This document shows, in pieces, positions 1 to 64,000 of a DNA stretch of 64,000 bases. The stretch's first letter is position 1. Each line of letters opens with the position of its first letter. Both the position numbers and the translations under genes were made by a program. The stretch lies in assembly GCF_041248615.1 (NCBI RefSeq), contig NZ_CP158426.1; one strand, given 5' to 3'. This stretch comes from Escherichia coli. GTDB lineage: Bacteria; Pseudomonadota; Gammaproteobacteria; Enterobacterales; Enterobacteriaceae. Below the pieces are notes generated by a model, which worked only from the letters and a program-made list of their open reading frames with translations, ran no database searches and had not been told where the DNA came from.

Positions 1-264
1 CAGTTTTTCCAGATCTGATTTAAGACTCTTCGCCTGATCAACGAAATCAACAATATTCCGTACACCGGTGGCCGTTGCTAACTGGTCTTTATATGCCTGA
101 ATTTGGCTCTCATAATGCTGCGCTGTTTGTATCCAGCGTTGTGCCTCTTTCAGCCATTCGAGCTCACGTAGTGGGTCAGCATCCACCAGAACAGGGATAC
201 CTGCGTGTGCCATCGGGCTGATGATCACACACGCAATAATTAATGCATGAAAACGCCGTTTCAT
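1..264 (-). CDS. virB5: VirB5/TraC-like T4SS minor pilin, N-terminal part only (gene continues beyond window start)
   Basis: Minus-strand ATG at 264 preceded by AGGAG; translation MKRRFHALIIACVIISPMAHA (signal peptide) then coiled-coil-like QAYKDQLATATG; sits directly downstream of virB4; no stop before position 1. Confidence 0.45.
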   Translation of the reverse strand, partial: MKRRFHALIIACVIISPMAHAGIPVLVDADPLRELEWLKEAQRWIQTAQHYESQIQAYKDQLATATGVRNIVDFVDQAKSLKSDLEKL

Positions 265-284
265 CATGAATCTCCTGTGGATTT

Positions 285-3029
285 TCAGAGTGCCTGAGCC
301 AGGTAAGTATCCAGCCATTCATGGGGCTGCATTCCTTCCCGGTAGAGAGAGTCGAAGATTTCCAGGTTGTCGGCGCTGCCGCTCATGACTTTTGTGTACC
401 TGCCGATCCCGGAAAGATCGAGCGTCACACGTGCAGCAAAACGCTTTATGTCGCCACGTCTAAATTGATTTTTTACCACTACGTACTGACGGGCCTGAGG
501 ATCCAGGGCTTTCACGACGTCGAACACTTCCGGCTCAAACTTCATTCCGTCGACATAGTGTTCCCTGTCAGCACTGGGGTTGGCTGCCAGGATCTGCGTG
601 CCGCACTGCTCAATCACGGCAGGCGCAATTTCATCCCTGATGATCTCCGCCGGGGACTGTGTTCCAACAACCAGCATCCCGTTTAGCTTGCGGATAGTTT
701 TCAGTCGGTTATAGGCGAAATCCTTAAAAACCGGATCCCGTAGCCATTTCCAGAACTCATCCATGAAGATAACCAGTCGACGTCCGTCGAGTAGGCTGGT
801 AATGCGGTACAGCAGATAAAAGGAGATCGGTGCGCAGATATTCGTATCGTCAAGAAACTCTGTGCCGTCAATGCCAAAGTTATCGCAGCGACTGATATCG
901 AAGGTGTCTGATGCGTTATCAAACACCCAGCCAAACTCGCCACCCTGCGCCCACTGTGACAGGCGAATACTCAGGCCATTCTCCTGGGCTTCTCGGGTCG
1001 CAGGCTCCGGAAGATTCTCCAGTAAACGGGTGATCCCATGAATACGGTACTGTGGTTCATTACCGATCACCGCCAGTATGGCATCATTTAGACGTCGTTC
1101 ATTGCGGGGCGTGATGGTCGCACCGTTACGCGTACACAGCAGTTTCATCAGCTGACTGATAAAACTGATATTGCGTTTCGTGGGCGATAGCGAAAATGGG
1201 TTCCACCCGGTGGGCTCTCCATGTGTAATACGGTAATAACGGCCTTGCAATGCCCGGATATTCATTTCAGCGCCACGATCCTTATCCAGATAAACGGTTG
1301 TCAGTCGTTTGGTTTTTGCGTCGGGAGAAAAACTCTCCGTACGGCTATATTTCTGCTGCATGTTTTCCAGAAACGTCATGAGCATGGTTTTACCCGAACC
1401 GTTGGTACCGAGAATGCAGGTACTGGCTGGATTCTTCTCGTTGAATTCATCCTTATCCGCCAGCGTATTGTGAAGGTTCAGATAGTATCCATCCCCTGAT
1501 GGGGCACGCAGTAAGGCCATCGCATCCCCCCAGGGCGCATTATCGCGCTTGCCGGGATAGAAATTGTGTAGCGAAGCCAGCTCGACAAAATTCTGACTGC
1601 TCAGCTCACCCTTGCGGGGCCGCAAATGATAATTGCCAGGCAGTTGCGCCATATACCCGGCTGAAAGAGAAAGCGCGGCGGGAACCGATATAATGCCGAG
1701 GTTGTTCAGGGCATTGCTGATTTCGCTGGTATCGGCTACCAGACTATCCAGCGTCTGGGAAAACACCATGATGGAAAAATGGTGTTTTCCATACGCAATT
1801 TTTCCCGATGTCAGCAGGTCAAGCGCCACATCCAGATCCAGCCGCTGAGACACCGCATCATCATCTGAACTCATTAACAGACGTCGGGTGCGTTTGATGG
1901 CCTTCCGGGCTTCTTCCCGTGACATGCAGGTGTAGGACTGTGTGATGACATAATCACAGGGGGCATAAAGCAGAGAATCCATCATTCCAGTTGCTGTTTC
2001 TTCAGGGAACTCTTTAACTTCCAGACCCCGGAAATACTGGGTGCCGCCGGTATGGTTTATCTGTCCAGACTCCCCGGAGAAAAACAGCGCCGCCGATCCC
2101 ATGACGGAATATGCAGGAGCACGGGTGACGCGGATCCTGCGCCATTGGTGCGTCAAGAGATACTCGTAAAAGGATAACTGGGAGGAGAATACCGCCTGTT
2201 CTTCGCTGAAAGTACCAAGAGAGTGTGCGGCGTAGCGTGACAGAGCGGTATCGAGGGTACCTTTAATTTCCAGCATCCCCTGCAACACACCGTCAAGCTC
2301 TTTCAGTTTCTGGCCGTCTTTCATACGCCGGTGTCCGGCTTTTTCCAGACTGGCAAAAGGGCGGTAGCAGGCAGTCAGGAACAAGCGGTTACGGCGAAAC
2401 GGGTTAGCCTCCAGCGAGGCATAATACAGACGGCTGACTTCATCAGCGTAAGGGTTGCCGGATACCTTATGTAGCGAATCGGTAAATGGCTCCCTTACGT
2501 TATGGATATAGAAGGTGACCGGCATCCCCTCGAAAGAGCGGATAATTCCGTGCAACTGGTTACGGTCAATATTGAGCGTTTCTTCTGATTCACAATCGAA
2601 CGGAGTGCCCGTCAGTTCCCAGGTACAGTAGAGGTCACTATTGGGTGAGCGGACGACATGTTGATGAATATGCGATGAATACGGAATGTATTTCCTGAGC
2701 GTGGCACTCTGATTCAATTTCATGACGTTGAGAAACTCCGTGATATCAACAGCATCATGCTCAATGGGCATAAATGCTGTTGCGCCAAATAGACGGTTTG
2801 CCGCAGGTTTTCCTCTTGCCCTGAGCCAGACGGCTATCAGGCTGAACCGCATGGGTTCATTCTTGGTAAGCGATTTCATCAGCAGAAATTCAATCGGGAG
2901 TAGGGCGAGGAAAGCGACGGAGGTCCAGACAGCAATGATGATGGTGATACCCGTGACAGCCAGTAGAGGCACCATCGGCACTCCCCATAGTGCCGCCGGA
3001 CGTCTCATTGCCTTAAGCAGCTTTGCCAT
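285..3029 (-). CDS. virB4: VirB3-VirB4 fusion, T4SS ATPase
   Basis: 914-aa ORF; N-terminal membrane segment (VirB3-like), Walker A GTNGSGKT, CagE/TrbE/VirB4-like length and layout. Confidence 0.85.
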   Translation of the reverse strand: MAKLLKAMRRPAALWGVPMVPLLAVTGITIIIAVWTSVAFLALLPIEFLLMKSLTKNEPMRFSLIAVWLRARGKPAANRLFGATAFMPIEHDAVDITEFLNVMKLNQSATLRKYIPYSSHIHQHVVRSPNSDLYCTWELTGTPFDCESEETLNIDRNQLHGIIRSFEGMPVTFYIHNVREPFTDSLHKVSGNPYADEVSRLYYASLEANPFRRNRLFLTACYRPFASLEKAGHRRMKDGQKLKELDGVLQGMLEIKGTLDTALSRYAAHSLGTFSEEQAVFSSQLSFYEYLLTHQWRRIRVTRAPAYSVMGSAALFFSGESGQINHTGGTQYFRGLEVKEFPEETATGMMDSLLYAPCDYVITQSYTCMSREEARKAIKRTRRLLMSSDDDAVSQRLDLDVALDLLTSGKIAYGKHHFSIMVFSQTLDSLVADTSEISNALNNLGIISVPAALSLSAGYMAQLPGNYHLRPRKGELSSQNFVELASLHNFYPGKRDNAPWGDAMALLRAPSGDGYYLNLHNTLADKDEFNEKNPASTCILGTNGSGKTMLMTFLENMQQKYSRTESFSPDAKTKRLTTVYLDKDRGAEMNIRALQGRYYRITHGEPTGWNPFSLSPTKRNISFISQLMKLLCTRNGATITPRNERRLNDAILAVIGNEPQYRIHGITRLLENLPEPATREAQENGLSIRLSQWAQGGEFGWVFDNASDTFDISRCDNFGIDGTEFLDDTNICAPISFYLLYRITSLLDGRRLVIFMDEFWKWLRDPVFKDFAYNRLKTIRKLNGMLVVGTQSPAEIIRDEIAPAVIEQCGTQILAANPSADREHYVDGMKFEPEVFDVVKALDPQARQYVVVKNQFRRGDIKRFAARVTLDLSGIGRYTKVMSGSADNLEIFDSLYREGMQPHEWLDTYLAQAL

Positions 3030-3039
3030 AGATAACCTC

Positions 3040-3333
3040 TCAGCTCATCAGCAGTGCGCCGATTTCACTGCCTCCACCAATCAGGATGCCGCCAATGATG
3101 ATGTAGGCGCACTGGGACAGGCTTTCGCCTTTCCAGAGTGTCTTGTAACCTACCCAGATCACGGCCACGGTAATGGTGATGGCCGCCAGGCCATTAAGGC
3201 CGGTGGCGACTTTTTCCATCACGGTATTTGCGCGTTGAAAGCCATCGGCAAAAACCGGAGGTACAGAACAAACGATGAGTGCAAATGCGGAAACATGACT
3301 GAAAGCGGCCTTAAGTTTGCAGCAAAGTGTCAT
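3040..3333 (-). CDS. virB2: VirB2-like pilin
   Basis: 97-aa ORF with signal-like N-terminus and two hydrophobic segments, placed between virB1 and virB3/4. Confidence 0.55.
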   Translation of the reverse strand: MTLCCKLKAAFSHVSAFALIVCSVPPVFADGFQRANTVMEKVATGLNGLAAITITVAVIWVGYKTLWKGESLSQCAYIIIGGILIGGGSEIGALLMS

Positions 3334-4088
3334 TATTCTTTCTCCTCACGGGGTGACAGGGAGAGGCTCCGGCGCAATGACGGCGTAGAGATCTTTTCTA
3401 TGGCAATTTTCTTCTGGCGGAATTTTGAGGGGACGCCACGAACCACGCCCTTCGGCCAGATCACGCAGGGACGTAACTGGTCACCTGCAGGCGTAGGCTT
3501 CAGGAACGGCGGGGGTGTCAATTTATCCTCGTGGGTTCCGGGTACGGCATAGTGGGGAGCAGCAGCGTAACCGATTCGTTGCACATAGCTGGTTCCGGAA
3601 AAAGCCGCTTCCGGCTGTTCTCCGGTACGGAAATTGCCGGAGTAGTAGCAACTCAGTGCTCTTTTCAGCGAGCCGCCGCGTCGGTAACAGTCGTTGAGGA
3701 TGTGTTCGAAAACAGACAAATTGGTACAGGGATCAAGCAGCTCAGAGGCTGTCACACCGTAATGATGGAAATTGGTGCTGGTAATTTGCATCAGCCCCAC
3801 AGAATAACGGCGGCTCTGCGCCATAAGGCGACCTATGATTCGCTCGGCTCTTTCCCGGCTGGTGGGCTGATGAGAAATGATTTTATTGTGACCGAAGGTG
3901 CCTGAGCCCTTTGGGATAATTTCGGCGATCGCATAAGGGTTAAAATTGGACTCCACCCTTACGACGTCGAGTGCTGTGGACGGATGAATGCTGGTGGCAC
4001 ACTGCATGGCCACCGCCAGAAAGGCAGATGTGGAAAGCATAGTAGCCTCGGGAATGCGGGCAGCGTACATAGCCAAAGAACCATGCAT
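3333..4088 (-). CDS. virB1: VirB1-like lytic transglycosylase
   Basis: 251-aa ORF with SLT-type motifs (VESNFNPYA, GLMQI); first gene of the virB cluster; true start may be internal. Confidence 0.7.
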   Translation of the reverse strand: MHGSLAMYAARIPEATMLSTSAFLAVAMQCATSIHPSTALDVVRVESNFNPYAIAEIIPKGSGTFGHNKIISHQPTSRERAERIIGRLMAQSRRYSVGLMQITSTNFHHYGVTASELLDPCTNLSVFEHILNDCYRRGGSLKRALSCYYSGNFRTGEQPEAAFSGTSYVQRIGYAAAPHYAVPGTHEDKLTPPPFLKPTPAGDQLRPCVIWPKGVVRGVPSKFRQKKIAIEKISTPSLRRSLSLSPREEKE

Positions 4089-4677
4089 GCTGAGGGAAAC
4101 TTGAAGGGGTAATGTGTGGTTTCGAGATTGTGAGCACTTTGCGCCGGATTTCCGAAGCCATAATAAAGGGTTTCATGAGATATTCTTTACAGGGCTTTTG
4201 ATTCGGGTAAATGCGGCACTAATGTTTTTGAAGTAGATGTTTTATTTCAGCGTGTCTGTTGAAAATTCAAGACCGACAAAATGATGTCACTTGGTTTTAT
4301 CTGGATAGTCTCTAATCAAAATAATAATTAATGGGTCACATCCCAATTCTGCATTCCGATTTCAACGGGTCAGCGAGAACATTCAGCGGCACACTGAATT
4401 AAGGTTGTGTGATAGCCTGATATAAATTATTAAAGAACGGTGCTCGACCAGGCTGAATAAATGCCTAACTGTCAGGTCGATGAGCAGAAACACTATCAGG
4501 ATGGATTTAATTAATATAAATTGGAATGATAAAGTGAAAATGAAATGATAAGAGTTTTTCGGGGATGAATTTTAGTAGTGTAAGGGGAGGGGGATATAAT
4601 CGATGATTGTGTTTGTACTAATAGTGAAATATAAAGACGTGCGGGGTTTTAATTCCCTGCACGCCTTACTGTTAACA

Positions 4678-4887
4678 TTAGCGTTTACGTCGTTCAAGCA
4701 TTTCCTGGCATTCTCTACACGTTGTTACTCCTGGCAGAGTGTGCCTCCGCTTTTCAGGAATTGGTCTACCGCAGAACTGACAGTGATACAGGGAAGGTGT
4801 TGCTGCTGGTTTGAAACGGCTTTGTTCAATCATTTCCTCCAGACGTTGCTCATTGAATTCCTGGTCGCGATCAACTTCGTCAGGCAT
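4678..4887 (-). CDS. traR: TraR/DksA-family C4 zinc-finger protein
   Basis: Translation MPDEVDRDQEFNEQRLEEMIEQ...CQFCGRPIPEKRRHTLPGVTTCRECQ; CxxC...CxxC motif; start taken at the internal Met of the 88-aa ORF. Confidence 0.7.
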   Translation of the reverse strand: MPDEVDRDQEFNEQRLEEMIEQSRFKPAATPSLYHCQFCGRPIPEKRRHTLPGVTTCRECQEMLERRKR

Positions 4888-4888
4888 A

Positions 4889-5461
4889 TCATGTCCTCCT
4901 GTCTGTCCTTCCCTGCTCGCAAAATGTGATTCGGTTACACACAACAGTGAGTGAGGGGGGATTGGGCTCTGAGGCTAACTCTTCGGTGATCTGCATCATG
5001 ATGTTAATTGCTTCATTAGCATCAGGACTTTTCCCTTTTAACGCCTTCCATCGGCACCATATTGTGGCATCCATGGTTTCATCAGGAAGAGGTGAGCGTC
5101 CATACGGTACAGAGATGCCCTGTAATCTGCGGTTGAAACAGACATCGTTGGAAGTAAGACCAAAATAATGCTTTAGTAAGGCTATAGATCCACCTAACCG
5201 GATCGCCCGATTAATTTGCTGATGATGCTGGGTTTCAGTACGTGCTCTTTCCAGCTGTTTGCGTAAAATGTCATGGTGAATTTTGACTGTAATAAATGAT
5301 GCGGGAGAGTGGCAGATGTTCAATAATACATCAAGTGGTAACTGACTGATTTCGTTTATTTCTTCAAGAGTAAATCCAAGTGTTTCACCATAAGATAAGT
5401 CACCATCCTTCAATGCATAAATTACATCCGTGAGTACGTAATAATTCAGCAAGGGAAACAT
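4889..5461 (-). CDS. Hypothetical protein (element-associated)
   Basis: 190-aa ORF directly between alpA and traR on the same strand; no motif recognised. Confidence 0.4.
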   Translation of the reverse strand: MFPLLNYYVLTDVIYALKDGDLSYGETLGFTLEEINEISQLPLDVLLNICHSPASFITVKIHHDILRKQLERARTETQHHQQINRAIRLGGSIALLKHYFGLTSNDVCFNRRLQGISVPYGRSPLPDETMDATIWCRWKALKGKSPDANEAINIMMQITEELASEPNPPSLTVVCNRITFCEQGRTDRRT

Positions 5462-5478
5462 AAGTTATCTCTCTTATC

Positions 5479-5664
5479 TTAGCGGTTAGCTAATTTACAA
5501 TTAATCCATTCGTCAATCTCCGACTCGAGCCAGGCTACGCTGGCTGGGCCGATTTTTATTGAGAGTGGGAAACGCTTGTCTTTCATATACAGATAGATTT
5601 GTGAGCGTTTAAGACCTGTTTTTTGCTCGACCTGTCTGAGGCGTAATAATTGATGAGATGGCAT
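5479..5664 (-). CDS. alpA: AlpA-family transcriptional regulator / excisionase-like
   Basis: 61-aa ORF; LRLRQVEQKTGLKRSQIYLYMKDKRFP matches the AlpA HTH pattern as I recall it. Confidence 0.75.
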   Translation of the reverse strand: MPSHQLLRLRQVEQKTGLKRSQIYLYMKDKRFPLSIKIGPASVAWLESEIDEWINCKLANR

Positions 5665-5798
5665 TTGTTCCTCCAGGGGCTTATGGCATTGCTATCATAA
5701 AGGAACACAGAATGATGTTTAGATAAAGACAGTGAACCCGTATTACGACATTATTCACCCGTAATACGGATCTCAGAGCTATATACACGAAGGATGTA

Positions 5799-6752
5799 CT
5801 ACTTCACCGTAGTTTTAAACGATAAAGGGGAGCCACGCTCCAGCGCCGTTTTTAGCGTATCACCGCTGAGATGATCGGTGATACCATCAGAGATTGCCCA
5901 TTCCTCAAATATAGACAAGAGTTTGTAGGGTTGTTTCACCAGAGGGCGTATATCATCATTATGATAACAGGCTAGCCAGAACAGCCGGGATAAGGGCGTA
6001 GATATTCTCGTCGGAGATAACTTGGGGTTTTTGTCACTGGTTAGCTTTTCTATCAATCTCTCAATTTCAACACATTTGATAACGAAAAAAGCATCTTGTG
6101 GCAAGTCATGCATTGGGAAGTAGCATGGATCCGCATAGTCCCGCTTTTCATTCCGCAAGGAAGACTCTTTTATTATAGAGGTGGTTTCATTCGATAAGTA
6201 TTTTATCTTGCTCTGAATTTGTTCTTTCCATGATATTTTATTGAAAAGTAAGAAAAGTTCATTTCCACTCGTAACAGTGATGCCAAAATTAATGGTGTCA
6301 GGATTATCAATAGGTAGTGGCATGCTGAGCGAGTCTGCTAGATATCTTTGTATGATAATGTATTCAAATCCAAATAGGTTTGTGTCCAAAATATTCCTGC
6401 GAGATGAAAAGTAATCTCCTTCAGTAGATATGATAAGGTTCCTATTATTTTTGAAACAATGTTTATCAAGAAAGCAGAGTCTCTTTAGCTCTGAATTGTC
6501 CAAGGTAGATATTTTTACTTTTTCTCCATTTTTAGTTATTTTTCGTAATGTCACCGGAGACTGGAAGTAAATGGATAGATTGATTTGCCCATACAGTGCA
6601 CAGCGATATATTGTACTTTCTGTAATTGAAGTATCGAATGTCTCATTAATCACTTGCACAGCTTCGTGTATTGTTAACCAGTTTTTTGCCATAAGCTTGA
6701 GATTGCTATTCCAGGACATAAGTGATTTTCCTTCATTTATTTTCTTTGGCAA
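5799..6752 (-). CDS. Hypothetical protein, possible N-terminal HTH
   Basis: 317-aa ORF, AT-rich; N-terminus LTIHEAVQVINETFD...TIYRCA resembles an HTH; remainder unrecognised. Confidence 0.4.
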   Translation of the reverse strand: MPKKINEGKSLMSWNSNLKLMAKNWLTIHEAVQVINETFDTSITESTIYRCALYGQINLSIYFQSPVTLRKITKNGEKVKISTLDNSELKRLCFLDKHCFKNNRNLIISTEGDYFSSRRNILDTNLFGFEYIIIQRYLADSLSMPLPIDNPDTINFGITVTSGNELFLLFNKISWKEQIQSKIKYLSNETTSIIKESSLRNEKRDYADPCYFPMHDLPQDAFFVIKCVEIERLIEKLTSDKNPKLSPTRISTPLSRLFWLACYHNDDIRPLVKQPYKLLSIFEEWAISDGITDHLSGDTLKTALERGSPLSFKTTVK

Positions 6753-6987
6753 TTATCTGATGCCATAAGTTAATTGATTGCTATCAATGTGAGAAATACC
6801 TCAGCGTTTATAGACATGCGAGGTTCAGAAAAATAAATTATCTTATTGATATTTCTTCTTTATAGCTTGTAAGTGGTAGTCGCCAATGATGCAAGGGAAA
6901 GGGTCTTTATGGGCATATATCCTATCCGTTAATTTCAACCATGTTCTGTTGTCCAGAGTCAGAATACATCTAACTCTGGATACGTTT

Positions 6988-8037
6988 TCACCAGTGATAA
7001 CTTATCCCTGTATCAAGTTTATCTGCACAGTCAATCCCTGCAGGGCTATTTCTGACGTTATTAAATTTATAATCTAAAAATATCTGCATATTTTTGTTGA
7101 AGTAGTAGCTAAAGCCTATTTCTTCATAATCCAGCACTCGGGTTCGTTGGCCAGCGATTGTTTGCGTCAGGTGAGTGTAACCAATGTTGGGCTGAAATCT
7201 GTCGGTCAGCATATACTTAGCCAGGGCTTCATAGCTGAAGGAGTTGGTATTATTGTTGCGAGGTTGGGGGTTGATAGCATTATTACTCTGCGTGAAAACA
7301 GTGGCCAGATAAAGTTTTTTGCTCTGGTACTTGACCCCCTCTGCGAAAGTTCGAATATTTTTTTTGTAACCGGCATTTTGTTGCTGTGAAAATGTGGTCT
7401 CGGAAGATGACGCAGCAAAAATTGCACTGAGCTTTGGCGTAAAGAACCAGGACAGCGAAGTACCAATACCATTGCCGTTCTGTTGTCTTAAGGTACGATT
7501 CTCGTTGTTACTTTTGAACTGGTATTGCATCGCTAATTTCACTGTCTGTTGAAAGACCGAAAATTTTTTTCGCCACGTAATAAGATCAAGGGCTCGGCCA
7601 CGCATGAAGTTGTCAATGTAGTTATAGGACATTTCCCTGAATAAGGGAGAGCGGTCTGTTATTGAGGTAACGTCGTACAGTACCCCCCAGTTCCGACCGA
7701 TATCAAGGCTTCCCCAGTACGGGTTGTCTACACCCAGAAACGCTAGCCGGGTTGCATTTCTGCTGGCATCTGATGCACTAACCGTATATTCCCAATGAGC
7801 GTAGGTTTGCCAGTTGTGGGTAAGTTCATGCTTCCCAATCAACCCAAAATAGAGATAGCTACGATCGCCATCATCTTTTATGTTATTACTGGTAAAACGT
7901 CTCGCAATAATAGTGCCATAAAAATCGAGACTTTTACCGTCCTGGTTCAGAACGTTGACCGCAAAAGAGTAGGGTGAGAAGAGTAGTGTGATTGATATAA
8001 AATAATAGCGTAAGTAATGCAATGTCATGATAAACAT
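6988..8037 (-). CDS. Outer-membrane porin-like beta-barrel protein
   Basis: 349-aa ORF with signal peptide (LLFSPYSFA), alternating amphipathic strands rich in Y/G/N/T, aromatic C-terminus. Confidence 0.55.
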   Translation of the reverse strand: MFIMTLHYLRYYFISITLLFSPYSFAVNVLNQDGKSLDFYGTIIARRFTSNNIKDDGDRSYLYFGLIGKHELTHNWQTYAHWEYTVSASDASRNATRLAFLGVDNPYWGSLDIGRNWGVLYDVTSITDRSPLFREMSYNYIDNFMRGRALDLITWRKKFSVFQQTVKLAMQYQFKSNNENRTLRQQNGNGIGTSLSWFFTPKLSAIFAASSSETTFSQQQNAGYKKNIRTFAEGVKYQSKKLYLATVFTQSNNAINPQPRNNNTNSFSYEALAKYMLTDRFQPNIGYTHLTQTIAGQRTRVLDYEEIGFSYYFNKNMQIFLDYKFNNVRNSPAGIDCADKLDTGISYHW

Positions 8038-8133
8038 CCCTAAAGATGGCTCAGCATCTGAATGGTGGCAGGGTGGACAATTTACCGCGACATATGCTCA
8101 TTGCTTAAATCCAATGGAATGAGATTATTATCG

Positions 8134-8970
8134 TTATGCTGAAGCGTTTTGTTTATGGCTAAAATAACTGATGATGCCATTAGAAATGGCGGATGCAATT
8201 TTGTTGCGGAATGCTGTTGTGCCTAATAATTTCTCCTCCTGTGGGTTGGTGATAAAAGAGGTTTCAATCAGGACAGATGGGATATAGGGTGATTTAAGTA
8301 CGGCAAAAGCTGCCTGTTCTGTATGGTTTGAATGCATATGGTGGACAGGAGAAATATGGTGAACTATATGTGATCCCAGTAAAAGACTTTCCCTGATGGT
8401 TTCAGTCTGTTCAAGATCGAAGATGATTTTGTCGAGATACTTGTCTCTGTGAATGATTCGTTTTCCTGCAATATTATCAGCAGCATTCTCACTTTTAGAT
8501 AGATACCTTGCCATAGCGCTGCTGGCTCCCCGTGTTGAAAGTGCAAAAACGGAAGCGCCATGGGCTGCAGGACTTGCGAAACCATCGGCGTGAATGGACA
8601 TAAATAGATCGGCTTTGTGTGCGTGAGCAATCTGTACGCGATCGTATAGTGGAATAAATGTGTCATCCGATCGCGTCTGGAGTGCATTAATACCGTGGCT
8701 ATTGAGAATGGCTTTTATCTTAGAGGTAATATCCAGTACTACATGTTTTTCCAGCGATCCTTCACAACCCACTGCGCCGGAATCAATACCCCCGTGTCCA
8801 GGATCTAGCATTATCGTAAATTTGCTACGCCCATTTGTTGGGAGGGAGGAATGCTTATGACTTAGCTGAGGTCGCATATGTGCATATGTCAGCGGTATAG
8901 CCAGTGTATTGGCTGCGAGGGCCGCTAAACCAGTAAGAATAAGTTTTCGCCGGGTAATGTTGGTGTTCAA
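8134..8970 (-). CDS. N-acetylmuramoyl-L-alanine amidase (AmiA/AmiC-like)
   Basis: 278-aa ORF; Tat-like signal RRKLILTGLAALAA; amidase_3 motifs (DPGHGG, SIHADG, ETSFITN). Confidence 0.8.
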   Translation of the reverse strand: MNTNITRRKLILTGLAALAANTLAIPLTYAHMRPQLSHKHSSLPTNGRSKFTIMLDPGHGGIDSGAVGCEGSLEKHVVLDITSKIKAILNSHGINALQTRSDDTFIPLYDRVQIAHAHKADLFMSIHADGFASPAAHGASVFALSTRGASSAMARYLSKSENAADNIAGKRIIHRDKYLDKIIFDLEQTETIRESLLLGSHIVHHISPVHHMHSNHTEQAAFAVLKSPYIPSVLIETSFITNPQEEKLLGTTAFRNKIASAISNGIISYFSHKQNASA

Positions 8971-9412
8971 TGTTGACGCCTCATGCTGAATGATTTGTTA
9001 TGTTATAACGTTATGAATTATTTAAGGTCGAGGACTTGAATGTTATTTTTTGTTGCTTCGGGTTACTTAATATTAATCATTGGAAAATCACGAGGCTCCC
9101 AATGTATTGATAAATTGGATTTTTAATACCCATCACTACCTCTCATCGCTTGAATCATGATGACATCAGGCGTCCAGGTATGATCGTAATCTGCAAGAGC
9201 ACTGCTGATTAGCCTTTGTCCCATCTGTTTACTTTAAATCCTGAATTATCAAACAGGACAATGGAGTCCTGCTGGAAACATATTGATATAGATCCTTTCA
9301 AAAGATAATTATTCTCATTATTATTGGTTATGTTATAACGTAACAATTGAGGGTGTGCCGAGATTTAGAATGAGTCTATCCATTATTCGATGACTTATTC
9401 TGGGGAGGAATT

Positions 9413-10795
9413 ATGTCAACTGAACATATCAAAGAAGAAAAACTCAACATTGGTGCTGTGCTGGCTGTATCACTTAGTACAGTGATTGCGATGCTGGACA
9501 GCACTATCGCAAATGTTGCCTTACCTGTTATTGGCAAAGATTTTGCCGTCTCAGAAGCTGCATCCATCATGATAATCAATGCTTACCAGTTTGCTGTGGT
9601 CGCTTCATTGCTGGTATTCGCTGCATTGGGAGGCAAAATAGGTAACAAACGTATTTTTATTCTTGGAGTGATTTTTTTTGCGCTTTCCTCGTTAGGATGT
9701 GCACTTTCTGAAACACTGATGATGCTGACGGCTTTTCGCGTCATTCAGGGCTTTGGGGCTGCGGCCATTCTAAGTGTGAATGCGGTGTTGATTAAAGAGA
9801 TCTATCCTGCCCGGTTGTTAGGTCGTGGATTGGGGATTAATGTAATGGTGGTCTCTGTTTCCGCAGCGGCGGGCCCGTCAATTGCTTCAGCTATTATGTC
9901 AGTTGCGAACTGGAACTGGTTGTTTTCTATTAATGTACCGATCGCTTGTATTTCATTGCTGCTCTGTATTGTATCGTTCAAATCGACGCAACGTACCGAA
10001 AACCGGTTTGATAAAGCGGGTGCGTTGCTGGTTTTCCTGACGTTCGCTTCGTTTTCAACGATGATGCTGGGTCTGGCGAGGAACAACGTGTTAGACGTTA
10101 TCCCAAGCTCGATTATTCTTGTCGTGCTGGCAATCACTTTGTATCTGAATCAAAAAAGAAAGATTACTGATGCTTTGATCCCGGTTGCGATATTTCGCAA
10201 CAGGACATTTTCTCTGTCGTTATTAATGTCTTTGTTATCATATAGTACGCAGTTACTGGCATATGTCTCCTTACCATTTTATTTTCATAATGTATTAAAC
10301 CGCAATGTCGTTGAAATTGGCATGCTGTTAACGGCATGGCCGCTGGCGACAATGTTGACGTCATTGGTCGCGGGTGAACTAATCAAAAAGTTCGAGCCCA
10401 ACCTGGTAGCATTTACCGGACTATTACTACTTTTGATAGGCACTCTTTTAATGACATGGCTGCCCGTACAACCCTCGAATCTGCAGATCCTCTGGCGGAT
10501 CGCTATTTGTGGTTTTGGTTTTGGACTATTCCAGTCCCCTAATAATTTTCTCATTATGACTTCGGTCCCACATGAAAATAGCGGTATTGCCAGCGGATTA
10601 TTAGGCAGTTCACGTCTGATTGGGCAGATTATTGGTTCTGTGCTGGTGGCGTTTTTCTTTAATAACTTTGGGCGTAATGTAACAAATATTAGTCTTTTTG
10701 CCGGAGCATTGTTCTCATTTATGTCTCTGGCGGTGAGTTATCTCCGCTATAAATCTGCTTCTCATGACGTTGGTTTTGTTAAGAAAGTAATATAA
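9413..10795 (+). CDS. MFS transporter (drug:H+ antiporter-like)
   Basis: 460-aa ORF with about 14 hydrophobic segments and an MFS signature-like loop (GKIGNKR). Confidence 0.8.
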   Translation: MSTEHIKEEKLNIGAVLAVSLSTVIAMLDSTIANVALPVIGKDFAVSEAASIMIINAYQFAVVASLLVFAALGGKIGNKRIFILGVIFFALSSLGCALSETLMMLTAFRVIQGFGAAAILSVNAVLIKEIYPARLLGRGLGINVMVVSVSAAAGPSIASAIMSVANWNWLFSINVPIACISLLLCIVSFKSTQRTENRFDKAGALLVFLTFASFSTMMLGLARNNVLDVIPSSIILVVLAITLYLNQKRKITDALIPVAIFRNRTFSLSLLMSLLSYSTQLLAYVSLPFYFHNVLNRNVVEIGMLLTAWPLATMLTSLVAGELIKKFEPNLVAFTGLLLLLIGTLLMTWLPVQPSNLQILWRIAICGFGFGLFQSPNNFLIMTSVPHENSGIASGLLGSSRLIGQIIGSVLVAFFFNNFGRNVTNISLFAGALFSFMSLAVSYLRYKSASHDVGFVKKVI

Positions 10796-10854
10796 GTCTT
10801 TCAATAAAATAATCATGTGATGCTATTAAATTACAATTCATTTAACTCATTGAG

Positions 10855-11943
10855 GTGCTAAGTATGCTTAATGGAAAAATATTATTCTCATTATTCATAT
10901 CATCGATAATATTATTATCAACGGCAAGCTATGCCAATAGTAGTGAGGTGAGTAAGACGATAAATGACCAAAATATGAAAAATACTGAAGAAATACCCAT
11001 AAAATTCAACCGTATTATTATCACCGGCAATTGCCCCTTTGGTGTAATTATGGCAAATGATTTGGCATATAAACATGTTGTGGGCGTAGGACCTTGGGCT
11101 TTTCTGCATTCAAACATGAAACTTCTCAAGGATATGAAGCCAGATATCGACCGTATCACTACTGACTTTATTAATAAAGACTATGTTGTAAATATGGAAT
11201 CCTTACTAAATTTACAACCAGATATTATTTACTATTATGGTAAAAGTCAGAATGATAATCTGCAGCGGGCAGGGATCCCAACTATTAATCTTGATGCTGG
11301 TGGTGACACGAAATTTGAGCCAGTAGTAACGCAAACGTATTGGGAAAACGAATTTAACCAGACGCTTGGTTTACCTCACAGTCACAAATTTTCGGATGCA
11401 TGGAAGAGAAGCCTCAATGAGGCAAAACCATATGCCGAGAAGATCAAATCACAACATATTCGGGCATTATATCTTGAGCAGAGTGATGGGAAAGAGCTCA
11501 AGGTGAGTGGGCCGAAAACATATGGTGATACCTATCTTAAGATGGCGGGGATGGAAAATGTAGCAAGTGATCTGGTGGTAAAAGGGGATGCTGGCAGGTA
11601 CATTAATGTTTCAATGGAGCAAATAATTCAGTGGGATCCCGATGTTGTATTTGTGGTCTTTGGTAGCGCGAAGGATATTCTTAATAATAAAAATCCCGGG
11701 CAAGATTGGCATAATGTTAAAGCATTCAAAGATGGGAAAATATTTTCTACACCCGTAGGACTACATAATTGGGGAGGATTGTCTGCTGAGACTTCGCTAT
11801 TACCATTGTTTATGATTAATAAATTTAACCCTGACTATATAACAGATGCAGAATTGAAAGTTGCAACGCGGTTACACTATAAAAAAGTGTTTGATTATGA
11901 AATTCCGGACGCGCTATTAACCGATGAGTTAAGACAGCGGTAA
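10855..11943 (+). CDS. ABC importer substrate-binding protein (siderophore/heme/B12-type)
   Basis: 362-aa ORF with signal peptide, directly upstream of FecCD-type permease and ATPase genes. Confidence 0.7.
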   Translation: MLSMLNGKILFSLFISSIILLSTASYANSSEVSKTINDQNMKNTEEIPIKFNRIIITGNCPFGVIMANDLAYKHVVGVGPWAFLHSNMKLLKDMKPDIDRITTDFINKDYVVNMESLLNLQPDIIYYYGKSQNDNLQRAGIPTINLDAGGDTKFEPVVTQTYWENEFNQTLGLPHSHKFSDAWKRSLNEAKPYAEKIKSQHIRALYLEQSDGKELKVSGPKTYGDTYLKMAGMENVASDLVVKGDAGRYINVSMEQIIQWDPDVVFVVFGSAKDILNNKNPGQDWHNVKAFKDGKIFSTPVGLHNWGGLSAETSLLPLFMINKFNPDYITDAELKVATRLHYKKVFDYEIPDALLTDELRQR

Positions 11944-11986
11944 TAAAGTAATTCGGCGAATAGGTTTTTATTTTTAAAGGTTAGTT

Positions 11987-13000
11987 ATGCAGGAAAGACA
12001 AAAATACCGCATGCTGATGTGGATTTCAATCGTATTGTTACTGATTGTGGCTATGATTTCTTTGTTCATAGGTCGCTATACATTATCTATCCCCGAAATA
12101 ATGACGGAGGTATTACATGATAATGGTCACCGTTGTTTGAGCGCAGGATTCTCGGTTATATGCAATCTACGGTTGCCAAGGATTATTGCCGTCATGATGG
12201 TAGGGGCAGGGCTATCAGTAGCAGGCGTGACGTATCAAGCGGTGTTGCGAAATGCACTGGCTAGCCCGGATGTGCTCGGTACATCTTCCGCCGCAGCGTT
12301 CGGCGCAGCACTTGGGATACTGCTAGGTTTTCCACTACAACTCAGCGCTTTTTCCTCTTTCTTCTTTGGCATTGTCAGCCTTTTATGCGTGATGGGACTT
12401 TGCCATTTCAAGAAAAACAATGGGGAGCTCACGACTATCCTGTCGGGCATCATAGTGGCTTCGGTGTTTATGTCTTTTGTATCAATCATTAAATATGTTG
12501 CCGATCCACAGGACGAACTCCCGGCTATCGTCTTCTGGCTTATGGGGAGTTTCGCTTCTCTGGTCAAAGAGCAGGTTTATGGACTCATCCCGCTATACAT
12601 CATTTGTTATCTGGCTATTTACAAACTTCGATGGAAAATCAATGTGTTGTCTTTGGGAAATGATGAGGCCAAAATTGCTGGAATGAACCCACAATTGTTG
12701 AATACAGTTTTGCTAATCACAGCCTCAATTTTGGTGGCAGCATCAGTCACCATCGCTGGCGTGGTGGGCTGGGTTGGTCTGGTTATCCCGCATCTGGTTA
12801 GAACGCTGGTCGGGTACAACCATAGCAAGCTGATCCCGGCTTCGGCTGTATGTGGTGCGTTGTTTTTATTGGTCATCGACAACATTGCCAGGACCCTGAC
12901 TTACGCAGAGATCCCCATTGGAATACTTACTGCTCTGGTTGGTGCGCCTTTATTTGCTGTACTGTTCATCATGAGTAACCGATATGATCGAAGTGAATAA
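11987..13000 (+). CDS. ABC importer permease, FecCD/BtuC family
   Basis: 337-aa polytopic ORF with GWVGLVIPHLVR-type motif. Confidence 0.8.
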   Translation: MQERQKYRMLMWISIVLLLIVAMISLFIGRYTLSIPEIMTEVLHDNGHRCLSAGFSVICNLRLPRIIAVMMVGAGLSVAGVTYQAVLRNALASPDVLGTSSAAAFGAALGILLGFPLQLSAFSSFFFGIVSLLCVMGLCHFKKNNGELTTILSGIIVASVFMSFVSIIKYVADPQDELPAIVFWLMGSFASLVKEQVYGLIPLYIICYLAIYKLRWKINVLSLGNDEAKIAGMNPQLLNTVLLITASILVAASVTIAGVVGWVGLVIPHLVRTLVGYNHSKLIPASAVCGALFLLVIDNIARTLTYAEIPIGILTALVGAPLFAVLFIMSNRYDRSE

Positions 13001-13739
13001 TCTGACGTTCGCATTCAAAAAGAGTAAAACTGCCTTTAACAATATCAGCTTCTCCATTGATGAAGGTGAGGTACTGTGCGTATTAGGACCGAATGGTGTT
13101 GGCAAAACAACATTGCTTAAAACGGTTACCGGTCTGTATCAACCGGTTAGTGGCTCATGTCATATTGGCCGAGTGGGAAACCGGAAAGCTCGTATGGCGT
13201 ATGTCCCGCAGGCCAAACGTGTTCACTTTTCTTACAATGTACTCGATTTCATCTCCTTTGGGTGCCCATTACGGGGCGGAATGCTGGCATCTCCTGGGGC
13301 GAGGGACATCGAAAAAGCGGCGCGAATATTGTCGGGACTTGGCGCTTCATATCTTGCAACCAAAGACGTTAACCAGATAAGTGGAGGTGAACTACAGATG
13401 TGCTACATCGCGAAGGCGCTGGTCTCAGAGCCGGACATCCTTGTGCTTGATGAACCTGAATCAAATCTTGATTTTAATAATCAGTCTCTCATTATCAATT
13501 GGTTGCACACGTTGTCGCGAGAGAAAAAAGTTACTATTATCCTGAATACGCACTTCATCAATCATGCAAATAACATTGCAGATAAATGTTTGCTAATGGG
13601 AAAAGATAGTTACTGTTTTGGAACAACACAGAGTGTCTTACAAGAGTCTCTCCTCGCCGATTATTTCCATGTTCCCGTTAAACGCTGTCATTTTGAACAC
13701 AAAGGAATACAGAAAGAATCATTTATTGTTGCAGTGTGA
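12984..13739 (+). CDS. ABC importer ATP-binding protein
   Basis: Walker A GPNGVGKTT, signature LSGGELQM, Walker B LVLDEP; overlaps permease stop (coupled). Confidence 0.85.
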   Translation: MIEVNNLTFAFKKSKTAFNNISFSIDEGEVLCVLGPNGVGKTTLLKTVTGLYQPVSGSCHIGRVGNRKARMAYVPQAKRVHFSYNVLDFISFGCPLRGGMLASPGARDIEKAARILSGLGASYLATKDVNQISGGELQMCYIAKALVSEPDILVLDEPESNLDFNNQSLIINWLHTLSREKKVTIILNTHFINHANNIADKCLLMGKDSYCFGTTQSVLQESLLADYFHVPVKRCHFEHKGIQKESFIVAV

Positions 13740-13934
13740 TAGGTAGCCAATATCGCAGAGAAAATAAGAATTGAGGAATTGTTTATTGCGAAACCGTGCG
13801 AGTAGATGGTAATTCTGGTAGGAATATCATTTACGATTGATCAATTTTCCCACGGACTATATGCGATAAAATAACTTTGTCGATGCATGAAATAGCAGCT
13901 TCATTTTGTTAAAAGTAATAATAAAGGTGTAATT

Positions 13935-14552
13935 ATGATTAAAAAATTCGTTGAAGAATATCTTAATCAGATCTACATAAAAAAATACTCAATTATTACT
14001 ATTAATTCTCTTGATGAAGCTTCAATTATATCTAATATGCCTCATTGTTGGGAGCGTGATTTTCTGAAAAGAGAGCTGCATCTTCGAAGTGATATTGTAT
14101 TGAAAGCTAGAAGTAAAATAACCCCCTTCAAATGGTCTTCTGTAAATGGTAATAATGAAGATCTTAAGGCTTTATCCAATAGGTATAATATTAGCAATGG
14201 GGTGACTTTTGTTATAAAAATAAAACATGATGTCGTGATCTTCACGATGTACTACAATGAGGATGATGAGGATTTCATAAGATACTACTCTAGAAAGAAA
14301 CATAAAATATTGTATGATGTTATGAGTCTTTTTGAATCCCATTATGAACAAACACCCAAACATGTATTCACTGTACGAGAAAAGGAAGTTATGAATTTGC
14401 TGAAGTTTGGAAAAACTTATATTGAAATAGCATTTATTCTTGGTGTAAGTGAAAGGACCGTCAGATTTCATATCAATAATATTCTTGATAAATTGAATGT
14501 GACATCAGTTCGTTATGCGATCTTTAAAGCAGCTTCCGAAGGTTTGATCTGA
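13935..14552 (+). CDS. LuxR-family transcriptional regulator
   Basis: 205-aa ORF; C-terminal LuxR HTH (REKEVMNLLKFGKTYIEIAFILGVSERTVRFHINNILDKLN); AT-rich N-terminal domain. Confidence 0.7.
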   Translation: MIKKFVEEYLNQIYIKKYSIITINSLDEASIISNMPHCWERDFLKRELHLRSDIVLKARSKITPFKWSSVNGNNEDLKALSNRYNISNGVTFVIKIKHDVVIFTMYYNEDDEDFIRYYSRKKHKILYDVMSLFESHYEQTPKHVFTVREKEVMNLLKFGKTYIEIAFILGVSERTVRFHINNILDKLNVTSVRYAIFKAASEGLI

Positions 14553-14883
14553 CAAGGTTTTCCTTGTCAGATCATCTATCAATGACGATAGAATTCTGAA
14601 AGGCGTAATCTCAAGCCATCGGTATCAAATCCATGCGCCCGAATGTGTTCTTCTGGGGTCCAAAATTGTCTGAGCTCCTTTGGTTTTGCACCAATGGACA
14701 AGATTCTGTGAGGTATATCGGACAATGCCTCACCTATAGCATGAATTGTCGTTCCTTCTAGGTATGGTTAACCTAGCCGGTTTATTACTACATGTCGTGG
14801 CAACTCCAGCGGAGTACATAATAGTCCATTCAGCATTGTTACTTTTTGTGAACTAGACTGGAAAAGAACTGGGTCAAATCACA

Positions 14884-16188
14884 TTAAATGAAGATACGTA
14901 GGCCGACCGCCGCCAGATGATCTGATACATTATATGACGCATCAGTGTTACCGCTTGCTTTCTCATAACCGTATTCAATATAGGTCACTGCGTTTTTCCC
15001 CAGCCAGTAATCGGTACCCAGCGTGGTGGACTGGAAGTGTTGACCGTCCATCGCATCACCGCCTTCGGTCCAGTCAAAGTTGGCATAGACGCTCCACTCA
15101 GGGGTAATTTTGAACTGTGAGGCATATTCCAGACCCAGAATCGTTTCTTGGTCGTTAGTCTGTTTGCTGGCGCCGCTGGTTGCTGCCTGAACGTCATCAA
15201 CTTTGTTGATATAGTAAGTCGCTTGCGCGCCGTTATACCAGGTGAAACTATCAAAGCTGGTTGTGTACTTAGCGTTCATCCCCATCGAATAGGTATTACC
15301 GTCATATGAAGGGCCGGTCACCGTTGTAACTGGAACAGTACCACCGTGCGGACCTATGGGCACATCCGTGGTTATGGTACCCTGATTGACAGAATAGTTG
15401 TTATAAGCTGCCGTACCGGAAAGTGAGAAACCATTATCGAAGCGATATTGTGCTGCTAACGCAGCGCCGCCGTGAACAGTCGCGGAACCATCGTGGTACG
15501 CATCATGCATATCCGGTCCGTTGCCGTAACCGCTGCCAAAACCAATTTTATCGACATCGTCATTCCCTTGGCCCATTACACCCACCGTGAAGGCCTTGGT
15601 GTTGTAATAATAAATAACAGCCGAGTTAATAATATCGGTCGACATACCAGTGGTATCATGTTTGGCTTTGCCACCGTATGCATAGGTGGTATCAATTCCC
15701 AGCCCCCAGTCGGTTGGGGAATATTGCTTACCGAAAGTCACCACCCCATATTCATCATTACCTATCCCCGCATACGCCTGACGGGTATAAACATCGTTAC
15801 CCTGATTATCAGTTGCGGAATCCAGACCGTGTATGCCAGTTTCATAATAACCTGCTGCGTAATAGCCTTTGTCATTAATATTGTGTCGTAGTGCGACACC
15901 CAGACGTGAGTCGTTGTTTTGTATATTATGTTCTACACTGTGCGCTGAATCGTTCTTTGCCATGAGACGTAAGGATCCCATAACTGAAATGGCTGTATCA
16001 TCATTTTGATAAATCATCTCCCCCTTGGTCTGTGTAGCAGTATATGCTGGAGCCGTATGTTCCCCGCTACTCACCTGTGCACAGGCAGGTGCGACTATTG
16101 CTGCAGTAATAAGCGGAGCAACAATAAATGGTTTAAGTCTTATATATTTTACGTGCATAGAAACCCCATGATCATTGTTTAAGTTCAT
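14884..16188 (-). CDS. Outer-membrane beta-barrel protein (porin-like)
   Basis: 434-aa ORF, likely start at internal MHVKYIRLKPF (16158); signal peptide, G/Y/T-rich strands, C-terminal ...GLRIFI. Confidence 0.5.
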   Translation of the reverse strand: MNLNNDHGVSMHVKYIRLKPFIVAPLITAAIVAPACAQVSSGEHTAPAYTATQTKGEMIYQNDDTAISVMGSLRLMAKNDSAHSVEHNIQNNDSRLGVALRHNINDKGYYAAGYYETGIHGLDSATDNQGNDVYTRQAYAGIGNDEYGVVTFGKQYSPTDWGLGIDTTYAYGGKAKHDTTGMSTDIINSAVIYYYNTKAFTVGVMGQGNDDVDKIGFGSGYGNGPDMHDAYHDGSATVHGGAALAAQYRFDNGFSLSGTAAYNNYSVNQGTITTDVPIGPHGGTVPVTTVTGPSYDGNTYSMGMNAKYTTSFDSFTWYNGAQATYYINKVDDVQAATSGASKQTNDQETILGLEYASQFKITPEWSVYANFDWTEGGDAMDGQHFQSTTLGTDYWLGKNAVTYIEYGYEKASGNTDASYNVSDHLAAVGLRIFI

Positions 16189-16370
16189 TTTTAGAGTGTT
16201 TTTTAAATATGGAGAGTCTATTAAAAGCTTTTGAATATAAAATAAAACTGTCAGTTCTGACAGGAGTGTTTTTTATTTTCAATTAAATTATTAAGCATTT
16301 TTTCGGAGATGTGGGTTTTTTACACGGTATTAGCGAAACGGTTTGCCATGTAGTTTGGACAAAGTAAAAA

Positions 16371-16400
16371 GCCGCATCAGTCTGCACTGATGCGGCTTTG
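16371..16400. terminator. Hairpin terminator downstream of island integrase
   Basis: Perfect 11-bp stem GCCGCATCAGT/ACTGATGCGGC with 4-nt loop, flanked by A-run and T-run. Confidence 0.55.
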
Positions 16401-16422
16401 ATTTGTCAGGGTGACTAAATCA

Positions 16423-17694
16423 CTAGCCAGCTTGAAGCGTCGTTTTTCCTCTCCCCAGTATGTAGGGCGGTACATAGGATTTGCGGCAAGTATCCAGATA
16501 ATCCGACCACCACTGCATCATTGCCTTTCTTGCTTCCAGATGCTCTGCTCTGTGAATATATGCCTGGCGTACGGAGTTACGTTCCTGGTGGCTCATTTGC
16601 CGTTCAACAGCATCCTGTGACCATATACTGGATTCCATAAGGGCACTGCATGCCATTGTCCTGAAACCGTGACCACAGATTTCCATTTTCGTATCCCAGC
16701 CCATCAGGCGTAGCGCCTTGTTCACCGTATTTTCACACATGGGTTTATACGGATTATGGTCCCCGGGGAACACGAGTGCATTATCTCCTGAGATATCCTT
16801 AATCTTTTTCAAGATCGCGATCGACTGTTGTGAGAGGGGTACGATATGAGGCCTGCGCATTTTGGCACCACGACCAGAGTAACGCACGCCTTCAATAGCT
16901 TCGCGCGTGGCGGGTATTGTCCAGACCTGGTTTCCGAAATCAATTTCATGCCAGCGGGCAAAACGCAATTCACTCGAGCGAATGAACAGATGCAGTGTTA
17001 GCAGGATGGCAAGGCGAGTGAGTTCACGGCACTGCTGAAAACTCTCAATGCTCTCAAGCAGTTCTGGAAGACGCTCCAGTGGTAGAGCGGGGTAGTGTCG
17101 TTTTACTGGTGGAGCCGTCACTCCGTCAAGGTTTGCTGCCGGATTAAAATCGATTAATCCATGATGCACGGCGTAGCGCATGATATTCCGGAGGTGCTGG
17201 CGTGTACGGGATGCAACTTCCAGGAGACCCTTTTCCTCAATTCCTTTTAATAAAGTGATGAAATGGCGGGGTTTCAGTTCTGAAACTGACATGGTGCCAA
17301 TGACTGGGAAGATATGATTATTCATGCTGGCGAGCAAACGGTCGGCGGTGTTCTCTGACCATTTTTTATTGCTCTTGTGCCATGCAAGTGCAACGTTTCT
17401 AAACACTTTCTTTGGCATGCGAGAACTGCGTTCGGCTGCTCGCTGCTCTGCTGGATTGATGTTCAGTACCAGCATTTTGCGAATACCTTCACGTTGACTA
17501 CGGGCGTCTGAGAGGGAGATGACTGGGTAGGCACCGAGTGCAATACGTGATTCTTTACCCTTAATACGGTACTTGAGATACCAGTGACGTGAACCGCCAG
17601 GTTTGACCAAGAGATACAGACCGTGGGAATCGGAAACTTTAAAGGGTTTATCAGATGGTTTGAGACTGCGGATTTTGGTGTCGGTAAGAGACAT
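16423..17694 (-). CDS. Tyrosine integrase, P4/CP4-57 type
   Basis: 423-aa ORF; N-terminus MSLTDTKIRSLKPSDKPFKVSDSHGLYLLVKPGGSRHWYLKYR is typical of P4-like integrases; adjacent to tRNA 3' end. Confidence 0.9.
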   Translation of the reverse strand: MSLTDTKIRSLKPSDKPFKVSDSHGLYLLVKPGGSRHWYLKYRIKGKESRIALGAYPVISLSDARSQREGIRKMLVLNINPAEQRAAERSSRMPKKVFRNVALAWHKSNKKWSENTADRLLASMNNHIFPVIGTMSVSELKPRHFITLLKGIEEKGLLEVASRTRQHLRNIMRYAVHHGLIDFNPAANLDGVTAPPVKRHYPALPLERLPELLESIESFQQCRELTRLAILLTLHLFIRSSELRFARWHEIDFGNQVWTIPATREAIEGVRYSGRGAKMRRPHIVPLSQQSIAILKKIKDISGDNALVFPGDHNPYKPMCENTVNKALRLMGWDTKMEICGHGFRTMACSALMESSIWSQDAVERQMSHQERNSVRQAYIHRAEHLEARKAMMQWWSDYLDTCRKSYVPPYILGRGKTTLQAG

Positions 17695-17855
17695 ATGGGG
17701 TCACTCCATAATAGAACGAACCGGACCCCAGATTTGACCACCAATTTTTCCCGATGCGGAGGATAAAATCAAAATGCATCAGGAGAAGTTTTCACGCTAA
17801 GCTGTTGTATTAAAACCATAGAGGCATTAATGAATGCTGCACGAAAACAAGAATT

Positions 17856-17931
17856 TGGCTCCTCTGACTGGACTCGAACCAGTGACATACGGATTAACAG
17901 TCCGCCGTTCTACCGACTGAACTACAGAGGA
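17856..17931 (-). tRNA. tRNA-Asn (anticodon GTT)
   Basis: Reverse complement reads TCCTCTGTAGTTCAGTCGGTAGAACGGCGGACTGTTAATCCG...GGTTCGAGTCCAGTCAGAGGAGCCA; 76 nt cloverleaf. Confidence 0.9.
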
Positions 17932-18031
17932 ATCGTGTGAACGGGGCGCATATTACTTAGCGGTACCTTGTCTGTCAACACTAAATTTCATAAGCCATTT
18001 CAATTGGTTAATTAATCTGCAAAGTTGTTAA

Positions 18032-18868
18032 TTAATGAACATTCGTCGCCGAAAACGAGTCTGTATCATTAGCGTGATGCAGTCTCTGCAAAGGATCTTG
18101 TTGATAAAATTGGCAGAAACGTTGCCACAATGAAGGGAAACGAGGAGCAAAAAGTTCTGGGGCGCTAAAGAAATATTCAGAAAGTACGGCAAAACACTCA
18201 GCAGGATCACTGGCAGCATAAGCATCGATGCTCGCCGCATTCTCGCCAACTAATTCGATTTCTTCCTGAATGTTGTTCATTGCAGCATGAAGATCGTGTT
18301 CCCAGCTAGCAACCTCACGCAACGGAATAAAGGGAACTCCGCTGGCGCGATCGCCGTTACGGGTGTCCAGCTTATGAGCGACTTCATGAATAATCAGGTT
18401 AAAACCAGAAGCATCAAAAGAATCTTGTATATCCAACCAGTTCAAAACGATAGGCCCTTGCTGCCAGCTCTGACCTGACTGAACAATACGTTGGTTATGC
18501 ACCAGACCGATATCGTCTTCCCATTCGTCATCGACCACAAATGGCGCAGGATAAATTAAGACTTCATGAAAACCATCCAGCCATTCCAGTCCTAACTCCA
18601 GAACGGGCAGGCAAAATAGAAGTGCTATCCGGCAGCTTCTTAATGAATCCAGTTCAAAGCCCTGTAAAGGAACAAGCCGCTTTTGCTGTAAAAAACGTTC
18701 GGCAAGAGTGACTAATTTGCTTTGTTCCTGTTCCGTCAGACACGTTAAAAGGGGGATCGATAGTGCTTCCTGCCAGGGAAGGGCAGTTTGATGTGCTGAT
18801 TCTTGTACTTTCCAGGGCCACTTAATCATCGTTTTGCTCGCAAACTCGTCACTTGAACAAAATTGCAC
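18032..18868 (-). CDS. mtfA: MtfA (Mlc titration factor A, zinc peptidase)
   Basis: 278-aa ORF; HEVAHKLD zinc-binding motif; sequence matches my recollection of E. coli YeeI/MtfA. Confidence 0.85.
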
Positions 18869-18922
18869 GGACAGGGACTGTTAAAATGCCAAATTTCCTG
18901 GCATCATGGCAACCATCTGAAC

Positions 18923-19012
18923 GGAGAGATGCCGGAGCGGCTGAACGGACCGGTCTCGAAAACCGGAGTGGGGGCAACTCCACCGGGGGTTCAAATCCCC
19001 CTCTCTCCGCCA
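18923..19012 (+). tRNA. serU: tRNA-Ser (anticodon CGA), serU-like; 3' half is attL
   Basis: GGAGAGATGCCGGAGCGGCTGAACGGACCGGTCTCGAAAACC...GGGGGTTCAAATCCCCCTCTCTCCGCCA; long variable arm; 90 nt. Confidence 0.9.
18951..19012 (+). repeat. attL (3' portion of tRNA-Ser)
   Basis: 62 bp matching 60161-60222 with two substitutions. Confidence 0.8.
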
Positions 19013-19057
19013 AAATTCAATCACTTACACATCATTAAGTCAGTGACAAAAATCACA

Positions 19058-19090
19058 CTTGGAATTACTTGGAATATTTTCTTGGAATAT
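19058..19090. repeat. Three direct CTTGGAAT repeats in the attL arm (putative Int/Xis arm sites)
   Basis: CTTGGAATTACTTGGAATATTTTCTTGGAATATTTTC overlapping the int 3' end. Confidence 0.4.
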
Positions 19091-20090
19091 TTTCAGGTAA
19101 CGGGACATCAAGTGTTGGTGAAACTTTAACCTTCCTGTCATAGATTAGCACTTGCCCTTCGGTTTTGTGACCAGAGAAAAGTTGCTTATCCCGGCTGCTT
19201 CCTTCATAGTCTGAAATTCCTTTCGCCTTCAGATCATGAAAGGTGAAGTCGGTTAAAATACCTGAAATTTTTCCAGCACGATTTCTTGCATCTACCCACA
19301 TTTCGTTAAAGCCTTTGTACATATATCGGTTGCCGTATTGATTGCTGATCACATAGGCAGATTTTGGTAACTGTTTTGCTTTTTCGATCGCTGCCTGTAA
19401 TCGTGGACTCCATGCTTTTATCTGTTTTTTTCCGGTTTTCCCTTGCTGGATGAATATCCCGTCGTTTCCAATCTGTTCCCATTTCAGCGATAACACATCG
19501 GAAACCCTCGCTGCACACAGATAGGCAATTTCCATTGCGATAAAAACAGGAAGAGGTGCAACGCTTAATACTGCCTGGTATTCTTTGTCGGTTACATATC
19601 GTTCGCGGTTTTTGGCCTTGAATTTACTTACACCTGCACATGGGTTAGCCTTCACGTACCCTCGCTCATACCCCCAACTGTAAACACGGGACATACTGCT
19701 TTTTTCATGGTTGGCTTGCGTTTTACTCTGCTCCCCTCTTTTGTCCATGTATCGACGGATGTGTTCTGGTTTTATGGAATCCGCTGGTACCTTACCGAAT
19801 ACGGCAAGCAACTTTTTTTGATGTTGCAGATAATCTTTTTGTGTTCTTGGACTAAGGTCACTGTAATAGGCGCTGGCGAGGAATTTTTCCCACAAGCGAC
19901 CGAATGTCATTGCACGATCGCGATTATTTACAGTTTCCTCATACTTTTTCCATAAAGCAGCTAAACCATCCTTGATGGCGGTTAGTGTGACAGATTCTCT
20001 GGATGTTGGTTTCCATACATAACTATATTTATTTGGGTATACATTTGGAGGTAATTTTTCGTGTTCAGGATTTTTCCTTCGTCTTCCCAT
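19065..20090 (-). CDS. Phage tyrosine integrase
   Basis: 341-aa ORF adjacent to attL; C-terminal catalytic region with conserved R...H..R...Y spacing. Confidence 0.9.
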   Translation of the reverse strand: MGRRRKNPEHEKLPPNVYPNKYSYVWKPTSRESVTLTAIKDGLAALWKKYEETVNNRDRAMTFGRLWEKFLASAYYSDLSPRTQKDYLQHQKKLLAVFGKVPADSIKPEHIRRYMDKRGEQSKTQANHEKSSMSRVYSWGYERGYVKANPCAGVSKFKAKNRERYVTDKEYQAVLSVAPLPVFIAMEIAYLCAARVSDVLSLKWEQIGNDGIFIQQGKTGKKQIKAWSPRLQAAIEKAKQLPKSAYVISNQYGNRYMYKGFNEMWVDARNRAGKISGILTDFTFHDLKAKGISDYEGSSRDKQLFSGHKTEGQVLIYDRKVKVSPTLDVPLPENIPRKYSK

Positions 20091-20293
20091 CAGATCGCAC
20101 CAAAATTCGGCTCTACCTCGCGTGGTGGTAAAGTTTTATTGCAGGTAAATAGATCCCGGCTGACAATCGGTTTGCCACTACGATTGGTATAGAACGGAAG
20201 CCCGTTTTCCATTAACCATTTTCGCTGGTGGCTTGCATATTTGCAGCCCGTTAATATTAGCAATTCATCTTCGGTTAAAAATAAGCTGCTCAT
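20090..20293 (-). CDS. Excisionase-like protein (DUF4224-like)
   Basis: 67-aa ORF upstream of and overlapping int; LTEDELLILTGCKYASHQRKWLMENGLPF pattern. Confidence 0.6.
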   Translation of the reverse strand: MSSLFLTEDELLILTGCKYASHQRKWLMENGLPFYTNRSGKPIVSRDLFTCNKTLPPREVEPNFGAI

Positions 20294-20351
20294 AGCTATA
20301 TCTCATAACCGCCGCTAACTATATACGGTTAGCGGCAATTAGGGTTGAACA

Positions 20352-22793
20352 TTAAAAATCAGCCTGACTCGGGATCAGTTTTTGCCAGATAGCTGAAACG
20401 TATTTTGCCTGGTAACGAGCGTCATCAAGTGCATTATGGCGCTCACCTTCGAATGGAATAGCCGTTCTGGCATCGAAGTCTATGGCTTTCCCCAGCTCAA
20501 CGATTGTGCGTACATCGCGATCGTTGTAGTAACGCCACGGGCAGGGGATCCCCTGCCGTTCGTATGAACGGCGCAAAATCGTGTTGTCGAAGTTGGCTCC
20601 ATTTCCCCAAACCTGAACAAAAAATTCACCGGAGTTTTCGTCGATAAATTCCCGCAATTGTAACAGTGCATCATCTAACGGGATTTCATCGGTCATAATG
20701 GCAGATTGCGCTTCGCGTGATTGCTTAAGCCACCATTTAATGGTGTCCCGATCAATGACTCCGCCAGCAGTTTCCAGATCGATAGTCTTACTAAATTCCG
20801 GTCCCATATCTCCGGTTTGCGGATCGAAAAATATTGCACCTATTGAGATGATCGGGGCATCAGGATTTTTTCCCATGGTTTCAAGGTCGATCATTAGATG
20901 GTCACACGTCCTGCTGGTGGATGTGATTTCGTGATGACCGTTCACCTTAATTGGGTGATCTGCCGTCTCGCCAGTTTTATTATCGCTGGCGTGATGCTGA
21001 TTGCCGCCAGGGTTCTCCTTGTGTGGATGTTCAGCGCCTTCCATTTCCTCCGGATCATTTTCCTGAACTTCAACCTGATTCTCTTCATCGAATGTTTCCT
21101 GGTATGTTGCGTCGCCCATCACCGCGCCACAATCAGGGCAGTTGCCGCCACCGCTCTGACCGCAGGCGGTGCAGACTTTTTCCGGTTCCTGTTGCGCTAC
21201 TGGTTCGGATTGTTTCGTTTCTGGCTCGTTTTGTAACGCATTTGGGCTGTTTTGTTCCGCTTTTTGGTCGTTCCGTTCCGATTCATGCTGGTTCTGGTTC
21301 ACAGAATCGCGAGTCTGGATCCCCTTGACCCATTTCGGATCATTAGGGTCGCTAATCCCCTCAACAAATTCACCACGCGATACAGCAAGTAACTTATCGG
21401 CGTCAGGCTGGCTGATATTGGCTGCCTGCATAATTTTGTTTACTTCGTCAGCGGTGACTTTTACTTGGTTAGCGGAACTCACCTGCGACTGAGCATCCAG
21501 CGACTGCGCGTTCTGGCCATGTTCAGTTGTATCCGGTTCCATTGTTTCAGTTGTTGCCTGTTCACCTGCCATTGCGTCAGATGGTTGTGGTTTTTCTTCT
21601 TCTGTTTCACGCTCAGTAACCACCTCGCGGTTAATTTCTTCCAGGATATCTTTTTCCGGCGTATGCCGGGCAGCTGTGAGAGTTTCCTTGCTGGGGTTCT
21701 CGTGATCAGTTTCCGTCAAATAGGCGTTGATATACCCCTGAAGGCGTCCCGGGTAGTGATAAAATTCAGGGTGTGCGCTTCGGATAAGTGCAAAAATAGC
21801 GGCGCGGGAATAGTCCAGAATACCCGGGGTTGCACGAAGTGCTGCGGACCATTCTTTGAACGGACTTTCTTTGTTCAGGACTACTTCTTTTGCGCGACGA
21901 TAAACGCTGCCCGGAATTTCATAAATATTAAAATCCATCGGAAGTGTGGCTGCTGCAATCTCCACATCCAGTGTGTCGAGGGTGTGTACTAAATTCGGAT
22001 TGCGATCGGTTTTGTTCCCACCGCCAGCATTAGCACCGGAAGCCGTGCGGGTGATGCGTGAAACACGATTTCCTTTCATCCACTCTTTTGTCAGCAGACC
22101 CCGATCAGTGTAGTCAGCGTCCAGGTATGCTTCGAAAAAAGCAGTTATTAGTCCCAGGTCTGAATTACCAGGATTAGGGAAAACTTTGTCAGTGTCACGA
22201 ACCAGTTTGTGGAGGTCGCGAATCTCCAGCGAGTCGAGCAGACTGGTTTTATGCGAAATAGCCAGGGCAGTAACAGCCGGTAGTTCTTCAGCCCGTGCAA
22301 TGTGTAATGCCTGGAGTTCGTCGCGTGAAACGTGCGTTACTGGTTTTTCGCTGCCGTGTTGAGCAAGCCAACGAATGGGCAGTTCCTGACCGGAGACAGG
22401 CAGAAGCATGCTCTCCTCAATCTCAGTCATGTCTTCGCCGTTGATGTTGGTATTGTCAGTGCTGGCTGGTTTGTCCTGAACAGAGGGGGAAGGGCCGATA
22501 AATGTCATTGTGATGCCATCTTTCCCGCCTTTTTCATAGCGGTTGCAGAATTCAGTATCAAACACGCCTTCTGGCGGAAGGTCGTCAACAACGGGCAAAT
22601 TGACGCGGACGGGTTTTTTAAAGTCGTCTTCATCATAATCGTTGTCATCCATTGCGGTAATGCAGCGGGAGATTGCAACAGATAATTTTTTTGCTGTAGT
22701 CCAGTAAAAACCACCTTTAATTCCCAGGCGTTTTCTTACTTTGTCATTTTTTGCTTCGCAATATAGTGCAAATTCTTCTTTATCAGTGCTCAT
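20352..22793 (-). CDS. Large early protein with C-terminal DnaQ-like 3'-5' exonuclease domain (intact YdfE-like)
   Basis: 813-aa ORF; C-terminal MIDLETMG ... WGNGANFD ... HNALDDA (DEDDh motifs); central [16 protein letters not shown] zinc ribbon; acidic low-complexity linker. Confidence 0.7.
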
Positions 22794-22886
22794 TATTGGT
22801 AAACCTCATCACAGATTTAAGGGTGAACAAATCTCTGCCATTGCTGACATATAAGAATGAAACTGGATATTTATTACGGTGCTGTT

Positions 22887-23078
22887 TTAAAATCCTGCCG
22901 GGATTTCGTTATTATCCTGGTGAATAACTTTATCGACCGGATAACAGTTGCCTGGAATTTTCTGTTCGGTTGCTGCTGCCATACATTCCTGCTTTGTTCT
23001 GTGAACACTGACTGCAATATCAACTGGCCCTCCGGAAACAAGAAAAACCGTCAGAATAAGTGCAAATACTGGATTCAT
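22887..23078 (-). CDS. ydfD: YdfD-like small protein (63 aa)
   Basis: Start at MNPVF with AAGGA RBS; hydrophobic N-terminus; 4-bp overlap with dicB stop; position matches the Qin ydfD slot. Confidence 0.5.
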   Translation of the reverse strand: MNPVFALILTVFLVSGGPVDIAVSVHRTKQECMAAATEQKIPGNCYPVDKVIHQDNNEIPAGF

Positions 23079-23263
23079 TGTGCACATCCTTTTGGCATCA
23101 GACGTAAACGGGCCAGCATTGAAACAATGCATACTTTATTTAATAACTCCCGTTCGTGTTTTCTTTTGTTAATGGCATCTTCAGTAAATACAGGATTACT
23201 GATAGTGACACCAATTTCAAAACAACCTTCAGACGTATTAACGTTTGGTAATAACGTTTTCAT
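23075..23263 (-). CDS. dicB: DicB cell-division inhibitor (62 aa)
   Basis: MKTLLPNVNTSEGCFEIGVTISNPVFTEDAINKRKHERELLNKVCIVSMLARLRLMPKGCAQ, close to E. coli DicB as I recall it; GAGGG RBS. Confidence 0.75.
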   Translation of the reverse strand: MKTLLPNVNTSEGCFEIGVTISNPVFTEDAINKRKHERELLNKVCIVSMLARLRLMPKGCAQ

Positions 23264-23432
23264 TATCGCGCCCTCAACAATGAGTTTTGTGATGCGGTGC
23301 CTGGTGCCTCCAGGTGACGTTAACCAGTTAACAATTAACGCCGGATACAGAGAATCCACCCATAACACTGTTTTTGGTTTTAACTGTTCCGCGTGCGCTT
23401 AGCCGCATTCACCGCATCACAAAATTCACTTT

Positions 23433-23490
23433 AAAAAGGGCGGCAGAGCAGTCACGGAGTAAAACTGATACCGCCAAACGTCACCAGAAA
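23433..23490 (-). ncRNA. dicF: DicF small RNA
   Basis: Minus strand reads TTTCTGGTGACGTTTGGCGGTATCAGTTTTACTCCGTGACTGCTCTGCCGCCCTTTTT, matching DicF from memory, with intrinsic terminator; lies between ydfC and dicB. Confidence 0.7.
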
Positions 23491-23830
23491 ATTGATAACA
23501 GAGGGCGTTGCAGCGGGGTTGTCACTTAAGCGTATGGTCAACCTGACAACCCGGTGTCCTCAACGGGGAAGGAATAACCCCGCCATACTTACCGCCGCGC
23601 CATTTCGCGGAGTGCCACAACCGGAAGCGCACGGTCGACGAAAATTTAACGACAGGCTATCTATGAACCAGCTACCTCGCCGTGCGCTTTCGCGTTATGG
23701 TCTGACTTTTCAGGGAAATATCCTTTCAGTAAACTGTCAGTGCCGGATGCTCACCCGTGTCCGGCGCACGCACTCCACCTCACCCGTGGAGAACTCCTTA
23801 ATTACCAACCTTAGCTTCGTTGGTTAGCTA

Positions 23831-24049
23831 TTAACGCGGGTATGTAATCATTCTGGCAATGCTTAATGCCGCTGCTTTTTCCAGATTGGTGATATCCTGC
23901 TCCAGAGCGGACAGATTTTCAGCCTGCTTAGCCCTGGCTTCATTAGCCCATTTCAGATCCTGCGCTGCATTAATTTTCTGGCGCATCCACTCATAAAGTT
24001 CATCATCGGTATAGTCTGGCGCGATTATGACGGGTTCTCGTTTCTGCAT
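23831..24049 (-). CDS. ydfC: YdfC-like protein (72 aa)
   Basis: 72-aa ORF in the expected operon position. Confidence 0.55.
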   Translation of the reverse strand: MQKREPVIIAPDYTDDELYEWMRQKINAAQDLKWANEARAKQAENLSALEQDITNLEKAAALSIARMITYPR

Positions 24050-24078
24050 ACTGATTCCTCGCGGTGCTACTTCGCTTA

Positions 24079-24207
24079 TCAGCCGTTAGATTTTGCCGAG
24101 CTGGAAAGCGCCTGTTTAAACTCACTGAAGCTGAGAGCTTCTTCGCCTTCGGCAAGGTCTTCGAAGTATTCTTCGTAAGCCTTTTCCATGATTGTGTCGA
24201 AATCCAT
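24079..24207 (-). CDS. ydfB: YdfB-like small protein (42 aa)
   Basis: Hand-translated MDFDTIMEKAYEEYFEDLAEGEEALSFSEFKQALSSSAKSNG; too short for the ORF track. Confidence 0.45.
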   Translation of the reverse strand: MDFDTIMEKAYEEYFEDLAEGEEALSFSEFKQALSSSAKSNG

Positions 24208-24208
24208 A

Positions 24209-24364
24209 TCACTCACCTGAGTTTCTTTCCAGCCAGCGACGGGCACCATTTTCGGTTTTAAACGTTTTGCTTTTGGTATACGTCATCGCGGTGAACGTGC
24301 CGTCCTGGTTGGGAAACACGCCGTACACCAGAGATTCGTTGTTGCCAAGATCGATAGTATCCAT
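24209..24364 (-). CDS. ydfA: YdfA-like protein (51 aa)
   Basis: Internal start MDTIDLGNNESLVYGVFPNQDGTFTAMTYTKSKTFKTENGARRWLERNSGE. Confidence 0.55.
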   Translation of the reverse strand: MDTIDLGNNESLVYGVFPNQDGTFTAMTYTKSKTFKTENGARRWLERNSGE

Positions 24365-24550
24365 GCTGACCTCATTTCCCCTTAACGCCGGGGTAGCGGA
24401 ACAAAAACCTGCTGCATAGTTATTAAAGTTGAACCCTGCCGTCATGTTCTTACGCCTCGGGCTGGCTACTTAACCCCTGACCACTGCCTGGTAACTCGAA
24501 GTATTGCCCTGCATTCTGTGGGGCGGGGTGGGTTGGTATGAAAAGAAGGA

Positions 24551-24586
24551 TACCCATAGGTATTTAAAAAGTAAATACCCATGGGT
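24551..24586. promoter_or_regulatory. Paired operator-like palindromes upstream of the early-left operon
   Basis: TACCCATAGGTA (24551-24562) and TACCCATGGGTA (24575-24586), 24 bp apart. Confidence 0.45.
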
Positions 24587-24629
24587 AACTTTTTGCGGTG
24601 TCTTAACTGGTGACTAGTTGTTTGGTGAG

Positions 24630-25049
24630 CTATGATGCGTTTTGTGCTTTCTTTTTACGGATTTCTTCGTAGATCATATTGTAATACTGTTTTTTCTCTT
24701 CAAGAGTTTTTAATAAGTTATCCGCTTCACTTTCTGGCAGTTCGTCTAAGAGATCTAAAAAAATACGTTGTCGTGGCGTTAGAACCCTTGTTTCATAACT
24801 GGAGGCTGTGTTCGTTGATGATGAAACGATACCATCCATCCATCCCCGGGGTAACCCAAAGGACTCTTCGATAATCTCCACCATATCATCAGCGATCCGT
24901 TTTTTTCCCTTTTTCCCCTCTGGGTACAACATTCTTGATACATAAGAAGGCTCGCGCCCGATCTTTCTGGCCACGTTAACCGCTTTACCATCGCATTTCT
25001 CATCACGAATTTTGATGAGTTGCTGTCGTCTAAATTCATATTTGTCCAT
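24630..25049 (-). CDS. Prophage repressor (DicA/RacR-like HTH protein)
   Basis: 139-aa ORF divergent from cro-like gene; HTH AVNVARKIGREPSYVSRML; C-terminal LPESEADNLLKTLEE. Confidence 0.65.
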   Translation of the reverse strand: MDKYEFRRQQLIKIRDEKCDGKAVNVARKIGREPSYVSRMLYPEGKKGKKRIADDMVEIIEESFGLPRGWMDGIVSSSTNTASSYETRVLTPRQRIFLDLLDELPESEADNLLKTLEEKKQYYNMIYEEIRKKKAQNAS

Positions 25050-25149
25050 AGGTAAATAATAGATGCGATTACCGCAAGGTAAACAACCTGTGGGTATTGA
25101 CTTTTGTTTACCTGCGGGTATTCTTTACTGTGTTTACTAAGGAGTAGCT
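25050..25149. promoter_or_regulatory. Divergent immunity promoter/operator region
   Basis: Inverted repeats built on GGTA/TACC half-sites (GGTAAATAATAGATGCGATTACC; AGGTAAACA...TGTTTACCT); TTGACT-16 nt-TATTCT promoter-like; AGGAG RBS before 25150. Confidence 0.5.
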
Positions 25150-25431
25150 ATGGAAGAATTAAGAATATTTCTCAATTCTCTTTCGTCAGATGAACAGCGT
25201 ATGTTTGCATGCGAGTGTGGTACCAGCATCGGTTATCTAAGAAAGGCATTGAGTAAAGGTCAAGTGTTAGGGGCATCGTTATGTGTCCTTATTGAGCGAG
25301 CCAGTAATGGTGAAGTTACACGTCAGCAACTAAGGCCTTTTGATTGGATGAATATTTGGCCCGAGCTGGAAGATACCAAAACGTTAACACAACCACTTTC
25401 TAGGAGCTTGATTCATGAAAATCAAGCATGA
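25150..25431 (+). CDS. Cro-like HTH regulator (YdaS-family-like)
   Basis: 93-aa ORF, first rightward gene; HTH-like CGTSIGYLRKALSKGQ. Confidence 0.55.
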   Translation: MEELRIFLNSLSSDEQRMFACECGTSIGYLRKALSKGQVLGASLCVLIERASNGEVTRQQLRPFDWMNIWPELEDTKTLTQPLSRSLIHENQA

Positions 25432-25840
25432 ACACATCCGCATGGCGATGAATGCCTGGGCGCATCCGGACGGTGAAAAAGTTCCGGCAGCTGAAATAAC
25501 CAGGGCTTATTTTGAACTGGGTATGACGTTCCCAGAACTGTATGACGACAGCCATCCGGAAGCCCTGGCTCGCAATACCCAGAAAATTTTCCGCTGGGTA
25601 GAGAAAGACACCCCTGATGCAGTTGAAAAAATTCAGGCGTTGTTACCAGCGATCGAAAAGGCAATGCCACCTTTGCTGGTGGCCAGAATGCGCAGCCACA
25701 GTTCAGCTTATTTTCGGGAACTGGTGGAGACGCGGGAGCGACTGGTGAGAGACGCTGATGATTTTGTCGCAGTGGCAATCGCCGGTTTCAATCAGATGAA
25801 CCGTGGTGGCCCGGCAGGAAATGCTGTGGCAGTACATTGA
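25415..25840 (+). CDS. YdaT-like protein (cII-position gene)
   Basis: 141-aa ORF beginning MKIKHEHI, which I associate with YdaT. Confidence 0.5.
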   Translation: MKIKHEHIRMAMNAWAHPDGEKVPAAEITRAYFELGMTFPELYDDSHPEALARNTQKIFRWVEKDTPDAVEKIQALLPAIEKAMPPLLVARMRSHSSAYFRELVETRERLVRDADDFVAVAIAGFNQMNRGGPAGNAVAVH

Positions 25841-27000
25841 CTGACAATAGCCATATCGAATCGCTTCCGGCAACTCGTGAGGAAAAAGATTCGGTATCAG
25901 AAGAGGTGAGTATGGCTAACGCCTGGCTCAGATTATGGCATGACATGCCAAATGACCCTAAGTGGCGAACAATTGCCAGGGTGTCAGGGCAGCCAATTGC
26001 AACAGTGATGGCAGTGTATATCCACCTCCTGGTGAGCGCGTCACGAAATGTCACGCGAGGTCACATTGATGTCACGACAGAAGATTTGGCAAGTGCGCTC
26101 GACGTGACAGAAGAGGTAATTGATTCAATTTTGCAGACGATGCAGGGGCGGGTACTTGATGGTGATTTAATCACTGGATGGGAAAAACGCCAGGTGCTTA
26201 AAGAGGACAACGGCAATATTTCGCAAACCGCAAAATCTCCTGCAGAGCGCAAGAGGGCGCAGCGAGAGAGGGAAAGAAAGCGGGAACAAAATGGCGATTG
26301 TCACGGCGCGTCACGAAATGTCACGCACATGTCACGACGAGTCACGACAGATAAAGATACAGATAAAGATACAGATAAAGATACAGATACAGATCAAGAA
26401 GATCAAAACACTATGGTCCATGGCGTAAAAAACGCCACGAACCAGGCAGGGGATGTTCAGACCGTCAATCTTGGTCAGCCAGCAGGCACGACACCGGAAG
26501 CCGATTCAGCGTATGCGCTGAAAGCCGATTCGGGCGCTGTGCAGCAGGTGATGACCGCAAGGCCGGAGCAATCACACCAACTGCAGCAGCCTGAAGCCGA
26601 TTCCGCCATTCAGCGGGAAGCCGATCGGGTAGTCCCGGAAAACACCGGGCAGCCTGTGGGACGAGTAGATTATCCGGATGTGTTCGAACAGGTCTGGCGG
26701 GAATACCCGTTGCGTGCTGGGGCAAACCCGAAGAAATCCGCTTTCAGTGCTTGGAAGGCCAGATTACGCGAGGGGGTGCCACCAGAGGCCATGCTGGATG
26801 GTGTGAGGCGTTACGCAAGATACCTGGCGGCTACCGGGAAAACGGGAACGGAATTTGTTCAGCGAGCGACGACGTTTTTTGGACCGGACCGGAATTTTGA
26901 AAACCCCTGGTTTCTCCCGGTAAGCAGTACGAACAACCAGCGTTGTGTGAATCATATTTCTGAACCGGATACCGAAATTCCACCGGGCTTCAGGGGGTAA
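25837..27000 (+). CDS. Replication initiator (O-like N-terminus, DUF1376/YdaU-like C-terminus)
   Basis: 387-aa ORF; N-terminal ANAWLRLWHDMPNDPKWRTIARVSG; iteron arrays inside the coding sequence; DKDT repeats. Confidence 0.7.
   Translation: MTDNSHIESLPATREEKDSVSEEVSMANAWLRLWHDMPNDPKWRTIARVSGQPIATVMAVYIHLLVSASRNVTRGHIDVTTEDLASALDVTEEVIDSILQTMQGRVLDGDLITGWEKRQVLKEDNGNISQTAKSPAERKRAQRERERKREQNGDCHGASRNVTHMSRRVTTDKDTDKDTDKDTDTDQEDQNTMVHGVKNATNQAGDVQTVNLGQPAGTTPEADSAYALKADSGAVQQVMTARPEQSHQLQQPEADSAIQREADRVVPENTGQPVGRVDYPDVFEQVWREYPLRAGANPKKSAFSAWKARLREGVPPEAMLDGVRRYARYLAATGKTGTEFVQRATTFFGPDRNFENPWFLPVSSTNNQRCVNHISEPDTEIPPGFRG
26040..26385. repeat. Phage origin: two GTCACG iteron arrays plus 3x12-bp AT-rich repeats
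   Basis: GTCACG at 26040, 26050, 26060 (GTCACA), 26071 and at 26300, 26310, 26320, 26331, 26341 (10-11 bp phasing); GATAAAGATACA x3 at 26350-26385. Confidence 0.65.
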
Positions 27001-27040
27001 GTGTGTATTTCTGGTCATGAGGTAATTTTCAGGAGGGCTT

Positions 27041-27463
27041 GTGGCAAAAGTTTTTACACAAGAAGAGCGGGAAAAAATTAAAGGGCAGGTTCTTGAACTC
27101 GTACGCCAGAGTGGGCGCGAGACGTTACGACAACTGGAAGCTAAAACTGGGGCAACAAGATATCTGATGAGCGTTCTGGCCAGAGAGCTGGTTGCCAGTG
27201 GCGATGTATACAACTCTGGTTACGGGTTATTCCCGTCTGAACAGGCGCGTAAGGACTGGCAAAATGCCCGTAAAAAGCTCTCAAGGGCAAAGCTGAAGAA
27301 ACCATCTGCGGTTGATCCGGACCTTATCTGGTCATTACCTGATGGAGAAATACGTCGTTACGACAGGCGTCATAATATAATTTGTACTGAGTGTCGTAAA
27401 AGCGAAGTTATGCAGCGGATATTGTCGTTTTATCAGGGGGATGTTCGGTATTTTTTGAAGTGA
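27041..27463 (+). CDS. Hypothetical protein, possible winged-helix
   Basis: 140-aa ORF after the replication gene; C-terminal CxxC; function unclear. Confidence 0.45.
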   Translation: MAKVFTQEEREKIKGQVLELVRQSGRETLRQLEAKTGATRYLMSVLARELVASGDVYNSGYGLFPSEQARKDWQNARKKLSRAKLKKPSAVDPDLIWSLPDGEIRRYDRRHNIICTECRKSEVMQRILSFYQGDVRYFLK

Positions 27464-27701
27464 CGAGATTAAAGTGCATTAGTTCAGATGTAAATTGACA
27501 TTTTGTGGCACAGGGTAGAGCTAGCGTGGTTGTCCGCTTTGTGCCAAAAGCAGACATTGATAACATTGAGATATGTTAATTTATAGGGAGCAGCTCAAGG
27601 CCCACTGGAACTTCCAGTTTTTGCCCCTGAAACCGTTCCCAATGAGCACTTCCATCTGAAGACTGCGCAGTCTTAGTTTTCGTTGCCTTTAGTTTATCCC
27701 T

Positions 27702-29036
27702 TTATGATACCGATAAAAACTTTGTTGCAATTTCTGCTGCCGTTTTCTCCATGCTGGGATATACAGTGCTTTCGGATATATTAAGCTGCGCCAGCTCTTC
27801 CAGAATTTTATTTTTGTTCGCTATCTCCACTCTGTTAAGAGGAAACTCAGCATCTGTTTCCGGTAAAATGGGATCAAGTCCGAACAGAAGAAAAGCTCCT
27901 GCCTGAGATTGTATGCGTTCATTATTTATTTTAGCCTTAAGGAAAACAACTTTCCTTAAGTCATCAGGAATTATTCTGTTTCTGAAATATGATTTTTCAT
28001 TCTGTATAAGGTCTGCAAGTTTATCCGTGAGTTCAGATAACTCCATATTACCTTTTCTGGAATCAGAGGAGGACAATTTTTCCAACTCTTCGTAAGATAA
28101 AAGTGATAAGTTTGCTATACAGCTCACTGTATCTGAGTCGAAATATTTAATTTTCTTTCTATTTGTTGAAAACGAAATCACCTGTCCGTTTTCATCGGGG
28201 TTCGAACAGCAAGCAAAATATAATGCTATCAGTGGGTTAGATGTAATGTCTAAGAGTCTTGTAGGCAAGCCATAATGCTGCATGCGGACAAGTTTATCAA
28301 TCGTAAATTTATCCTCCTTAAATTCATTTGGTCTTGCGCTGAGTATTTCACGTACTAAATCAGATTCTGAAGCAAGATGCCTGTACGTCCCGTTTTGATT
28401 TTTTCTGTAAAGAGAGGGGACAAGCTCATATGAGCTTTTAGAGTGTCCACGATAAAAGGTAATGAGACCATCACGAAAGTTTTTCTTTATGAAATTAAGA
28501 TAATCTATAATATTCTCGACTACTGGGTATGTTTGTTTTTTTAATTTGATTGTACCTTTCAGTTGGCTATTTTGTTTGTTTAAACCAAGTGATTCCAGAA
28601 CAATATTTAAATCCTTATTTTTTACTGCCCAATGTGTACGACTTAACCCGAAAGATCCTAGCCCTAGGGTTTCTTTATATAATGTCGTTTGGGGATTCGT
28701 TATTTCTCCAAAATTATGATTAATCTTGAAAGAAAATAAAATATCGCCACCATCTTTACGTAAGTTTCTTATTTCCCCAAGTCTGATCCTGATGTACTTG
28801 TTTGTATCATATTCATCATCTTTTGTATAAGTTTCGGTCATGAACAATACTGGTAGCTTGGCGAGTTCTCTTAAGGTATCGGGTCTTATTGGTGTTAATT
28901 TACTGTAAATATCGCTTGGGGTGCCTTCCAGCATGCGGGACATCGAGAATCTTTCCTCGCCTTCTTTAAGCCCAGGGTCCATACACGGCCAGCGGTCAAA
29001 AACGTCCGGTTCTCCGGCCATGATTAAGCTAAACAT
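27702..29036 (-). CDS. FRG-domain protein (candidate anti-phage/abortive-infection moron)
   Basis: 444-aa ORF on the opposite strand to neighbours, in ~1.9 kb AT-rich block; motifs FYRGHS, LVPSLYR, QHYGLPTRLLDITSNPLIALYFA fit the FRG domain as I recall it; palindromic hairpin at its 3' end. Confidence 0.6.
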   Translation of the reverse strand: MFSLIMAGEPDVFDRWPCMDPGLKEGEERFSMSRMLEGTPSDIYSKLTPIRPDTLRELAKLPVLFMTETYTKDDEYDTNKYIRIRLGEIRNLRKDGGDILFSFKINHNFGEITNPQTTLYKETLGLGSFGLSRTHWAVKNKDLNIVLESLGLNKQNSQLKGTIKLKKQTYPVVENIIDYLNFIKKNFRDGLITFYRGHSKSSYELVPSLYRKNQNGTYRHLASESDLVREILSARPNEFKEDKFTIDKLVRMQHYGLPTRLLDITSNPLIALYFACCSNPDENGQVISFSTNRKKIKYFDSDTVSCIANLSLLSYEELEKLSSSDSRKGNMELSELTDKLADLIQNEKSYFRNRIIPDDLRKVVFLKAKINNERIQSQAGAFLLFGLDPILPETDAEFPLNRVEIANKNKILEELAQLNISESTVYPSMEKTAAEIATKFLSVS

Positions 29037-29324
29037 CGCAATCTCCTAAATTTACTTGCTAAAGTCAGTGTACTTTTATCATGTTGCTTCATTGTGTATG
29101 AAAGTAACATTGGTTGTCCATGCTCGTTTGTCTCTCATAATTCACAAATTTGCGAATATTTTTTATAAAAAATTCAAAACAGATAGGTTGACACAATCAA
29201 AATTCACAAAGGGCACCTGCTTCTAATGTGGTTACGGCCCGATCATACGGGCAATGTCTTTCCATTATTGAAAACTCCGGGATCAACCATGATATATGAA
29301 GTCTCTTGCTATCCAGTTAAGTAA

Positions 29325-29615
29325 ATGTCTGCTTCTCGCTCAAAGCGGGCTAGAAGGTTAGCTTGCGTCGGACTTGGCGTATTTAAAGAAGTGCTGGTGG
29401 TGACAGGTTATTATGTTCCATTTCTACAGAACAAAATCACAGAAACTATACCCAATAGTTGTATTGAATCACTGACGAGACATCCTCATATTTATCAGGA
29501 CTGGTGTACGTCCAATACAGGAGGTTGTGGTGCTGGTTCTCAAATGTGCGCTGGCTATTGCTGCTGTAATGGCAATTTATTGCCTTGCTGTTGTTCTTAT
29601 GGATCGCCTTTCTGA
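29325..29615 (+). CDS. Possible small Cys-rich protein (uncertain)
   Basis: 96-aa ORF ending GGCGAGSQMCAGYCCCNGNLLPCCCSYGSPF; no convincing RBS; divergent from the FRG gene. Confidence 0.25.
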   Translation: MSASRSKRARRLACVGLGVFKEVLVVTGYYVPFLQNKITETIPNSCIESLTRHPHIYQDWCTSNTGGCGAGSQMCAGYCCCNGNLLPCCCSYGSPF

Positions 29616-29830
29616 TTGATTTTATATTGGCGAGGTGACGTGAGTTAAGTAGAATTGCTGCGGGTGCTTGAGGCTATCTGCCTCAGGCATGAACACCAAA
29701 GGCAGATAGAGAAAAGCCCCAGTTAACATTACGCGTCCTGCAAGACGCTTAACATTAATCTGAGGCTCAATCTATGAACGGCAAATCTAGGTTAGCCTCT
29801 TACGTGCCGAAAGGCAAGGAGAAGCAGGCT

Positions 29831-29986
29831 ATGAAGCAGCAAAAGGCGATGTTAATCGCCCTGATCGTCATCTGTTTAACCGTCATTGTGACGGCACTGG
29901 TAACGAGGAAAGACCTCTGCGAGGTACGAATCCGAACCGGCCAGACGGAGGTCGCTGTCTTCACAGCTTACGAACCTGAGGAGTAA
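29831..29986 (+). CDS. hokD: Hok/Gef-family type I toxin (HokD-like), with overlapping mok frame from 29774
   Basis: MKQQKAMLIALIVICLTVIVTALVTRKDLCEVRIRTGQTEVAVFTAYEPEE; upstream leader stem-loop CTATCTGCCT...AGGCAGATAG. Confidence 0.85.
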   Translation: MKQQKAMLIALIVICLTVIVTALVTRKDLCEVRIRTGQTEVAVFTAYEPEE

Positions 29987-30129
29987 GAGACCTGGCGGGG
30001 GAGAAATCCCTCGCCACCTCTGATGTGTCAGGCATCCTCAACGCACCCGCACTTAACCCGCTTCGGCGTTTTTTCCGTTGATTAACTCTAGTTATTAGAG
30101 AACCGAACTTTTATTGATGGGGCAGGGAG

Positions 30130-30522
30130 ATGAAGAAACTTGTTTTAGTCGCAGGTGTAATGATTGCAACAGTAATGTTGGGAGGGTGTGCAGCAAAGGT
30201 CGATCCAGCGTTGAAAGCAGAAGCAATGAAGCCACTAACATGTAATGATGAAAAGCAATGTGACTTTTATTGGAAACGAGCGCAATTCTGGTTGGCTAAT
30301 AATTCCTCATGGAAAATTCAAACGGCGACAGACACGCTAATTTCCACTTATAATCCCTCTCCAAATAGTCCATTCCTCGCTTATCAAGTGAGTAAAATGC
30401 CAAATGAAGATGGATCCTCAAGAATTTTCATCAAGCCTTTTTGCGATAATATGTTTGGCTGTCAACCAAACCCCTATCAGGCAGTTGTTTCCTTTAAAAA
30501 CTTCGTTAAAACAGGGCAGTAG
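30130..30522 (+). CDS. Prophage lipoprotein
   Basis: 130-aa ORF with lipobox LGGC after a hydrophobic signal; Cys-containing mature part. Confidence 0.6.
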   Translation: MKKLVLVAGVMIATVMLGGCAAKVDPALKAEAMKPLTCNDEKQCDFYWKRAQFWLANNSSWKIQTATDTLISTYNPSPNSPFLAYQVSKMPNEDGSSRIFIKPFCDNMFGCQPNPYQAVVSFKNFVKTGQ

Positions 30523-30720
30523 TGTATAGCTTGGACGATAAATTATTAGTGAAAACGCCGTAAACCCTCACCCAATGTGGACTAAGCCTATCAAACATGA
30601 CTGTGATGATTAGTCCGTAGTTGTTGCCTATGAAATCTGGATTGAGTCAGGGTTTAATCCAATAATTATTCTATCGTTCCTTTACAAGTCTGGTATATTA
30701 CTTTCAGTTTGTTTTAGCAT

Positions 30721-30747
30721 ACCCGCTTCGGCGGGTTTTGTTTTTTC
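30721..30747 (+). terminator. Intrinsic terminator
   Basis: ACCCGC-TTCG-GCGGGT hairpin followed by TTTGTTTTTT. Confidence 0.5.
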
Positions 30748-30818
30748 CTGGCATTCTGGTTTACAATTCGCACGCCAGCCTGAACAACTGGCACCTGCTG
30801 CGCCAGCAGAGACAACCG

Positions 30819-31097
30819 ATGGCGCACGATACCAAATTACACAATTCTGATGATTCTGCCGTCTTTGCCAGCAGGCACGGGCGACGTTCCCGCACTTTCA
30901 AATCTGACTGGTTCCAGCATGATCCATGTACTGAAGAACAGGCCGAATGGCTAATTCATAACTATCGCAGACGCGGATACGAGATTAAGAAAGCCCTCAG
31001 CCTCGATTATCGTCACTGGATAATCTATGTCAGGCTCCCTTATTCCGAACGCCCACCGCGCCCATCCCGCACATACCAGCAACGGATCTGGAGGTAA
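30819..31097 (+). CDS. Hypothetical protein (92 aa)
   Basis: Start at internal Met MAHDTKLH after the terminator; basic C-terminus. Confidence 0.35.
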   Translation: MAHDTKLHNSDDSAVFASRHGRRSRTFKSDWFQHDPCTEEQAEWLIHNYRRRGYEIKKALSLDYRHWIIYVRLPYSERPPRPSRTYQQRIWR

Positions 31098-31170
31098 CGT
31101 GCGGATATTACTTCGACCTGTTCTGGTACCGGAACTCGGGCTGGTGGTCCTTAGGCCGGGCCGTGAATCC

Positions 31171-32154
31171 ATGCAAGTATTTCATAACCCTCGAGTGCTG
31201 GTGGAGCCTGAACCGAAAAGCATGCGCGGTCTGCCGTCCGGAGTCGTCCCTGCCGTTCGCCAGCCGCTGGCGGAGGATAAATCATTACTGCCATTTTTCA
31301 GCGATGAGCGGGTGATTCGTGCTGCTGGCGGCGCTGGGGCACTGTCTGACTGGCTGTTGCGTCATGTCAAATCCTGCCAGTGGCCTCATGGTGACTATCA
31401 TCACAGTGAAATCGTCATACATCGTTACGGTACCGGCGCGATGGTGTTGTGCTGGCACTGCGACAACCAGTTGCGTGACCAGACATCCGAATCACTCGGG
31501 CAACTTGCTCATCAAAACCTGTCAGCATGGATGATTGACGTCATACGCCATGCAATGAATGGCACGCAGGAGCGGGAATTGTCGCTGGCTGAATTATCCT
31601 GGTGGGCGGTCTGCAATCAGGTGGCGGACGCGCTTCCGGAGGCAGTATTACGTCGTTCTCTGGGGTTACGTGCGGAAAAAATCCGCTCCTTGTACCGCGA
31701 AAGCGACATCGTACTGGGAGAGCAGACCGCCACCAGCATACTGAAGCAGCGCACAAAAAATCTTGCGCCGTTGCCTCATGCCCACCAGCAAAACCCGCCA
31801 CAGGAAAAGACGGTGGTCAGCATTGCCGTTGATCCGGAGTCACCGGCTCAGTATCTCCAGCGCCAGAAACCACAACGGGAAGAGATGCCTGTATACACGC
31901 GTTGGGTAAAAACGCAGAAATGCATGACGTGCGGTAATCAGGCAGATGATCCGCATCACATCATTGGTCATGGACTGGGAGGGATGGGAACAAAGGCTGA
32001 TGATTTGTTTGTTATTCCGCTGTGCCGTAAATGTCATAACGAACTGCACGCCGGGGTAAAAGATTTTGAAGAAAAACACGGCAGCCAGCTGTTGTTGCTG
32101 ATTCGTTTTTTAATGCACGCGAGAAATTCGGGTGTCCTGAAGTGGAAAGCATGA
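31171..32154 (+). CDS. DUF968-family protein (YdfU-like)
   Basis: Start at MQVFHNP; C-terminal CxxC...HH..CRKCHNELH zinc-binding/HNH-like motif; upstream of rusA and Q. Confidence 0.6.
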   Translation: MQVFHNPRVLVEPEPKSMRGLPSGVVPAVRQPLAEDKSLLPFFSDERVIRAAGGAGALSDWLLRHVKSCQWPHGDYHHSEIVIHRYGTGAMVLCWHCDNQLRDQTSESLGQLAHQNLSAWMIDVIRHAMNGTQERELSLAELSWWAVCNQVADALPEAVLRRSLGLRAEKIRSLYRESDIVLGEQTATSILKQRTKNLAPLPHAHQQNPPQEKTVVSIAVDPESPAQYLQRQKPQREEMPVYTRWVKTQKCMTCGNQADDPHHIIGHGLGGMGTKADDLFVIPLCRKCHNELHAGVKDFEEKHGSQLLLLIRFLMHARNSGVLKWKA

Positions 32155-32520
32155 ATGACTGAACGCATAGAATTTGTTTTGCCTTACCCGCCGACGGTGA
32201 ATACCTACTGGCGACGTCATGGCAATACGTATTTCATCTCGGAAGCCGGAAAGCGTTATCGCCGTGATGTGGCGCTAATTGTTCGCCAGCAGCGGCTGAA
32301 ATTAAGCCTGTCCGGAAGGCTGGCGATAAAGATTATTGCAGAGCCACCGGATAAGCGCCGCCGCGACCTGGACAATATCCTGAAGGCACCACTGGATGCG
32401 CTGACGCATGCCGGACTACTTATAGACGACGAGCAGTTTGATGAAATCAATATTGTGCGCGGTCAGCTCGTTCCTGGTGGGCGGCTGGGGATAAAAATCA
32501 CAGAACTGGAGTGCGCATGA
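32155..32520 (+). CDS. rusA: RusA Holliday-junction resolvase
   Basis: 121-aa ORF MTERIEFVLPYPPTVNTYWRRHG...DLDNILKAPLDALTHAGLLIDD. Confidence 0.85.
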   Translation: MTERIEFVLPYPPTVNTYWRRHGNTYFISEAGKRYRRDVALIVRQQRLKLSLSGRLAIKIIAEPPDKRRRDLDNILKAPLDALTHAGLLIDDEQFDEINIVRGQLVPGGRLGIKITELECA

Positions 32521-33206
32521 ATAACCAGTATTTACAGTTTGTGCGTGAGCAGCTCATTATCGCCACCGCTGATTTGAGTGGGGCAACAAAAGGTCAGCTT
32601 GAAGCCTGGCAAGAGAATGCCATGTTCGATACAGGGCGTTACAGGCGAAAAAAAATCCGGTACCGCGATGAAGTGACTGGAAAAATGATAACGCGGGATA
32701 ATCCACCAATCCCGGGAAAGCAATCGCTGGCGAAGGGGACGTCAATTCCTCTGGTCAGTCCGGTTGAGTTTTCGACATCATCGTGGCGGCGGGCTGTTCT
32801 GTCTCTTGAAGAACATCATAAAGCCTGGTTGTTGTGGTGTTACAGCGGGAGTATTTGTTGGGAATATCAGATCGCGATAACACAGTGGGCGTGGAATGAA
32901 TTTAATACTCAATCCGGTACCAGAAAAATTGCAGGGAAAACGCAGGAACGCCTGAAAAAATTAATCTGGCTGGCGGCGCAGGCAGTAAAAGCAGAACTTT
33001 TTGGTGGGGAAGGTTATGAATACCAGGAGCTGGCATTACTGGCGGGAGTGACAACTAAAAACTGGTCCAAAACATTTACTCGTCACTGGGTTGCAATGAA
33101 ACACATTTTTCACCGACTTGATAGTGAGGCTTTATTGTTTGTAATGAGAACACGTTCAAAACAAAAGGCGGCATTTTCAAAGCAAAGTATTGCAAAAGTA
33201 GATTGA
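32511..33206 (+). CDS. Late-gene antiterminator Q-like protein
   Basis: 231-aa ORF after rusA and before tR'-like terminator, tRNAs and lysis genes; family assigned by position and length. Confidence 0.6.
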   Translation: MRMNNQYLQFVREQLIIATADLSGATKGQLEAWQENAMFDTGRYRRKKIRYRDEVTGKMITRDNPPIPGKQSLAKGTSIPLVSPVEFSTSSWRRAVLSLEEHHKAWLLWCYSGSICWEYQIAITQWAWNEFNTQSGTRKIAGKTQERLKKLIWLAAQAVKAELFGGEGYEYQELALLAGVTTKNWSKTFTRHWVAMKHIFHRLDSEALLFVMRTRSKQKAAFSKQSIAKVD

Positions 33207-33273
33207 AAGGCATATATTTCATGCAAATCTGATATTTTGCCGATTTTGTACGTGATGGCAAAAGCAAACAAAA

Positions 33274-33295
33274 CCCGCCCACAAGCGGGTTTTTT
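33274..33295 (+). terminator. tR'-like intrinsic terminator after Q
   Basis: CCCGC-CCACAA-GCGGG hairpin followed by TTTTTTG. Confidence 0.55.
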
Positions 33296-33401
33296 GTGCC
33301 ACTTATCTCGGATAGACATGGTGAATGCGCTAGTGGAGGAGATAAGGGTGATTTTTGAATGCTTGCAACATTGATTTCGTAACGTTATTATCCTGCGCCC
33401 G

Positions 33402-33477
33402 GCCCTTTAGCTCAGTGGTGAGAGCGAGCGACTCATAATCGCCAGGTCGCTGGTTCAAATCCAGCAAGGGCCACCAG
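33402..33477 (+). tRNA. tRNA with CAT anticodon (Met or Ile2, ileZ-like)
   Basis: GGCCCTTTAGCTCAGTGGTGAGAGC...CTCATAATCGC...GGTTCAAATCCAGCAAGGGCCACCA. Confidence 0.8.
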
Positions 33478-33478
33478 C

Positions 33479-33555
33479 CGCCACTAGCTCATCAGGAAAG
33501 AGCGTCAACCCTTTAAGTTGAGTGTGCGAGGTTCGAGTCCCCGGTGGCGGTCCAG
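33479..33555 (+). tRNA. tRNA-like gene, anticodon ambiguous (loop CCTTTAA, nominal TTT)
   Basis: 7-bp acceptor stem CCGCCAC/GTGGCGG, D and T arms present, CCA end; atypical C at position 33; T-stem has one A-C mismatch. Confidence 0.5.
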
Positions 33556-33556
33556 T

Positions 33557-33633
<77 letters not shown>

Positions 33634-33635
33634 AT

Positions 33636-33711
<76 letters not shown>

Positions 33712-33916
33712 TTAGAGTCTTTCAGTCTGCGATGATGGGAAATCCCGGAGTGACTGAAAGACGTTTAAGTTATGAATGATCGCTTTTTTTGCAAAATTGC
33801 TGTGCAGAAATACTAACCTTCGGGCAGGCGATCATTCATAAGCACTCTGCTTTTATTCCGATTAACTGTGGGTGGTTTGTTGGATAGAGTGCTTCCCTTA
33901 CTGTATATATCGTTTC

Positions 33917-33940
33917 GCCCGCTTTTGCGGGTTTTTCTTT
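33917..33940 (+). terminator. Intrinsic terminator upstream of holin
   Basis: GCCCGC-TTTT-GCGGG hairpin plus TTTTTCTTTTC. Confidence 0.5.
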
Positions 33941-34001
33941 TCAAATCCCTTTCATTTCTCAGTGTAAAACTACGCCATCCGTTATTTGCGGAGGTGAGGC
34001 T

Positions 34002-34217
34002 ATGAAATCCATGGACAAAATTTCAACGGGCATTGCCTACGGCACCTCCGCAGGCAGTGCTGGCTACTGGTTTTTACAGTGGCTTGATCAGGTCAGTCCG
34101 TCACAGTGGGCTGCGATTGGTGTACTGGGGAGTCTGGTTCTGGGCTTCCTGACTTATCTGACAAATCTGTACTTCAAAATCAGAGAAGACAAGCGTAAGG
34201 CTGCACGGGGAGAGTAA
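34002..34217 (+). CDS. Holin, phage 21 S-like pinholin (dual start MKSM/MDKI)
   Basis: 71-aa [32 protein letters not shown]...; two TM segments; GAGG RBS. Confidence 0.8.
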
Positions 34218-34221
34218 TTCA

Positions 34222-34572
34222 ATGACTCAAAACTATGAACTGATTGTGAAAGGGATCCGCAATTTTGAGAATAAAGTTACGGTAACTTTAGCGTTACGGG
34301 ACAAAAAACGCTTTGACGGCGAAATTTTTGACCTGGACATCTCGCTGGACCGTGTTGAAGGTGCCGCGCTGGAGTTTTATGAGGCAGCAGCCAGAAGGAG
34401 CATCAGACAGGTCTTCCTGGATGTTGCTGCCGGGTTATGTGAAGGGGATGAGCAGTCGCCGGAAAAGCGCCCCGTAATTTTAGAGGCGCAGAATGTGTGG
34501 ATAACCTACAAAGGAAAGCTACCAGGAAGAATTACTGGTTCTCTGAAGACTCCTCCGGAATCACAACCTTAA
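34222..34572 (+). CDS. YdfR-like protein between holin and endolysin
   Basis: 116-aa ORF in the slot YdfR occupies in Qin as I recall; no catalytic motif. Confidence 0.45.
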   Translation: MTQNYELIVKGIRNFENKVTVTLALRDKKRFDGEIFDLDISLDRVEGAALEFYEAAARRSIRQVFLDVAAGLCEGDEQSPEKRPVILEAQNVWITYKGKLPGRITGSLKTPPESQP

Positions 34573-34635
34573 GTCACTGACCGGAACAGATAAACCTGTC
34601 CGTGGGCAGAAACCGATAAATCCTGATAAATATCC

Positions 34636-35169
34636 ATGAACGCAATAATCAGATACGGCCTGTCGGCTGCCGTTCTGGCACTGATTGCCGTCGGTGCGCC
34701 CGCGCCTGATATTCTCGACCAGTTTCTGGATGAAAAAGAAGGTAACCACACAACGGCATACCGCGATGGTTCCGGCATCTGGACCATCTGTCGGGGTGCC
34801 ACGATGGTGGATGGAAAACCCGTTTTTCCCGGTATGAAACTGTCGAAGGAAAAATGCGACCAGGTCAACGCCATTGAGCGTGATAAGGCGCTGGCATGGG
34901 TGGAGCGCAATATTAAAGTACCACTGACCGAACCACAAAAAGCGGGTATCGCGTCATTTTGTCCCTATAACATTGGCCCCGGTAAGTGTTTTCCATCGAC
35001 GTTTTATAAGCGGCTGAATGCTGGTGATCGTAAGGGCGCATGCGAGGCGATTCGCTGGTGGATAAAAGATGGTGGGCGCGATTGCCGCATACGTTCAAAT
35101 AACTGCTATGGACAGGTTATTCGTCGTGACCAGGAAAGCGCATTAGCCTGTTGGGGAATAGATCAGTGA
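34636..35169 (+). CDS. SAR endolysin (T4-type lysozyme fold)
   Basis: 177-aa ORF; N-terminal SAR-like [18 protein letters not shown]; EG..T catalytic region ([22 protein letters not shown]). Confidence 0.85.
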
Positions 35170-35633
35170 GCAGAGTCGCCGCGATTATTTATGCTCTGGT
35201 TATCTGCATCATCGTCTGCCTGTCGTGGGCGGTCAATCATTACCGTGATAACGCCATCACCTACAAAGAACAGCGTGATAAAAAAGTCAGTGAGCTGAAG
35301 CAGCTGACCGCCACCATCGCTGACATGCAGCAGCGTCAGCGTGATGTTGCTGCGCTCGATGCAAAGTACTCGAGAGAATTAGCCAATGCGAAAGCTGAAA
35401 ATGAAACTCTGCGCGCTGATGTTGCCGCTGGTCGTAAGCGCCTGCGGGTCAATGCCAGTTGCTCCGCAGCCGTGCGTGAAGCCACCGGACCCACCAGCGT
35501 GGATAATGCAACCAGCCCCAGACTGGCAGACACCGCTGAACGGGATTATTTCACCCTCAGAGAACGGTTGATGACGATGCAGAAGCAACTGGAAGGGGCA
35601 CAGCTATACATTCGTGAGCAATGTCTCAGATAA
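35151..35633 (+). CDS. Rz i-spanin (start may be GTG at 35166)
   Basis: N-terminal TM, coiled-coil body; overlaps endolysin stop. Confidence 0.75.
35386..35571 (+). CDS. Rz1 o-spanin lipoprotein, embedded in Rz in the +1 frame
   Basis: [24 protein letters not shown]... lipobox VVSAC, Pro-rich mature part. Confidence 0.65.
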
Positions 35634-35788
35634 AAACCGGCCAAGGATAATCCGCTAAAGATTCGCCGGTGGCGAAAGAGAGCCAAGGTGTCAACCTACG
35701 CTATTACTTATGATAATGCAACAGACGAAGCGGGACATATTGGCGCATAACAAATCAGTGCAGGCTAACTGCAGGAAGAACTTAGGGC

Positions 35789-36055
35789 GTGAACGTAGAA
35801 AACCTAAGTAACGCACATTACATCTATAACGAGATGAAAGAGCTACAGCGACAGAAAGGTATACTGGAAAGTGGTGCAGGGCTTGGTGTGACAATCCAGT
35901 CTGCCTATCAATATAGTGCTTTTCTTGAGGCCATACGCCCGCATGCAGTTGCTGAACTTAACAGCCGTATTGAGGAAAAGAAATCCGCGCTGGTTAATTT
36001 GGGTGCTTCCTTCTCTATATACGAGCATAATAAGGCGGGTTGGAAACCCGCCTAA
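35789..36055 (+). CDS. Hypothetical protein (88 aa)
   Basis: ORF between lysis cassette and packaging genes; no motif recognised. Confidence 0.35.
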   Translation: MNVENLSNAHYIYNEMKELQRQKGILESGAGLGVTIQSAYQYSAFLEAIRPHAVAELNSRIEEKKSALVNLGASFSIYEHNKAGWKPA

Positions 36056-36060
36056 AGCAC

Positions 36061-36600
36061 TTAGAAACTGCGTGGAGCTGTGGAAAGAATGGATGTCAGT
36101 TCTTCCTTCGATAAATCCCAGCTTCGATTTACAGCGTCAATTTTCTTAAACTCATCAAGCATTGCGTTATAGAGATGTTCTGTACGTGAATGAGTATTGG
36201 CAATGGGCTGTTTCTGTTCGGGGAAGCGATCAATTTTCTGATATGCCTCAATGATACTGAAGTAATCGCATTCATTATGACCGTCGAAACCTGGGAGCTG
36301 AATTTCCCCATCATGTATTTTTAGATGATGGTCACGGACTAATTCTTTTTGCTCGTCATCACTAAGTTTCCTGAAAGCATTGGAAAGTCCGCGGTACATA
36401 TTCAAGACAGCAGTAACAAAATCACGATCTTCTTTACTTGGTTCATCAACATCCAAATGTGAATATTCGGCCTTCATAACCCAATCATTACCAGATGACA
36501 CAGCATATTTTACAAGCTGTGGATCAATATCAGTTTCGATACCTAGGTGGATGGCAATGTCACATAACAAAATGGTATTGATTTTATCCTTAATATCCAT
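36061..36600 (-). CDS. YfbU-family (UPF0304)-like protein, opposite-strand moron
   Basis: 179-aa ORF; resemblance to E. coli YfbU in the C-terminal half is by recollection only. Confidence 0.45.
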   Translation of the reverse strand: MDIKDKINTILLCDIAIHLGIETDIDPQLVKYAVSSGNDWVMKAEYSHLDVDEPSKEDRDFVTAVLNMYRGLSNAFRKLSDDEQKELVRDHHLKIHDGEIQLPGFDGHNECDYFSIIEAYQKIDRFPEQKQPIANTHSRTEHLYNAMLDEFKKIDAVNRSWDLSKEELTSILSTAPRSF

Positions 36601-36738
36601 GAGTTAACCCTCTGAAGTAAAAAGTAATATCTACACCCGTTAGCTCATGAAGTCTATTGATCTGGCTCATATCAGCGGCAAATCTATTTCATGGAGATAC
36701 TCAATGCAGGTCACTTTTGATTTATATAAGGGCGAAAC

Positions 36739-37089
36739 ATGCCAGCACTAATCCCACGAGCCTGCCGTAAACGTGGATGTGCAGGTACAACCACAGACAG
36801 TTCTGGTTACTGCGATAAACATCGTGGCGAAGGATGGGTACAGCATCAGCGCGGACTGAGTCGCCACCAGCGTGGCTATGGCTCGAAATGGGATGCCATA
36901 CGTGCGCGCATACTGAAGCGTGATAATCATCTGTGTCAGAACTGCCTGCGCAATGGGAGAGCCGTTGAAGCCAGAACTGTGGACCACATCATTCCGAAAG
37001 CTCATGGTGGCACGGATGCAGACAGTAACCTGCAGAGTCTGTGCTGGCCCTGTCATAAAGCAAAAACAGCGCGCGAACGCATCAATTGA
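36739..37089 (+). CDS. HNH endonuclease (packaging-associated)
   Basis: CxxC...HIIPKAHGGTDADSNLQSLCWPCHKAK motif; directly upstream of terminase. Confidence 0.8.
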   Translation: MPALIPRACRKRGCAGTTTDSSGYCDKHRGEGWVQHQRGLSRHQRGYGSKWDAIRARILKRDNHLCQNCLRNGRAVEARTVDHIIPKAHGGTDADSNLQSLCWPCHKAKTARERIN

Positions 37090-37237
37090 TAACAGTTCCC
37101 ATCTGTAGGGGAGGGGCGGGTCAAATCTCTGCAACCCTGGCTGCTCAGTACCGCCGCCTGACCCTTCCTCACATCGCCGCAGGTTCGAAAACTTTTTTTT
37201 GGAAATGTGAACAAACGATTGATAGGTAAGACCGATT

Positions 37238-37720
37238 ATGTCAGGACCTCCGAAAACCCCGCCACGCCTGCATTTGATTCGAGGCAACCCCTCAAAGCGC
37301 CCCGTTAAAGACCACAAAAAAACCGCTAAAAAGGATGAAAAAGGTCTTCCTAAAATTCCGCAGCATTTAGGGGCTCAGGGGAAGTACTGGTTCAGGCGAA
37401 TGGCGGAAGAGCTGAATGCGGAAGGGATCATTTCTCAGCTTGATGCGCGTGCGCTCGAGTTGCTGGTGGAAGCCTACACCGAATATCGGCATCACTGCGA
37501 AACACTCGATGTTGAGGGGTATACCTACCGCACGGAAACGCAGAGCGGTGATGTACTGATTAAGGCGCACCCCGCGGCGGCAATGAAAGCGGATGCCTGG
37601 AAGCGGATCCGGGCAATGCTTGCAGAGTTTGGTATGTCACCGGCAAGCCGGGCTAAAGTAAATATCGCCGGACCGGATGATGTTGATCCGCTGGCGGAGC
37701 TTTTAAAAGCGAGAGACTGA
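37238..37720 (+). CDS. Terminase small subunit
   Basis: 160-aa ORF immediately upstream of and coupled to terminase large subunit. Confidence 0.75.
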   Translation: MSGPPKTPPRLHLIRGNPSKRPVKDHKKTAKKDEKGLPKIPQHLGAQGKYWFRRMAEELNAEGIISQLDARALELLVEAYTEYRHHCETLDVEGYTYRTETQSGDVLIKAHPAAAMKADAWKRIRAMLAEFGMSPASRAKVNIAGPDDVDPLAELLKARD

Positions 37721-39477
37721 TGGCAAAAGTGGCTGACGGGATCCGCTACGCCGAACGTGTTGTTGCAGGAGAAATTGTTGCTGGCGAATTTGTCCGCCTG
37801 GCCTGCCAGCGTTTTCTTGATGATCTGAAGTACGGCGAAGAGCGGGGGATTTATTTCAGTGAACCCCGTGCGCAGCACATCCTGAATTTCTACAAATTTG
37901 TGCCTCATGTAAAAGGGGCGCTGGCAGGCCAGCCCATTGAGTTGATGGACTGGCATGTATTTATCCTCATTAATATTTTTGGTTTTGTCATTCCGCTGGT
38001 CAATGAAGAGACCGGGGAAGTTGTCATGCGCAGCGATGGCAGCGGACGTCCGGTGATGGTGCGCCGGTTCCGGACGGCGTACAACGAAGTCGCCCGTAAA
38101 AACGCAAAATCAACTCTGTCATCGGGTATCGGCCTGTATATGACGGGGGCAGATGGTGAAGGCGGAGCTGAGGTGTATTCAGCCGCAACCACGCGTGACC
38201 AGGCCAGAATCGTGTTTGAAGACGCCAAAAATATGGTCAGAAAAGCCCGGTCGACACTCGGGCGGTTGTTTGATTTCAACAAGCTGGCGATTTACCAGGA
38301 GCAGAGCGCATCAAAATTTGAACCGCTTTCTTCGGATGCAAACAACCTGGATGGTCTGAACATCCACTGCGCCATTATTGATGAGCTGCATGCACATAAA
38401 ACTCGTGACGTGTGGGACGTTCTGGAAACGGCAACCGGTGCCCGTCTGCAGTCCCTTTTATTTGGTATCACCACGGCAGGGTTTAACAAGGAAGGGATTT
38501 GTTACGAGCAGCGTGATTACGCCATCAAGGTATTGCGTGGCTATAACAGCGACGTGGAGGGCGCGGTAAAAGACGACTCCTACTTTGCGATTATTTACAC
38601 CCTCGATGAGGGAGATGATCCGTTTGATGAAACGGTCTGGCAGAAAGCGAATCCCGGCCTGGGCATCTGTAAACGCTGGGATGATCTGCGTCGCCTGGCG
38701 AAAAAAGCGAAAGAACAGGTCTCTGCGCGGGTGAATTTTTTTACCAAACACATGAATGTGTGGGTAACAGCAGAGTCTGCCTGGATGGACATGATTAAGT
38801 GGGATAAGTGCGAATACATTGCCCCACGACATGAGCTGAAAACGTATCCCATGTGGGTCGGCGTTGACCTTGCTCATAAGATTGATATCTGTGCGGCGGC
38901 AAAACTCTGGCGAACGGATAACGGGCATGTTCATGCCGATTTTAAATTCTGGCTTCCGGAAGGACGGCTGGAACGATGCTCGCGGCAGCAGGCAGAACTT
39001 TACCGGAAGTGGGCGGAGATGGATAAGCTGATTCTGACGGATGGTGATGTTATCGATCATGCTCAGATAAAAAGTGACTTACTGGAATGGATTGGTGGTG
39101 AAAACCTCAGGGAACTGGGATTTGACCCGTGGAGCGCGATGCAGTTCAGCCTGGCACTGGCTGAAGAAGGGATACCGCTGGTGGAGGTTCCGCAGACGGT
39201 TCGCAATCTGTCAGAGGCCATGAAGGAAACGGAATCACTGGTCTATGCCGGGCGTTTCCATCACAGCAATCATCCGGTCATGAACTGGATGATGTCTAAC
39301 GTTACGGTAAAACCGGACAAAAACGACAATATCTTCCCGAATAAATCCACGCTGGAAGCCAAAATCGACGGCCCTGTTGCGATGTTTACAGCAATGAGCC
39401 GGATGCTGGTCAATGGTGGTGAACCGGAGCTGGATCTGTCTGAACATCTGGTCAGCGTGGGCATCCGCTCGCTTTAA
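37720..39477 (+). CDS. Terminase large subunit
   Basis: 585-aa ORF with ATPase and nuclease-domain motifs (IIDELHA; [10 protein letters not shown]). Confidence 0.9.
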
Positions 39478-39488
39478 CCGAGGTCATT

Positions 39489-39671
39489 ATGTTTCTGATA
39501 ATTCTCGCGCCACTGGTGGGCGTGCTGGGGGCGCTTTTGCTGGCGTATGGTGCCTGGCTGATTTATCCCCCGGCGGGTTTTGTTGTTGCCGGGGTGCTGT
39601 GCCTGTTCTGGTCGTGGCTGGTGGCGCGATATCTCGACCGTACACAGCCGTCTGTCGGCGGAGGTAAATAG
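39489..39671 (+). CDS. Small two-TM membrane protein between terminase and portal
   Basis: 60-aa [29 protein letters not shown]...; abuts portal start. Confidence 0.4.
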
Positions 39672-40912
39672 TGTTCTTTTCGGGATTATTTCAACGAAAA
39701 AGTGATGCGCCGGTGACCACGCCAGCAGAGCTGGCGGATGCCATCGGGTTGTCTTACGACACCTATACCGGAAAGCAGATCAGCAGTCAGCGGGCCATGC
39801 GACTGACGGCGGTTTTTTCCTGCGTCAGAGTGCTGGCAGAGTCGGTCGGGATGTTGCCCTGCAATCTGTATCACCTGAACGGCAGCCTGAAACAGAGGGC
39901 CACCGGCGAACGTCTGCATAAGCTGATCTCCACGCATCCCAATGGCTATATGACGCCGCAGGAGTTCTGGGAGCTGGTGGTCACCTGTCTGTGCCTGAGG
40001 GGAAACTTTTACGCCTACAAAGTGAAAGCATTTGGCGAAGTGGCTGAACTGCTGCCCGTCGATCCCGGTTGTGTGGTACCGAAGCTTAACAGTCGCTGGG
40101 AGCCGGTCTATCAGGTCACATTCCCGGACGGTTCCACGGATGTACTGAGCCAGGAAGATATCTGGCATGTGCGCACGCTGACGCTGGACGGTCTGGTGGG
40201 ACTGAATCCCATCGCCTATGCCCGCGAGGCAATATCGCTGGCAGCAGCGACCGAAGAGCACGGGGCCAGACTGTTCAGCAATGGTGCGGTGACGTCCGGT
40301 GTGTTGCGTACAGAACAGACGCTGTCGGATCAGGCTTATGAGCGCCTGAAGAAAGATTTTGAGGAGCGTCACACCGGGCTTGGCAATGCTCACCGCCCGA
40401 TGATCCTTGAGATGGGGCTGGACTGGAAGTCGATGGCGCTGAACGCCGAGGACAGCCAGTTCCTGGAAACCCGCAAGTTTCAGCTTGAAGAAATCTGTCG
40501 TCTGTTCCGGGTGCCGTTGCACATGGTGCAGAACACCGATCGCGCCACCTTCAACAATATCGAAGAGCTGGGGCTGGGATTTATCAACTATTCACTGGTG
40601 CCGTATCTGACCCGCATCGAACAGCGGATCAACACCGGACTGGTACGAAAAAGTAAGCAGGGCGTTTATTACGCCAAATTTAACGCCGGGGCGTTACTGC
40701 GCGGGGATATGAAGTCCCGTTTTGAAGCCTACGCCACCGGGATCAACTGGGGAATTTACTCTCCCAATGACTGCCGCGACCTGGAAGATATGAATCCGCG
40801 TCCCGGTGGGGATGTCTATCTCACACCGATGAACATGACCACGAAACCCTCCGATGGCAGTAAAGCCGGTAAGCAGAAGGATAACGCCAATGCAGACGAA
40901 ACAACGTCTTGA
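39671..40912 (+). CDS. Portal protein (HK97-like)
   Basis: 413-aa ORF following terminase; portal-like length and position. Confidence 0.85.
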   Translation: MFFSGLFQRKSDAPVTTPAELADAIGLSYDTYTGKQISSQRAMRLTAVFSCVRVLAESVGMLPCNLYHLNGSLKQRATGERLHKLISTHPNGYMTPQEFWELVVTCLCLRGNFYAYKVKAFGEVAELLPVDPGCVVPKLNSRWEPVYQVTFPDGSTDVLSQEDIWHVRTLTLDGLVGLNPIAYAREAISLAAATEEHGARLFSNGAVTSGVLRTEQTLSDQAYERLKKDFEERHTGLGNAHRPMILEMGLDWKSMALNAEDSQFLETRKFQLEEICRLFRVPLHMVQNTDRATFNNIEELGLGFINYSLVPYLTRIEQRINTGLVRKSKQGVYYAKFNAGALLRGDMKSRFEAYATGINWGIYSPNDCRDLEDMNPRPGGDVYLTPMNMTTKPSDGSKAGKQKDNANADETTS

Positions 40913-41540
40913 TGTACCGCTGAGTCTGAAATCTGTCAGTGACTCCGGTGAGTTTGAAGGGTATGGCTCCGTCTTTGGTGTAAAGGACAGCCACGATGAT
41001 GTGGTGATGTCCGGGGCATTTGCTGCTTCCCTGCGGGCGTGGAGTGACAGAAAAGCGTTACCTGCGCTGCTCTGGCAGCACCGCATGGATGAACCCATCG
41101 GTGTTTACACCGAAATGAAGGAAGACGATGTCGGGCTTTACGTCAGGGGACGGTTGCTTATTGATGATGATCCCCTCGCAAAACGCGCACATGCACACAT
41201 GAAGGCCGGTTCGTTAACCGGCCTTTCTATTGGGTACGTCCTGAAAGACTGGGAATACGACCGGAGCAAAGAAGCCTTTCTGCTGAAAGAAATCGACCTC
41301 TGGGAAGTCAGCCTGGTGACGTTCCCGTCTAACGACGAGGCGCGGATCAGCGACGTCAAGAACGCACTGGCCCGCGGGGAAATCCCCGAACAGAAAAAAA
41401 TCGAAAGAGTCCTGCGTGATGTCGGACTCTCCCGTACCCAGGCCAAAGCATTCATGGCCGGGGGCTATGGCGCACTGTCCCTGCGCGACGCTGAGGATGT
41501 GGGCTCTGCACTGAATGCACTGAAAAATCTGAACTTCTAA
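40890..41540 (+). CDS. Prohead protease (HK97-like)
   Basis: Start at MQTKQRL; catalytic-region motifs; overlaps portal 3' end. Confidence 0.8.
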   Translation: MQTKQRLDVPLSLKSVSDSGEFEGYGSVFGVKDSHDDVVMSGAFAASLRAWSDRKALPALLWQHRMDEPIGVYTEMKEDDVGLYVRGRLLIDDDPLAKRAHAHMKAGSLTGLSIGYVLKDWEYDRSKEAFLLKEIDLWEVSLVTFPSNDEARISDVKNALARGEIPEQKKIERVLRDVGLSRTQAKAFMAGGYGALSLRDAEDVGSALNALKNLNF

Positions 41541-41554
41541 TCAGGAGAAATACG

Positions 41555-42760
41555 ATGGCGGTTGATATTAAAGATGTCGAACAGGTCGCGCAGGAGCTGC
41601 AGCAGAAGTTTGACGACTTCAAAGCAAAGAACGACAAGCGCGTGGATGCGATTGAGCAGGAAAAAGGCAAACTTGCCGGGCAGGTGGAAACCCTGAACGG
41701 GAAACTCAGCGAGCTGGAAAACCTCAAAAGCGATCTTGAAAAAGAGCTGCTTGAGCTGAAACGTCCGGCAGGTGGTGCGCAAAATAAACTGGCCACCGAG
41801 CATAAAGAAGCGTTTGTGGGCTTCCTGCGTAAAGGCCGTGAAGATGGTCTGCGCGATCTGGAGCGCAAGGCATTACAGGTGGGCACCGATGAAGACGGCG
41901 GCTATGCCGTGCCGGAAGCACTGGATCGCAACATTCTCACCCTGCTGAAAGATGAAGTGGTGATGCGCCAGGAAGCCACGGTGATCAGCGTTGGTGGTTC
42001 CGACTACAAAAAACTGGTGAATCTGGGCGGCACGGCTTCCGGATGGGTTGGCGAGACTGACGCGCGCTCCCAGACTGCCACCTCAAAACTGGGCCTGATT
42101 GAACCTTTCATGGGGGAAATCTACGGTAACCCGCAGGCCACCCAGAAAATGCTGGATGATGCCTTTTTCAACGTGGAAGCATGGATCAACAGCGAGCTGG
42201 CAACCGAATTTGCCGAACAGGAAGAAATTGCCTTTACCACCGGCGATGGTACCAAGAAGCCGAAAGGGTTCCTGGCGTATGAGTCCACGGATGAAACAGA
42301 CAAGGTCCGGGCGTTCGGCAAACTTCAGCATATTGTATCCGGCGAAGCGACGGCGGTGACCGCAGATGCCATTATCAAACTGATTTACACGCTGCGTAAG
42401 GCACACCGCACTGGCGCGAAGTTCATGATGAACAACAACAGTCTGTTTGCCATCCGTCTGCTGAAAGACAGTGAGGGTAACTATCTGTGGCGTCCGGGGC
42501 TGGAGCTGGGGCAGCCGTCCTCTCTGGCGGGTTACGCTATCGCTGAAAACGAACAGATGCCGGATATTGCCGCTGATGCGAAAGCCATTGCATTTGGTAA
42601 CTTCAAACGGGGTTACACCATCGTTGACCGTATCGGTACCCGCATTCTGCGTGACCCGTACACCAATAAACCGTTTGTCGGTTTTTATACCACCAAGCGC
42701 ACCGGCGGCATGCTGGTCGATTCGCAGGCCATCAAACTGCTGAAGATTGCAGCGGCGTAA
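41555..42760 (+). CDS. Major capsid protein (HK97 fold)
   Basis: 401-aa ORF with N-terminal coiled-coil delta domain then capsid core. Confidence 0.85.
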   Translation: MAVDIKDVEQVAQELQQKFDDFKAKNDKRVDAIEQEKGKLAGQVETLNGKLSELENLKSDLEKELLELKRPAGGAQNKLATEHKEAFVGFLRKGREDGLRDLERKALQVGTDEDGGYAVPEALDRNILTLLKDEVVMRQEATVISVGGSDYKKLVNLGGTASGWVGETDARSQTATSKLGLIEPFMGEIYGNPQATQKMLDDAFFNVEAWINSELATEFAEQEEIAFTTGDGTKKPKGFLAYESTDETDKVRAFGKLQHIVSGEATAVTADAIIKLIYTLRKAHRTGAKFMMNNNSLFAIRLLKDSEGNYLWRPGLELGQPSSLAGYAIAENEQMPDIAADAKAIAFGNFKRGYTIVDRIGTRILRDPYTNKPFVGFYTTKRTGGMLVDSQAIKLLKIAAA

Positions 42761-42766
42761 TCATTC

Positions 42767-43000
42767 ATGGGGCGCAGAAGTGCGCCCCCTGTTCTGACAG
42801 GTGAAAGAATCATGATCCTGAAACAAGATCTGAAATGGTCACCGGACGGTATGCGTGTTGAGATTATTCGGGCCGGTGAGTATGAAGATAAAGAATTACC
42901 CGAACGGGTACGCGAAATTGCCACTGCAGCTGGGATTGTCTCTGATAAGAGAACACCTGTTGCGCGGGGGGCTGATAAGTCTAAAAAACAGCATTCATAG
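42767..43000 (+). CDS. Hypothetical small protein after capsid
   Basis: 77-aa ORF, start uncertain (alternative Met at 42812). Confidence 0.3.
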   Translation: MGRRSAPPVLTGERIMILKQDLKWSPDGMRVEIIRAGEYEDKELPERVREIATAAGIVSDKRTPVARGADKSKKQHS

Positions 43001-43011
43001 AGGTTGCCCAA

Positions 43012-43317
43012 ATGATGCCCACTCTGGAAGAGCTTCGTGTTCAGTGCCGGATTGATGATGACAATGAACAGGAGAATTCTCTTCTTATGATGTATCTGGC
43101 TGCTGCCAGGGAAGAGGCTGAAAAGTTTTTAAACCGGACGCTTTACGATGAAACTGTTTCTGAGCAGGATACGACCGGGCTTGTAATAACACCTCTGATA
43201 AAACTGCGTCTTATGCAACTGGTTGGCTACTGGTACGAGAACAGGGAAATGCAGGATGCAGTGCCTGATTTTTTCTATACCGGACTGCGGATGTATCGAT
43301 TTCATCCCGGAACATAG
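43012..43317 (+). CDS. Head-tail connector (gp6-like)
   Basis: 101-aa ORF in the conserved position. Confidence 0.65.
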   Translation: MMPTLEELRVQCRIDDDNEQENSLLMMYLAAAREEAEKFLNRTLYDETVSEQDTTGLVITPLIKLRLMQLVGYWYENREMQDAVPDFFYTGLRMYRFHPGT

Positions 43318-43325
43318 GAGGATTC

Positions 43326-43664
43326 ATGCAGGCAGGAAGATTACGTGATCGTGTGGTTATTCTGAATGCCACCACCGTTCGGTCTCCGTCAGGGCACCCT
43401 GTGGAAACAATGACGGAGGGGGCAACCATATGGGCAGAAGTTAAGGGGATCAGTGGCAGGGAGAGAATATCCGGAGGCGCAGAAACTGCTCAGGCTACAG
43501 TGAGGGTCTGGATGAGATTCCGGCGAGATGTAACAGCAACTTCATGTCTGAAAGTGCTGACTGGTGCATTCAAAGGCGCGATTCTGAGTATAGACGGTCC
43601 GCCGATACCGGATGCTCGTGCCACACGGCTTGAGATACTCTGTTCTCAGAAGGGGAATGTGTGA
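43326..43664 (+). CDS. Head closure protein
   Basis: 112-aa ORF in conserved order. Confidence 0.65.
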   Translation: MQAGRLRDRVVILNATTVRSPSGHPVETMTEGATIWAEVKGISGRERISGGAETAQATVRVWMRFRRDVTATSCLKVLTGAFKGAILSIDGPPIPDARATRLEILCSQKGNV

Positions 43665-44110
43665 TGGATTTCAGTCTTGATTTTTCAGGTCTGGCGGATA
43701 TTGCACGGGATCTGGAGACGCTCAGCAGGGCAGAAAATAATAAGGTACTGCGCGATGCCACCCGTGCCGGTGCTGAAGTTATGCGGGATGCAGTTGTTGA
43801 ACGTGCGCCGGAGCGAACCGGGAAACTGAAGAAAAATGTGGTTGTTCTCACTCAGCGTTCAAAGCGTCGCGGGGAAATTATCTCGGGTGTCCACATTCGT
43901 GGACGGAATCTGCGAACCGGAAACAGTGATAACAGCATGAAAGCCAGTGATCCCCGAAATGCGTTTTACTGGCGCTTTGTGGAGCTGGGAACGATAAACA
44001 TGCCCGCGCATCCGTTCATTCGCCCGGCTTTCGATACGACAGAGGAACTGGCAGCACAGATTGCCATACAGCGAATGAATCAGGCTATTGATGAGGTCTT
44101 AAGTAAATGA
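43661..44110 (+). CDS. HK97 gp10-like tail/neck component
   Basis: 149-aa ORF, overlapping stop/start with neighbours. Confidence 0.6.
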   Translation: MMDFSLDFSGLADIARDLETLSRAENNKVLRDATRAGAEVMRDAVVERAPERTGKLKKNVVVLTQRSKRRGEIISGVHIRGRNLRTGNSDNSMKASDPRNAFYWRFVELGTINMPAHPFIRPAFDTTEELAAQIAIQRMNQAIDEVLSK

Positions 44111-44451
44111 GAGAGACCACACTGTATTCCCTGCTGTCTCAACTGGCCGGAGGACAGGTTTATCCTTATGTGGTCCCGCTGACGGAGGGAAAGCCTGCGG
44201 TATCTCCGCCATGGCTGGTATTTTCTGTGGTGTCTGACACTGCGTCTGATGTGCTTGATGGTCAGGCTGAATCCAGAATTACCGTGCAGATCGATGTCTG
44301 GGCAACAGTACCTGATGACGCAGATGATATCCGTGAGCAGGCGCTTGATGCGGTAAGGCAACTTGCACCCTCCGTTATTTCTAAAACTCAGGGTTATGAT
44401 CCTGATTCCCGTCTGAGCAGAGCCACGCTTGAATTTCAGGTAATAGCCTGA
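44107..44451 (+). CDS. Tail completion protein
   Basis: 114-aa ORF preceding major tail gene. Confidence 0.55.
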   Translation: MRETTLYSLLSQLAGGQVYPYVVPLTEGKPAVSPPWLVFSVVSDTASDVLDGQAESRITVQIDVWATVPDDADDIREQALDAVRQLAPSVISKTQGYDPDSRLSRATLEFQVIA

Positions 44452-44472
44452 GGTCGTTAATGATTTTACCCA

Positions 44473-44498
44473 CCCGCCGCTGGCGGGTTTTTTATTTT
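44473..44498 (+). terminator. Strong hairpin plus T-run upstream of major tail gene
   Basis: CCCGCC-GCT-GGCGGG then TTTTTTATTTT. Confidence 0.5.
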
Positions 44499-44510
44499 CA
44501 GGAGACGAGT

Positions 44511-45215
44511 ATGTCCTCTAATTTTGAGCGTTCGCAACTGACGAAAATTATGATTTCGTCTGCACCGGTAACAGCAGAAACCCTGGATTCTGCCAGCTAT
44601 CTTGGCCTGAGCTGTACAATCAAAGAGGTGCAGTTTACCGCAGGACAAAAGCAGGATATTGATGTCACCACGCTGTGTTCTGTTGAGCAGGAAAATATTA
44701 ACGGCCTTGGTGCCGCGTCAGAGATTTCCATGTCAGGCAACTTTTACCTCAATGCTGCCCAGAACGCGTTGCGCAGTGCCTATGACAATGACACCACGTA
44801 TGGCTTTAAAGTTATTTTTCCGTCAGGCAACGGATTTACCTTTATGGCAGAGGTGCGTCAGCATACCTGGTCTGCAGGAACTAATGGTGTTGTGGCTGCA
44901 ACGTTTTCCCTGCGCCTGAAAGGTAAACCTGTGCTGACGACAGAGCCGCTGAAAGTGAAGGTCGATTTAAACAGCACGCTGCAGGTTTCTGCCGGAGCGA
45001 AACTCGAAATGGTGGTTGAGGCTGCCGGTGGTGTGCCGCCTTATTCTTATGTCTGGAAGAAAGGTAGTTCTCCTGTTTCCGGACAGACGGCGGCAACATT
45101 CAGTAAGGCATCAGCAGCATCAGGTGATGCCGGTGCGTATACCTGCGAGATTTCTGATTCAGCAAGCCCTGTTAACAAGGTGACCTCCACTTCCTGCACT
45201 GTTACCGTCAGTTAA
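44511..45215 (+). CDS. Major tail protein with C-terminal Ig-like domain
   Basis: Start MSSNFERS; C-terminal ~90 aa with Ig-like pattern (LQVSAGAKLEMVVEAAGGVPPYSYVWKKG...YTCEISD). Confidence 0.8.
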   Translation: MSSNFERSQLTKIMISSAPVTAETLDSASYLGLSCTIKEVQFTAGQKQDIDVTTLCSVEQENINGLGAASEISMSGNFYLNAAQNALRSAYDNDTTYGFKVIFPSGNGFTFMAEVRQHTWSAGTNGVVAATFSLRLKGKPVLTTEPLKVKVDLNSTLQVSAGAKLEMVVEAAGGVPPYSYVWKKGSSPVSGQTAATFSKASAASGDAGAYTCEISDSASPVNKVTSTSCTVTVS

Positions 45216-45229
45216 TGAGGATAGATGTG

Positions 45230-45601
45230 ATGACTAAAAATATCCGCAATCTGGCACTGGCAACGATGTCGGGGTTTCGCCACAAAACTGTTGATGTGCC
45301 TGAATGGGAAGGGGCAACGGTTGTATTACGGGAACCTTCTGCAGAAGCCTGGTTGCGCTGGCAGGAGATCGTTAAAGCAAAAGATGATGAGACACCGTTA
45401 TCCGTTGCGGAGCGCGCCCGCCGAAATCTGGAGGCAGATGTTGAACTGTTCATTGATGTTCTGTGTGATACCGGACTGCAACCTGTATTTTCAGAGGATG
45501 ATCGTGAACAGGTGATTGCCGTGTATGGCCCGGTGCATGCGCGGCTTCTTCGGCAGTCTCTGGAACTGATCAGTGATGCCGGCGAGGTTAAAAAAAAGTA
45601 G
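45230..45601 (+). CDS. G: Tail assembly chaperone G
   Basis: Start MTKNIRN with GAGGA RBS; ends ...GEVKKK at the slippery A-run. Confidence 0.75.
   Translation: MTKNIRNLALATMSGFRHKTVDVPEWEGATVVLREPSAEAWLRWQEIVKAKDDETPLSVAERARRNLEADVELFIDVLCDTGLQPVFSEDDREQVIAVYGPVHARLLRQSLELISDAGEVKKK
45588..45598 (+). other. Programmed -1 ribosomal frameshift site (G to GT)
   Basis: A-run GTTAAAAAAAAG at end of G; -1 frame opens right after TAA at 45589-45591 and continues to 45903. Confidence 0.55.
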
Positions 45602-45903
45602 AGCTTCCGGGGATGCGTTTTCTGATGATGCTGGCGCTCAGGATGGGGCGCACATTGTCAGAGTTACGCCGGGAAATGTCCGCATCAGAAATCATGATGT
45701 GGGCAGAATTTGACAGGTTCAGCCCGCTGGGTGACGAGCGGGCTGATATCCGGGCTGCCCAGATAGTTTCTGCGGTTTACGGTGCGCAGGGTGTCAAAGT
45801 CCCACTGAATGATGCGCTTCTTCAGTGGGAACAAGAGCAGACAGAAGGCGTCTCAGATCCATTTGCCGGACTGGAAAACGCGCTTTTAATAGTGTCTCAG
45901 TGA
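45592..45903 (+). CDS. T segment of the GT frameshift chaperone
   Basis: -1 frame relative to G; KKVELPGMRFLMMLALRMGRTLSELRREMSASEIMMWAEFDRF... Confidence 0.6.
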   Translation, partial: KKVELPGMRFLMMLALRMGRTLSELRREMSASEIMMWAEFDRFSPLGDERADIRAAQIVSAVYGAQGVKVPLNDALLQWEQEQTEGVSDPFAGLENALLIVSQ

Positions 45904-45911
45904 GTCAACAT

Positions 45912-45932
45912 AACCGCTTCGGCGGTTTTTTT
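45912..45932 (+). terminator. Hairpin plus T-run between GT and tape-measure gene
   Basis: ACCGC-TTCG-GCGGT then TTTTTTT. Confidence 0.45.
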
Positions 45933-45948
45933 CGTCCGGAGAACGAGT

Positions 45949-48900
45949 GTGGCGACATTACGTGAACTGATTATTAAAATCTCGGCAAATTCCCGGTCAT
46001 TCCAGTCAGAGATCTCCCGGGCTTCGCGTATGGGGCAGGATTACTACCGTACCATGCAGAACGGAGGCCGGCAGTCCGCTGCTGCATCCCGTGAAATGCG
46101 GCGTGCACTGGCAGAAGTGACGGATCAGATAAATACAGCTAAATCTTCGGCACTGAATATGGCGGGGGCATTTGCCGGAGCTTTTGCTACCGGTCATCTT
46201 ATTTCTCTCGCCGATGAGTGGAATTCAGTAAATGCCCGTCTGAAGCAGGCTTCACAGTCCAGTGATGATTTTCGGGTATCACAACGTGAATTAATGGCAA
46301 TCAGCCAGAGAACGGGAACGGCGTTTTCTGATAACGCCAGCCTTTTTGCCCGCTCTGCAGCTTCCATGCGGGAGTATGGCTACAGTTCTGAGGAGGTACT
46401 GAAAGTCACCGAGGCGATCTCCACGGGCCTGAAATTATCCGGTGCCAGTACAGCAGAAGCCAGTTCGGTGATCACGCAGTTCAGTCAGGCACTGGCGCAG
46501 GGAGTGCTGCGCGGTGAAGAATTTAACTCTGTGAATGAGAACGGCGATCGTGTTATTCGTGCGCTGGCTGCGGGAATGGGTGTTGCCCGTAAGGATCTGA
46601 AGGCCATGGCGGATAACGGAAAACTGACCGCCGATAAGGTTGTTCCTGCACTGATTAGTCAGCTTGGGGCGTTGCGTGATGAATATGCAGCAATGCCTGA
46701 TACTGTTTCATCCTCTGCAACCAAAGTTGAAAACGCCTTTATGGCCTGGGTTGGTGGTGCGAACGAGGCAAGCGGAGTGACAAAGACACTCACCGGGGTG
46801 TTGAATGGTGTTGCAGACAATATTGATACCGTGGCTGCTGCAGCTGGCGCACTGGTTGCCGTCGGGGTAGCCCGATATTTTGGCAATATGGCGTCGTCTG
46901 CTGGATCTGCAACTGCCGGATTAATTACTGCAGCCAGAAACGAAGTGGCTCTTGCTGAAGCGCAACTTCGGGGGACACAGATAGCAACCGCCAGGGCGCG
47001 TGCGGCGGTTTATCGTGCGCAACAGGCGGTTGTTGCTGCTCGCGGTACCGAAAGGCAGGCCGCAGCAGAAGCGAAGCTGACAGCTGCCCAGGCGTCACTT
47101 ACCCGTAATATTGCGGCCAGAACAGCGGCACAGACAACGCTGAATACTGTCACGTCAGTGGGGAGTCGTCTGTTAAGTGGTGCGCTGGGGTTGGTTGGTG
47201 GTGTGCCGGGACTAGTCATGCTGGGGGCGACGGCCTGGTACACGATGTATCAGAATCAGGAGCAGGCCAGAGAATCTGCACGCCAGTATGCCGCAACAAT
47301 CGACGAAATTCGCCAGAAAACGTCGGCAATGTCGCTTCCTGAAGCGTCAGATAATGAGGAAAAGACGCGGCAGGCACTTGATGAGCAAAACAGGTTAATT
47401 GACGAGCAGAAAAGTAAGATTAAATCCTTACAGGAAAAAATTGCTGGCTATCAGTATGTGCTGGCAAACCCGGGCTGGACAACCGATAACGGTTTTATGA
47501 TTAACCACATGACGTCGGTAAAAACTGTCACAGAAGGGCTTGCAGAAGCAACAAATCAACTGGCAGTTGAACAGTCCCGTCTCACACAAATGCAGGGCAA
47601 AGCGCAATCCATTCAGGATGTGCTTGCCGGGCTGGAGGAGCGACGGGTGGCGTTGATCCGTCAACAGGCCGCGGAACAAAACAAAGCGTATCAGTCCCTG
47701 TTGATCATGAATGGGCAGCATACCGAGTTTAATCGCCTTCTCGGGCTCGGTAATGAATTACTTCAGCAGCGACAGGGGCTGGTGAATGTACCGTTACGGC
47801 TACCACAGGCAACCCTGGATGATAAACAGCAGACCGCACTGAATAACAGCGAGCGCGAACTGGCTCTGTCCCGCCTGAAGGGGGAAGCCCGTGAGCGTGC
47901 CCGCCTGGGTTATGCTGCGGATGATCTCGGCTTTGTGGGAGAGGCGTATCAGACAGCCAGACAGAATTATATCAATAACTCACTGGATGCCTGGCGAAAT
48001 AACCAGGCAAATAAACCCAAAGCGCATAAAAAGACCGAAGCGGAAAAAACAGAAGATATTTATAAACGGCTGATTAAACAGCAAAAAGAACAAATAGCAC
48101 TGGCAGGGCAGAATACTGAACTGGCTAAGATGAAATATCAGGTCAGTCAGGGCGAATTATCAACCCTGTCAGAAGCGCAGAAAAAAACGCTTTTGCAGAA
48201 TGCAGCACTCATCGACCAGAAAAAGATTCGTGAGCAGCTTGCTGCGTATGAGAGCAGTCTGGCGGACAGTAATGCCAGTGCCCGGGCATCTGACGAAGCG
48301 CAGTTGCTGGGATATGGTGAAGGCTCACGGATGCGTGAACGACTCCAGGAAATGTGGAGTATCCGGCAGGCGTTTGAGCAGAAAAATAACGAGCTGCTGA
48401 GACAGTATCAGGCCGGAGAAATTGAAGAAGCCCTGTGGAAACAGGAGAAAGAACTGAATAAAAAATATCTGGAAGAGCGTCTCAGCGATCAGCAGGATTA
48501 TTATGCAAAGGCCGATGCTTTACGTAATAACTGGAATGCCGGACTCCAGGAGGGACTGACCAACTGGGCAGACAGTGCTACCGATTATGCTTCACAGGCG
48601 GCAGATGCTGTCGTTTCCACGATGGACGGGCTGGTATCAAATATTTCCGATGCACTGGCCGGGAATGTTGTGGACTGGAGGAACTGGGGGAGTTCAGTTC
48701 TCCGGGAAGTTTCAAAAATTCTGATGAATGCAGCCATTGTTAACGGACTGAAATCACTCTCCGGTGCCGGAGGGTGGCTTGGTACGGTCGGCGGATGGAT
48801 TTCGGGGGCAGTGGCAAACGCAAAAGGTGGTGTTTACACATCGGCAAATCTGAGTGCTTACAGTAACACTATTGTGGATACACCGACGTATTTTGCTTTT

Positions 48901-49176
48901 GCGAAAGGTGCCGGGTTGATGGGCGAGGCCGGGCCTGAAGCAATCATGCCACTGACACGGGCAGCGGACGGCTCTCTTGGGGTCAGGGCCATTGGAAATG
49001 TGAATGGTGGCGGTGGATTTGTTTATTCTCCCGTGTATCACATCAGCATTCAGAATCAAGGGAGCAATGGCGAGATAGATGCGCGCTCAGCCAGGGGACT
49101 GGTGGATCTGATCGACAGCAGGGTTGTGTCAATTATGCAGTCATCGCGTCGGGATGGAGGATTGTACAGTGCCTGA
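45949..49176 (+). CDS. H: Tail tape measure protein (lambda H-like)
   Basis: 1075-aa ORF, coiled-coil/Ala-Gln-rich, position after G/GT. Confidence 0.9.
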   Translation: MATLRELIIKISANSRSFQSEISRASRMGQDYYRTMQNGGRQSAAASREMRRALAEVTDQINTAKSSALNMAGAFAGAFATGHLISLADEWNSVNARLKQASQSSDDFRVSQRELMAISQRTGTAFSDNASLFARSAASMREYGYSSEEVLKVTEAISTGLKLSGASTAEASSVITQFSQALAQGVLRGEEFNSVNENGDRVIRALAAGMGVARKDLKAMADNGKLTADKVVPALISQLGALRDEYAAMPDTVSSSATKVENAFMAWVGGANEASGVTKTLTGVLNGVADNIDTVAAAAGALVAVGVARYFGNMASSAGSATAGLITAARNEVALAEAQLRGTQIATARARAAVYRAQQAVVAARGTERQAAAEAKLTAAQASLTRNIAARTAAQTTLNTVTSVGSRLLSGALGLVGGVPGLVMLGATAWYTMYQNQEQARESARQYAATIDEIRQKTSAMSLPEASDNEEKTRQALDEQNRLIDEQKSKIKSLQEKIAGYQYVLANPGWTTDNGFMINHMTSVKTVTEGLAEATNQLAVEQSRLTQMQGKAQSIQDVLAGLEERRVALIRQQAAEQNKAYQSLLIMNGQHTEFNRLLGLGNELLQQRQGLVNVPLRLPQATLDDKQQTALNNSERELALSRLKGEARERARLGYAADDLGFVGEAYQTARQNYINNSLDAWRNNQANKPKAHKKTEAEKTEDIYKRLIKQQKEQIALAGQNTELAKMKYQVSQGELSTLSEAQKKTLLQNAALIDQKKIREQLAAYESSLADSNASARASDEAQLLGYGEGSRMRERLQEMWSIRQAFEQKNNELLRQYQAGEIEEALWKQEKELNKKYLEERLSDQQDYYAKADALRNNWNAGLQEGLTNWADSATDYASQAADAVVSTMDGLVSNISDALAGNVVDWRNWGSSVLREVSKILMNAAIVNGLKSLSGAGGWLGTVGGWISGAVANAKGGVYTSANLSAYSNTIVDTPTYFAFAKGAGLMGEAGPEAIMPLTRAADGSLGVRAIGNVNGGGGFVYSPVYHISIQNQGSNGEIDARSARGLVDLIDSRVVSIMQSSRRDGGLYSA

Positions 49177-49510
49177 GCCTGAAGTTTTTAACTGGATCCC
49201 CCGTGAGGGGATGGAGACGACACGAAAGCCATCAGTTATTACGGTAAAGTTTGGTGACGGATATGAACAGCGACGGGCTGGTGGTCTGAATGCGGATCTG
49301 AAAACGTTTAAACCGGTATTTCGTGTCACAGATGAATATTCCCGTGCCGCGCTGGACAGTTTTTTATCCCGTCATGCCGGGATTCGTGCTTTTTTGTGGC
49401 GTCCGCCAAAACACAACAGGACTGTCCGGGTTGTCTGCAGGGAGTGGAGCATTTCGGATAATGCCATGTATACCGATTTTAACTGTACCTTTGAAGAGGT
49501 CACTCACTGA
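49154..49510 (+). CDS. M: Minor tail protein M
   Basis: VKFGDGYEQRRAGGLNADLKTFKPV and FLWRPP resemble lambda M; start among three in-frame Met uncertain. Confidence 0.8.
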   Translation: MEDCTVPEPEVFNWIPREGMETTRKPSVITVKFGDGYEQRRAGGLNADLKTFKPVFRVTDEYSRAALDSFLSRHAGIRAFLWRPPKHNRTVRVVCREWSISDNAMYTDFNCTFEEVTH

Positions 49511-50208
49511 TGCAGGATATACAGCAGGATACACTCAATGAGTGCACTAAAACGGAGCAATCCGCGCTGGTCGTGCTCTGGGAAATTGATCTGACAGAGG
49601 TCGGCGGAGATCGTTATTTCTTCTGTAATGAGCAGAACGAAAAAGGTGAACCAGTCACCTGGCAGGGGCGGCAGTATCAGGCTTATCCCATTCAGGGAAG
49701 CGGATTTGAGATGAACGGCAAAGGAGCCAGTGCAAGGCCAACGCTTAAAGTCTCTAACCTGTACGGCATGGTCACCGGGATGGCGGAAGATCTGCAGAGT
49801 CTGGTCGGCGGAACGGTGGTCCGGCGTAAGGTTTACGCCCGTTTTCTGGATGCGGTGAACTTCGTCAACGGAAACAGTGACGCCGATCCGGAGCAGGAGG
49901 TGATCAGCCGCTGGCGCATCGAACAGTGCAGCGAACTGAGCGCGGTGAGTGCCTCTTTTGTGCTGTCCACACCGACGGAAACGGATGGCGCTGTTTTTCC
50001 GGGGCGCATCATGCTGGCCAACACCTGCACCTGGATCTACCGCGGCGATGAGTGCGGTTATGATGGCCCGGCGGTCGCGGATGAATATGACCAGCCAACG
50101 TCCGATATCACGAAGGATAAGTGCAGCAAATGCCTGAGTGGTTGCAAGTTCCGCAATAATGTCGGCAATTTTGGCGGCTACCTTTCCATTAACAAACTTT
50201 CGCAGTAA
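49510..50208 (+). CDS. L: Minor tail protein L
   Basis: 232-aa ORF with C-terminal Cys cluster, lambda L-like. Confidence 0.9.
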   Translation: MQDIQQDTLNECTKTEQSALVVLWEIDLTEVGGDRYFFCNEQNEKGEPVTWQGRQYQAYPIQGSGFEMNGKGASARPTLKVSNLYGMVTGMAEDLQSLVGGTVVRRKVYARFLDAVNFVNGNSDADPEQEVISRWRIEQCSELSAVSASFVLSTPTETDGAVFPGRIMLANTCTWIYRGDECGYDGPAVADEYDQPTSDITKDKCSKCLSGCKFRNNVGNFGGYLSINKLSQ

Positions 50209-50212
50209 ACCC

Positions 50213-50956
50213 ATGACAGAGACAGAATCAGCGATTCTGGCGCACGCCCGGCGATGTGCGCCAGCGGAGTCGTGCGGCTTCGTGGTGAGAACGCCGGAGG
50301 GGGTCAGATATTTTCCCTGCGTGAATATCTCCGGTGAGCCGGAGGCGTATTTCCGGATGTCGCCGGAGGACTGGCTGCGTGCACAAATGCAGGGGGAGGT
50401 TGTGGCACTGGTCCACAGCCACCCCGGTGGTCTGCCCTGGCTGAGTGAGGCTGACAGGCGGCTGCAGGTGCAGAGTGATTTGCCGTGGTGGCTGGTCTGC
50501 CGGGGGGCGATTCACAAGTTCCGCTGTGTGCCACATCTTACCGGGCGGCGCTTTGAGCACGGGGTGACGGACTGTTACACGCTGTTCCGGGATGCATACC
50601 ATCTGGCGGAAATTGAGATGCCGGATTTTTATCGCGGGGATGACTGGTGGCGTAACGGCCAGAATCTCTATCTTGAAAATATGGAGGCGACTGGTTTTTA
50701 CCGTGTCGCACTGACAGAGGCGCAGCCGGGCGATGTGCTGCTGTGCTGTTTTGGTTCATCGGTGCCGAATCATGCCGCCATTTACTGCGGCGACGGCGAG
50801 CTGCTGCACCATATTCCTGAACAACTGAGCAAACGAGAGAGGTATACCGACAAATGGCAGCGACGCACACACTCCCTCTGGCGTCACCGGGCATGGCACG
50901 CATCTGCCTTTACGGGAATTTACAACGATTTGGCCGCCGCATCGACCTTCGTGTGA
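50213..50956 (+). CDS. K: Tail assembly protein K (MPN/JAB plus NlpC/P60 domains)
   Basis: Start MTETESAILAHARRC; HSHP motif; lambda K-like. Confidence 0.85.
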   Translation: MTETESAILAHARRCAPAESCGFVVRTPEGVRYFPCVNISGEPEAYFRMSPEDWLRAQMQGEVVALVHSHPGGLPWLSEADRRLQVQSDLPWWLVCRGAIHKFRCVPHLTGRRFEHGVTDCYTLFRDAYHLAEIEMPDFYRGDDWWRNGQNLYLENMEATGFYRVALTEAQPGDVLLCCFGSSVPNHAAIYCGDGELLHHIPEQLSKRERYTDKWQRRTHSLWRHRAWHASAFTGIYNDLAAASTFV

Positions 50957-51501
50957 AAACGGGGGCCGAAGCCATCCGGGCGCTGGCCATGCAGATCCCG
51001 GCGTTTCGTCAGAAACTGAGTGACGGCTGGTATCAGGTACGGATTGCCGGGCGTGATGCAGGTGAAACCGAATTGTCTGCCCGTCTTAATGAGCCGCTGG
51101 CAAATGGTGCCGTGATCCACATCGTTCCGCGTCTGGAGGGGGCCAAAAGTGGCGGTGTGTTTCAGGCGGTGCTGGGTGCGGCGCTGATTGCGGTGGCATG
51201 GTGGAACCCTGTAGGCTGGCTGGGGGCCGCGGCTGTATCGGGTATGTATGCAGCAGGGGCCAGTATGATCCTGGGTGGTGTGGCGCAGATGCTGGCACCG
51301 AAAGCCCGGACGCCCACGGCAGCCAGTACAGATAACGGCAAACAGAACACGTATTTCTCGTCACTGGATAACATGGTTGCCCAGGGCAATGTTCTGCCCG
51401 TTCTGTACGGTGAAATGCGTGTGGGGTCGCGGGTGGTATCTCAGGAGATCAGCACGGCAGATGAAGGTGATGGTGGTCAGGTTGTGGTGATTGGTCGCTG
51501 A
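50854..51501 (+). CDS. I: Tail assembly protein I
   Basis: MAATHTLPLASPGMARICLYGNLQRFGRRIDLRVKTGAEAIRALA... close to lambda I as I recall it. Confidence 0.9.
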   Translation: MAATHTLPLASPGMARICLYGNLQRFGRRIDLRVKTGAEAIRALAMQIPAFRQKLSDGWYQVRIAGRDAGETELSARLNEPLANGAVIHIVPRLEGAKSGGVFQAVLGAALIAVAWWNPVGWLGAAAVSGMYAAGASMILGGVAQMLAPKARTPTAASTDNGKQNTYFSSLDNMVAQGNVLPVLYGEMRVGSRVVSQEISTADEGDGGQVVVIGR

Positions 51502-51520
51502 TGAAAAATGTTTTATGTGA

Positions 51521-51547
51521 AACCGCCTGCGGGCGGTTTTGTCGTTT
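51521..51547 (+). terminator. Hairpin plus T-run upstream of J
   Basis: ACCGCC-TGCG-GGCGGT then TTTTGTCGTTT. Confidence 0.4.
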
Positions 51548-51561
51548 ATGGAGCGTGAGGA

Positions 51562-54500
51562 ATGGGTAAAGGCAGCAGTAAGGGGCATACCCCGCGCGAA
51601 GCGAAGGACAACCTGAAGTCCACGCAGTTGCTGAGTGTGATCGATGCCATCAGCGAAGGGCCGATTGACGGTCCGGTGGATGGATTAAAAAGCGTGCTGC
51701 TGAACAGTACGCCAGTGCTGGACAGTGAGGGGAATACCAATATCTCCGGTGTCACGGTGGTGTTCCGGGCAGGTGAGCAGGAGCAGACACCGCCGGAGGG
51801 ATTTGAATCCTCCGGCTCCGAGACGGTGCTGGGTACGGAAGTGAAATACGACACGCCGATCACCCGGACCATCACGTCGGCAAACATTGACCGACTGCGT
51901 TTTACCTTCGGCGTGCAGGCACTGGTGGAAACCACCTCAAAGGGGGACAGGAATCCGTCGGAAGTCCGCCTGCTGGTTCAGATACAACGTAACGGTGGCT
52001 GGGTGACGGAAAAAGACATCACCATTAAAGGCAAAACCACCTCACAGTATCTGGCCTCGGTGGTGGTGGATAACCTGCCGCCGCGCCCGTTTAATATCCG
52101 GATGCGCAGGATGACGCCGGACAGCACCACAGACCAGCTGCAGAACAAAACGCTCTGGTCGTCATACACCGAAATTATCGATGTGAAACAGTGCTACCCG
52201 AACACGGCACTGGTCGGCGTGCAGGTGGATTCGGAGCAGTTCGGCAGCCAGCAGGTGAGCCGTAATTATCATCTGCGCGGGCGTATTCTGCAGGTGCCGT
52301 CGAATTATAATCCGCAGACGCGGCAATACAGCGGTATCTGGGACGGAACGTTTAAACCGGCATACAGCAACAACATGGCATGGTGTCTGTGGGATATGCT
52401 GACCCACCCGCGCTACGGCATGGGGAAACGTCTTGGTGCGGCGGATGTGGACAAATGGGCGCTGTATGTCATCGGCCAGTATTGCGACCAGTCGGTGCCG
52501 GACGGTTTTGGCGGCACGGAGCCGCGCATCACCTGTAACGCTTACCTGACCACACAGCGTAAGGCGTGGGATGTGCTCAGTGATTTCTGCTCGGCGATGC
52601 GCTGTATGCCGGTATGGAACGGGCAGACGCTGACGTTCGTGCAGGACCGACCGTCGGATAAGGTGTGGACCTATAACCGCAGTAATGTGGTGATGCCGGA
52701 TGATGGCGCGCCGTTCCGCTACAGTTTCAGCGCCCTGAAGGACCGCCATAATGCCGTTGAGGTGAACTGGATTGACCCGGATAACGGCTGGGAAACGGCA
52801 ACAGAGCTTGTGGAGGACACGCAGGCCATTGCCCGTTACGGTCGTAATGTCACGAAGATGGATGCCTTTGGCTGTACCAGTCGGGGGCAGGCGCACCGCG
52901 CCGGGCTGTGGCTGATTAAAACGGAACTGCTGGAAACGCAGACCGTGGACTTCAGCGTGGGTGCGGAAGGGCTTCGCCATGTACCGGGGGATGTCATTGA
53001 AATCTGCGATGATGACTATGCGGGTATCAGCACCGGCGGGCGCGTGCTGGCGGTGAACAGCCAGACCCGGACGCTGACGCTCGACCGTGAAATCACGCTG
53101 CCATCCTCCGGTATCACGCTGATAAGCCTGGTTGACGGAAGTGGCAATCCGGTCAGCGTGGAGGTTCAGTCCGTCACCGACGGCGTGAAGGTAAAAGTGA
53201 GCCGTGTTCCTGACGGTGTTGCTGAATACAGCGTATGGGGGCTGAAGCTGCCGACGCTGCGCCAGCGACTGTTCCGCTGCGTGAGTATCCGTGAGAACGA
53301 CGACGGCACGTATGCCATCACTGCCGTGCAGCATGTACCGGAGAAAGAAGCCATCGTGGATAACGGGGCGTACTTTGACGGCGACCAGAGCGGAACGGTG
53401 AACGGTGTCACGCCGCCCGCGGTGCAGCACCTGACTGCAGAAGTCACCGCAGACAGCGGGGAATACCAGGTGCTGGCGCGCTGGGACACGCCGAAGGTGG
53501 TGAAGGGGGTGAGCTTTATGCTTCGCCTGACCGTGGCAGCGGATGACGGCAGTGAGCGGCTGGTCAGCACGGCCAGGACGACGGAAACCACATACCGCTT
53601 CAGGCAACTGGCGCTGGGGCGTTACACGCTGACGGTCCGGGCGGTAAATGCGTGGGGACAGCAGGGCGATCCGGCATCGGTATCGTTCCGGATTGCCGCA
53701 CCGGCAGCGCCGTCGCGGATTGAGCTGACGCCGGGCTATTTTCAGATAACTGCCACGCCGCATCTTGCGGTTTATGATCCGACGGTACAGTTTGAGTTCT
53801 GGTTCTCGGAAAAGCGGATTGCGGATATCAGGCAGGTTGAAGCCAGCGCGCGTTATCTTGGTACGGCGCTGTACTGGATAGCCGCCAGTATCAATATCAA
53901 ACCGGGCCATGATTATTATTTTTACATTCGCAGTGTGAACACCGTTGGCAAATCGGCATTCGTGGAGGCTGTTGGCCAGCCGAGTGATGATGCATCCGGC
54001 TATCTGGATTTTTTCAAAGGCGAGATAGGGAAAACCCATCTGGCTCAGGAGCTGTGGACGCAGATTGATAACGGTCAGCTTGCGCCTGACCTGGCTGAAA
54101 TCAGGACGTCCATTACGGATGTCAGCAATGAAGTCACGCAGACCGTCAATAAGAAACTGGAAGACCAGAGTGCGGCAATTCAGCAGATACAGAAGGTTCA
54201 GGTTGATACAAATAATAACCTGAACAGCATGTGGGCTGTGAAGCTGCAGCAGATGCAGGACGGACGCCTTTATATCGCGGGTATTGGTGCCGGTATTGAG
54301 AATACCCCTGACGGCATGCAGAGTCAGGTGCTGCTGGCGGCGGACAGGATTGCGATGGTTAATCCTGCGAATGGCAACACAAAGCCGATGTTTGTTGGTC
54401 AGGGCGATCAGATATTCATGAACGAAGTGTTCCTGAAATATCTGACGGCTCCCACCATTACCAGCGGCGGTAATCCTCCGGCATTTTCCCTGACACCGGA

Positions 54501-55041
54501 CGGGCGGCTGACGGCGAAAAATGCCGATATCAGCGGTAACGTGAATGCGAACTCCGGGACGCTCAACAACGTCACGATTAACGAGAACTGCCGGGTTCTG
54601 GGAAAACTGTCCGCGAACCAGATTGAAGGCGATCTCGTTAAAACAGTGGGCAAAGCTTTCCCCCGGGACTCCCGTGCACCGGAACGCTGGCCATCAGGGA
54701 CCATTACCGTCAGGATTTATGACGATCAGCCGTTTGACCGGCAGATTGTTATTCCGGCGGTGGCATTCAGCGGCGCTAAGCATGAGAGAGAGCATACTGA
54801 TATTTACTCCTCATGCCGTCTGATAGTGCGGAAAAACGGTGCTGAAATTTATAACCGTACCGCGCTGGATAATACGCTGATTTACAGTGGCGTTATTGAT
54901 ATGCCTGCCGGTCACGGTCACATGACGCTGGAGTTTTCGGTGTCAGCATGGCTGGTAAATGACTGGTATCCCACAGCAAGTATCAGCGATTTGCTGGTTG
55001 TGGTGATGAAGAAAGCCACCGCAGGCATCAGTATCAGCTGA
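51562..55041 (+). CDS. J: Host specificity protein J (central tail fibre)
   Basis: 1159-aa ORF, lambda J-like position and length. Confidence 0.9.
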
Positions 55042-55060
55042 ATTTTATAACCCCAATACG

Positions 55061-55087
55061 GGCGTCAGAAATGACGCCTTTTTTATT
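55061..55087 (+). terminator. Intrinsic terminator after J
   Basis: GGCGTCA-GAAA-TGACGCC then TTTTTT. Confidence 0.55.
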
Positions 55088-55108
55088 GCAGAAAAGCGAG
55101 AGGTAATT

Positions 55109-55708
55109 ATGCGTAAATTATGTGCTGTTATTCTGTCCGCAGTAGTCTGGCTGGTTGCCGCTGGTACGCCAGCGAGCGCAGCAGAGCATCAGTCCACACT
55201 AAGCGCCGGGTATCTTCAGACCCATACTGATATGCCAGGCAGTGATGACCTGAAGGGCATTAACGTGAAATACCGTTATGAATTTACGGACACGCTGGGG
55301 CTGGTGACGTCATTCAGTTATGCCAATGCCAAAGATGAGCAAAAAACGCATTACAGCGATACCCGCTGGCATGAAGATTCAGTGCGTAACCGCTGGTTCA
55401 GCATGATGGCGGGGCCATCTGTACGCGTGAATGAATGGTTCAGTGCTTATGCGATGGCAGGTGTGGCTTACAGCCGTGTTTCGACGTTCTCCGGGGATTA
55501 TCTCCGCGTAACTGACAACAAGGGGAAAACGCACGATGTGCTGACCGGAAGTGATGACGGTCGCCACAGCAACACGTCTCTGGCGTGGGGAGCTGGCGTG
55601 CAGTTTAACCCGACCGAATCCGTGGCCATTGATATTGCTTATGAAGGCTCCGGCAGTGGTGACTGGCGCACTGACGGTTTCATCGTGGGTGTCGGTTATA
55701 AATTCTGA
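55109..55708 (+). CDS. lom: Lom/Ail-family outer-membrane protein
   Basis: 199-aa ORF with signal peptide and 8-strand beta-barrel pattern, C-terminal GVGYKF. Confidence 0.85.
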   Translation: MRKLCAVILSAVVWLVAAGTPASAAEHQSTLSAGYLQTHTDMPGSDDLKGINVKYRYEFTDTLGLVTSFSYANAKDEQKTHYSDTRWHEDSVRNRWFSMMAGPSVRVNEWFSAYAMAGVAYSRVSTFSGDYLRVTDNKGKTHDVLTGSDDGRHSNTSLAWGAGVQFNPTESVAIDIAYEGSGSGDWRTDGFIVGVGYKF

Positions 55709-55734
55709 TTAGCCAGGTAACACAGTGTTATGAC

Positions 55735-55761
55735 AGCCCGCCGGTTCAGGCGGGCTTTTTT
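55735..55761 (+). terminator. Intrinsic terminator after lom
   Basis: AGCCCGCC-GGTTCA-GGCGGGCT then TTTTTT. Confidence 0.55.
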
Positions 55762-55766
55762 GTGGA

Positions 55767-58151
55767 GTGGATATGGCAGCAGTAAAAATCTCAGGTGTGC
55801 TGAAAGATGGTGCGGGAAAACCAATACAGAACTGCACTATTCAACTGAAGGCAAAGCGTAACAGCACCACGGTACTGGTGAACACGGTGGCTTCTGAAAA
55901 TCCGGATGAAGCCGGACGTTACAGCATGGATGTTGAGTATGGCCAGTACAGCGTCACCCTGCTGGTTGAAGGTTTTCCGCCTTCACATGCCGGGACCATT
56001 ACCGTCTATGAAGGTTCCAGACCAGGTACGCTGAATGATTTTCTCGGTGCCATGACGGAAGATGATGTCATGCCGGAGGCATTGCGTCGTTTTGAGGCAA
56101 TGGTGGAAGAAGCGGCACGCAACGCCGAAGCCGCCTCTCAGAGCGCAGCGGCGGCAAAGAAATCCGAAACTGCAGCGGCATCATCGAAGAACGCGGCGAA
56201 AACCTCAGAAACGAATGCAGCTAACAGCGCACAGGCGGCAGCGACCTCACAGACTGCATCGGCAAACTCCGCGACAGCAGCCAAAAAATCAGAAACCAAC
56301 GCGAAAAACAGCGAGACAGCCGCAAAGACGAGCGAAACCAACGCAAAGTCCAGCCAGACGGCAGCGAAGACCAGCGAAACGAATGCCAAAGCCAGTGAAA
56401 CTGCGGCAAAAAACAGCCAGGTTGCAGCAGCCCAAAGCGAGAGCGCGGCAGCCGGTTCTGCGACTTCAGCAGCCGGATCAGCAACTGCTGCGGCTAACAG
56501 CCAGAAAGCTGCGAAGACGAGTGAAACTAACGCAAAGTCCAGCCAGACGGCAGCGAAGACCAGCGAAACGAATGCCAAAGCCAGTGAAACTGCGGCGAAA
56601 AACAGTCAGGATGCTGCAGCCCAAAGCGAGAGTGCCGCAGCTGGTTCTGCAAGTGCGGCGGCTTCTTCTGCCACTGCATCAGCCAACAGTCAAAAAGCTG
56701 CAAAAACCAGTGAAACCAACGCAAAGGCGAGCGAGACTGCGGCGGCTAACTCGGCGAAAGCATCCGCTGCAAGCCAGACGGCTGCAAAAGCAAGTGAAGA
56801 CGCAGCCAGAGAGTATGCAAGCCAGGCTGCGGAGCCGTATAAACAAGTTTTGCAGCCGCTTCCCGATGTGTGGATACCGTTTAACGATTCACTGGATATG
56901 ATTACGGGCTTTTCGCCATCATATAAAAAGATTGTTATTGGCGACGACGAAATAACGATGCCTGGTGACAAGGTTGTTAAGTTTAAACGCGCATCGAAAG
57001 CAACCTATATTAATAAATCTGGTGTACTGACAGAGGCTGCCATTGACGAGCCGCGATTTGAACGTGATGGCCTGCTTATTGAGGGGCAAAGAACTAATCT
57101 TCTGCTTAATTCAACAAATCCATCTAAATGGAATAAGTCAGGCAATCTGGAACTCACAGAAATATCCACGGATTCTTTTAATTTTACTTATGGGAGATTT
57201 ACTGTAAAAGATACTCTTATTGATCAGACAAGTGCGATTAATATCGTAACGGTTTCTGGCAGTAAAGGATTTGATGTCACAGGTGATGAAAAATATGTGA
57301 CCATTTCATGCCGTGTCAGAAGTGATGTTGAAAATATAAGGTGTCGTTTAAGATTTGAACATCATGATGGTTCTACTTACACTTTTTTGGGAGATGCTTA
57401 CCTCAATTTATCAACACTTGTAATTGATAAGACTGGTGGTGCAGCAAATCGTATTATTGCAAAGGCTGTAAAAGATGAGGCTACTGGTTGGATTTTCTAT
57501 CAGGCTACAATTAATGCACTAGATACAGAGAGCATGATTGGTGCGATGGTTCAATATGCTCCAGTAAAAGGTTCAGGCACAGCATCTGGAGACTATCTGG
57601 ATATCGCAACTCCACAAGTGGAAGGTGGATCAAGTGCTTCGTCATTTATTGTAACTGATATAATTGCAAGCACTCGCGCAAGCGATATGGTGACAGTCCC
57701 AATCAAGAATAACCTTTATAATCTTCCTTTTACAGTTCTTTGTGAGGTACATAAGAACTGGTATAAAACGCCAAATGCAGCACCGCGTGTTTTTGATACC
57801 GGCGGTCATCAAACCGGAGCGGCTATTATTCTTGGCTTCGGTCGTTCAACAGATTACGACGGATTTCCTTATTGCGATATAGGTTTGGCTAACAGACGGG
57901 TAAACGAAAACGCATCGCTTGAAAAAATGGTTATGGGGATGCGTGTAAAGTCAGATCAGTCTACGTGCTCAGTAAGTAACGGGCGTATATCCAGCGAAAA
58001 GAAAGCCACATGGTCCTATATTCAGAACACCGCAATTATCCGTATTGGAGGCCAGACTACAGCCGGGTTGCGTCATTTATTTGGTCATGTCAGGAATTTC
58101 AGAATATGGCACAAGGCATTGACTGATGCTCAGGTGGGGGAGTCAATCTAA
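55767..58151 (+). CDS. stf: Side tail fibre (Stf-like) with Ala-rich repeat region
   Basis: N-terminus MAAVKISGVLKDGAGKPIQNCTIQLKAKRNSTTVLVNTV close to lambda Stf; variable C-terminal half. Confidence 0.8.
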   Translation: MDMAAVKISGVLKDGAGKPIQNCTIQLKAKRNSTTVLVNTVASENPDEAGRYSMDVEYGQYSVTLLVEGFPPSHAGTITVYEGSRPGTLNDFLGAMTEDDVMPEALRRFEAMVEEAARNAEAASQSAAAAKKSETAAASSKNAAKTSETNAANSAQAAATSQTASANSATAAKKSETNAKNSETAAKTSETNAKSSQTAAKTSETNAKASETAAKNSQVAAAQSESAAAGSATSAAGSATAAANSQKAAKTSETNAKSSQTAAKTSETNAKASETAAKNSQDAAAQSESAAAGSASAAASSATASANSQKAAKTSETNAKASETAAANSAKASAASQTAAKASEDAAREYASQAAEPYKQVLQPLPDVWIPFNDSLDMITGFSPSYKKIVIGDDEITMPGDKVVKFKRASKATYINKSGVLTEAAIDEPRFERDGLLIEGQRTNLLLNSTNPSKWNKSGNLELTEISTDSFNFTYGRFTVKDTLIDQTSAINIVTVSGSKGFDVTGDEKYVTISCRVRSDVENIRCRLRFEHHDGSTYTFLGDAYLNLSTLVIDKTGGAANRIIAKAVKDEATGWIFYQATINALDTESMIGAMVQYAPVKGSGTASGDYLDIATPQVEGGSSASSFIVTDIIASTRASDMVTVPIKNNLYNLPFTVLCEVHKNWYKTPNAAPRVFDTGGHQTGAAIILGFGRSTDYDGFPYCDIGLANRRVNENASLEKMVMGMRVKSDQSTCSVSNGRISSEKKATWSYIQNTAIIRIGGQTTAGLRHLFGHVRNFRIWHKALTDAQVGESI
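56322..56700 (+). repeat. Tandem duplication (~2 x 189 bp) inside stf
   Basis: Near-identical units starting at 56322 and 56511, encoding KTSETNAKSSQTAAKTSETNAKASETAAKNSQ.AAAQSESAAAGSA. Confidence 0.6.
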
Positions 58152-58432
58152 TGAAAGATTTAACACTCAAATTTGCCGACAGGGCCGACTTTTCGGCCTT
58201 TATGGAGAGTGCCGGCTATTATGATGACGAGTCGATGCAGGATGATATTCTTATTGACGTGATAGGTAACGTGTACAAAGAAACCGGAGAACTTACCGAA
58301 GATGGCGAGCCGGTATGTGTTAAGGAAGACGGATATTTTGTAAACGTGCGCATCATTAATGATGCAAAAAAATCGTCAATATTCGATGAATACGTGGTTG
58401 CTGTTGAGCATCAACTTCGTGGCTGGATGTGA
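58151..58432 (+). CDS. Hypothetical protein (93 aa), coupled to stf
   Basis: ATG overlaps stf stop; acidic protein; unlike known Tfa chaperones to my recollection. Confidence 0.4.
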   Translation: MKDLTLKFADRADFSAFMESAGYYDDESMQDDILIDVIGNVYKETGELTEDGEPVCVKEDGYFVNVRIINDAKKSSIFDEYVVAVEHQLRGWM

Positions 58433-58441
58433 GGAAGAAAA

Positions 58442-59482
58442 ATGGCTACATCGACAGTAATTCCTGAAGACATCAAAACGCTAAAATCCGACGTTAGCAA
58501 ATTAAAAAACGATCAAGGAAGCTACGCAACAAAATCATATGTAGACAATAAAACAACATGGAATAGTTATTGCAATGTAATCTATGATCAAAAGACATTG
58601 CCGACCACTGGAACTATATTTAGCGGTAAGATTCACTTGTCAAATAAGACAGGAGAAACCGAAAACGCTTATAGTGAGATGTACACTAGAAAAAATATTG
58701 ACGGTACAAAAGATACAATGACAAGGATTGTCACACACAATGGAACAAAAGGTATCTTTTGGGATTTTAGCGATCTTTACGGTGGAACATTAATTTTTCC
58801 AGGCAGTGATGGTTACCTTAAGATGGGGAACTGTCTCATGTCGTATGGTGTGCGGGGAAGTAACGCGCTTATTAAGTTTGACTGCACAGACACATTACAA
58901 ATCAAATATGCCAATCATGGGTCAACCATGACAATCAACACACAGGGAACCGCTCATTCTGGCGCTACTACTAGTTTGTGGGGTAACTCTACCCGTCCGG
59001 TTGTATATGAAGTTGGTGCTGATGGTGGCGCTTATATGTTCTATGCGCAGAAAAATACCGATAACACCTATATGTTAAGCGTTAATGGTGCATGTCATGC
59101 CACCGCATTTAACCAGCATTCCGACCGGGATCTGAAAGACAACATTCAGGTGATCGATAATGCAACCGACCGCATCCGTAAAATGAACGGCTATACATAC
59201 ACGCTTAAAGAAAACGGTATGCCCTATGCTGGTGTCATTGCACAGGAAGCTCTGGAAGCAATCCCAGAAGTTGTAGGTTCCGCAATGAAATATCAGGACG
59301 GTGCAAGCGGATCGGAAGGTGAAGAAGGTGAACGTTATTACACAGTAGATTATTCTGGTGTTACTGGCTTGCTTGTTCAGGTAGCCAGAGAGTCAGACGA
59401 CAGAATAACAGCACTGGAAGAAGAAAACGCAGAATTAAGACAAAGATTATCTGCAATTGAGGCGGCGCTTGCGTCTAAATAA
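58442..59482 (+). CDS. Tail fibre/tailspike-like protein with C-terminal intramolecular chaperone (S74-like) domain
   Basis: C-terminal DRDLKDNIQVIDNATDRIRKMNGYTYTLKENGMPYAGVIAQEALEAIPEVV...RITALEEENAELRQRL. Confidence 0.65.
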   Translation: MATSTVIPEDIKTLKSDVSKLKNDQGSYATKSYVDNKTTWNSYCNVIYDQKTLPTTGTIFSGKIHLSNKTGETENAYSEMYTRKNIDGTKDTMTRIVTHNGTKGIFWDFSDLYGGTLIFPGSDGYLKMGNCLMSYGVRGSNALIKFDCTDTLQIKYANHGSTMTINTQGTAHSGATTSLWGNSTRPVVYEVGADGGAYMFYAQKNTDNTYMLSVNGACHATAFNQHSDRDLKDNIQVIDNATDRIRKMNGYTYTLKENGMPYAGVIAQEALEAIPEVVGSAMKYQDGASGSEGEEGERYYTVDYSGVTGLLVQVARESDDRITALEEENAELRQRLSAIEAALASK

Positions 59483-59488
59483 TATCAA

Positions 59489-59511
59489 GGGGCCGAGCGC
59501 CCCGTTTTATT
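59489..59511 (+). terminator. Intrinsic terminator after tail fibre gene
   Basis: GGGGC-CGAGC-GCCCC then GTTTTATT. Confidence 0.45.
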
Positions 59512-59812
59512 GGGTAGGATGAAAATGGATATAACACCTTTCCTTCATGCGCTTTGTGCTGTGGCTGCGCAGCTACTGATTGGTCTTTTTACCGGGAACT
59601 GGGCTTACGGGGCGATAGCCGGTTGTACGTTCTTCATTGCGCGTGAACACACCCAGGCAGAATATCGCTGGATTGAAATGTTTGGGCATGGCAAGAGGAT
59701 TAACATGCCGTGGTGGGGCGGTTTTGATCCGCGCGTGTGGGATGTGGCAAGCCTGATGGATTTTGCTGTGCCGGTGGTGGCGTGTCTGCTGATCTGGATG
59801 TTGATCCGTTAA
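59510..59812 (+). CDS. Small membrane protein at prophage right end
   Basis: 100-aa ORF with 2-3 hydrophobic segments; last ORF before attR. Confidence 0.4.
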   Translation: MGRMKMDITPFLHALCAVAAQLLIGLFTGNWAYGAIAGCTFFIAREHTQAEYRWIEMFGHGKRINMPWWGGFDPRVWDVASLMDFAVPVVACLLIWMLIR

Positions 59813-60160
59813 ATATAAAAAGTAAAAAGCCGCAGTAACTTGTCATGATAGGATACTGCGGCTGGCTGGTTAACTTTCGATAGTGCGAGTATTGAATGAT
59901 TTCCAGCCGTTACCGATTTTATATAACTGCAGTGGAATTATTCAACACACAGGCAAAACGGAATAAGCTGAGAAAAAAGCGTGCTTACCCAATCTGGGGT
60001 AAATCACGTCTGAATGACACCTGAAAACAGGTGGTGGCCTCAAGAAGGCTTGGAATATTCTTCTTTAATGTTATGTAATTTATTGATTTTTCGTGTACGA
60101 TTTTAAGACATTTATTCCAAGAAAAGTTTTTAACTCTTTGATTTTTCGACTCTGTATCAT

Positions 60161-60222
60161 CGGTCTCGAAAACCGGAGTAGGGGCAACTCTACCGGGGGT
60201 TCAAATCCCCCTCTCTCCGCCA
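60161..60222 (+). repeat. attR (displaced 3' fragment of tRNA-Ser)
   Basis: 62 bp matching attL/tRNA 3' half with two substitutions (GAGTAGGGG...CTCTACC versus GAGTGGGGG...CTCCACC). Confidence 0.8.
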
Positions 60223-60776
60223 CTTTATCAATGACTTATCTCCCGATTTCCCGCCTTGCTTTTCCTAAACAGAACAATCGTAGAATATTCTTGAAGGGTT
60301 AGATCGTCACTGTTTTCTGTTCGATACTGTGACATTCAGCACTTGATTCGCTATGGATCTGACAGGAAGCTTTCGAGCGAAAATCTGCAGTTATTCAGTC
60401 GTTTTCTTATCGGTCACCATTATTCTTTTAGACATTGATCCTACAAAGCTGCCGCAAAGTTGGTGGTGGGAACTGAAGTTGCGTAGAGAAGGGGGCAATA
60501 ATTGAGCAAAAAAAGGAACGCGGCCGTCAGATTAAAGCCGCGGGACAAAGTCCATAATTTCCAAGAGTTGTTGAATTTCCCAGCTTTTTTGAAAGCCTTT
60601 GTATCATACTAACAAGTAAAAAAGGTTTAAATACCAAAATTAACCTATATTTCTGGTTAGCTTTACCATGACAGATGACTTGCTCCTGGAGACATTGGCG
60701 CAGCCAGTCTGTATTGGTGAGTTGTGTATTTATTGTTCGCCGTTTTCTCAGTTTTTTCTACAGACATAATAAAAAA

Positions 60777-60806
60777 GACACGTCTCAAGCATGAGCGTGT
60801 CTGAGT
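60777..60806 (-). terminator. Putative zinT terminator
   Basis: Imperfect hairpin GACACGTCTC...GAGCGTGTC followed on the minus strand by a T-run. Confidence 0.4.
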
Positions 60807-60890
60807 TTGTCTTATTTATTTGTCTTGGTAAATTATTGTCGTTACTACCAGGCACTATTCTGTTAAATAATTGAAGTCAGCGCAAAAAAA

Positions 60891-61541
60891 TCAATGAGAC
60901 ATCATTTCCTCGACCACTTCTTCGCTACTCAACTGATACGGATAATACGTTGGCCAGTTTTCCATTTCATTCAATAAAGATTGCTGTGAATCATTACCCA
61001 TAAAAATGTGAAAATGAGATGATTTTCGTGGTGCAATTATATGATCGCTAAATTGAATATATTTAGGGGCTTTGCTTTCAGGATCTTTACATTCGAATAA
61101 GTAACGAACGCCTTTCTTGCCTGATTTATAGGTGAGTATTTTGTATCCCTCGTAATCATATTTACAGGATATTGTTGAATTATTTCTATGGAATTCAACA
61201 ATGCCGTCCTCAATGCCAATCATCTCGATATCTGTCACATAACCTTTGCGATAATAATCTTTAATTTCAGCAAATGTTTTAGTTTTATCTGCATCCGCTT
61301 TCTTCTGAAAGACGGGGTCAAGTTTGCCACTTTGCAGTAAAGGATAAACGGATTGCCAGACTCCATCCCAGTCACTTAGCGTTCGGTTTTGTACATTGGC
61401 ATCATCAAAAACACCATTAGCAGCTTTTTGTTCGACCTCTGTTAAGGGTTTGCCGTGTGAGTGATGACCATGCGAAAAGGCAGGAGCGCTAACAATAAAG
61501 ACACCTAAAGCAACAGCCAGTTTATGAAGACGAATCGCCAA
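60891..61541 (-). CDS. zinT: ZinT (YodA) periplasmic zinc/cadmium-binding protein
   Basis: 216-aa ORF; signal peptide and His-rich HGHHSHGKP metal site. Confidence 0.85.
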
Positions 61542-61797
61542 AACAGTTTCCTCCAGAGTTAATGTATATGATGTGTAATGTTATATTGTAACATATAACA
61601 AAATGCAACAACTCTTAGGAGACAAGAGAATAGTTCTCTCAGGTGTGCTTAGCTATCTTATTGAAATAAAATAAATTATGTCGATGATTTGAGGTTGATG
61701 ACAAACGAAACATAACTTGATGCGATCTGTGTGGGCCGGATAGGGCGCTCGCGCCGCATCCGGCAGGGATAACGCGTACTTTGTCGGCAATATGAAG

Positions 61798-62433
61798 TTA
61801 TAGAGATAATTTGTTGTGAACCTGCTTGCGTAACCGGTTGAAAAAGGAAAGCAACTTCTTATACCGTAAGGCTAAAAGCAGTACCGCCAGCCCAGCGTAG
61901 ATGAGTGGCTGCGGTGAAATAATCTTCACTGACCACAGATAATGTATTGGGGCCAGGATCGCGACAAGATAGACGAAGTTATGCAACTGTTGCCAGTGTT
62001 TACCGAGTTTTCGCTGCATCGCCTGGGTTGAAGTAAACGCTAAAGCAAGCAAAATAACCCAGCTGATAATTCCTAACGTTAAATAAGGCCGGGTAATTAA
62101 CTCCTTACCTAATAACGCCAGATTATTCACGCCCAGCTCCAGTAATGCGTAACTGGTTAAATGCAGTGTCGCCCAGGCAAAGCACCATAAGCCTAACAGG
62201 CGGCGAGTGCGTATCAATAACGGCTGTTTTGCGTAGCGTGCCAGAGGTGTGATTAACAAGGTCGCCAGCAAAAATTTCAGTGCAGTGCGACCAGTAAAAT
62301 GCTGAATATCTTTCACCGGATCGGCACCCAATCCACCGTGATTAATCGCCCAGACCAGCCAGAGAAACGGCAACAATCCGGCAAGATGCAGGCAAACTTT
62401 CAGCCATGTCACCTGTTTTGCTGTCAGACGCAT
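61798..62433 (-). CDS. msrQ: MsrQ (YedZ) heme-binding membrane subunit
   Basis: 211-aa polytopic ORF, stop abutting msrP start. Confidence 0.85.
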
Positions 62434-63444
<1,011 letters not shown>

Positions 63445-63546
63445 TCACACTTTTTTGTCGTTAGCCAGCAAGAGCCGTTTACTGTTAATCTGTCAGGGAG
63501 TGTCCTCCCTAACAGTAGCAGAGAGCTGCTTTTACATATTTATGCA

Positions 63547-63960
63547 TTAACTGCCACGATAGGTTGAATACCCATATTGGCTAAGTAATAAAGGCACATG
63601 ATAATGCTCGTTCACTTTATTAATATGAAATTCAACGGGGATCTCAGGGAAGAAACTTTCAAGATTTTGTTTCTTGAAATAGTCCCCGGTTTTAAATACG
63701 ACACGGTAATCGCCCGTAGTCGCAGTTTGCTCGGGCCACAGTGCCTTAATTCGTCCATCCTTATCTGTTTTGGCGGTATTAAGTTGTAACCAGCCGTTAT
63801 CCGCTTTCTTTTCAAGAGTGACTGTCACGTCGGCAGCGGGTTTTCCTGTTTGCTGGTTCAAAATGTGCACGCTAAGAATGTTTTGTTGTGCAGCATAGAC
63901 CAAAGAAGGTAATGAAAATGCAGCCGTTACTACGGAGAGTACTAAATAACGCTTTAACAT
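63547..63960 (-). CDS. hiuH: HiuH (YedX) 5-hydroxyisourate hydrolase, transthyretin-like
   Basis: 137-aa ORF with signal peptide and C-terminal YRGS. Confidence 0.85.
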
Positions 63961-64000
63961 GTTTATATCCTTGTCATGTGAATGAGTTTTGAGGATAGCG

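Follow-up and report, generated by a model that had tools for sequence, protein, structure and literature searches.

A candidate two-part side-fibre cassette and an adjoining moron-like gene in a lambda-like prophage of Escherichia coli

What kind of fibre is encoded at the end of the side tail fibre gene stf in a lambda-like prophage of Escherichia coli, and how does the small membrane protein gene beside it relate to that fibre? A sequence-only reading of the locus had pointed to an unusual, swapped receptor-binding cassette next to the attachment site attR. In the window analysed here, a stretch of 64,000 nucleotides from contig NZ_CP158426.1, the region lies at one end of the prophage, near attR (60161-60222, plus strand), the displaced 3' part of the tRNA-Ser gene serU, which forms an imperfect 62-bp repeat with attL (18951-19012) within serU; the integrase gene (19065-20090) sits at the opposite end. 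The gene stf (55767-58151, plus strand) follows J and lom, as in lambda, and the three open reading frames reported after it are present where that reading had placed them, all on the plus strand: orf93 (58151-58432), orf346 (58442-59482) and orf100 (59525-59812, in a frame open from 59510). We propose, with a probability of roughly 0.6, that 56851-59482 constitutes a self-contained lateral-fibre cassette mounted on a lambda-type Stf N-terminus, which would yield a two-part side fibre, and that orf100 is a separate gene of the moron type.

Read from the GTG at 55767, Stf is 794 residues long (PGAP chooses the ATG at 55773) and combines a tail-attachment N-terminus of the lambda type with a repeat-rich shaft and putatively lectin-like C-terminal domains. 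Residues 5-134 match the Pfam model phage_tail_N (E 1e-66), the attachment domain by which a lambda-type Stf is recognised, and residues 5-97 align with the lambda Stf N-terminus in PDB 9e7m (E 8e-49); homology to this solved structure suggests that Stf, a member of PHROG 1419, joins the tail through phage_tail_N. Whereas this domain is closely related to that of the lambda Stf/Tfa system and the gene position is the same, the remaining, C-terminal two thirds of the protein show no relationship, the locus has a second fibre gene and Tfa is missing: searches of Pfam, NCBIfam and PHROGs found no Tfa-type (Caudo_TAP) chaperone in orf93, orf346 or orf100, as had been claimed. In comparisons with 21 distinct close relatives, residues 1-440 are 88-99% identical, as against 27-56% for residues 441-760 (57087-58046, plus strand). 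Two domain models touch this hypervariable, candidate glycan-binding part, namely NCBIfam GTA_spike_fiber, matched by residues 437-638 above its cutoff (E 1.9e-15), and Laminin_G_3, matched weakly near the C-terminus and below its cutoff (E 0.008). Going by these two models, the Stf tip is a candidate lectin-like structure, and the coiled-coil shaft would end in hypervariable domains that probably bind a surface glycan.

The left junction of the cassette falls inside stf at about 56851 (Stf residue ~362), and the GC content drops from about 0.55 to 0.38 at 56800-57000. The segment 56851-59410 (plus strand), which covers Stf residues ~362-794, orf93 and orf346 up to residue ~323, has ~90% DNA identity with virulent phages: in Megablast searches the virulent Nonagvirus ESCO3 matched query positions 1087-3644 at 90.1% identity and the T5-like phage FGS017 matched positions 1085-2360 at 92.7%. 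These matches support horizontal exchange of the region as a receptor-binding cassette; the exchange surmised earlier thus stands, and only its supposed start at 58151 has to be moved into stf. The cassette is common, mobile and ordinary in layout. At least 80% of 58151-59812 was found in 629 of 5,426 complete E. coli genomes and at least part of it in 1,905 of them (35%), the phages Tritos, 2G7b and HannyBb carry the module, and all four proteins belong to existing PHROG families, so that the description of the module as unusual cannot be upheld. Prophages of E. coli are often defective and this module has a terminal position, as might be expected of a decaying, non-functional remnant, yet we deem this very improbable in view of the intactness of all four open reading frames, the 99.9-100% DNA identity of the four genes across many genomes and their joint recurrence in the sequenced phage genome records of Tritos, 2G7b, HannyBb and PhiR63_1. 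Moreover, variation within the module is concentrated in Stf residues 441-760 and orf346 residues 41-120, and such a pattern of conserved flanks around variable binding domains indicates selection.

The ATG of orf93 overlaps the stf stop codon as ATGA, an arrangement of translational coupling by which orf93 and Stf would be made in a 1:1 ratio. The 93-residue product is as acidic as had been stated (pI 4.19; 21 D/E versus 9 K/R), falls in PHROG 1361 and belongs to the same family as gp23 of phage IrisVonRoten (37% identity, E 5e-24, BLASTP), and has no match to Tfa or to any other family in Pfam, NCBIfam or PADLOC. It was modelled by AF2 with a pLDDT of 87 and a pTM of 0.74, and structure and sequence searches returned no significant relative with a known function. 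We observed that its homologues overlap the stop of the upstream fibre gene by 1 or 4 nt in phage 21, swan01, ESCO3, VogelGryff, PhiR41_1, Alma and IrisVonRoten. We find a Stf-type C-terminus together with an overlapping gene of the orf93 family in lambdoid, T1-like, 9g-like, T5-like and rV5-like phages as well as on a phage-plasmid; the third gene, where present, is in the lambdoid, T1-like, 9g-like and T5-like ones. Because orf93 belongs to one conserved unit with the Stf C-terminus and the third gene across at least four phage groups and a phage-plasmid, it is a part of the fibre module and not the oddity for which it had been taken. Most likely it acts as an assembly factor for the Stf C-terminus, for which no Tfa is encoded and to which no S74 chaperone is attached. 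A less likely and rather doubtful alternative is that orf93 remains in the virion as a structural adaptor or hinge that links the distal fibre to Stf, much as gp35/gp36 do in T4. Its retention in phage 21, ev207 and PhiR41_1, which have no third gene, counts against a pure adaptor role, even if a chaperone role is not thereby proven.

The third gene, orf346 (PHROG 4563, tail fiber), encodes a short, probably distal fibre, and the S74-like C-terminus attributed to it was confirmed by the HMM search: residues 227-278 match Pfam Peptidase_S74 (PF13884) and score 52.5 bits where the gathering cutoff is 22 (E 6.2e-14). The first position of the profile aligns to residue 227, and the S-x4-K dyad at the domain start (S227/K232) is at least 90% conserved in 40 homologues. 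The domain (residues 227-346; 59120-59482, plus strand), with a C-terminal helix predicted at residues 304-345, is thus a putative intramolecular chaperone; as in other members of its family, it would aid the trimerisation of orf346 and then cleave itself off before S227, leaving a fibre of 226 residues. The C-terminal part of orf346 is homologous to the ends of T5-like, rV5-like and S16 gp37 fibres. K1F endosialidase, T5 pb1 and S16 gp37 have the same PF13884 domain in the same C-terminal position and with S-x4-K at its start; compared with these, the predicted mature part of orf346 (226 aa) is very short and lacks an enzymatic domain. Residues 41-120 (58562-58801, plus strand) are 49-72% identical in 23 distinct close relatives, as against 83-99% for the flanks. 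They coincide with a beta domain (residues 45-118) confidently modelled, at a pLDDT of about 82, within a monomer-only prediction of modest quality (pLDDT 60.6), the fold search with which was uninformative. We regard this hypervariable domain as a candidate receptor-binding domain, which might confer a second binding specificity.

The conserved N-terminal ~37-40 residues of orf346 (MATSTVIPEDIKTLKSDVSKLKND...; 58442-58561, plus strand) constitute a candidate docking segment. They are 83-95% conserved in close relatives and are the only part that orf346 has in common with the 224-aa protein of swan01 (62% identity) and with a 234-aa prophage allele; the motif recurs in 28 phage records, which comprise lambdoid phages, Nonagvirus and T1-like phages. 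The known products of the third gene, of 224, 234, 346, 351, 388 and 574 aa, have only these ~37 N-terminal residues and the S74 domain in common, and among 80 prophage loci the 346-aa and 234-aa alleles were both found with the same C-terminal allele of Stf. The restriction of this likeness to ~37 N-terminal residues in four phage groups points to docking on Stf or orf93, and since the tails of these phage groups are unrelated, the putative partner would have to be internal to the module. Hence, from the co-occurrence of the motif with the rest of the module, we infer that orf346 is attached to Stf/orf93, its 37-aa N-terminus probably docking on the Stf C-terminus, on orf93 or on both. Short S74 fibres placed directly on baseplates do exist in other phages, as with Gp114 of ManiWeber (PMC11990801), and orf346 might by this precedent be an independent fibre fixed to the tail tip or baseplate irrespective of Stf. 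We consider such a placement improbable: the motif is used in lambdoid, T1-like, 9g-like and T5-like phages despite their unrelated tail-tip proteins, it is always accompanied by a Stf-type C-terminus and orf93, and the N-terminus, merely ~40 residues long in the predicted model, is devoid of an anchor domain. Attachment to Stf/orf93 would give a side fibre in two parts, each with an exchangeable binding module, presumably serving in reversible adsorption to the O-antigen or other glycans.

A fibre of this construction has been modelled for the T5-like phage IrisVonRoten (Bas32), in which gp22, ending in a galectin-like domain, forms the proximal fibre and carries gp24 as the distal one (PMC11990801). 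By BLASTP, IrisVonRoten gp22-gp23-gp24 are homologues of Stf, orf93 and orf346 in the same order, gp22 being 54% identical to Stf residues 133-794, and in both phages the small gene overlaps the fibre stop. They differ in the attachment N-terminus, which is T5-type in IrisVonRoten and lambda-type (phage_tail_N) here, and in the presence here of orf100, which IrisVonRoten lacks. Furthermore, orf346 falls short of gp24 by 228 residues and its alignment is confined to gp24 residues 264-571, with the N-terminal motif and the S74 domain in common. As it is without the ~230-aa Gp12-like RBD1 region, which in the T-shaped distal fibre of the IrisVonRoten type is paired with a T5-like RBD2, it is probably not T-shaped. 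Compared by description, the branched lateral fibres (LtfA/LtfB) of the T5-like phages DT57C and DT571/2 are functionally alike, in that a tail-anchored fibre carries a second, S74 fibre, whose attachment in DT57C was likewise deduced from a short conserved N-terminus; unlike in the present cassette, both DT57C fibre proteins carry S74 and no small intervening protein is described (PMC4728585, PMC10713586).

As for orf100 (PHROG 1443), previously described as a 100-aa membrane protein adjacent to attR, the hydropathy profile bears out a membrane protein, with hydrophobic stretches at residues ~1-39 and 71-95. The product is likely to have 95 rather than 100 residues, starting at the ATG at 59525, which is preceded by an AGGA ribosome-binding site and is the PGAP start, instead of at 59510; its stop lies 349 bp from attR. 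An 18-nt inverted repeat with perfectly adjacent arms, a potential hairpin, lies directly 3' of the gene (59828-59863, plus strand; repeat search). A consensus scan of the 42-nt gap between orf346 and orf100 revealed no convincing promoter and only a terminator-like GC hairpin followed by GTTTTATT (59489-59503, plus strand), which is weak evidence because such sites are no more numerous in the region than in shuffled sequence. Arrangements elsewhere vary: in the P22-like phage Gally the orf100 homologue stands behind a strong terminator and then an AT-rich spacer that contains a promoter-like site (9/12), and in phage 21 and P2-like prophages it abuts the upstream gene and looks co-transcribed with the late tail genes.

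Homologues of orf100 adjoin receptor-binding genes that are unrelated to one another, and their carriers are lambdoid, P22-like, P2/HP1-like and Hapunavirus phages and a phage-plasmid. The gene follows orf93 in phage 21, the tailspike in Gally, a Tfa gene in phiHAP-1, a J-like protein in Comamonas and S74 fibres, in the middle of the tail operon, in P2/HP1-like prophages. Five virulent phages that share the fibre module, namely ESCO3, swan01, VogelGryff, Alma and IrisVonRoten, lack it, and partial matches also occur in large phages. By its distribution, orf100 probably stands outside the fibre and appears to travel mainly with temperate phages beside whatever receptor-binding gene is present. 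The moron-like behaviour foreseen by the sequence-only reading is retained as likely, but the tie to the prophage end is lost with the mid-operon position in P2/HP1-like prophages. Searches of Pfam, NCBIfam, the defence database PADLOC and the PDB yielded no relative, and the protein has no lipobox. Thirteen residues are invariant across 37 homologues, including sequences from Aeromonas and Halomonas phages and a Comamonas prophage, and a loop of 35 residues hardly varies, its H, R, E, Q, Y and D being kept in Escherichia, Aeromonas, Comamonas and Halomonas.

Llp and Cor are outer-membrane lipoproteins matched to the receptor of the linked binding protein. Like the exclusion genes linked to receptor-binding genes (llp in T5; cor in T1, phi80 and N15) and like lom and other morons, orf100 directly follows receptor-binding genes, apparently for the most part in temperate phages, and the layout around its homologue in Gally resembles a terminator-promoter-gene arrangement; unlike Llp and Cor, it lacks a lipobox and is strongly conserved although there is no relationship among the linked binding proteins. 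We therefore favour a candidate moron of the lysogenic-conversion or superinfection-exclusion type as the most likely reading. The near-invariance of the loop across four genera suggests a conserved target or catalysis, which would also suit an envelope-modifying or housekeeping-type membrane protein, acting for instance on LPS or lipid, that phages have borrowed for ends other than superinfection exclusion. In Gally, the orf100 homologue lies between the tailspike and integrase genes, where other P22-like phages have the gtr or oac conversion genes, and one Aeromonas homologue resides on the chromosome in non-phage surroundings, next to two genes for lipid A acyltransferases. Nevertheless, 95 residues are few for an enzyme, matches to families, structures or defence databases are lacking and the Aeromonas neighbourhood may be a coincidence; we rate this alternative as rather unlikely, and below the conversion or exclusion role.

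The cassette is a further example of a known fibre arrangement, and nothing here points to a new principle. More speculatively, the orf100 family (PHROG 1443) might be a widespread, previously unrecognised cell-membrane conversion or exclusion protein and, jointly, the orf93 family (PHROG 1361) a new class of tail-fibre assembly factor or adaptor. If this were true, members of the orf100 family would sit beside the receptor-binding genes of temperate sipho-, myo- and podoviruses that infect Gammaproteobacteria, and of at least one Comamonas prophage, orf100 would act on a conserved host component through the nearly invariant AREHTQAEYRW...MPWWGGFD loop, and the orf93 family would be specific for fibres ending in lectin-like domains. 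At about 90% DNA identity, the cassette bears witness to a recent swap of receptor-binding modules, one side being a temperate lambdoid prophage and the other virulent phages of the Nonagvirus and T5-like groups. It also offers clear recombination handles: the Stf shaft at the left end and, flanking the variable parts, orf93, the putative 37-aa docking motif and the S74 domain. These could be put to direct use in host-range engineering of lambda-based particles. Since many E. coli genomes encode orf93 and orf100, a functional assignment would improve the annotation of many prophages.

The fiber module lies at the right end of a lambdoid prophage of approximately 41 kb, integrated in the tRNA-Ser gene serU (18923-19012). 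The attL site (18951-19012) falls within serU and is adjoined by the integrase gene on the minus strand (19065-20090), and attR (60161-60222), which repeats the 3' part of serU imperfectly over 62 bp, has zinT, msrQ, msrP, and hiuH to its right. In the variable arm, a compensatory pair distinguishes the two serU 3' copies (GGAGTGGGG...CTCCACC at attL versus GGAGTAGGG...CTCTACC at attR), which fits a tRNA end at attL supplied by the phage. The last prophage genes include J (51562-55041), lom (55109-55708), and stf (55767-58151), the gene for the lambda-type side tail fiber, which is followed in turn by orf93, orf346, and orf100. Two terminator-like hairpins (55060-55079 and 55735-55756) flank lom in the classic moron layout. 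Inside the prophage, tRNA genes for Met, Lys, Thr, and Gly form a cluster of four at 33401-33710, and a search of 55000-61000 against Rfam recovered no RNA family. The segment 58000-60300 is 100% identical to that of strain NRZ14408 (NZ_LT599825.1).

All the features that the sequence-only reading had described after stf are indeed present. The start of the acidic 93-aa ORF, orf93 (58151-58432; pI 4.19, with 21 D/E residues), overlaps the stf stop codon (ATGA). Its product belongs to PHROG 1361 ("unknown function") and is without a match in Pfam, NCBIfam, or PADLOC. The next gene, orf346 (58442-59482), codes for a protein with a Peptidase_S74 match above the Pfam cutoff (aa 227-278; 52.5 bits versus 22), so the predicted S74 domain stands. 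The first position of the profile aligns with S227, which together with K232 makes up the S-x4-K dyad of the S74 family, and both residues show conservation of at least 90% across 40 homologs. The last ORF, orf100 (59510-59812), has its stop codon 349 bp from attR; its true start is most likely the ATG at 59525, which has an AGGA ribosome-binding site, is also the choice of PGAP, and gives a product of 95 aa.

The proposal of a swapped receptor-binding cassette is upheld as regards the exchange itself, and fails as regards its starting point, which had been placed after stf. We observed approximately 90% DNA identity to the virulent Nonagvirus ESCO3 over 56853-59410, and 92.7% to a T5-like Salmonella phage over 56851-58126. 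The left end of the cassette, at about residue 362 of Stf, coincides with a fall in GC content from approximately 0.55 to 0.38. Upstream of this junction Stf is lambda-like (phage_tail_N, E 1e-66), with residues 5-97 aligning to the solved N-terminus of lambda Stf (9e7m, E 8e-49). As both the identity limit and the GC fall lie inside stf, the exchanged unit comprises the C-terminal half of Stf along with orf93 and orf346, rather than just the genes after stf. The Stf shaft also contains a 189-bp tandem repeat (56307-56744; 2.3 copies, 84% matches) with nested 42- and 21-bp periods and a very high AT skew of up to 0.66.

The same arrangement recurs across phage groups. We compared phage 21, Tritos, Warwickvirus swan01, Nonagvirus ESCO3, Seuratvirus VogelGryff, Vequintavirus Alma, the phage-plasmid PhiR41_1, and Tequintavirus IrisVonRoten. 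In these, orf93 homologs always overlap the stop of the preceding fiber gene, by 1 or 4 nt, and the C-terminal 370-740 aa of that fiber are homologous to Stf, ending ...HLFGHVRNFRIWHKALTD... The third gene varies: its product is of 346/351 aa in the window, Tritos, and ESCO3, 224 aa in swan01, 388 aa in VogelGryff, and 574 aa in IrisVonRoten (gp24); many E. coli prophages have a 234-aa allele, and phage 21, ev207, and PhiR41_1 have none. Peptidase_S74 is above the cutoff in the 346-, 234-, and 388-aa forms and borderline in the swan01 protein (21.8 bits versus 22). Only the first ~37 residues are common to all third-gene proteins (MATSTVIP-DI--LK-DVS-LK-D). The tip proteins of lambdoid, T1-like, 9g-like, and T5-like tails are unrelated. 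Since this conserved N-terminus accompanies orf93 and the Stf C-terminus among such tails, we infer that it would most simply dock on one of these two. By the same logic, Golomidova et al. argued for the attachment of LtfB of DT57C (PMC4728585). In IrisVonRoten, gp22 has been modeled as a proximal fiber whose C-terminal domain is galectin-like, and gp24 as a distal fiber joined to it; gp23 is not discussed in that work (PMC11990801).

The orf93 family is small: when 1.8 billion proteins are clustered at 50%, it has 52 representatives. A profile search with its alignment against PDB sequences yielded nothing significant, and AF2 predicts a compact alpha/beta fold with confidence (pLDDT 87, pTM 0.74). 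Such a protein may be a structural adaptor in the fiber. Nevertheless, we favor an assembly factor for the fiber, because orf93 is retained in phages lacking the third gene, its translational coupling to the fiber gene is conserved, and there is no other chaperone for this Stf C-terminus. We found no paper treating orf93 or orf100 in the literature on PhiR/ECOR13 phages and lambdoid S74 side fibers.

A scan with the single orf93 protein gave close relatives only, namely 80 IMG/VR prophage loci with 92-99% identical orf93. Among these, the 346-aa and 234-aa third-gene alleles occur in 30 loci each, and both are found with the same C-terminal allele of Stf; orf100 comes next in nearly all loci of sufficient length. 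When Stf was compared with 21 distinct relatives, identity was 88-99% over residues 1-440 and 27-56% over residues 441-760; in the latter stretch NCBIfam places a GTA_spike_fiber domain (aa 437-638, E 1.9e-15), and Laminin_G_3 matches below threshold. Identity in Orf346 is 83-95% over residues 1-40, 49-72% over 41-120, and 76-99% from 141 to the end; in the AF2 monomer, the variable stretch is the beta domain that is modeled best (aa 45-118, pLDDT ~82). Thus, Stf and Orf346 offer two candidate receptor-binding regions, and the conserved segments on either side could act as recombination handles. As Tritos has a Pin-like serine invertase gene right after orf100 (locus L002, 6737-7327), likewise seen in HannyBb and PhiR63_1, we considered an invertible-segment (Pin/Gin-type) fiber switch and rejected it for the window, which has no invertase and whose sole inverted repeat is a hairpin at 59828-59863.

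Orf100 is hydrophobic at both ends with a charged 35-residue loop between them, which is cytoplasmic by the positive-inside rule, whereas the TMHMM annotation recorded for phage 21 implies a periplasmic location. It is annotated as hypothetical in every source, and matches nothing in Pfam, NCBIfam, PADLOC, or PDB. The family is nonetheless highly conserved: we aligned 37 sequences, including Aeromonas and Halomonas phage sequences and one Comamonas prophage, which share the invariant residues H8, G29, R40, E41, Q44, E46, Y47, R48, G66, F67, W72, D79, and P83. A profile search with this alignment against PDB sequences gave nothing significant, and a Pfam scan of the 37 only sub-threshold matches to the PhoR N-terminal membrane hairpin. 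Holin/lysis and defense-system roles received no support.

The sequence-only reading had tied orf100 to the prophage end; its homologs are instead linked to receptor-binding genes in general. They lie after orf93 in phage 21, between the tailspike and integrase genes of P22-like Gally, behind the Tfa gene of Hapunavirus phiHAP-1, and, in Comamonas, behind a J-like protein; the phage-plasmid PhiR41_1 also has one. In P2/HP1-like prophages of Aeromonas media, A. salmonicida, and Leclercia adecarboxylata (loci L096-L098, ~4001-4309), the homolog starts at the stop codon of a Phage_tail_fib tail fiber gene, midway through the tail operon, and two of these three fibers also have Peptidase_S74. In Gally, the homolog is preceded by a terminator with a 9-bp stem and by an AT-rich spacer of 190 bp that contains a promoter-like site; in the window, the orf346-orf100 gap is 42 nt with just a 5-bp GC hairpin. 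In phage 21 (locus L004, 4886-8335), sitABCD metal-transporter cargo lies directly behind the orf100 homolog, and no distal fiber gene separates it from orf93. The Aeromonas rivipollensis chromosome has a homolog in a non-phage context (locus L094, 5001-5309), between pirin and RIO1 kinase genes, with two lipid A acyltransferase genes nearby. Five virulent phages with the same fiber module lack orf100. Since the binding proteins linked to it are unrelated to one another, Orf100 cannot have a receptor-specific function; lysogenic conversion or exclusion would be a plausible candidate role.

The module had also been termed unusual, which its distribution contradicts: at least 80% of 58151-59812 is present in 629 of 5,426 complete E. 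coli genomes, and some part of it in 1,905. A two-piece match over 37% of this stretch in Rosetta2-DE3, a widely used laboratory B strain of the BL21 lineage (NZ_CP083274.1, 4435407-4436686), would fit orf93 and orf100 with another allele of the third gene, perhaps that of 234 aa. The sequenced phages Tritos, 2G7b, HannyBb, and PhiR63_1 have the same four genes, and existing PHROGs accommodate all four proteins. The module is a lambdoid version of a two-part lateral-fiber cassette that is already known and widely exchanged, with a common moron-like membrane-protein gene behind it.
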